Source: Eledone cirrhosa (Eukaryota). Taken from it: a stretch of 64,000 bases of DNA. The DNA is taken from assembly GCA_964016885.1 (NCBI GenBank), contig OZ024740.1, positions 372,744,001-372,808,000 on the forward strand. The letters run 5' to 3'. The notes below the pieces were generated by a model. That model searched no databases. It saw only the letters and a list, made by a program, of their open reading frames with translations, and had not been told where the DNA came from. The position numbers and the translations under genes are program-made. This document shows positions 1-64,000 of this stretch, piece after piece (the first letter of the stretch is position 1; each line of letters starts with the position of its first letter).

Positions 1-29039: not shown

Positions 29040-29140
29040 ACTTAACTTTGCCTTTCATCTTTACGGGTTCGACAAAATTAAGTACCAGTAATGCATTGTG
29101 ATAATTGCTGGCCTTGTGCCAAACATAGAAACAATTATTT
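29040..29140 (+). mobile_element. 5'-truncated tRNA-derived SINE
   Basis: ttaactttgcctttcatc...gtaccagtaatgca...tgtgccaaac. Confidence 0.8.
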
Positions 29141-29144
29141 TAAG

Positions 29145-29194
<50 letters not shown>

Positions 29195-32100
29195 CTATCT
29201 CTATCTCTCTATCTCTCTGTATATATATATATATATATATTAAATATATTAAATATCGTTTTTAAATTTGTTTTGCAAGGTTTCTTATCTGAAAACGTTT
29301 GTTGAGACAGGTATTGTTTTACACACACGCACACACACATATATATATATATATATACATATGTGCGTGTGTGTGTGTGTTTGCATGTATGTATGCGTAT
29401 TTTTGTAATTTTATGTGTTTTGGGGGGGGGGGGGGGCGGGGGGGGAGATGCGGCTAATCGTTACATCATACAAATCCTCAATTTTCCTTTTCCGATTTGG
29501 ATTCAAATTTACACTTTTACCAAAGCGGGATTATCTAAGCCTCCTGTTGACTTTTGCTCATATTAAATCGACTTGTGCATTTTTCCAATCGATTCTTAAT
29601 AAGTAATTTGACGCACGTCTATTCATCCAGTTGATTTTAAATATCAATGAAATGTATGTATTTCAAATTGATTATAACTATTTATTCTGAATTGAGCAAC
29701 ATAAAATCTACAATAAGTCACTTTCCCTTGTCAATATCAGCCGTTTCATTGTATCTATATTTGCTTTCTTTTCAGGATTTAGCCCCTAGAATTTGTTAAT
29801 TCAGTCGTTTAATTAGTTTTAATTTCTTATAGAATTACGCACAAAGCAAGTTTATATTCTTACTATATTCATAACCCCTTCTGCTTGGATAGAAAAAAGG
29901 AAGGAATCTTGTCACGTTCATGCACACCCTATATTATTACATTAAACATATATAGTTTCAAGCGAGAATAACATTTCTCAAACGGCAATGCCTGCTAAAC
30001 CTCGTTTTCCTATTGATTTCTTACCTTAACACAAAGCTACACATTTAGATTCATAAGGTCGAATCGATGTTATTATATAGCTGCAAGGGAATTTCGATCC
30101 TAAAATATCTATAAACACGTAATGTAGAAAGAAGAACTATATTCCATCAGGTATTTACCGCAGCGCCTTACAATTTCTGCCATTCTACAATTTCAAAAGT
30201 TTTAATAATAACAAACCATCGTTAAAAGTGTTCTCTTTACATTCCTTCCATTTCACCATTGGTAACCTTTAAAAAGAGATTATTGGCAGCAACGCAATTC
30301 TATATTGCATTATAGTGTTAGGCATTAGTTTAACCTCTTTCTTTATGAATGAATAAGTGTTGTGGAGTTCCCTCAAATTATCTGCTTCACTGACATTATA
30401 CAACCTCAATAGTTGGAAAATTGATAAACATTCTGTTTGTTTTTCATGTAAATATTCTTTCAGTTCGACGTTCCTGTTATCTTATCTTGATATAAATATA
30501 TGTTCTGTTGTATACATAATTATAAGATGTAGAGACACATAGTTATATACATCGCAGCTCAAGAAATTGTATGTTATGTAAAATCAGAAGAAATATTCTA
30601 TTGTGAAGCATTGGAATGGAGACTCAGAAAGGATAAGTAGGTTTGTATGGTGGAATAAAAGAAAGCAATAACTGCAAATAACATGTAGAAGACATCTAGT
30701 AACAGGCCCAGATGTGTGAACTGGTAGACGGGCGAAGTAATACAGTAGTGCGTCAAATTTATTTAGCTCAATGAAGTGTGACACTGAGTACGTGTCGAGG
30801 GTAACTTTGTCAGTTGAAATTATGTCATATTTCCTTCTATTTTGTAAAATATTATCTGTTTTTATCATTCATTTTATTCCTTGATGGAGAGGTGGAACCA
30901 AAATAAATTTATGAAATGAAGGACGTCAGGTGTAGTGTTAATAGGATGTGCAACAGAAATGTCGACGCAGACGTTATAATATAGGTTTGTAGTAGACAGG
31001 AACATTGATGTGCAGGGTTTCGAGCGATATAAAGATGAATTGAAATTTAATCACAGAGTATATAATGCGCGGTGGAAATAGAGGATGAGAAATGGAAAAT
31101 GTGAGTTGTTTAAATTAAAACCTCAACACTTAAACCGAATTATTGTGTCCATAATTGATCCCCTATCATTCCAAAAAACATGAGTCTGATCTATATCTAA
31201 ACTATGTAAATCTAATTAAAAATGATGATTACAGACAGATGGAGGTGCTCGAGCATTCAGTTGGCAGTAAGTGAGAGCTGTGAAGGAAATTGTCTCTAAG
31301 AAATTGGTTAGCAGTTAAGAAACATGATAATTTGAACTGTGAGAGTAAGTGCGTTTGATTTGTATGCCGCAGTGATGGAGGGCGCAATTAATGTAAGTTT
31401 GAGGTTAACTGCATTAGAGGTGATACAGGCACATTTGTCTGTTTTGAAGTAGAGTTGGGGTATTTCCACAGACGTGGTAAAGCTTGGGGTAGTTTGATAA
31501 AGCTAATGCATTATTTGGTGTGAATTAAAGGCAAAAAATGACACGGAATGATTGCGAATCCGCATGTGTTTTATTAGATACCTGGAAGCACAGATGTCTA
31601 AAATGGTTGCTGGGGCTAGCAGTGAAGTTGGAGTGAAGTTCAATGAAGGTTTACAGTTAATTATATTGGATATGAGATGTGTGAGCTTAGTTCTAATGAT
31701 TGAAGCCGTACAAATACCAATATACTTCAGGTGCTAACTAATGAAACCTTTTATAAATCAGTATATTGTCTGAACGTGGACAACAATGTCATAAATGAGG
31801 CCCATTTTAGTTCGTATGCACTCAATGATTTGACACACTTACACACACACCTGCACACTCATTCACACATTTACACATTTGCACGCACATGCACACATAA
31901 ACACATAATTATATGTATGTATTTATGCGTGTATGTAACTATACATTTATGCATGTATGTAACTATACAATTTAGTTCTACATGAGTACATTAAGGCTAT
32001 GTTTGCGCATAATACACTGTCACGTGTAACCATTGTAGCATATGTACTTGTTTGTTGATCCATTTATATATCTTTCTCAGAAGCCTAGACTACTACAACT

Positions 32101-32917
32101 CTTTGTCTCCATTCTCTCTATATGCTTTTTCAGATCTCATTTTAAGATCCATGACTATACTTGTATCATATAACATACCTCCACCAAATTCTTTCCCACC
32201 TGTTCCAACACATTCTCTTTCATTGTGTTAGTGTTATTGTGTATACGTATTTCTATACGTTGCATCTTTACATGGATTCCTCTCTTAATTCTTCAATGAC
32301 CAGGACATACCTGCATAAAATCCCTCCAATTCTAATTTTACTAACTCTTGGTATATACTCTGATGCCCCCCACCTATATTCTGACACTTCAAGCATTGAA
32401 AGGTGTCTGAAGCGATGGATTTTATTTCTTGCGGTAAATAATCCCATTGTAATTTATTTCTCTTCACAGAGAAATGTTTTAATTATAGCAGTTCGGGAAC
32501 GATATGTCAAATCGATTGCGTTTGCACTCTTAATATCAATGAAAATATATGGCAAGTTCATGTCGGTAAATAAGTGAACATTCTCAGTGGGGCCTAACTG
32601 GCACACGTACAGTTTCACCTGTTGTCAAACCAGGAAAAATAACCCCTTTGATCAAGACGAATGCAAGTATTATAACTATTGTTATATATTGAGAATTACA
32701 TCGTTCAATGATACTTTTCTTCCAACATTACTGTGTGGTTTGATACTTATTTAGCTGGTATATTTATATATATAAAATAAAATCTGTGAAGAAACACATC
32801 CCCATACAAATACACTGACACAGACCACACACACACACACACATACACAGTCACACATACATACATACACATAAATAACACACACAGGCACACACACACA
32901 CACACACACACATACAT

Positions 32918-33001
<84 letters not shown>

Positions 33002-35945
33002 CTGCACGATACAGACAGTCAAAAGTGTTTAAGAATCTTAAACTATATCAATAGATATAGGCCACTGATACAACAACGAATGAATTATTTAAATGGGTAG
33101 TAGAGATTCAATAAAATATATATTTTATAAGATAAGAATCTACTAATAGATGTTTTGCTTATCAAAAATATACTGAAACGTTTTTCCTAAAAATGTGTCA
33201 GATTTCTCCAAACGACTTTGGATTTATATCAGAAGTACTAAATCAGATAAAAAAAGGAATTATTTTTTATTCTAAATTTGATTCTAAGCTAGATTTAAAT
33301 TCTATTATTCTATTAATCGATTGAAGAAAATGAAGCTAAGCATGACAAAAAGATAGCATTGATGTTATATTGAAAGATTCCCAGCTTTAAACGTCAGACA
33401 ATGTTTCAACATAATTCTACGTATGAGATCTAACAGCTAATGTCTTCAGTCTTAAATTGACTTCCGTTCCATAGAAACAAGACATCTTGAAGATAAATAT
33501 TGTTCTTATTGACTTTCTACTGATAAAAAAAAATTAACAACTGCAGAAAATACTAGATTTACTGCATTGAACTCGCTAGTTATTATCATGATTGCACATA
33601 TTTCTTCTCTTGACTAAGAGTTATAAGCACGCCTGGTAATATCTTGCTGATAAATTGTTAACTATTATGTTAAATTGGTGGAATATAACCATATCGCGAA
33701 ATATGTGCGTGGTAGTTATCTGCAATATATTATGGGTACTTCAATATGGGATGAATTACAATAAAAGACATTTCTAACCAAATAAAATAAAAACAAACTA
33801 TTTATAATAAGCCGTAGTTATACGGATAAATAAGCACACATAAAGAATCAAATCGAAAGGGAAGCTTCTCTTCCTTTAAATAACAAAAATAAAATTATAT
33901 AAATGAAATAGACGAAGATGTTATATTAACGGAACATTTTAAGGAACGGACATTATAATAAATGTCCTTATCTGGGATCAGTATTCGAATGTATGTTGCA
34001 TTATTATTAATTTCAACATCATCTGGGCGAAATTGTTTCTATGTAACAATAGGAGTGAATGCTGAATTTCGTTTTTTTGAAACTGAATTTATTTCCGCTC
34101 ACTACTAGAATCTCTCCTAATGTCTCAATATATGGGTTATTGAACCACATGGAACAGTCTATTTAATGTCCAAATAACTAGATGAAAAAAAACATTGTAG
34201 AACATGCAAAGAATGCACAGAATTTGGTAAGTTACCCACCATCCATCGATAATAATATTTGATTTCTTAATTTTGCATTTCTTTCTAAGATAACAAAATA
34301 TGCAATGAAACAATCAATCATGAAACAAAACACCTAATTTTTATTTGTTAAATATATAAGAGTCAGGAATGATGGTATTGGTTATATTATTTATTGTTAT
34401 ATTATTTATTGAATTTATCGAATTTATCGAATTTAATTTCTATAGTAAAATATTGACAGTTGCAAAATTTAGTTTTTCAACATTACGTTCGATAAAGTAA
34501 ACAGCATTGATTAATTTATAACGGACAATCTTCAAATTTTAAGCGTAGTGTGTAGAGTTACTGTCATTCGTACAGGAAGTAGTTATTTCATCGACAAAAG
34601 AAAGAAGCAAGGCAAATTCGACCTCATCATGAGGTATAGAGGAACATAAATGTGGGTCACTTTCGAAACATACGTTTCACAGAGAGAATTATATACATAA
34701 AAATTGCTAATATATTATTGACATTTGTTTTATTCGTCCTAAGATGATGGCAAACACCTCCCAGAGACTGTATTTCATATCATAAAGGGTTGATGAAAAA
34801 TATTAATTTCAACAATAATGTGACACATTACCAATAATATTACTTGAGTAACTGAAGTGAAATGGCTACAACCGGTAATTGTCGTTACGAAGTCGGCTTT
34901 ATTGGTCCAGACATATTGCCCTAGAGACCTTTCCTCTTCTATTTGTAAATTTAGCCAGATTTCCCTTTGGAGCATTAACACTAGGAAATGCATATTCAAT
35001 GTGCCATACTTTCATTACTTACTGGTTCTGACTAAATATTATCGAAGAAAGATTAAAATAGTTTACCTTGAGAAAATTTAACTCTAGAAGGTGGAGGAAC
35101 ACTGCTACTTATTGAATATCACGCTTGTCTCCTATATCCCTATCATGAAAGTATTGGTAATATTAAGAGCAATACTTGTCATTATACAAAGAAATTATTG
35201 CATTAATCTAATTCTGTAGACATGAGAGTTCTACTTGATGCACTGAAAAAATAAAGATCCATAGGAATGGTAAATATTTTCTTTAAATTTTACCTTTGTT
35301 GATACATTTGAATTATATGTAAAACCACAATTCTAAATATCTTCATAAATGAAATATTTCTTACTCCCAGTGAAAACCAATTTTAGGTGGAAGGCTAATT
35401 AGCTAGAAAATATAAAGCGCTTGTCCTTCATTCACCCAAGTTAATGGTTATGGATCCAACATATCATGACAACATTAAATTATATTTAAACTTGTTATTT
35501 TCATTTATTTTCATATTTGTTCGATGTGTAATGAATTATTGCTATTTTTGTATTTGCAATATGTGATGTTTGATAAATGTTTTTCTTTGCAAATTGTATT
35601 AAAATGCTTTCGGTAGTAATTTAATAGAAATTTCCAAATTGGCTTCTCTCAATAAATGAAAATGTTCAAGATCATCTTTTTACGAAGTATGAATAATTAA
35701 TAAAATGGATAGAAAATTAGAGGGAGTGTTTCGTTTAGATTATTTACTGAATTATTCTCTTGTTTAACCTTTTCCAAAATTAAGTTTTACCATTTCTAAT
35801 ACTCCAACTTAATGGATGTAATTATTCTCATTTCACATATTTGTAAATGGAAACAACTTGAAATACATAATTTAATTCGGTGGTTTTTCAAAATGAAAGT
35901 ACATGACCAGACTTATTTTTAGCACTGGTCATCCCTGTCACATTT

Positions 35946-36305
35946 TACATTCATGTATACATCGCTATTTCAGAGCACCAATCCTAATTTTCAATTTTTG
36001 CTGGACCGGCAATCGCTCTGTATAATCAGTTCCTGATTATTACTGGAATTCTATAAGAATCCAACCTCTATAATTTTCGGCAAAGGTCGGCGAGTGCTAG
36101 GCTCTGATGAACACCAACAGTGTGGAACAGATCTGTCAGCTTATCTCCCTTCCTTTGCTGAAAAAAGAAGTAAGTGACATAGTCACTACTTTAAAATAAT
36201 AGCTCAAGGTCTTCAACATGTTTTTAATTAAACATGCAGTATATTGCCAAATATACTATACATACATTCATGTATTCATCGTTATTTCAGAGCACCAATC
36301 GTAAT
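35946..36305 (+). mobile_element. Retrozyme-like element: 317-bp monomer plus about 43-bp terminal redundancy (family of 27357)
   Basis: tacattcatgtat.catcg.tatttcagagcaccaatc.taat occurs at 35946 and 36263; reverse-complement homology to the 27.4-kb repeat. Confidence 0.8.
36100..36141 (+). ncRNA. Type I hammerhead ribozyme (C3:G8 core; GAAA mutated to GGAA)
   Basis: ggct CTGATGA acac-caaca-gtgt GGAA cagatctg TC agct. Confidence 0.8.
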
Positions 36306-36360
36306 GTATATATATATGTATATATATATACATATAAATATATACATATATATATATATA

Positions 36361-37708
36361 CAATGACCAATGGACAACAACAACCACCTATAGTTTGTGG
36401 TCCCTATTGTGGATGGTCCACCGGATCCTCATCTGGTTACGAGTCATCAATACCACGTTTTATTGAACCTGAGGAAAGCCCCCCCTCCCGGCTGCGGCCC
36501 ACACAGGAAGAACAATTATCCCAAGTTACTAACCCTATACGCATGAATGAGTGCCCGCAACCGTGCATTGTGTGTGTATACTGGGACTGCCTGAATGTAC
36601 ACACTCATGTGAACGCAACGTAATACTAATACCCCAGGTTGGATTGATAAATGTTCGAGTGTATGCTTAAGAGAATATTTGTATATGCTCTCTTGTATGA
36701 GTGCACATGTGCATATAGACATACACGAGCATCCAGAGGTATAAAAGTGTGGGTGGGTATATATGTCTCTACTAAGGGATTTGCCTAAGCTCCAAAGTCC
36801 CCAAGCTATTGCTGTGAAGATATATATCACACTCTACCTTTGTCTAGTCTAGACAATAAATTTTCCAAACACACACTTTACTTTTCTTTAAAAATAACAC
36901 CCACCTAGTTTTATGTCTGCCTTATACTTGGTTTGGGGGCCTCTGTTATATATATATATATGCACTTGTGCGTACATATATATATACACACCTGTATGGA
37001 TTTGTGTGTGTAGATCTGTGTGTGTCTGAGGGGTAGGTGTGAGTGTATGTACAAGTCAACCAACATAAGTCCTTTTATTTCTAAATTTTCTAAACTATCT
37101 AAGTATTTGACTCTAACTATTATTTTAAGTATTACCACCCCACATTAATTCCTCAATTTGTATGTGTGGATGTGTGTGTGTGTCTGTGGTGGTGGGTTTG
37201 AATGTATGAGAGAGCCAACCTACATGAGTCTTTTTATTTGTAAATGTTCTACTCTAACCATAATTTTCAGTAGCACCACTCCACATAAATTCCTCAATTT
37301 AAGAATGACCTGTAGTATCTATTTCATACTATTAACCTTAATTGAATATATATATGACCAGGAATGCTTTTTGAGAAAATCATTCACATGGAACTATTGT
37401 CACCTTGCCTGACGGTTTGAACTTTACAACACCACCTGCCTCTTTGAGGTCCAATACCAACCCTACTAGCATCTACAAACTGACCAATGAGAATTAAGAC
37501 TATTCCTGCTGACAACATTAAATTATTCCTAACAAGCTCATATGTCCCAAGGCTCTGATACCATCAACACTATAAACACAGAGCTGGCATATCTAAGAAC
37601 TGACTAACTGCCTGATGAGGTCATAGCCATTCAATGGCTATCATCGAAATATATATAGCAGTAAATAAAGAATTATGAGTGCATACAATTGACCTATGTT
37701 TCGTCACT
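36361..37708 (+). mobile_element. 1.35-kb ORF-poor element between (TA)n tracts, with a 3' HHR
   Basis: Bounded by TA tracts; HHR about 45 nt from the 3' end; no PLE protein motifs seen. Confidence 0.55.
37607..37662 (+). ncRNA. Type I hammerhead ribozyme
   Basis: actgc CTGATGA ggtc-atagcca-ttcaa-tggctat-catc GAAA tatata TA gcagt. Confidence 0.9.
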
Positions 37709-38062
<354 letters not shown>

Positions 38063-38440
38063 GAAGGCGCATGGCTTAGTGGTTAGAGCAGTAGGCTTGC
38101 AATCAAAAGGTTGTTCAATTCTCGGACCGAGTGATGTGTTGTTTGCTTGAGCAAGACACGTTACTTCATGTTGCTCCAGTTTACTCAGCTGGAAATGAGT
38201 ACCAGCAATAGCTGGAGTTTTAACCCTGCGATGGACTGGCGTGCTGTGCAGGGAGGGGTCGTGTTCTCTCAGTCGCTTCACGCCATGAAACCGGGATAAT
38301 CACCGGCCAAATGAGCTTAAGACATACTTTAGACTTACAGCCTGCCCGCCCGGCCAGTGGGATGGCGTCATCGTATGGCTAAAACAGCACGTGCTGTGAC
38401 CAGCAGCGCCGAATGGCGCCCGGCAGACTGGTCGGTCAAG

Positions 38441-38445
<5 letters not shown>
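38063..38445 (+). mobile_element. Second tRNA-derived SINE family (about 380 bp)
   Basis: A box tggcttagtgg, B-box-like gttcaattc, cttgagcaagacac, and a central ccctgcgatggactggcg motif resembling conserved SINE central domains. Confidence 0.75.
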
Positions 38446-38472
<27 letters not shown>

Positions 38473-38477
<5 letters not shown>

Positions 38478-40733
38478 TAAAGTAACAGATTAAAGTTTAA
38501 GCAAATACTCGCTTAACGGGATCTTCTGAAACTAAAAAAATCAATCTGTGAACTCAGAAGTAAATATTTCAAAAAACGTTGCAACCGAAATAAGAAAGGA
38601 AGACGATATTTTGGTTCGTGGAAACGTTCCCTATACAAATAAATAATGGTATAAACACAACATATACTTAGCTACCACATCAAGACGTAAATTATCCGCG
38701 TATAGTTCGTACTATACGTTAGGGTATAATGTGGGGCTGTAATAAAGGAAAGGTTTGGGCAATTTATGTTTACAAGCCGAAATTGCCTCAGATTTATTGT
38801 TTAAGATGTGGTCCTTGGCGTAGAGTATTTTCCAGGGCTTCAGCGGCGCAGAAGTCACATGGTCTTTTATTTCCGATATACGATCTAGCCTCATCTAGGA
38901 TGACCCAGTGTAACTTATCTTGGGTGTGGTTGTCTTTTAGACTCCAGATATAAGCTGAAAGTGACGTCATATTCCTTCTTAAATAGTTAAGAAAAGAATG
39001 GGTATGCATGTAAAGACGCTGCTTGAATCTATTGGCGGTTAACCCTATGTAGGCCCTACGGGACGTGGGTGTTTCGACCTTACATTTGTAGACAATGTTC
39101 CTAGAGAGGCATTTCCCGGATAGGTGGCAATGAACCCGAATCCTACAATTACAGTTACTACTAGCTACTGTGTTGCACGTGTTCCTACGGCTAGGTAATT
39201 TAGCTAAATTTGAAGCTGTGATGTTATGTGCAAGGTTAAGTGTCGTAGAGTAAGAAATTTTAATGGTATTTCTATTAAACATTTTACGATATTTATGTGC
39301 TGCGTGGGAAATGCTTCATAATAAGGGAGATAAAGATCTTAGCTAATGGTGTGGCCACCTCCATATTATATAGTGGGTTATACCATATAATGCGTCGGGA
39401 TCTACTTTTCCTAGGTCTAATCTCATACTCTGAATATGTAACCTTATCGACAAATCCACTCCGAGCAAGAGCTTCATTGTAAACTGTGGAATGGTCGGTG
39501 AAAATATGCTCGTTTGTAGATAGACGGCAAAGTCTCAAAGAAACGTTTCTTACCAGGTTCTTGGTTATGCTGGCAGGATGATTAGAATGCTTACTTATGT
39601 AATTAAGCGTATCATTCGGCTTTCTATACGGGTAGTGCAAGCTAATTGAGGGTAACGTCGAGGTAATTAACGACCGAGAGGTTGGTCTCAACCTGTATGG
39701 AGAGGTTGAAGATTTTAAAGAAGGCTGTGAGTTCTTTTCTGAACCTGTCGTCAGCACGTGGGCCGCACTTTGTCATGGTCAAAAGACCGTCATCACGGTA
39801 CAAACCCCCGTCCACGTTGGGGAATTCTTCCTTGATAGAGAAAAGAAGGAAAAGGCCGATAAGATCAGTAACCTCCGCAGAATCGCTGACGCCCATTCTG
39901 ATGTCGAATGGGGTACTATTAGATTGTTTAATCCAAATAGAGTCGTCGAAAATAAGCACCAACTTACGGGTATTGAGGATGACACCAACTCCGAAATCCT
40001 TAACCACTGTGAGTGTTTTAGCGAAATTGATAGCTCTAAGAAGAAGTGGTAAAGTGATGGAGGAGTAGTAATTATTGATGTTGAATTGGATAAAACGGCA
40101 ATATTCCTTGTTGCATATGCCGTTGAACCAATCAATCACTGCGAAAGAATTGTTCCACAGTGCTAGAGGGGCCAAACTTCTAATTTCAGGTATAATACAA
40201 TCTAAAATCCTTTTACTAAGTCTACCTAATCTGACTTTGTAGGGTTAATAAGCCGAATAGAGGGGTCGTTCTGGAAATTGTATTTGTGATCCTTTACGGT
40301 AAAGTGGGGAGGAATAGGGTCCAGAGGTTCTCACCGGTCCAGGATGTTGAGATCAGAGGTGATTGTAAATCCAGCATCGCTGATGTCATTAATGACGCTC
40401 CGATTAGTTTTACGGTAATCTTTAGTTATAGCATTATGTAGCAGTTGATGGTAAGTACTGCGCTTAACTTGATATAGATTGCCAGTTTTGTTGGAGTGGA
40501 TGTGCACGGCATTAGAATCCTTAATAGAACGAATTATATTCTTCAGGTCCCGCTGGAAGGAATTGCTCCAATTCCGAAATTTGATACGCCGTATGAGTTC
40601 CAAGACATGATTTTCGAAGGGTAGCAATGCTGGGTTACTCGGAGGGCTATTGTAGGTTCTTATATATTTGATATATATTTATCCTTATTGAGCGGTCTTT
40701 GGATTTTAGTCTTCAAATTTATTATTATTACTA
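38473..40733 (-). mobile_element. Second Hydra-clade-like PLE (RT + GIY-YIG, frameshifted, 5'-truncated) flanked by (TA)n
   Basis: HSNKTGNLY, QFNINNYYSSI, IRMGVSDSAE, GLYRDDG, NYLDVTLN, WYNPLY, CNCRIRVHCHLSGKC, IVY...YIGLT..FKQRLYMH, CDFCAAE. A decayed HHR-like motif lies at about 38485-38549. Confidence 0.9.
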
Positions 40734-40756
40734 TATATATATATATATATAATATA

Positions 40757-40891
<135 letters not shown>

Positions 40892-41745
40892 AATACAAAC
40901 CACAAACCCTCCATCTTAATTATTCTTTTGAAAAGCATAATAACTTTGAAACCGGTAAAGGAAATAAATAAGTTTTCTTATAAAGACTCCAGTTGCATTT
41001 TCGATTTATTTTACTTGTATATATATATATATATATAACGAAGGAAATGTAAGGAACCAGATCGACCATAACGCAACAGAGTACTCAATACTTAGGTAGT
41101 AGAGTGGATAATAGGAAACATATATATATTTGTGTATGTGTGAGTGTGAGATTACTTGCACGCATATTTCTATAGTTATAAAAAAATTAGTTGTTTAAAT
41201 GTATTTATTTCTTTTAACATGATTCCTTCTCACTGAAAAATTATTTTGTTTATTTACCTGAAAGAGGACATTTTACTTGCTACACATGTGAATGTTGCAA
41301 GTTATTTAATGCTTGCTACATGCTTTATACTCTACAAAGATATGGAATAACAGCATATACCATCTTCTGAGGTTCTTTGAAACAGACGTTGATGAATAAA
41401 ATGAAAATTACCAGAATGCACCAAAAGCAAAATGAAAAATACTTTTATTAAAAATCTAAACACATGAATGAAATAAGCTGTTAATGGATATTGATTTATT
41501 TTAATCTGTGGCTTCCTATTTCCGTTATCAATATTTTGGAAAAACTACAATGCATGCATAAGAAACTGATTGAGAGGGAAAGAGAGAGAGGGAGACGGAG
41601 AAGGAGAGAGAGACAGTAATAGGAAGCAGACATATCGACAAAGAGAGAGACAGAGAGGAGAGAGTGGGACAGCGGGAGACAGAGAGAGAAAGAGGTGTCA
41701 GACAAACAAACTGATACACAAATATAGAAAGATAGAGAAATATAT

Positions 41746-41826
<81 letters not shown>

Positions 41827-43164
41827 GATGGGGGTAGTTATATAAACATATAGCTAAATAAATAGTAGGTAGGTAGACAGACAGAAAGAGATAAATAGAT
41901 ACCGAAGTGATCGAGAATGAATGAAGAAAATATATTGGAAATAGAACGGAACAAAATGTAAAAAGTATATAGACTAGCGACTATTAATTTTTCTGATATG
42001 AATGAAACTTATATGAAGTTATGTACTGATAGAATCCGTCGCTCAGTCAAGTGGAAAATAAATGAGAGAAGGAGAAGAGTATAGAAAAGATTAAATAAGT
42101 TAAGAAAATATAAGAACAATTTAGAATACTTCCATAAGTACAACATGTATCACTGTTTAAATGAGAAGAAAGAACAGTGATACAGGGGGAAATAAATACA
42201 TAGATATACACAGTGAATATAAAATAAATAGAGGTAAAAGAGAGAGGATAGATTTCATAACAAATACCCCAGCCATACAGCAAGACTAGCTTCATTAAAA
42301 GGTGTGTAAGATAACATAAAACAAGTTGATGTGCAGAACATAAAGCTAATTAATGTTACATTTTTCTAAATATAATTAAAGTAGAATTATACAAATATAA
42401 TTATAATTAAACAGGGGAAATGAATACTAAAATATTTGTTTTGTTAGTATTTATTTCCTACGTTATGTGTACCTATTTAGGTGTTACCTTCAATATTGTA
42501 TTATTTTTCATTTATTTGAGCAATTGTCCTGTAAATTTGGGACGCAGCATTTGTTTGTAGCCTGTTTTGTTCAAAGTCTGATGTATGTTAGTATATTATA
42601 TCAAATAGTATCTGTATAGAAATGTACGAAAAGTGTCATGTGTATTGTTGTTTAAATAGTGACATGAAAATAAGTGAATTGCATGTAATTTGCACTCCAC
42701 AAATTCCCTTCTTCACATCTGTAATTTCGGTAATGAACCAAACTAAAATTTAGATTGAAGAGTCAGTAATGAAACTACAGCAAATAAAAAAAATAATATC
42801 TACGTAAAAAGTGCATAACAGAATAGCAAATATCATTTGATTGATAAAAGGTAAAACTATTACGTCTTTATATTCTGATGTTGAAATAGTTAATCAAGTA
42901 TTGCAATATGTGAAGGAGAATTTCGTTCGGATACAGTACCAATGTTATTAAGACATGTTGTTTCTTTTTTCAAATATACATGTCTGGGCGTTGGCATTTG
43001 TTGCTTTAAGGCTTTAGCTTTTTCCTGTTCCCTTGCCTGTTTTGAGGGTGAAGACAAAGAGTATTTTCTTTCATTTTTCTTCTTGTTGCAAATAGCTTGC
43101 CTTCCTTACCCTCGCCACAATCAGTCATTGATGTTATTTGACTGGACAGTTTGTTAAAATGAAT

Positions 43165-43560
43165 ATCAAGCCGCTACCTGAAGCCTCAGATATTTAGGAT
43201 GTATCAGATGTTTCCTGCTGTTCCCAGCAAGCATGCCTTTTGATGTCTTCCAAAAAAGAGGTGGTGGACTAATGATCTTTAACCATCCTTGAAAACTCTT
43301 TGCGATAATACCTAGTGCTCCTATAATAATCGGGACGACCTTGATCTCATGACAGTAACACATCATTTTTAATTCCCTCTTTAAACTCTAGTATCCGTTA
43401 ATTTTCTCCTCCTTTCCTTGCACTATTGTGTAAAAGGGGCAGGATACATCTACACTCAGGCATGATATTGTTTCCTTGTCAAAATCTAACAGGTCAGGGC
43501 TATTGTGTTTTAACTTCTTGCTTGTCTGTATCCTGAAATCCCATAACACCTACACTCGAT
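43165..43560 (-). mobile_element. 3' relic of an R4/Dong-like LINE (restriction-like endonuclease domain)
   Basis: VLWDFRIQTSKKLKHNSPDLLDFDKETISCLSVDVSCPF...KEEKINGY*SLKREL...VVPIIIGALG (PD..D..K signature). Confidence 0.8.
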
Positions 43561-44629
43561 CGATTTCTATCACTGACTATGCTTTTGCTCATACCACTCC
43601 TCAGAATATGGTATACATATGAACATATTTTCACTTCAGTCCCGAGATTACCAATGTCAGTTGTGCACCGCTCGTGGTCAGCTTCACATTCGTTTTCATT
43701 CTTACCTCGAAATACCATATAAGTTAACAGGTTAAAGAGTCTGCCTTTATTTACCCAGCAATATTTTTCAATCTCGTATTTATATTTTATAATTTACTGA
43801 CCGGTCTTCCACACGCAATCATAATCAAGTATGTCAGAAAGTTTCTTTGTAAGAGTTGAATAATCTCCCCCCGCCTCTCTCTCTTATATATACACATATA
43901 TTTGTGTGTGCATTTATGTGCATTTGAAATTTTACACAATTTTTGTTCACGAATATAAATGTTCTAGAATCATAGCTGAGGAAAAATATTTATTTAATAT
44001 CTGTTTACACATTGAAAATTCTCTTCTATACCTATAGACATTTTCAAAGTTGGCAGTTTTGAAATTTTCTGCAGAGTACAAATTCAGAATAGCAATCACG
44101 AATATAAATTTCTTTGATGCTGCAAATTTATATTTTACTTTAATTCATTCTTCTGGAATAGCGTACTAAAGTTGTGTTGTAATATCCATAAAGAAATCGA
44201 CAAATTGCATTAGTGTTTTCTCAATTACATTTTTGTTTCAGTACGTACTAGAACCAATTTCAACATCTAATGTTACAAAAATTTGGAATTGCAATTATTT
44301 TTGTTTGAGAATCTGTGTCGTCATAAAAAAAAAAAACATGTAAAATTGCAATCGTAAAGTAGTAGGATCAATTTTCCCTGAAAAAACCAGCACATCATAT
44401 AAACAAATCACTCTGCTAATATTATATATTTGAAAGATAAAAGGTTTCATTTTAAACCAAGTCTCCTTTCCTAACTATTATGTGCTAAGCTTATTGTAAA
44501 CAGAAGTTCGTCCTCAATGAATATAACATTGAAAACAGAGCTATTTAATGGAAGTATAATGATATAATGTCAGGTCACTCTTGAATCCTACTGGTAACAT
44601 GTAAACCAGTACAACCTGTCGCCAGGTCG

Positions 44630-44795
44630 GGTCGTCGGCGACTAAACTGGCAACCCCACCAAGTTCGCTTGGCGAGGAGGGTGATTTTGGACACCCTGCA
44701 GGACAAAAAACAAAACCTGACAAAGGACAGAAGGATTCATAAGAGTCAACGGTCATCCAAAAATGTGTAAATATGTATATACACATGTACATATC
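44630..44795. repeat. Dispersed repeat (second copy at about 61461-61630), probably retroelement-derived
   Basis: actaaac.ggcaaccccaccaagtt...gggtgattttggacaccctgcaggacaaaa occurs at both loci. Confidence 0.8.
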
Positions 44796-44821
44796 TATGT
44801 GTGTGTATATGCGTGTGTATA

Positions 44822-45555
44822 TGCCTGGGGTGTCAGGGAGGGACATGTACCTCTGTAGGGAGAGCTAGCCTTGCCCTTTTCAGGACAGCTTGTCCTGCAT
44901 TGGGTCCCACTTGACACTCAATACTCACCTGTGGCCCCAAGATGATGTAGCATGCGACAGCGGCCACACCCCGGTAAACCGTCTTGGCTGGCGGGCCGAA
45001 CCAGGTTGAGGGTAGCCGGACGGGTCTGAAACCCCCCGGTGAGTTAGATATGGAATGCCTGCCCCTGCATGCGAAGACTGGACCCGACGGAATGAGTCGA
45101 AGAGGGCAACATCGTCCCAACGGTTACAAAGGCGGCAACAGCAAGCGGTGTGGAGCGCTAGGGCACGGCAAGGCACTTCAGACGTCGTGGCCATTCACTG
45201 CAGCCAAGGAAGTCCCTGGTCGTGACGGTCCTCCGTACCACCGGATTCTGGCTTCTGCGGCTGAGTGAGTGGGACCGTCACTTTGCACTGGCCCTCCCAC
45301 TATAAACCTTTCCCGCACAGGTTTCTTCTTTAGCGTGCACTCCCAAAACCCTGTGGCGAAGGCGAGAGGTGGAGGTAACAGGTGGAGGTAACCTCTGGGA
45401 GTTGCCAGTCTGACTGCGGTCTCTTCCCCTTCCCCCACTGTCCCCGGACCTGAAAGTTGGGGATAGGCCTCCACAGCCATCTTCGTGCCCACGGCAGACG
45501 GGAACAACAATAAAGAAGATGGGATCATCGCTTACGATGGACAACAAAGGATGAA
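44822..45555 (+). mobile_element. GC-rich segment resembling the 5' UTR of an RTE/BovB-like LINE
   Basis: Abrupt rise in GC; motifs ctcacctgtggc, ccaggttgagggtagccg and aaaaccctgtggcg recalled from RTE 5' regions; no ORF support. Confidence 0.45.
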
Positions 45556-45559
45556 GATA

Positions 45560-45980
45560 ATATTTTCTAATTTATGTATGAGACCAGCAATTTAAAGGAG
45601 TAAAAAGAAATCGATTATATCAAGTCCAGTACTCGATTAGGAACGATCCTTGTAGTAAGAAAGTTAAATCCGGGGGATTTCCACTCAGGTTATAAAAAGC
45701 AGGAAAGGATAACACAAGCTTTATTGTCTGACGCTTAAGCATTTCTACTAATTCAACGCCCTATACAACAATACAATAATATTATATACAATGATAATAA
45801 TATTCTGATTTAGGTACAAGACGAGCAATTTTTGGTTAGGGGCACGTCGATTAAATCGACCCCAGTGTTTACGGATACTTTATTTTATCGATACCGTAAG
45901 GATGAAATGCAAAGCTCACCTCAGAACGTAAAGGGCAATAACTTTATGCTTGCAAAGCATGGTGTCTGACGCTCTGCTGG
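45560..45980 (-). mobile_element. Two older, decayed SINE copies related to the 59037 family
   Basis: tttaggtacaagacgagcaatt...gtcgattaaatcgaccccagt...tactttattttatcgat...ggatgaaa. Confidence 0.6.
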
Positions 45981-46959
45981 ATTGTGATTTTGTTGTCACA
46001 CTGCCTCTCTCCACTCGTGTCCAGCGAACGGCTTTCCTCCCATCATTCTTAATCACTGGCGAGAATATACAAAAAATCGATGTTTACGCATCGATATTTC
46101 AGGGATAGCTTCATTTCGGACAATTTCCCTGTAAGAAATGATTACCGTGCTCTTTGCCTCATAGTTATTATTCTCCTGGAAGTCTGGACAAAATTAGAGA
46201 CTGACATCCAAGACAATACCAACAGCCTCATACACAAGCACACTATTTGAATATTTCAATTAAAATCGAATAAAAATGTACACTATAGAAATGCGCGTTA
46301 TAAGCCCCACCACTTAATGTGTGACAACATTTCTTTATTCCACAGATATGGTTAAAGTTAGTGTGAGATATAAGAATTGGGATCAGTTTGTAACTAAGTT
46401 CATTTATTCAATGGTCTCAGCTCACTTTCCTTGTAGATTTTCAGGATCGGCTACTGAAGTTACGCACAATCATGTTGCACCCATGTGCTAGGATATTTGT
46501 GCTGGATGTGAATGGCAGCTAAGATAGTGCCTTCAGACTAGCTGCCTCTATACTCCGACCGGGCTAGGATGACTGATTCTTCAGGATTCTAAAAATGATA
46601 TCATGCATTGACATTAATCCTGTTACACGAATCTGAACACATTTTCTGTAGAAATAGTTGAAAGGAAGATTTAAAGAAAGAAGGCAATAAGGAAACACCA
46701 TAGGACACGAAAGAAAGAAAGTGGTTAGATGTGAAGTGGCGGCAGATACGTGTCTTGGCAGCAAAGCCTTAAATGTTGTATTTGAGAGACTGTGAGGGTT
46801 GCGTAATATTTCATATAGTAATTGTAGAGTAAATTGTGAAAAAGATCACTTACAGTGTATGATGTATATAATGTTTAAACACTATGTAATGTATGTAGTG
46901 TTTATCATTTTTTCCTATTAAAATATTCTAAAATATTGGAAACTAACACCAGGATGGTA

Positions 46960-47150
46960 ATAATTGCTTCTACTTTAGGCACAAGGCCAGCAATTTCCCA
47001 GTGCATTACTGGTACTTTATTTTATCGACCCCGTAAGGATAAAAGGCAAAGTCAACCTCGGCGGGATTTAAACTCAGATCGTAAAGGCACGTAACTATGC
47101 TGGAAAAAATGGCGTCCGACCCTCTACCGATACTGCCAATCCACCGCCCT
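46960..47150 (-). mobile_element. Full-length tRNA-derived SINE with an 18-bp target-site duplication
   Basis: Reverse complement of 59037-59228; caccaggatggtaataat at 46947-46964 and 47158-47175. Confidence 0.9.
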
Positions 47151-47199
47151 CAGGATCCACCAGGATGGTAATAATATTCAATGATATGTAATGGTTATA

Positions 47200-47385
47200 T
47201 ATATTGGTTTCAGATTTAGGCACAATGCCAACAATGTTTGGGAGGGAAGAAAGTCGATTAAATCAACCTAGTGCATTACTCGTACTTTTCGTGGCAGAAT
47301 TTGAACTCAGATTGAAAAGGAGCGTAACTGTATGCCGTAAAATATATTGTCCGAGGCTCTACCGATTCTGTCAGTCCTTGTTCCT
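47200..47385 (-). mobile_element. Older related SINE copy
   Basis: ttaggcacaatgcca...gtcgattaaatcaacc...atttgaactcag...ctctaccgattctg. Confidence 0.65.
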
Positions 47386-48609
47386 AATTGATTATATATA
47401 TTGAAATGCGTTAGCTTATATATTGTATGGTGATGCATAAAAGTAACTAAAATAACATTCTCCCTCATGTCTTTTCTATCGATATTGTCAGAGTCGGTGA
47501 GTGTAATATTGTATCAACGTCGTACTGGATGTAAAATTCCATTTCATTGATGCAATAGCTCCACTTATCTCGTATAGTTTAAAGGAAATAAAACAACTAA
47601 TAAACATTTTCAAACATACTTCATTTGTCAGGTTGTTTGACAATAATTAATACGCATTCGCGTTAATATATTAGAATGGTCGTATTGAAGGAGAAAATGA
47701 ACATAGGTCAGCACAATATTATGAATGAGTGTCATCAACCTATCGTGATAATCGCCCAAGTTGAACCAGAATGTATATTGGAATGATAACGTACAGCTTT
47801 GAAAGCAACAGTATTATTTCTGACAACGTATAACACTATATATCCATATGAAATTCATATATGATATGTTCTTCTGTTGAATTAATTATTCGAAAACAAC
47901 AGGAAAATACAACCAGGATAAGAAAAGCTATATCAAAGAAAATGAGCACATATATGTAAGGAATACATGTCCATGATAATTATATATCAAGGCGTTTACT
48001 TTTCGCTCTGAAAATATTATTTGTAATGATTCATTGAAACAATACAGTTAGAGATGCTCATTAAAAGAACAATCAAAACAAATAATAATTCCCAATGCTA
48101 TTAAACAAACGAGCAGTAAATACACTTGATATTTTAATCAATAGTTTTAAGCAAAACCATAAAAATGCATCCTTTGTTATAAATGTAATCAAGACAACAA
48201 TTATAAGGACATAATTGAATTATATTCTAATGTTTTTGCGATATTTTAAATGCCTTTCAATGTGTTAAAATATGGCATGCTAGATTAAATTCGACAAAGC
48301 CGTGAAATATGATTCAGCAATGAAGGAAAGAAAATATGATGTATAGAAAATATTATGATGAAAAACGTTTGCTTCCATAACGTTTAAGCTCAAAAGTAAC
48401 CCCAGGACACAAATGCGAACATAATTACTTGTCCGTCAATGAGTATGGCAGGTGGTCTTATTGATAGAGTATTGGCCTGTTTATACAAGTTATATACATT
48501 AGACAATAGATTTATCTTGGAATAGCACAGCATTAAACAAAGCACACATTTTAATATTCTACTTAACATATTTGTTTCGGATAGATAAATTTTGGTAATA
48601 ATGTAGAAC

Positions 48610-48655
<46 letters not shown>

Positions 48656-48705
48656 TAATGTTCTATATATTTATATATATATATATATATAGATAATGTT
48701 CTATA

Positions 48706-48754
<49 letters not shown>

Positions 48755-48807
48755 ATATATATATATTATAGTTAATATATATATAAACAAATACATAAAC
48801 ACACACG

Positions 48808-48873
<66 letters not shown>

Positions 48874-51104
48874 ACACATATATGTATATATGGGTGTGTG
48901 CTTCTATATGTGTGTATGCGTGTATGCATTGCGTATATAAGTGATTAAATTGATTTGGTTGAGAATTGACCTATTTTCTAATGGATATCTTAACGTCCTT
49001 ATATTGTTATGAAAAGAAACCAAAATAATCAACTATTAATTTTCTATGTTGATACGCAGAAACTAAGTATTTTAAAAGATGAACAACTGACAACTCATGG
49101 ATTTAACCACATATTACATGCCATGGACACCAACACATCCTCCAAGATTTGTTATGAAGCTATTAATAAGTGGTGAGGGAGTAAGCCTAGTGTATTGAAG
49201 AAAATATCTCATCCTATGCTGATTATTTGTCCCTTTTCTTTTGCCATTTAAAACATATTGTCATTAAAAATTAGAAATACTCCCTTCAGCAAGGCCACAC
49301 ATTGATAGTGGCTCAATAGCATCTAGTTTATTTTATTTAGGTATTTGAATACGCAAGTACTATTAGAAATTGCATTATCAAACAGCCACTTTAGTTTTGT
49401 TACTTCGGTCATTTTTAATTCTCGAAGGCGTATTACCGCAGTGTCACATTTCCTAACACTTATCGGGGAATACAGAACCTGACAAATTTAAGTATCATGA
49501 TATTCTCAACATTGGACTTAATTTAGCTAGGGCTTTTAGTCTTATAAACATTAAGTCGCATGTAACATAAACAATACGTATATTAATCTATTTTATATTA
49601 ATAATATAGAATAATTATGAAACAAATGAATTTTTATTGTTACATACTATACGATAAAAGTGTATTTCTGGGAAATATACACTATATATTGTGCAATATG
49701 CTGCGTGTATAAAATTATGTGTACAAGTTACATATGTGACTGTATTCTCCGATTCACTCTACAAACTCGCACGCACATCAACACACAAAAAAACATAGAT
49801 ATATATATATAAATATATAATGAGTTGAAAGTGTGATATGCAATTAACCAGATTTTAATTACTTATATATATTGATGAACATTGTTCTGCGCTGTATGCA
49901 CACGTGTATCCATACCTGTCTTCTCAGTTTTAAGAAAACCATTTGTATTTATGCTATGATCATTGTTGTTATTTACAGCATTTCTATAACGGTATGTCAT
50001 CTTTGTTTACAATTTGTTCCATCCATTTTGGTCTGCTAGATTTCACGGATTCTCTTAGATATTTACATATCATTAATCAACACCATTTTCGGAGGATCAA
50101 ATGCAAACAACGCAAACACATTCTTTCTGTTATGCAAGTTTCTAAAAATACGACAATACTAAAATGAATATATGACATATGTATTTTTGAATATAAAAAT
50201 AATGCCCTGATAAAATATATCAACACTAATTATCTTCATCCTCAGCTTGGTTATATAAGCATGTATTTGTCTCTGCATATATTTTATGCCAACGCCTGCA
50301 TGATTTAGTTCAATTCCAACCACAACACTTGTACATTCCATTGAATAACGAATGATGAACAAACAACTTGAAGGATCAATTTTCTGTATAAACTCTCATG
50401 TATGACTGTAATGTAATAAACCATCAGAAAATCTGAGTTAGTAAGAGAGCAAGCATATATTATTCCTTTTGTTAGGTATACTTTAATGTCAGAAGGCAAT
50501 ACCGAGAGCATTAGCAATTGGATTGGTGAGAAAACGTATGCTTAAGCAAGCATCGTCTACTGCATAATAATGTTGCTTTCATAAATTTATTGAACCAGTA
50601 AATGTTTAATAATTTGAAATTGGTACAATATATATTACATTTTATGTTTCGTTTTGCATACCGAGTTCAAGGGGCAATTAGTATGTTCGTCTTGTTCCGA
50701 TCAATCTTTTAATCTAAATAATTATATGTACATATAATCTGTAATATTACTATTTATCGTTGGTAGTGGACACAAATTTACCTCAGGTATTAATATTGCA
50801 TTATTACATACGATAACACAGGGAACTAAAGTTTATGTAACTAAAATTGCAATATAGTGTATCAATATTATTCTGATGTTTGCTTTAATATTGTACATCT
50901 AATTACATCTTTGGGTAGGATATATTTGCGTAGGAAGTTACTACACAATATTGTGTAATTATTTAATCCGTATGAATATACATGGTGAAATAATAATTTG
51001 TATCGAATATCGTCTTCCGTATAGTACTGAACTGAAGAAAAGAAGAATGAATTTCAGAATTGAACTTATTCCTGTCGTTCGTGTGAACAGCCATTGTATG
51101 GATT

Positions 51105-51235
51105 AATAATTGTTTCTACTTTAGGCACAAGGCCAGCAATAACCCAGTACATTACTGGTACTTTATTTTATCGACCTCGTAAGGATGAAAGGCAAAGTAA
51201 ACCTCGGCGGGATTTGAACTCAGACCGTAAAGGGA
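51105..51235 (-). mobile_element. 5'-truncated tRNA-derived SINE
   Basis: Matches the 46960 copy. Confidence 0.85.
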
Positions 51236-53224
51236 TGAATATCTACGGATCTTGAATTTATTGATTTAACAGAAAGAATAATATTGAGTAGTCATATATT
51301 AGTTAGTTTGACAACTTTAACGCTATTCATTTTCCCCGCGAACTAATGTGGCGTTATTCATGCTTAAAATAGACAGAAAGTGTTAACAGCCTTTATTCTT
51401 TTATTTAAGTGAGTAAATGCAATATTACGACAGCTGTGCCATGAATATTCTTCTTTATTTCTTGTTGGCGTAGAACTGTTTACAGCCAATGTAGCTCAGT
51501 GGTAATTAGTGATATCTTAATTGATGTATTTCTCTTATAATTATTGCCAGATTACTCTAATTAAAACAACATAAAATATACGTTATGCTTTCACACGCTG
51601 GAGCTATTAGAAAACATATAATTTATTATTTGTTTCTAAAAAGTTGAATCCTTCTGTTTAATTAATCTTCTATAAACATAGGTTATACAGTTTTGGTTTC
51701 CAGTTATAATAATACAATGCTTGTTATTATGTGAAAGCAAAATGCTCTGTTAACATATCGATTGAAAAAAACATTATTTCTACTCGATCCTCTCCAATCA
51801 ACATGCAATATTTCTGGATTTTTTGCTTACCATTTCACTTAGCACTTGCCAAGCCTCTCAAATCAGGATTCTGAAACAATTTATATTGTGATATCTCTCG
51901 AGATGTACTTTGAATCTTGTATTATTCAGGGACCTTCGCTTTTTTTTACATTTGAGGTGACTGGAAGCCATTGCGTGAATCGCTTGGTGATGGACTTTGG
52001 AGTGATATCTTTAATTTTCCCACTGGAAATTGTGTCATCAAACGTTTCTCTTTGGGTGAAAGCTGACGTTAATGATTTTGTGCCATCTTGCCAGGAAAAA
52101 CCGCAATCAACTCCTTAGTTTAGAATTAAGTGCCTGCTCAGCTGCTATTTTCTACAGAAATCAGGTTTTCCCGCAATATGAACGTGAGTGATCTGTCCAT
52201 AACAGAAAACTTTGTCTGACTCCTCGACACAACTGTAAGCATGTCAAGGGTGACGTTAAGTTTCTTGTTGCCAAGGAAATGAGAAAACGTATTGGGTCTC
52301 GTGACTACTAGTGGCGTTGTGACAGAGTGCTGAATAGGGGTAATTATTCAAAGCCACATATAGATCAAAGTGTGCACCTTGAGAATCCGGATAAAATACG
52401 AAGAATGGTTGGTATCAAAATACCGGCTTCAACCGCAATGAAACAGTCAATATTTAGCATCTGCCTTTTCTAGAGTATTTTCATTGAAATTCTTCTGATG
52501 AGCCTTCCTATTTATTGCCTCATCGTCATGTTTTTAAACGGAGTACCAGATTTGTGATTATATCACTTTCTGTTAAATTTGTTATTCCTAAATATAATTG
52601 CAAATACTATTCTGAGAAGTTCTTCATTTGCACTTCTCGCTTATTGAATTCTCTTCCGGCTAATTGATATCTGACCATTCTACAGTATGTACAACTTCAA
52701 AAGGAGCTCCAATCATCATATTCTACCTCCTCCAATTATGTTCTCTCTTTTTAATATTTCGCTACTCAAAATTCCATTGCATTTGCGCGGCTTTATTGTT
52801 TTGATTGAGTATTAAAAAGAAAGAAAAAATACATATATTTTCTTGCCAAGATATAGTTAATTATTTTTCCGGAAACGATACGTTCCTCAAACGATGCAGG
52901 AATAATAATAATATATACATCACATAAACGCAAGGAAACACGCATTCACCACACACAAACACACGCTTCCTCTCTCACACACAAACACACACACATATAA
53001 ACACACCCACCCACACACACGCATATATATATATGTTTATATTTATATGTGCGGGAAAGGGAACAAATGTAGGAAGCTCAGAGGCAGAATATAACTTGAC
53101 ATAAAATTAGTGGTTAAGCAATCGGCTAAGACCTCTTATAGACGGATCAAACTTTTCCGCGTATCTCCGATTGCTATAAAACTTATAATCCTTCAACCTT
53201 TAGAGAGTTTGAACTCTTCATACG

Positions 53225-53263
<39 letters not shown>

Positions 53264-53372
53264 TATAGACACACAATTAAACCTAAAAACAAATTCTTTG
53301 ATAATCAAAAACGGATTAACCAGGCGTTAACATTAATTTTTAACACTGACTCTTGTACATATTATAAAGATT

Positions 53373-53455
<83 letters not shown>

Positions 53456-53458
<3 letters not shown>

Positions 53459-54075
53459 CAATATATTTAGAAACACACAGATACATGCGGACACACACAT
53501 ACATACATGAATGCATCCGCACCCAACTGTGAGTTAAGGGTGCCAACTTCACCAATGTTGCTCAATGAATGACTGGGACAGACCAATTCAGTTGAACCAG
53601 ACTGAACCAGTATCAGAGTTAAAAATACATTATGAAGAGAGAAGAAACATTTAGATATAATTAGTAATAAAATGTATCATACCTAAACTGCTCCTAAATT
53701 CCTCGACTACGTAGTTTCGTGGCATAAACAAAAACAATATATCATAAAGATATAGAGTCCTTGCGAGGTCTGCCGACTTATCAAGAGGATACCTCATTTT
53801 ACTAGTCTCAAGAACGCGTCTACACGACGTGAGAAAGAATCCCAAAAGGCGGAGGGGGAGATAGTCACGCGATATAACGGTCGAGAAACAGAGCTAAGCC
53901 TCTTATAACCCCGAAGAAAATACCACGGAGGCGGAGGGGCTATTCATATCGAGGCCGTAGAAGAGGTGGCGAAGAAGGCGAGAAGTATGAGTAATGGAAG
54001 CTATCCAGCTGTCCCCACACTTCAAAGATTGCTCGACCAGAGGGAGTTATTAACAATATATTTAGAAACACACAG

Positions 54076-54081
<6 letters not shown>
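53456..54081 (-). mobile_element. Retrozyme-like 595-bp unit with 31-bp terminal redundancy, between (TA)n tracts
   Basis: taacaatatatttagaaacacacagatacat at 53456 and 54051; internal HHR. Confidence 0.65.
53700..53789 (-). ncRNA. Type I hammerhead ribozyme with U3:A8 core and branched stem II
   Basis: tcctc TTGATAA gtcggca...tgccac GAAA ctacgtag TC gagga. Confidence 0.8.
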
Positions 54082-54104
<23 letters not shown>

Positions 54105-54111
<7 letters not shown>

Positions 54112-54725
54112 TCCGAGAGAGAAAAGCCTTCCGACGATGATTTCTTTCTCAATGGAAATCCGCTTGGATTATTTATTTGTTTGGGATCTGTAACCGCCGT
54201 AAAGGCACATATAGTAAGTACATATCATTTTTTGAAATTTATTTTAAATTTTTTTCTTTATTTACTTTCCCTTGATTTTATATGTTCTGACTTGTTAAAT
54301 TATTAACTTGCCATTGAACCACACTGGCATACGGTCGGACTATACCTGTATTCCTATTGTATTATTTACATGTAGGAACACATACTTTTATTATCATTCT
54401 CCCCAATGGTGGAGAAACTTTTGGTCATTTGAACGGCTGCTATTTTTCGTAGCAAGAGATTGACCTATCCACCTTGCTTTCTGTCTTTACACACGGTACT
54501 AGACAACATTGTTTCATCATTCATTTCCTCTCATTCTGGGGCAGTTTTGTGTGACGCCAAATATATATTCTCCGAGAAGGAAAAGAAGCCTTCTGACGAT
54601 GGTCTTTCCCAATGCACATCCGCTTAGATAATCTATTTGTTTGGGATCTGAAACCGCGGTAGAGGCACACATAGTAAGTACAGTGAACTTTTTGAAATTT
54701 ATTTCAATTTTCTTTCTTTATTTGC
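54105..54725 (+). repeat. Two diverged direct copies (about 160 bp, 460-bp spacing) of an HHR-containing unit
   Basis: atatattctccgaga...gcctt...tttgtttgggatctg...atagtaagtaca...tttgaaatttattt at about 54105 and 54564. Confidence 0.8.
54588..54666 (+). ncRNA. Type I hammerhead ribozyme (decayed twin at 54126-54206)
   Basis: gcctt CTGACGA tggtctttcccaa...ttgggatct GAAA ccgcgg TA gaggc. Confidence 0.8.
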
Positions 54726-55161
54726 ATATATACATACACACACACACAATATATATATATATATATATATAAGCATGTCAACAATACTCATCATTGCAAT
54801 GATAATTCTCCAATACATAAATTTTAGAATTCTCGACCTATCGGTGACACATATTTCCTGGATCCTCTTCACGTTTCATGCATATCGATTCTTTTCAAAA
54901 TATTCCATTTTCAATAGATTTATGAAAAGAAAATCAAGTCAAGAAAAGAGTACCATACTGGTTCTTTGCATAATGATGCACGTTTTAAAATCATATGGCG
55001 ATGATGTAATGATAAGACTGGGGAGGGAGATGATTAGCTAAATTATTAGATATATAACCTAACTGAAACTGAGATATATAGTTATACTTAGACTCTAATA
55101 TATATATAAATATATGCGCATACATATCTCCTTATCTTTATCCCTCGATCGTTTTGTCGCT

Positions 55162-55234
<73 letters not shown>

Positions 55235-55624
55235 TGTGTATGTGTGTGTGTCTATGTGTCTGTGGGTCTGTTTGTGTCTATATATATATGCTTACATATA
55301 TTCCAAGGAGATGACGCTCCAATATTAGAGATGATATAATATGCATGCATCTATATGTGTAGAGAAATAGTGAGAGAGAAGACATACAAACGAACCATAA
55401 TACTTCTGATTGAATCCTTATCGTTGCAGTAAGTTAGAATTTCCTTTTGCATGATTTTAATGATCTCCACGTAACCGGAAAAAATATCTATCAAATGCAA
55501 TTTCTAAGGATAAAAAAATAAACTTTATTCCCCTGCTAACAATGTTGTTTTTTTTTTTCCCTATATTAGACCGATTTTATCTGAAGAATTCTCTTTTATC
55601 TATATTATCTATATACTTTAGCGA

Positions 55625-55945
<321 letters not shown>

Positions 55946-57249
55946 TAGAATATTGAGTTCAGAAAATCATTTATGTATGAATGATTGCTGGTGCATACGT
56001 GAGTAAGAAAAATAAATGATTTTTACACATTCAACTAAAGTCTATTTTCTATTATTTCCTTCGTTTTCCTATTCAATATTGAAAGGTTCTCTAGATTTGG
56101 CATGACCCCTATATTCCAACATCCACTCTTTTCATCTTCAACCGACTTTACTCCATCTCATTAAAAAGGTTAAATCATGGTGATATGATGCAAATGAAGC
56201 AATAAATCATATAGTCCATCCTTGCCCTTACTTAAGAGATAATACCTCCTTTACTATCACGCATGTTAATACAATCTTGCTTGGCGATACTTGATTATTT
56301 CTAAATCGCATATTAACTACCTCAGAATCAGAGAAATTTGTAATATTCTTTCCCCGAGTGTAGATGACATCAGATATAGTCGGGATCTTTGCTGTTGATC
56401 GTAATTCTTGCCGGTCTCAGATAAACGTTTCATATTATTTAATGTTATGATGTTGTTCACCATAATTCTAATCACGGGAGACGATCAAATGTTTACGCCA
56501 ATTTACAGCTTTTAACTGAAAGGAAATTTTGGCCATGCTGGTTTTTAAACTCAGAATCCAAATAAAACAATTCCTATAAGCCGATATTGTAACAAATCTG
56601 AGAATTCCTCGAACTAATTAATGAACACAAATTGAATATATATCGAAAATCATGGCAGCGAGCGGGAAAGTAACTATTCGCTGCTTTCCTGTAACATTTA
56701 ATGCACAAATTAACGATTTACGACAAAAAAATATAGACCTAGAGACGCTTTGCCTAATTAAAGAAGACATAGTCTTACATTGGAACAAATGTAATTATAT
56801 TTCTGATCGATGAACGGTTATTTGTGCATAATCAACAAGAAGAATAGAACAAAATCCGTAGTTATGGCTTTTACGATATCAACGTGTACGTTGTGATAGA
56901 ACTAGGGTACCTGAACACACACGAAAATAACAATATAATAACTAGGTATTTGACTTTCTTGGGGGTTGGATAATGTAAGGACAAAGACATATTGCATGTC
57001 CTTAAATCCCATACATATTTCATATGAAAGCTTATTCGCTAAGATTCAACCGTTGAATTCTTCATGCTCCGATGTCAAAGAAAAATGTACAGAGTAAAAA
57101 AGTAAAGTAAACTGGAGATATTTTCATTCGGGGGTAAGTTGAAATATATCTTCTTTGAAAAAGACCTGATCAGTTGAACAATTTTCTTATTAAGGCACAC
57201 TTATTTTGTATAATAAAATATGAATCTGTGCGTCCAAAATCAAATTACA

Positions 57250-57505
57250 ATAATAATTGTTTCTATTTTTGGCACAAGGCCAGCACTTACGCAGTACATT
57301 ACTGGTACTTTATTTTATCGACCCCATAAGGATGAAAGGCAAAGTTAACCTCGACGGGATTTGAACTCAAGTTACAATAATTGTTTCTACTTTAGGCAAA
57401 AGGCCAGCAATTACCCAGTGCATTACTGGTACTTTATTTTATCGACCCCGTAACGACGACAGGCAAAGTTAACCTCGGCGGGATTTGAACTCGGATCGTA
57501 AAGGG
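57250..57505 (-). mobile_element. Head-to-tail pair of 5'-truncated SINEs inside one 19-bp direct repeat
   Basis: Two copies (about 57250-57370 and 57373-57505); aaatcaaattacaataata at 57237 and 57506. Confidence 0.85.
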
Positions 57506-59036
57506 AAATCAAATTACAATAATAGTAGTCGATCATTAGGAATAATATTTAAGAAAATCGAGTAAAAACCACTAGGAAAACAGAGAGATGGCCAGAGGCG
57601 CTTGTGATGTATCGAACATCATACCCCTCGCATGCATAATGCGGGCATTAATCACTAAAGAAAAGATTGAACTGTCTTGTTTATAAGAAAGTATATATTA
57701 TATATTACATTGTGTTCCAATATTGAACTCGCTATACAGCCCAATCCCCTTCTAGTTTATTCAGACGAAAACATTTTTTTCTAAAGGTGGGATCATAAAT
57801 TTCTAAATCAAACCTTAAATCCTGTACTAAATTATGCTGAATGATTTCTACTTGGCGTCATGCAGATGTGCATGGCATTTTATTCCATAGAAGCGTAAAA
57901 ACAGCAGCATATAATTATTATATTGTAGCTGCAGGTAGTATGTATCTTTTGCGATATAAATTATATGATGTAGTGTTTTTCCTATTAAGAGGAAGGGGGA
58001 AATTATTCGATAGTCGTCTACTATTTTATATCATATACCCCGCCTTTTTATTAGTTAGGAACACTATGAATTTTATATGGAATAACAAATATCGAAGCAA
58101 AATTAAAATTCATTTCAAATGATGTGTCAGCTCGCATACTGCACATACTGCATCGAGGGGCTATGCGTCTAAGCAATAATTTTATCTTTCATAGTCGAGT
58201 ATTTCTTTTAAATCTTCATTTTGCTTGCAAACAGTTATAAAACTGGTGAATAGAACTCTTTAACAAGTTCGTTTAGATTTCCCTTCAATTGCAGTGCCCA
58301 ACAAAATTCTTTTTCATTTTATAGATCAAATAATATGTATAGCTCAAGGAGTGCCATAGTTTTGCGCTTTTATTTTCTTCGTTACTCATTTATTCTTTCC
58401 TTTATTTGATCAAGGATATTTCTGAACGAGTGAGAAAAAATTCAAGAAATGACTACAAGGATTTCATAAGCATAAGGAATAAATTCTAATATATGCACAT
58501 TTGCAGAATATTCTTTCATCAGAAACGCCAGTACTATTAGAGAGAAAATACAAAGTTTATTTTTCTTGCATCTGCTAGGGAAAGAGAGACAGACGCACAG
58601 AAATAATGCATAAATGTAGGAAAACAAATTAAATGCATAAACTTTGTTCGCCTTCATTTTTATATTATTGGATGGAGATAATTTGAAAAATAAATATGCA
58701 GATCTGAAAAGAGAACGAAAACCACCTGCAACCGGGATCTATGTACTTGTCATACTTAAGTATATATCTTTATGTGCACTGAAGTAATAAAACGAAAGCA
58801 TTTGAATCTGTTTGTAAAATAGCTTCGCTGGAGCAAATGAAAAAATAAATGCCAGAGCAATTTTGGGACTCACTTAAAAAAACAGCAGAAACATACCGAA
58901 AATAAAATATAATGTTCAGTGCAAACGATCAAACATTGAAGAGAAAATCCTACCCTCTTTATTAATTCATTGATAAACCTATGTATGTATATACGTCAGT
59001 ATGCACTTATGAATGCATATATGTATATATTATGTA

Positions 59037-59228
59037 TAGGGCGGTGGATTGGCAGTATCGGTAGAGGGTCGGACGCCATGCTTTCCAGCATAGTTACGTC
59101 CCTTTACCATCTGAGTTCAAATCCCGCCGAGGTTGACTTTGCCTTTCATCCTTACTTGGTCGATAAAATAAAGTACCAGTAATGCACTGGTAATTGCTGG
59201 CCTTGTGCCTAAAGTAGAAACAATTATG
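59037..59228 (+). mobile_element. Full-length tRNA-derived SINE (octopod-type)
   Basis: A-box-like tggcagtatcgg, B box gagttcaaatccc, body gccgaggttgactttgcctttcatcc, flanking attatgtat duplication. Confidence 0.9.
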
Positions 59229-59270
59229 TATGAGTATATATTATATATTATTTCCGGTTATATTAAAAGA

Positions 59271-59289
59271 TCTCTCTCTCTCCTTCTCT

Positions 59290-59341
<52 letters not shown>

Positions 59342-59440
59342 TTCTCTCTCTCCCTCTCTCTCTCTCGCTCTCTCTATCTCTCTCTCTCTCTCTCTATTTC
59401 TCTCTCTCCCTCTCTCTCTCTCGCTCTCTCTATCTCTCTC

Positions 59441-59489
<49 letters not shown>

Positions 59490-59576
59490 TTATCCATACA
59501 CATACATATATATATATATACACATACATATGTGTATATATATATATATGTATGTATGTATACCATATATATATGC

Positions 59577-59624
<48 letters not shown>

Positions 59625-59880
59625 TTGTATGTATATGTATATACATACATATGTATATATATATGCATGTATGTATATATACATATACATATGTATGCAT
59701 ATATATATATGCATATGTATGCATATATGTATATGTATATATATAGAGAGATACACGCATCTATATATATATATATGTATATATATATACATATATATGC
59801 ATATATAAATATACATATGTATGAATATATATATATACATGCATATATATATATACATATATATATATATGCTATACATA

Positions 59881-59919
<39 letters not shown>

Positions 59920-59936
59920 TATACATATGTGTGTAT

Positions 59937-59970
<34 letters not shown>

Positions 59971-59990
59971 TCTATACATGTGAGTGTATG

Positions 59991-60043
<53 letters not shown>
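59271..60043. repeat. Long compound (CT)n/(TA)n microsatellite
   Basis: Directly visible. Confidence 0.95.
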
Positions 60044-60045
<2 letters not shown>

Positions 60046-60632
60046 CGACTAACCAGTTAATTATTTTGGCTTTTTAGTTAATTATATTGACTGATTAATC
60101 GCTGATGTTTATTTAAAAAACAACTCGGTCGCGAGCTTAATTCGTTTTGTGCTATTTTTGCAAATATTTGCAATGACTACACATGCTGAATTCACTGGCC
60201 AAAATAGGGGTTTTCTCCCCTTAGAACCTCACGTGTGCTTTCATAACCTGTGAGATTCTGGCGCACGAAGAACAACATGCTTGTTGAGGGGTGATTCCTT
60301 GTTCGATCATTATACCAAAAGCTTATTATTTTCTATAAGCAGACAGTATTATTGATTTAGGTGTCGCAGAAACCATATATCGGAGTATACCATCTTCTAC
60401 GAGGGTCCGGGTAACTATTTCAATCATATCTTATTTTGTATGACCCGTTTAGCTTGTTCGCTTATTAGGCTCTGGTGGTTAATGGCTTCTTAACCATCGT
60501 CTCAGTTTGTATGACCTTTTTAACTTATGTTTATAGCTCTGGTATCTTCATATCCATGGACCGCTTGTCTACACAATACGGAAGTTGTGTTTTGCTAATT
60601 TCTACCCGCGGAAATGCGATTCTCGCTAAATT
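60044..60632. repeat. Second copy of the unclassified repeat at 21790
   Basis: Collinear similarity, same right end, TA on both flanks. Confidence 0.8.
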
Positions 60633-60649
60633 ATATATATATATATATT

Positions 60650-61010
60650 TTTGAGTTTATGTTGGTTGTATAACAACACCTTAGTATGCAGGCTTGAGCA
60701 CTCGACGAAGTGCGCAGATTGGTTTGGTTACTCCGGAGTAGTGTAAAATAAAGTTAAATAAAAGTCAAATGATTAAAATTTAGCTTCGTTTATTACTGCT
60801 ATATACATTTCAGTGACAGCCATCTTTGGCTGTGACCTCTTCAGGCAGTACTTGTCTATACCATACTAATTGTCTATACCATATGTACTTGTCTATACCA
60901 TACTAATTCAAACTGCCTGAAGAGGTCACAGCCAAAGATGGCTGTCACTAAAATATATATAGCAGTAATAAACGAAGCTAAATTTTAATCATTTGACTTT
61001 TATTTAACTT

Positions 61011-61017
<7 letters not shown>
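60650..61017. mobile_element. Foldback pLTR insertion (106-bp arms, tail on the left)
   Basis: 60744-60849 is inverted at 60912-61017. Confidence 0.85.
60795..60849 (-). ncRNA. Type I hammerhead ribozyme (mirror copy at 60912-60966 has GAAA mutated to AAAA)
   Basis: actgc CTGAAGA ggtc-acagcca-aaga-tggctgt-cact GAAA tgtata TA gcagt. Confidence 0.85.
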
Positions 61018-61064
<47 letters not shown>

Positions 61065-61124
61065 CATATGTTTATATATATATATATATATAAATATACA
61101 TATATTTATATATATATGTGTGTG

Positions 61125-61162
<38 letters not shown>

Positions 61163-61313
61163 TAAAATAATATTAAATTTTAAGCAAAGAATCCTTATCG
61201 AGCCCTCTTTGGATTTGAGTCTTCAAATTTTATCATTATTACTATATATATATTTATATTTGTATACGTGTGTGTATGTATATATATATATATATATATA
61301 ATTTTATAGAAGG

Positions 61314-61364
61314 AGCTTCTACAGGACTAGTACTGTTTCATTCAGATGAAATCTTCAGGAAGCT
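61314..61364 (-). ncRNA. Type I hammerhead ribozyme in a mini-insertion (61301-61412)
   Basis: agcttc CTGAAGA tttcatctgaat GAAA cagtactagtcctg TA gaagct. Confidence 0.9.
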
Positions 61365-61411
61365 GAGTACCTTACTTACTGTGGTTATCCCCGACTCAAC
61401 CCGGGACCTAC

Positions 61412-61448
<37 letters not shown>

Positions 61449-61677
61449 AATATATGTGTGTCGCATCGTTGGCTACTAAACCGGCAACCCCACCAAGTTT
61501 ACCTGGTGAGTAGGGTGATTTTGGACACCCTGCAGGACAAAAAGCCAAAACCTGACAAAGGGCGGAAGAACTCATAACAGTCAACAGCCCTCCAAATGTG
61601 TGTAAATATGTATATACACATGTACATATGCGGGGGGACAAATAAATAGTCAGGCCATACTCGATAACGAGGGGGCA

Positions 61678-61726
<49 letters not shown>

Positions 61727-62109
61727 TACACACATATATATACATACACATATATATATATGCACGTGTGTCAGAGAGAGGAAAGAAAGAAGGGGAAAGA
61801 AAAACATATAGAGGAATTGTCATACACAAATTAATAAAGTGTATTTAATAAATTCTTCTTTTGCCAGAATATATTCTGTGATCGTATAAATTAAACCCAA
61901 CGCCCAAAGCTACGTGGTCGCAGACTTTATATGAATAGCATTCACATTTCTATTGTGATATATTCTCCAATATGATAATTATATACTGAATAATCTAGTT
62001 TCGTACACGAAACCGAAACCAGCTGCATTTAAAAGAACTACAAAGGAGCAACTGCCACTTCCATCAAACGATTTGAATTGATCCAAATAAATTTATATCA
62101 TTTACCTTC

Positions 62110-64000
62110 TTTACTACTTATCACACGAGGGGAAGATGGGCGTGTCCGGGTCCAACTATATCCGTGCTTCACAAGACATCCTTGTTCTCAGTAAGGACAA
62201 AAACGAAACTTTGCATTCAGTAGTGTAAAAGCTGAAAAGAACCTCTATCTTTCTTGTTCACTTCTTTCCGAAGTAGTGCTACCGTTCTTCAACTCACAGT
62301 ACCGTGAGTTCATTCGTTCTGTCACCAGCAGCAATGACCATGTGGTAGGATGTTGGCTAACAAGTCAGTTATTAGTATACCAACTGATGATCAATCCTAT
62401 CCAGTGCTTTAGATTGATCTATATTGGTCAATGTCCCACCTCTTTCAGGTTCCTTAGCCGTCCTTTCAATGATGTATTGCACAAGCTGGAGATTGTCGAG
62501 GATGGATCTCTTCGAAATCAAATATATTAAGAACCCCCCACTCCCATCCCTACCAGACCAACAACGTCAAGCACCAACCTTATCACTAACAACTTGGCTA
62601 ACATTCTAACCTTAGTATTTAGTAGAGTTATATGTCGAAAATAATCAATTTAATCCCGATTGTTCGGGATCTTTCTCAGCATTGCCAACCCTCCACGGCT
62701 CTCAAAACCGTGAGTTCCCTTGTTCTCCTGAAAATTGCAATAGACGCCCGCCAAGAGGTCACCCAACGAGCCTGGCATATAAATGTCAAGTTCGTTGGGC
62801 AAACCATCCAAACTAAAGGATTTAACCTCCCTACATCTAATCATTTCCTCCTGTATTTAGGTGTCTGTCATTGGCTTTTCTCAACACTCTAAGACAGACC
62901 GTCGATGTAGGCATTAATGTCCATCCCACAATCCGATCCGCATCTGCTCACGAGCGTTGTACTGCTGAAAAGCCACACCCATCGATTTGGGATGGAATAA
63001 CATGCGCCTGTGGTGATGCCCCAAAGGCAGGTTTGTGACTTTGTTGCCATGCCGTGCTCCACCACACGGGTACTTTGAACGGCTTTTATCCCCTGGTGTC
63101 TAAGAGCACGCACCTTAGCTCTAACAACGCATCCTTTGTACTTAGCATTGAAGAATTGATCCATGGCCAATCTTGCCGCAAACACGTAGGCTGTTATGCC
63201 TTGGCAGCTAAATATATCTTCTGATTTCCTAACTAACTAACTGTGTACTCTAGTTTTTCTATTGCTACAGTTTTAATAAACCTTATCAAATCTACTCAAA
63301 TCACCATATTCAGGGCGAACCCTCATTTGTTATTGACTATTGTCACCGTCAACGACCGCTTAACAAAGAAACTAATCCGGTTTCTTTAGGCTTTCTGCGC
63401 CGAAAACGATAAGTTCAGCTTCAATTAACTGGGTCCACGACAATGGAGCCATCCTGCTTCACCACACATGTCACATATTTGTGGTCTTTGTAATCGACTA
63501 CCCTAATTTGTGGATTGCCTAATGTATCCTTGTCTATTTCCCAACTAAATAAGCTATCTAGATACGATTTGGATGACCCAATGCGGTTAACCAATACCCA
63601 TATTAGAATATTAGGGAAATCCAGTCGCTACTTATTAGATAGTTGGGAGCGTCTGAGCAGTTTTGCAAGGCTTTTGCAGTCCCTATCCACTAATCCCACA
63701 TTGTGTCAACATACATGTAAAATATCGTTTTAGTCGACCAAAAATAAGAAAGAGCGGGACGTTACTAGACCGTTCTCTAGTCGACTGAAGAAATCAGTTT
63801 GTCCTGTCTTTGTTGAAGCATAGACGGCGACAAAACTGAATCCATGACCTTCGCTGCTGGTCACGTCCGACACCAGGGATTTACCTTACGGCTCCAGGAC
63901 GATCGTCCATATTGCAAGATCCAGGTGTTTCCGGAACAAGACAGCGTCTCCGCTTCCAGATCTCGGACCGCTTGAAGATACATACACTTCTTAGCAATCT
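62110..64000 (-). mobile_element. Degenerate, internally deleted Tx1/L1-like LINE (APE plus part of RT), running off the window
   Basis: APE-like GKSLVSDV...FVAVYAS...FFSRLE...LVD*N; KYKGCVVRAKVR; SLDGLPNEL...DLLAGVYCN; DRIDH. Confidence 0.7.

Follow-up and report, generated by a model that had tools for sequence, protein, structure and literature searches.

Retrozyme insertions with two fixed 3′ ends in the genome of Eledone cirrhosa, seen from a decayed copy of 1.13 units

The retrozyme copy and its sister

The window considered here is a stretch of 64,000 nucleotides of Eledone cirrhosa DNA (assembly GCA_964016885.1, contig OZ024740.1, positions 372,744,001 to 372,808,000). It holds two copies of a short repeated element with a predicted hammerhead ribozyme, called below the window copy and the sister; their features are as follows.

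35946..36305, + strand: retrozyme copy of 360 letters, a solo arm with the ‘long’ end, 1.13 laps of a 317-bp unit
35946..35988, + strand: redundant 43 bp, 5′ copy (monomer positions 1-43), identical to 36263-36305 at 40 of 43 bases
36074..36086, + strand: extended stem I, 5′ arm
36101..36140, + strand: type I hammerhead core with stem I GCT/AGC, CTGATGA (36104-36110), stem II ACAC/GTGT and palindromic stem III, ACAGATCTGT; predicted cut after 36137
36125..36125, + strand: G for a conserved core A (GGAA instead of GAAA), private to the window copy
36152..36164, + strand: extended stem I, 3′ arm
36263..36305, + strand: redundant 43 bp, 3′ copy, ending at the long 3′ end of the family
36272..36305, + strand: 34-nt ‘tail’ from the short 3′ end (after 36271) to the long 3′ end; 35 nt in the young subfamily
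36307..36360, no strand: (TA)n at the 3′ end of the window copy, likely the target microsatellite
27340..27356, no strand: (TA)n at the 3′ end of the sister
27357..27954, − strand: sister copy of another subfamily, ~1.85 laps of a 323-bp unit, long end, two hammerheads with a U3/A8 core
27952..27972, + strand: inverted 21-nt piece of the stem I 3′ arm at the 5′ junction of the sister, read from sequence

The window copy by itself is an ordinary decayed member of its family; the feature is real, and the kind of element is already known. A sequence-only reading of this DNA had described a 317-bp period with a terminal redundancy of about 43 bp, and both were recovered. The match between the two 43-bp pieces stops at both flanks of the copy, which rules out a redundancy derived from the flank, an outcome that the reading had named as fatal to its interpretation. 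Two further points of the reading were borne out: the window copy and the sister stop at the same nucleotide before (TA)n, and the hammerhead lies in the middle of the copy (the predicted cut corresponds to monomer position 192). Inspection of the flanks revealed one arm only, with no (TA)n on the 5′ side and no target-site duplication. The unique 5′ flank is joined to the copy in short-read contigs of three runs, and loose (AT)n ends after monomer position 43 were seen in 15, 17 and 11 contigs; these runs come from one sample, which may be the source of the assembly itself. The nearest other copies found were ~95% identical, in a DNA search biased to full-length copies. Past the (TA)n, the 3′ flank (36360-36800) is a high-copy repeat. 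Elsewhere in the window, at 57252-57492, there is a 124-bp tandem repeat of 1.9 copies, belonging to a repeat that is present beside other loci too.

Rfam gave no hammerhead match at the window copy, either at gathering or at E-value thresholds; the ribozyme is called from its motif and from covariation. The core reads GAAA in 148 of 161 listed laps of the family and GGAA in the window copy, a change that presumably inactivates its predicted ribozyme. Among the copies of the family, core positions N3/N8 are CG (124), TA (16), TG (4) or CA (4), and the stem II pair 168/176 is AT (88), GC (45) or GT (8); double changes occur at 16 of 32 predicted pairs in eight diverse copies chosen by hand. The differences between window copy and sister in stem II and in the extended stem I are those reported from the sequence earlier. 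Judged by core, stems and covariation, each unit carries a type I hammerhead, as a retrozyme should (the window copy with its core substitution), and stem III is perfectly palindromic in three subfamilies, an architecture in which cleavage is said to need a dimer (PMC4209133). Hammerhead-like motifs of unrelated families were also noticed near Penelope-like elements (L187:603, L190:8586, L200:1007, L183:8828 and L192:3639).

The sister unit is 82% identical to the window unit. Its 5′ end adjoins, in the same orientation, a LINE-type reverse transcriptase fragment (RVT_1, E=3.6e-11; window 27973-28438, − strand), beyond which lies (AT)n at 28439-28517. The two may have been brought together by a switch of template, from retrozyme to LINE RNA, or by a deletion afterwards.

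Two 18-mers of the window copy matched the genome (3.0 Gb) 3,762 and 3,637 times; their reversed controls gave 0 and 1 matches. Exact motif matches for the units of 317, 323 and 310 bp numbered 3,762, 555 and 4,262. The units are tandem, dispersed, presumably non-coding and of the length expected of a retrozyme unit (about 170-400 nt). Metazoan non-LTR retrozymes, as the main texts describe them (Cervera and de la Pena 2020, PMC7229834; Li, Clavereau and Pollet), are alike in a non-coding, low-GC unit of ~300 bp, a type I hammerhead, a range from monomers to multimers and thousands of copies. The element fits this class on every feature that can be tested from DNA, and the window copy is probably an old, ribozyme-dead non-LTR retrozyme copy of the animal type.

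Insertion ends and arm lengths

Loci of the old family were picked by internal 18-mers only, in the first 80 Mb of contig C1, and yielded 207 arms. Two loci were left out of the counts, the young array L084/L201 and L059, a minisatellite (at L059:1940-3025 a 31-bp repeat has grown from retrozyme monomer positions 245-278), and the DNA search favouring full-length copies was kept out of the end statistics. The 3′ ends fell into 82 long ends (positions 36-50), 77 short ends and 48 elsewhere; the short end lies 34 nt upstream of the long one, the two end windows together make up 11% of the unit, and the exact stop at monomer position 43 recurs in 62 of the 207 arms. Fixed internal priming, as proposed from the sequence, is thus supported by clustering at fixed sites; random copy ends, which would have spoken against it, do not fit these counts.

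The single 3′ peak predicted by the same reading was, however, not what we saw: there are two peaks, one for each arm of two-armed insertions. The 207 arms included 63 head-to-head pairs (the window copy is itself solo), and a long end was combined with a short one in 30 of the 31 pairs with both ends classed; exceptions in the old family were one long+long pair (L004) and one short+short pair. The 5′ ends were scattered, as predicted, with no gathering at the ribozyme site (4/159 near the cut site, 5.5 expected). The prediction of non-integer lengths above one unit also held, with 40 of 159 old arms longer than one lap. None exceeded 1.6 laps, and the mean was 0.69; copies of 1.7-1.9 laps came from searches favouring long copies.

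One of the flanks examined contained a perfect 5.8-mer of a 310-bp unit, stopping at the short end. This young unit is 69% identical to the window unit; its hammerhead 26-mer accounts for the 4,262 genome matches given above, with 497 matches for short ends on (TA)n and 1,001 for long ends. We took 90 young stretches, selected through the short end (40), the long end (40) or the hammerhead (10). They held 91 insertions, of which 71 were long+short pairs and 13 were scored as solo; in 5 the partner lay beyond the fetched stretch, and 2 were unclassed. These counts include L293, perhaps an assembly duplicate and counted twice, and L326, a rearranged pair counted as solo; L280 has no array. Head-to-head pairs make up 78 of the 91 insertions, and no long+long or short+short pair was found among them, all 71 readable pairs being long+short. 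The rule of two ends thus held across about 30% sequence divergence between the old family and the young subfamily.

Young arms are long. Out of 162 complete arms, 144 exceed one lap (mean 4.4, maximum 17.7), which supports at the family level the multi-lap copying first suggested for the window copy, and two more arms run past 22 laps and beyond the fetched stretch. (TA)n follows 155 of the 162 young 3′ ends, and most solo arms are flanked on both sides by (TA)n or (CATA)n-like sequence. The 5′ ends avoid no phase and show no excess near the cut site (4/162, 5.7 expected). An excess spotted post hoc lies in the stem I 3′ arm (32/162 in 10% of the unit, p=1e-4); it is partly due to microhomology at junctions, and arm-arm junctions mostly have an overlap of 1-6 bases or a few extra bases. 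We also considered an assembly artefact as the source of the young arrays and rejected it: ends, phases and flanks differ between the arms, and polishing cannot make private fixed variants.

Old arms almost never exceed two laps, as against the young mean of 4.4, so a length of 1.13 is by itself a weak signature of copying over more than one lap, contrary to the weight first put on it. The lengths of old arms depend on phase. For a fractional part x below 0.2, between 0.2 and 0.6 and between 0.6 and 1, arms of 1.x and 0.x laps stand at 24:13, 17:62 and 0:43, respectively (Fisher p=0.0006). Such a shortage is predicted by removal of whole laps through recombination until little overlap is left, and not by a memoryless stop; a toy model of collapse fitted with log-likelihood -328 vs -336 for the memoryless stop. 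We consider it likely, from these lengths, that the window copy is the collapsed remnant of a longer array; its 43-bp overlap is of the short kind that would escape further collapse.

The alternative, for the old family only, is that its arms were never long, the enzyme having been less processive, and that 1.13 laps is the original length. This reading, which is compatible with a circular template, is the simpler one and agrees with the mean old arm of 0.69 laps and with the lack of triples in the hammerhead matches listed for two old subfamilies (65 and 100). Yet a memoryless stop with plausible means predicts 6-18 arms longer than 1.6 laps and we observed none. Moreover, the subfamily of the sister keeps an arm of 3.1 laps and an array of at least 10 laps (L415/L416, G000:C1:93463053-93466392; its ends lie beyond the stretch read) with units 8-18% apart in a star-like manner, about twice the usual divergence. 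We therefore hold arms that were never long to be a tentative second choice, clearly behind collapse.

Retrozyme copies of 1.x units are in this respect no direct read-out of lap number. If collapse is the right reading, these common copies would be fossils of collapsed arrays, and their length spectrum would measure the homology needed for repeat collapse.

The template of an insertion

We looked at variants within the young arrays. The hammerhead haplotype differs between two random young insertions with probability 0.81, and the two arms of an insertion agree in 64 of 66 pairs; from lap to lap the haplotype changed in 5 of 607 steps. Throughout the laps of an insertion, 29 variant types were fixed, and 15 of these were private to one insertion, e.g. 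265A>T in 24/24 laps (spanning both arms), 295A>G in 22/22 and 296T>G in 18/18. Common fixed variants are located at N7 or in loop II, or keep the stem pairing. Single-lap substitutions numbered 79 in 238 kb (40 transitions and 39 transversions, a rate of 3.3e-4), and the 42 for which the partner arm covers the same lap were unshared. Among the fixed variant types 8 of 29 are A>G and 4 are T>C, relative to an arbitrary reference, too few to be used as a signal of A-to-I editing.

The young variants favour one circular RNA copied from both target ends, with exceptions (2 of the 66 pairs disagree). The choice left by the sequence-only reading between a circular and a multimeric RNA can be made only at this level; the window copy cannot discriminate. 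In the old family the pattern is apparently the same, with less power: divergence is 5.5% from lap to lap, 5.9% from arm to arm in register and 6.3% out of register, compared with 11.9% between unrelated loci, and laps concur on the minor allele in 69 of 81 cases. At L337, unit position 143 is A in laps 1-4 of the long arm and G in its last two laps as well as throughout the seven laps of the other arm; this would reflect a switch of template or A-to-I editing in the course of copying, the latter implying that the long arm was made first.

The strongest rival on the template, improbable in our judgement, is a usually linear, uncut multimeric transcript of a long genomic array, copied by the same enzyme from the same two starts with both primers in register. 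Two insertions show what a linear or multimeric template would give: in L357 the hammerhead haplotype switches between laps 2 and 3 of both arms, and in L299 one variant is common to lap 1 of both arms. Arrays of more than 22 laps are available as sources; in vitro, as reported in the main text of PMC11167929, the main substrate was uncut RNA, and ribozyme mutants were without effect on insertion. Against this, each of the 29 fixed variant types needs a monomer bottleneck and regrowth: a variant fixed in 24 laps implies passage through one monomer followed by multiplication, which linear copying cannot do, as it can neither lengthen an array nor fix a new variant in all laps. Linear copies of arrays of equal variant density should also have shared ~19 single-lap variants, yet shared ones were seen in 2 insertions; these calls come from the assembly, and the comparison fails if the variants are assembly errors or later mutations. 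Finally, the old subfamilies are ~12-18% apart, yet laps are alike within each locus.

A single haplotype per insertion would also result from one cut linear monomer, with the enzyme jumping from its 5′ end to its own 3′ end at each lap. Changes at the base that directly follows the cut occur in 3 of 781 laps (two independent events), and three fixed variants are found 2-4 nt beyond the cut, as such jumps might leave them; the fixed variants near the seam, however, also fit stem I pairing. In 778 laps the base next to the cut is kept and, as noted above, 5′ ends do not pile up at the seam, which together argue against a jump across a break in each lap. The seam patterns counted include no single-lap insertion or deletion, and jumping would need to be all but free of errors and hardly ever lead onto another molecule (the 5 changes in 607 steps). 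We regard this reading as very unlikely.

Still less probable is an inverted arm made by fold-back or self-priming, with one arm templated by the other; self-priming was suggested as the origin of Penelope inversions (PMC3846280). The haplotype common to both arms agrees with it, L357 fits, arm lengths are weakly correlated (rho 0.30, p=0.01, n=71), stem I complementarity is used at several junctions, and such an origin could be hidden by later loss at the palindrome centre. But in 30 of 71 pairs the arm with the short end exceeds its partner in length, the junctions are asymmetric, solo arms exist with either end, and the arms of L337 differ at laps 1-4. The least probable reading, that short 1.x-unit insertions came first and then grew locally by unequal exchange or slippage (a local amplification scenario for retrozyme arrays appears in bioRxiv 10.64898/2026.07.22.740005), would yield pure arrays and can draw on the very long arms L287, L301 and L333, where variants recurring in distant laps are a sign of DNA-level rearrangement and show some exchange, but it is contradicted by the youngest copies being the longest (0/159 old arms exceed two laps), by the single variant fixed in one arm only among 116 paired arms with at least two laps, and by the 79 variants confined to a single lap.

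Penelope-type anatomy and the proposed mechanism

Insertions of Penelope-like elements are described as having an inverted 5′-truncated copy and, at one end, a tail of 30-40 bp; Naiads target (TA)n, and Neptune is biased towards microsatellites (PMC8557442, PMC3846280). Purified Poseidon protein cut and extended both strands of AT-rich DNA in vitro, and its two internal RNA start sites bound the tail (PMC11167929). The origin of the tail and of the inverted copy is presented in PMC8557442 as an open mechanistic question. The retrozyme insertions bear the same marks: a tail of 34-35 nt at one end only in 30/31 old and 71/71 young pairs, the inverted 5′-truncated partner arm and the AT-rich or (TA)n target.

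EN+ Penelope-like elements (Neptune/Nematis, Poseidon, Naiad; PMC8557442, PMC3846280, PMC11167929, PMC4209133) are alike also in 5′ truncation, partial tandems and a hammerhead with palindromic helix III. Unlike them, the retrozyme apparently has no ORF, its unit is 310-323 bp, and its arms of many complete laps record the template. The non-autonomous Chlamys elements, e.g. MRC1 (PMC8557442), share with it a non-autonomous Penelope type and multicopy head-to-tail insertions; they are green-algal, most lack a hammerhead as far as that source describes them, and they resemble an autonomous partner at the 3′ end, whereas no partner match was found here.

We saw the same anatomy in autonomous elements of this genome. 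There are 10,595 GIY-YIG candidates, of which the best 150 were scored; three frames were scanned and all carry RT and GIY-YIG domains. An uninterrupted Penelope-like frame of 938 aa, a candidate enzyme for work in vitro, lies at L181:4806-7622 (− strand) in a young family with copies ~97% identical; its Cys linker is of the Neptune/Nematis type, the clade being named from the linker alone. In four autonomous RT + GIY-YIG families a long and a short end, separated by 39-66 nt, abut (TA)n, with one kind of end per arm where both arms could be read.

Penelope-like elements have been named the likely mobiliser of retrozymes (PMC7229834; bioRxiv 10.64898/2026.07.22.740005), and retrozymes were tied to Penelope pLTRs by homology and phylogeny in the latter. 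Unlike the retrozymes of that source, ours showed no such homology: in 40 Penelope-like loci from the best 150 of the 10,595 candidates, blastn and nhmmer detected nested insertions and one weak match, at L136 in the opposite orientation. With no sequence common to the retrozyme and the Penelope-like families at these 40 loci, it is anatomy only that points to the partner enzyme.

Other known routes of insertion differ. A SINE mobilised by a LINE has a single, tailed 3′ end and is flanked by target-site duplications; the retrozyme has two ends, internal laps read through both end sites, and the window copy, as noted, has no target-site duplication. In L1 twin priming, both target ends prime on one RNA and a head-to-head inversion results; that RNA is linear, each of the two cDNAs represents another part of it, and the second site is variable. 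The retrozyme arms, unlike these, both cover one unit many times from two fixed sites.

We propose that the window copy was probably written into (TA)n by a trans-acting Penelope-like RT/GIY-YIG enzyme that rolled round one circular RNA, and that it probably shrank later to 1.13 units. Tandem copies would be transcribed, and their hammerheads would cut as dimers by virtue of the palindromic stem III; the cut monomers would be ligated into circles unable to cut themselves. The enzyme would cut both strands of the (TA)n target, and the two 3′-OH ends would prime at two internal sites of the same circle. Both cDNAs may then run for several laps, stopping at random, though more often in stem I, and be joined to each other by microhomology (pairs); alternatively, one may be joined to the other target end (solo copies). 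Recombination between laps would finally remove whole units until little direct-repeat overlap remains.

Parts of this scheme have precedents. Tandem cDNA from an RNA circle was proposed for metazoan retrozymes, with circles seen by Northern blot (PMC7229834), and more-than-unit copying from a circular template had been proposed in 2014 (PMC4209133). The main texts of PMC7229834 and bioRxiv 10.64898/2026.07.22.740005, in the parts covered, have no maps of insertion ends, long/short two-armed insertions or haplotype tests of laps, all of which are given here. More generally, the literature searched (main texts, partial coverage) yielded no map of two-armed retrozyme insertions, no lap haplotypes and no study of a cephalopod retrozyme. 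The insertion anatomy was thus not found described there, and we consider the mechanism put forward for it likely. What the window adds is the link of a decayed copy of 1.13 units to a multi-lap process, the persistence of the two-end rule and the signature of collapse.

One could extend the scheme to Penelope-like enzymes at large and suppose that they carry out twin-primed rolling-circle reverse transcription, in which one complex would use both (TA)n ends and two sites ~35 nt apart on a single circle to make two multi-lap arms; judging from the insertions compared here, we lean, by a small margin, towards this view. If true, it would account for three traits of all EN+ Penelope elements, namely the tail, the partial tandems and the inverted pLTR. 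The active 310-nt family offers exact start sites, target and template for work with purified protein, and each lap of its arrays is a record of the template.

Two observations concern neighbours of the two kinds of element. The short ends of an autonomous family at L199 (about 5780) and of the young retrozyme at L201 (about 4400) both read TTCA followed by CATATATAT; this likeness of the two ends may be a lead to the partner, too short to be scored. At L200:5374-5820, a two-armed retrozyme has inserted into the (TA)n that adjoins the short end of an autonomous Penelope-like copy.
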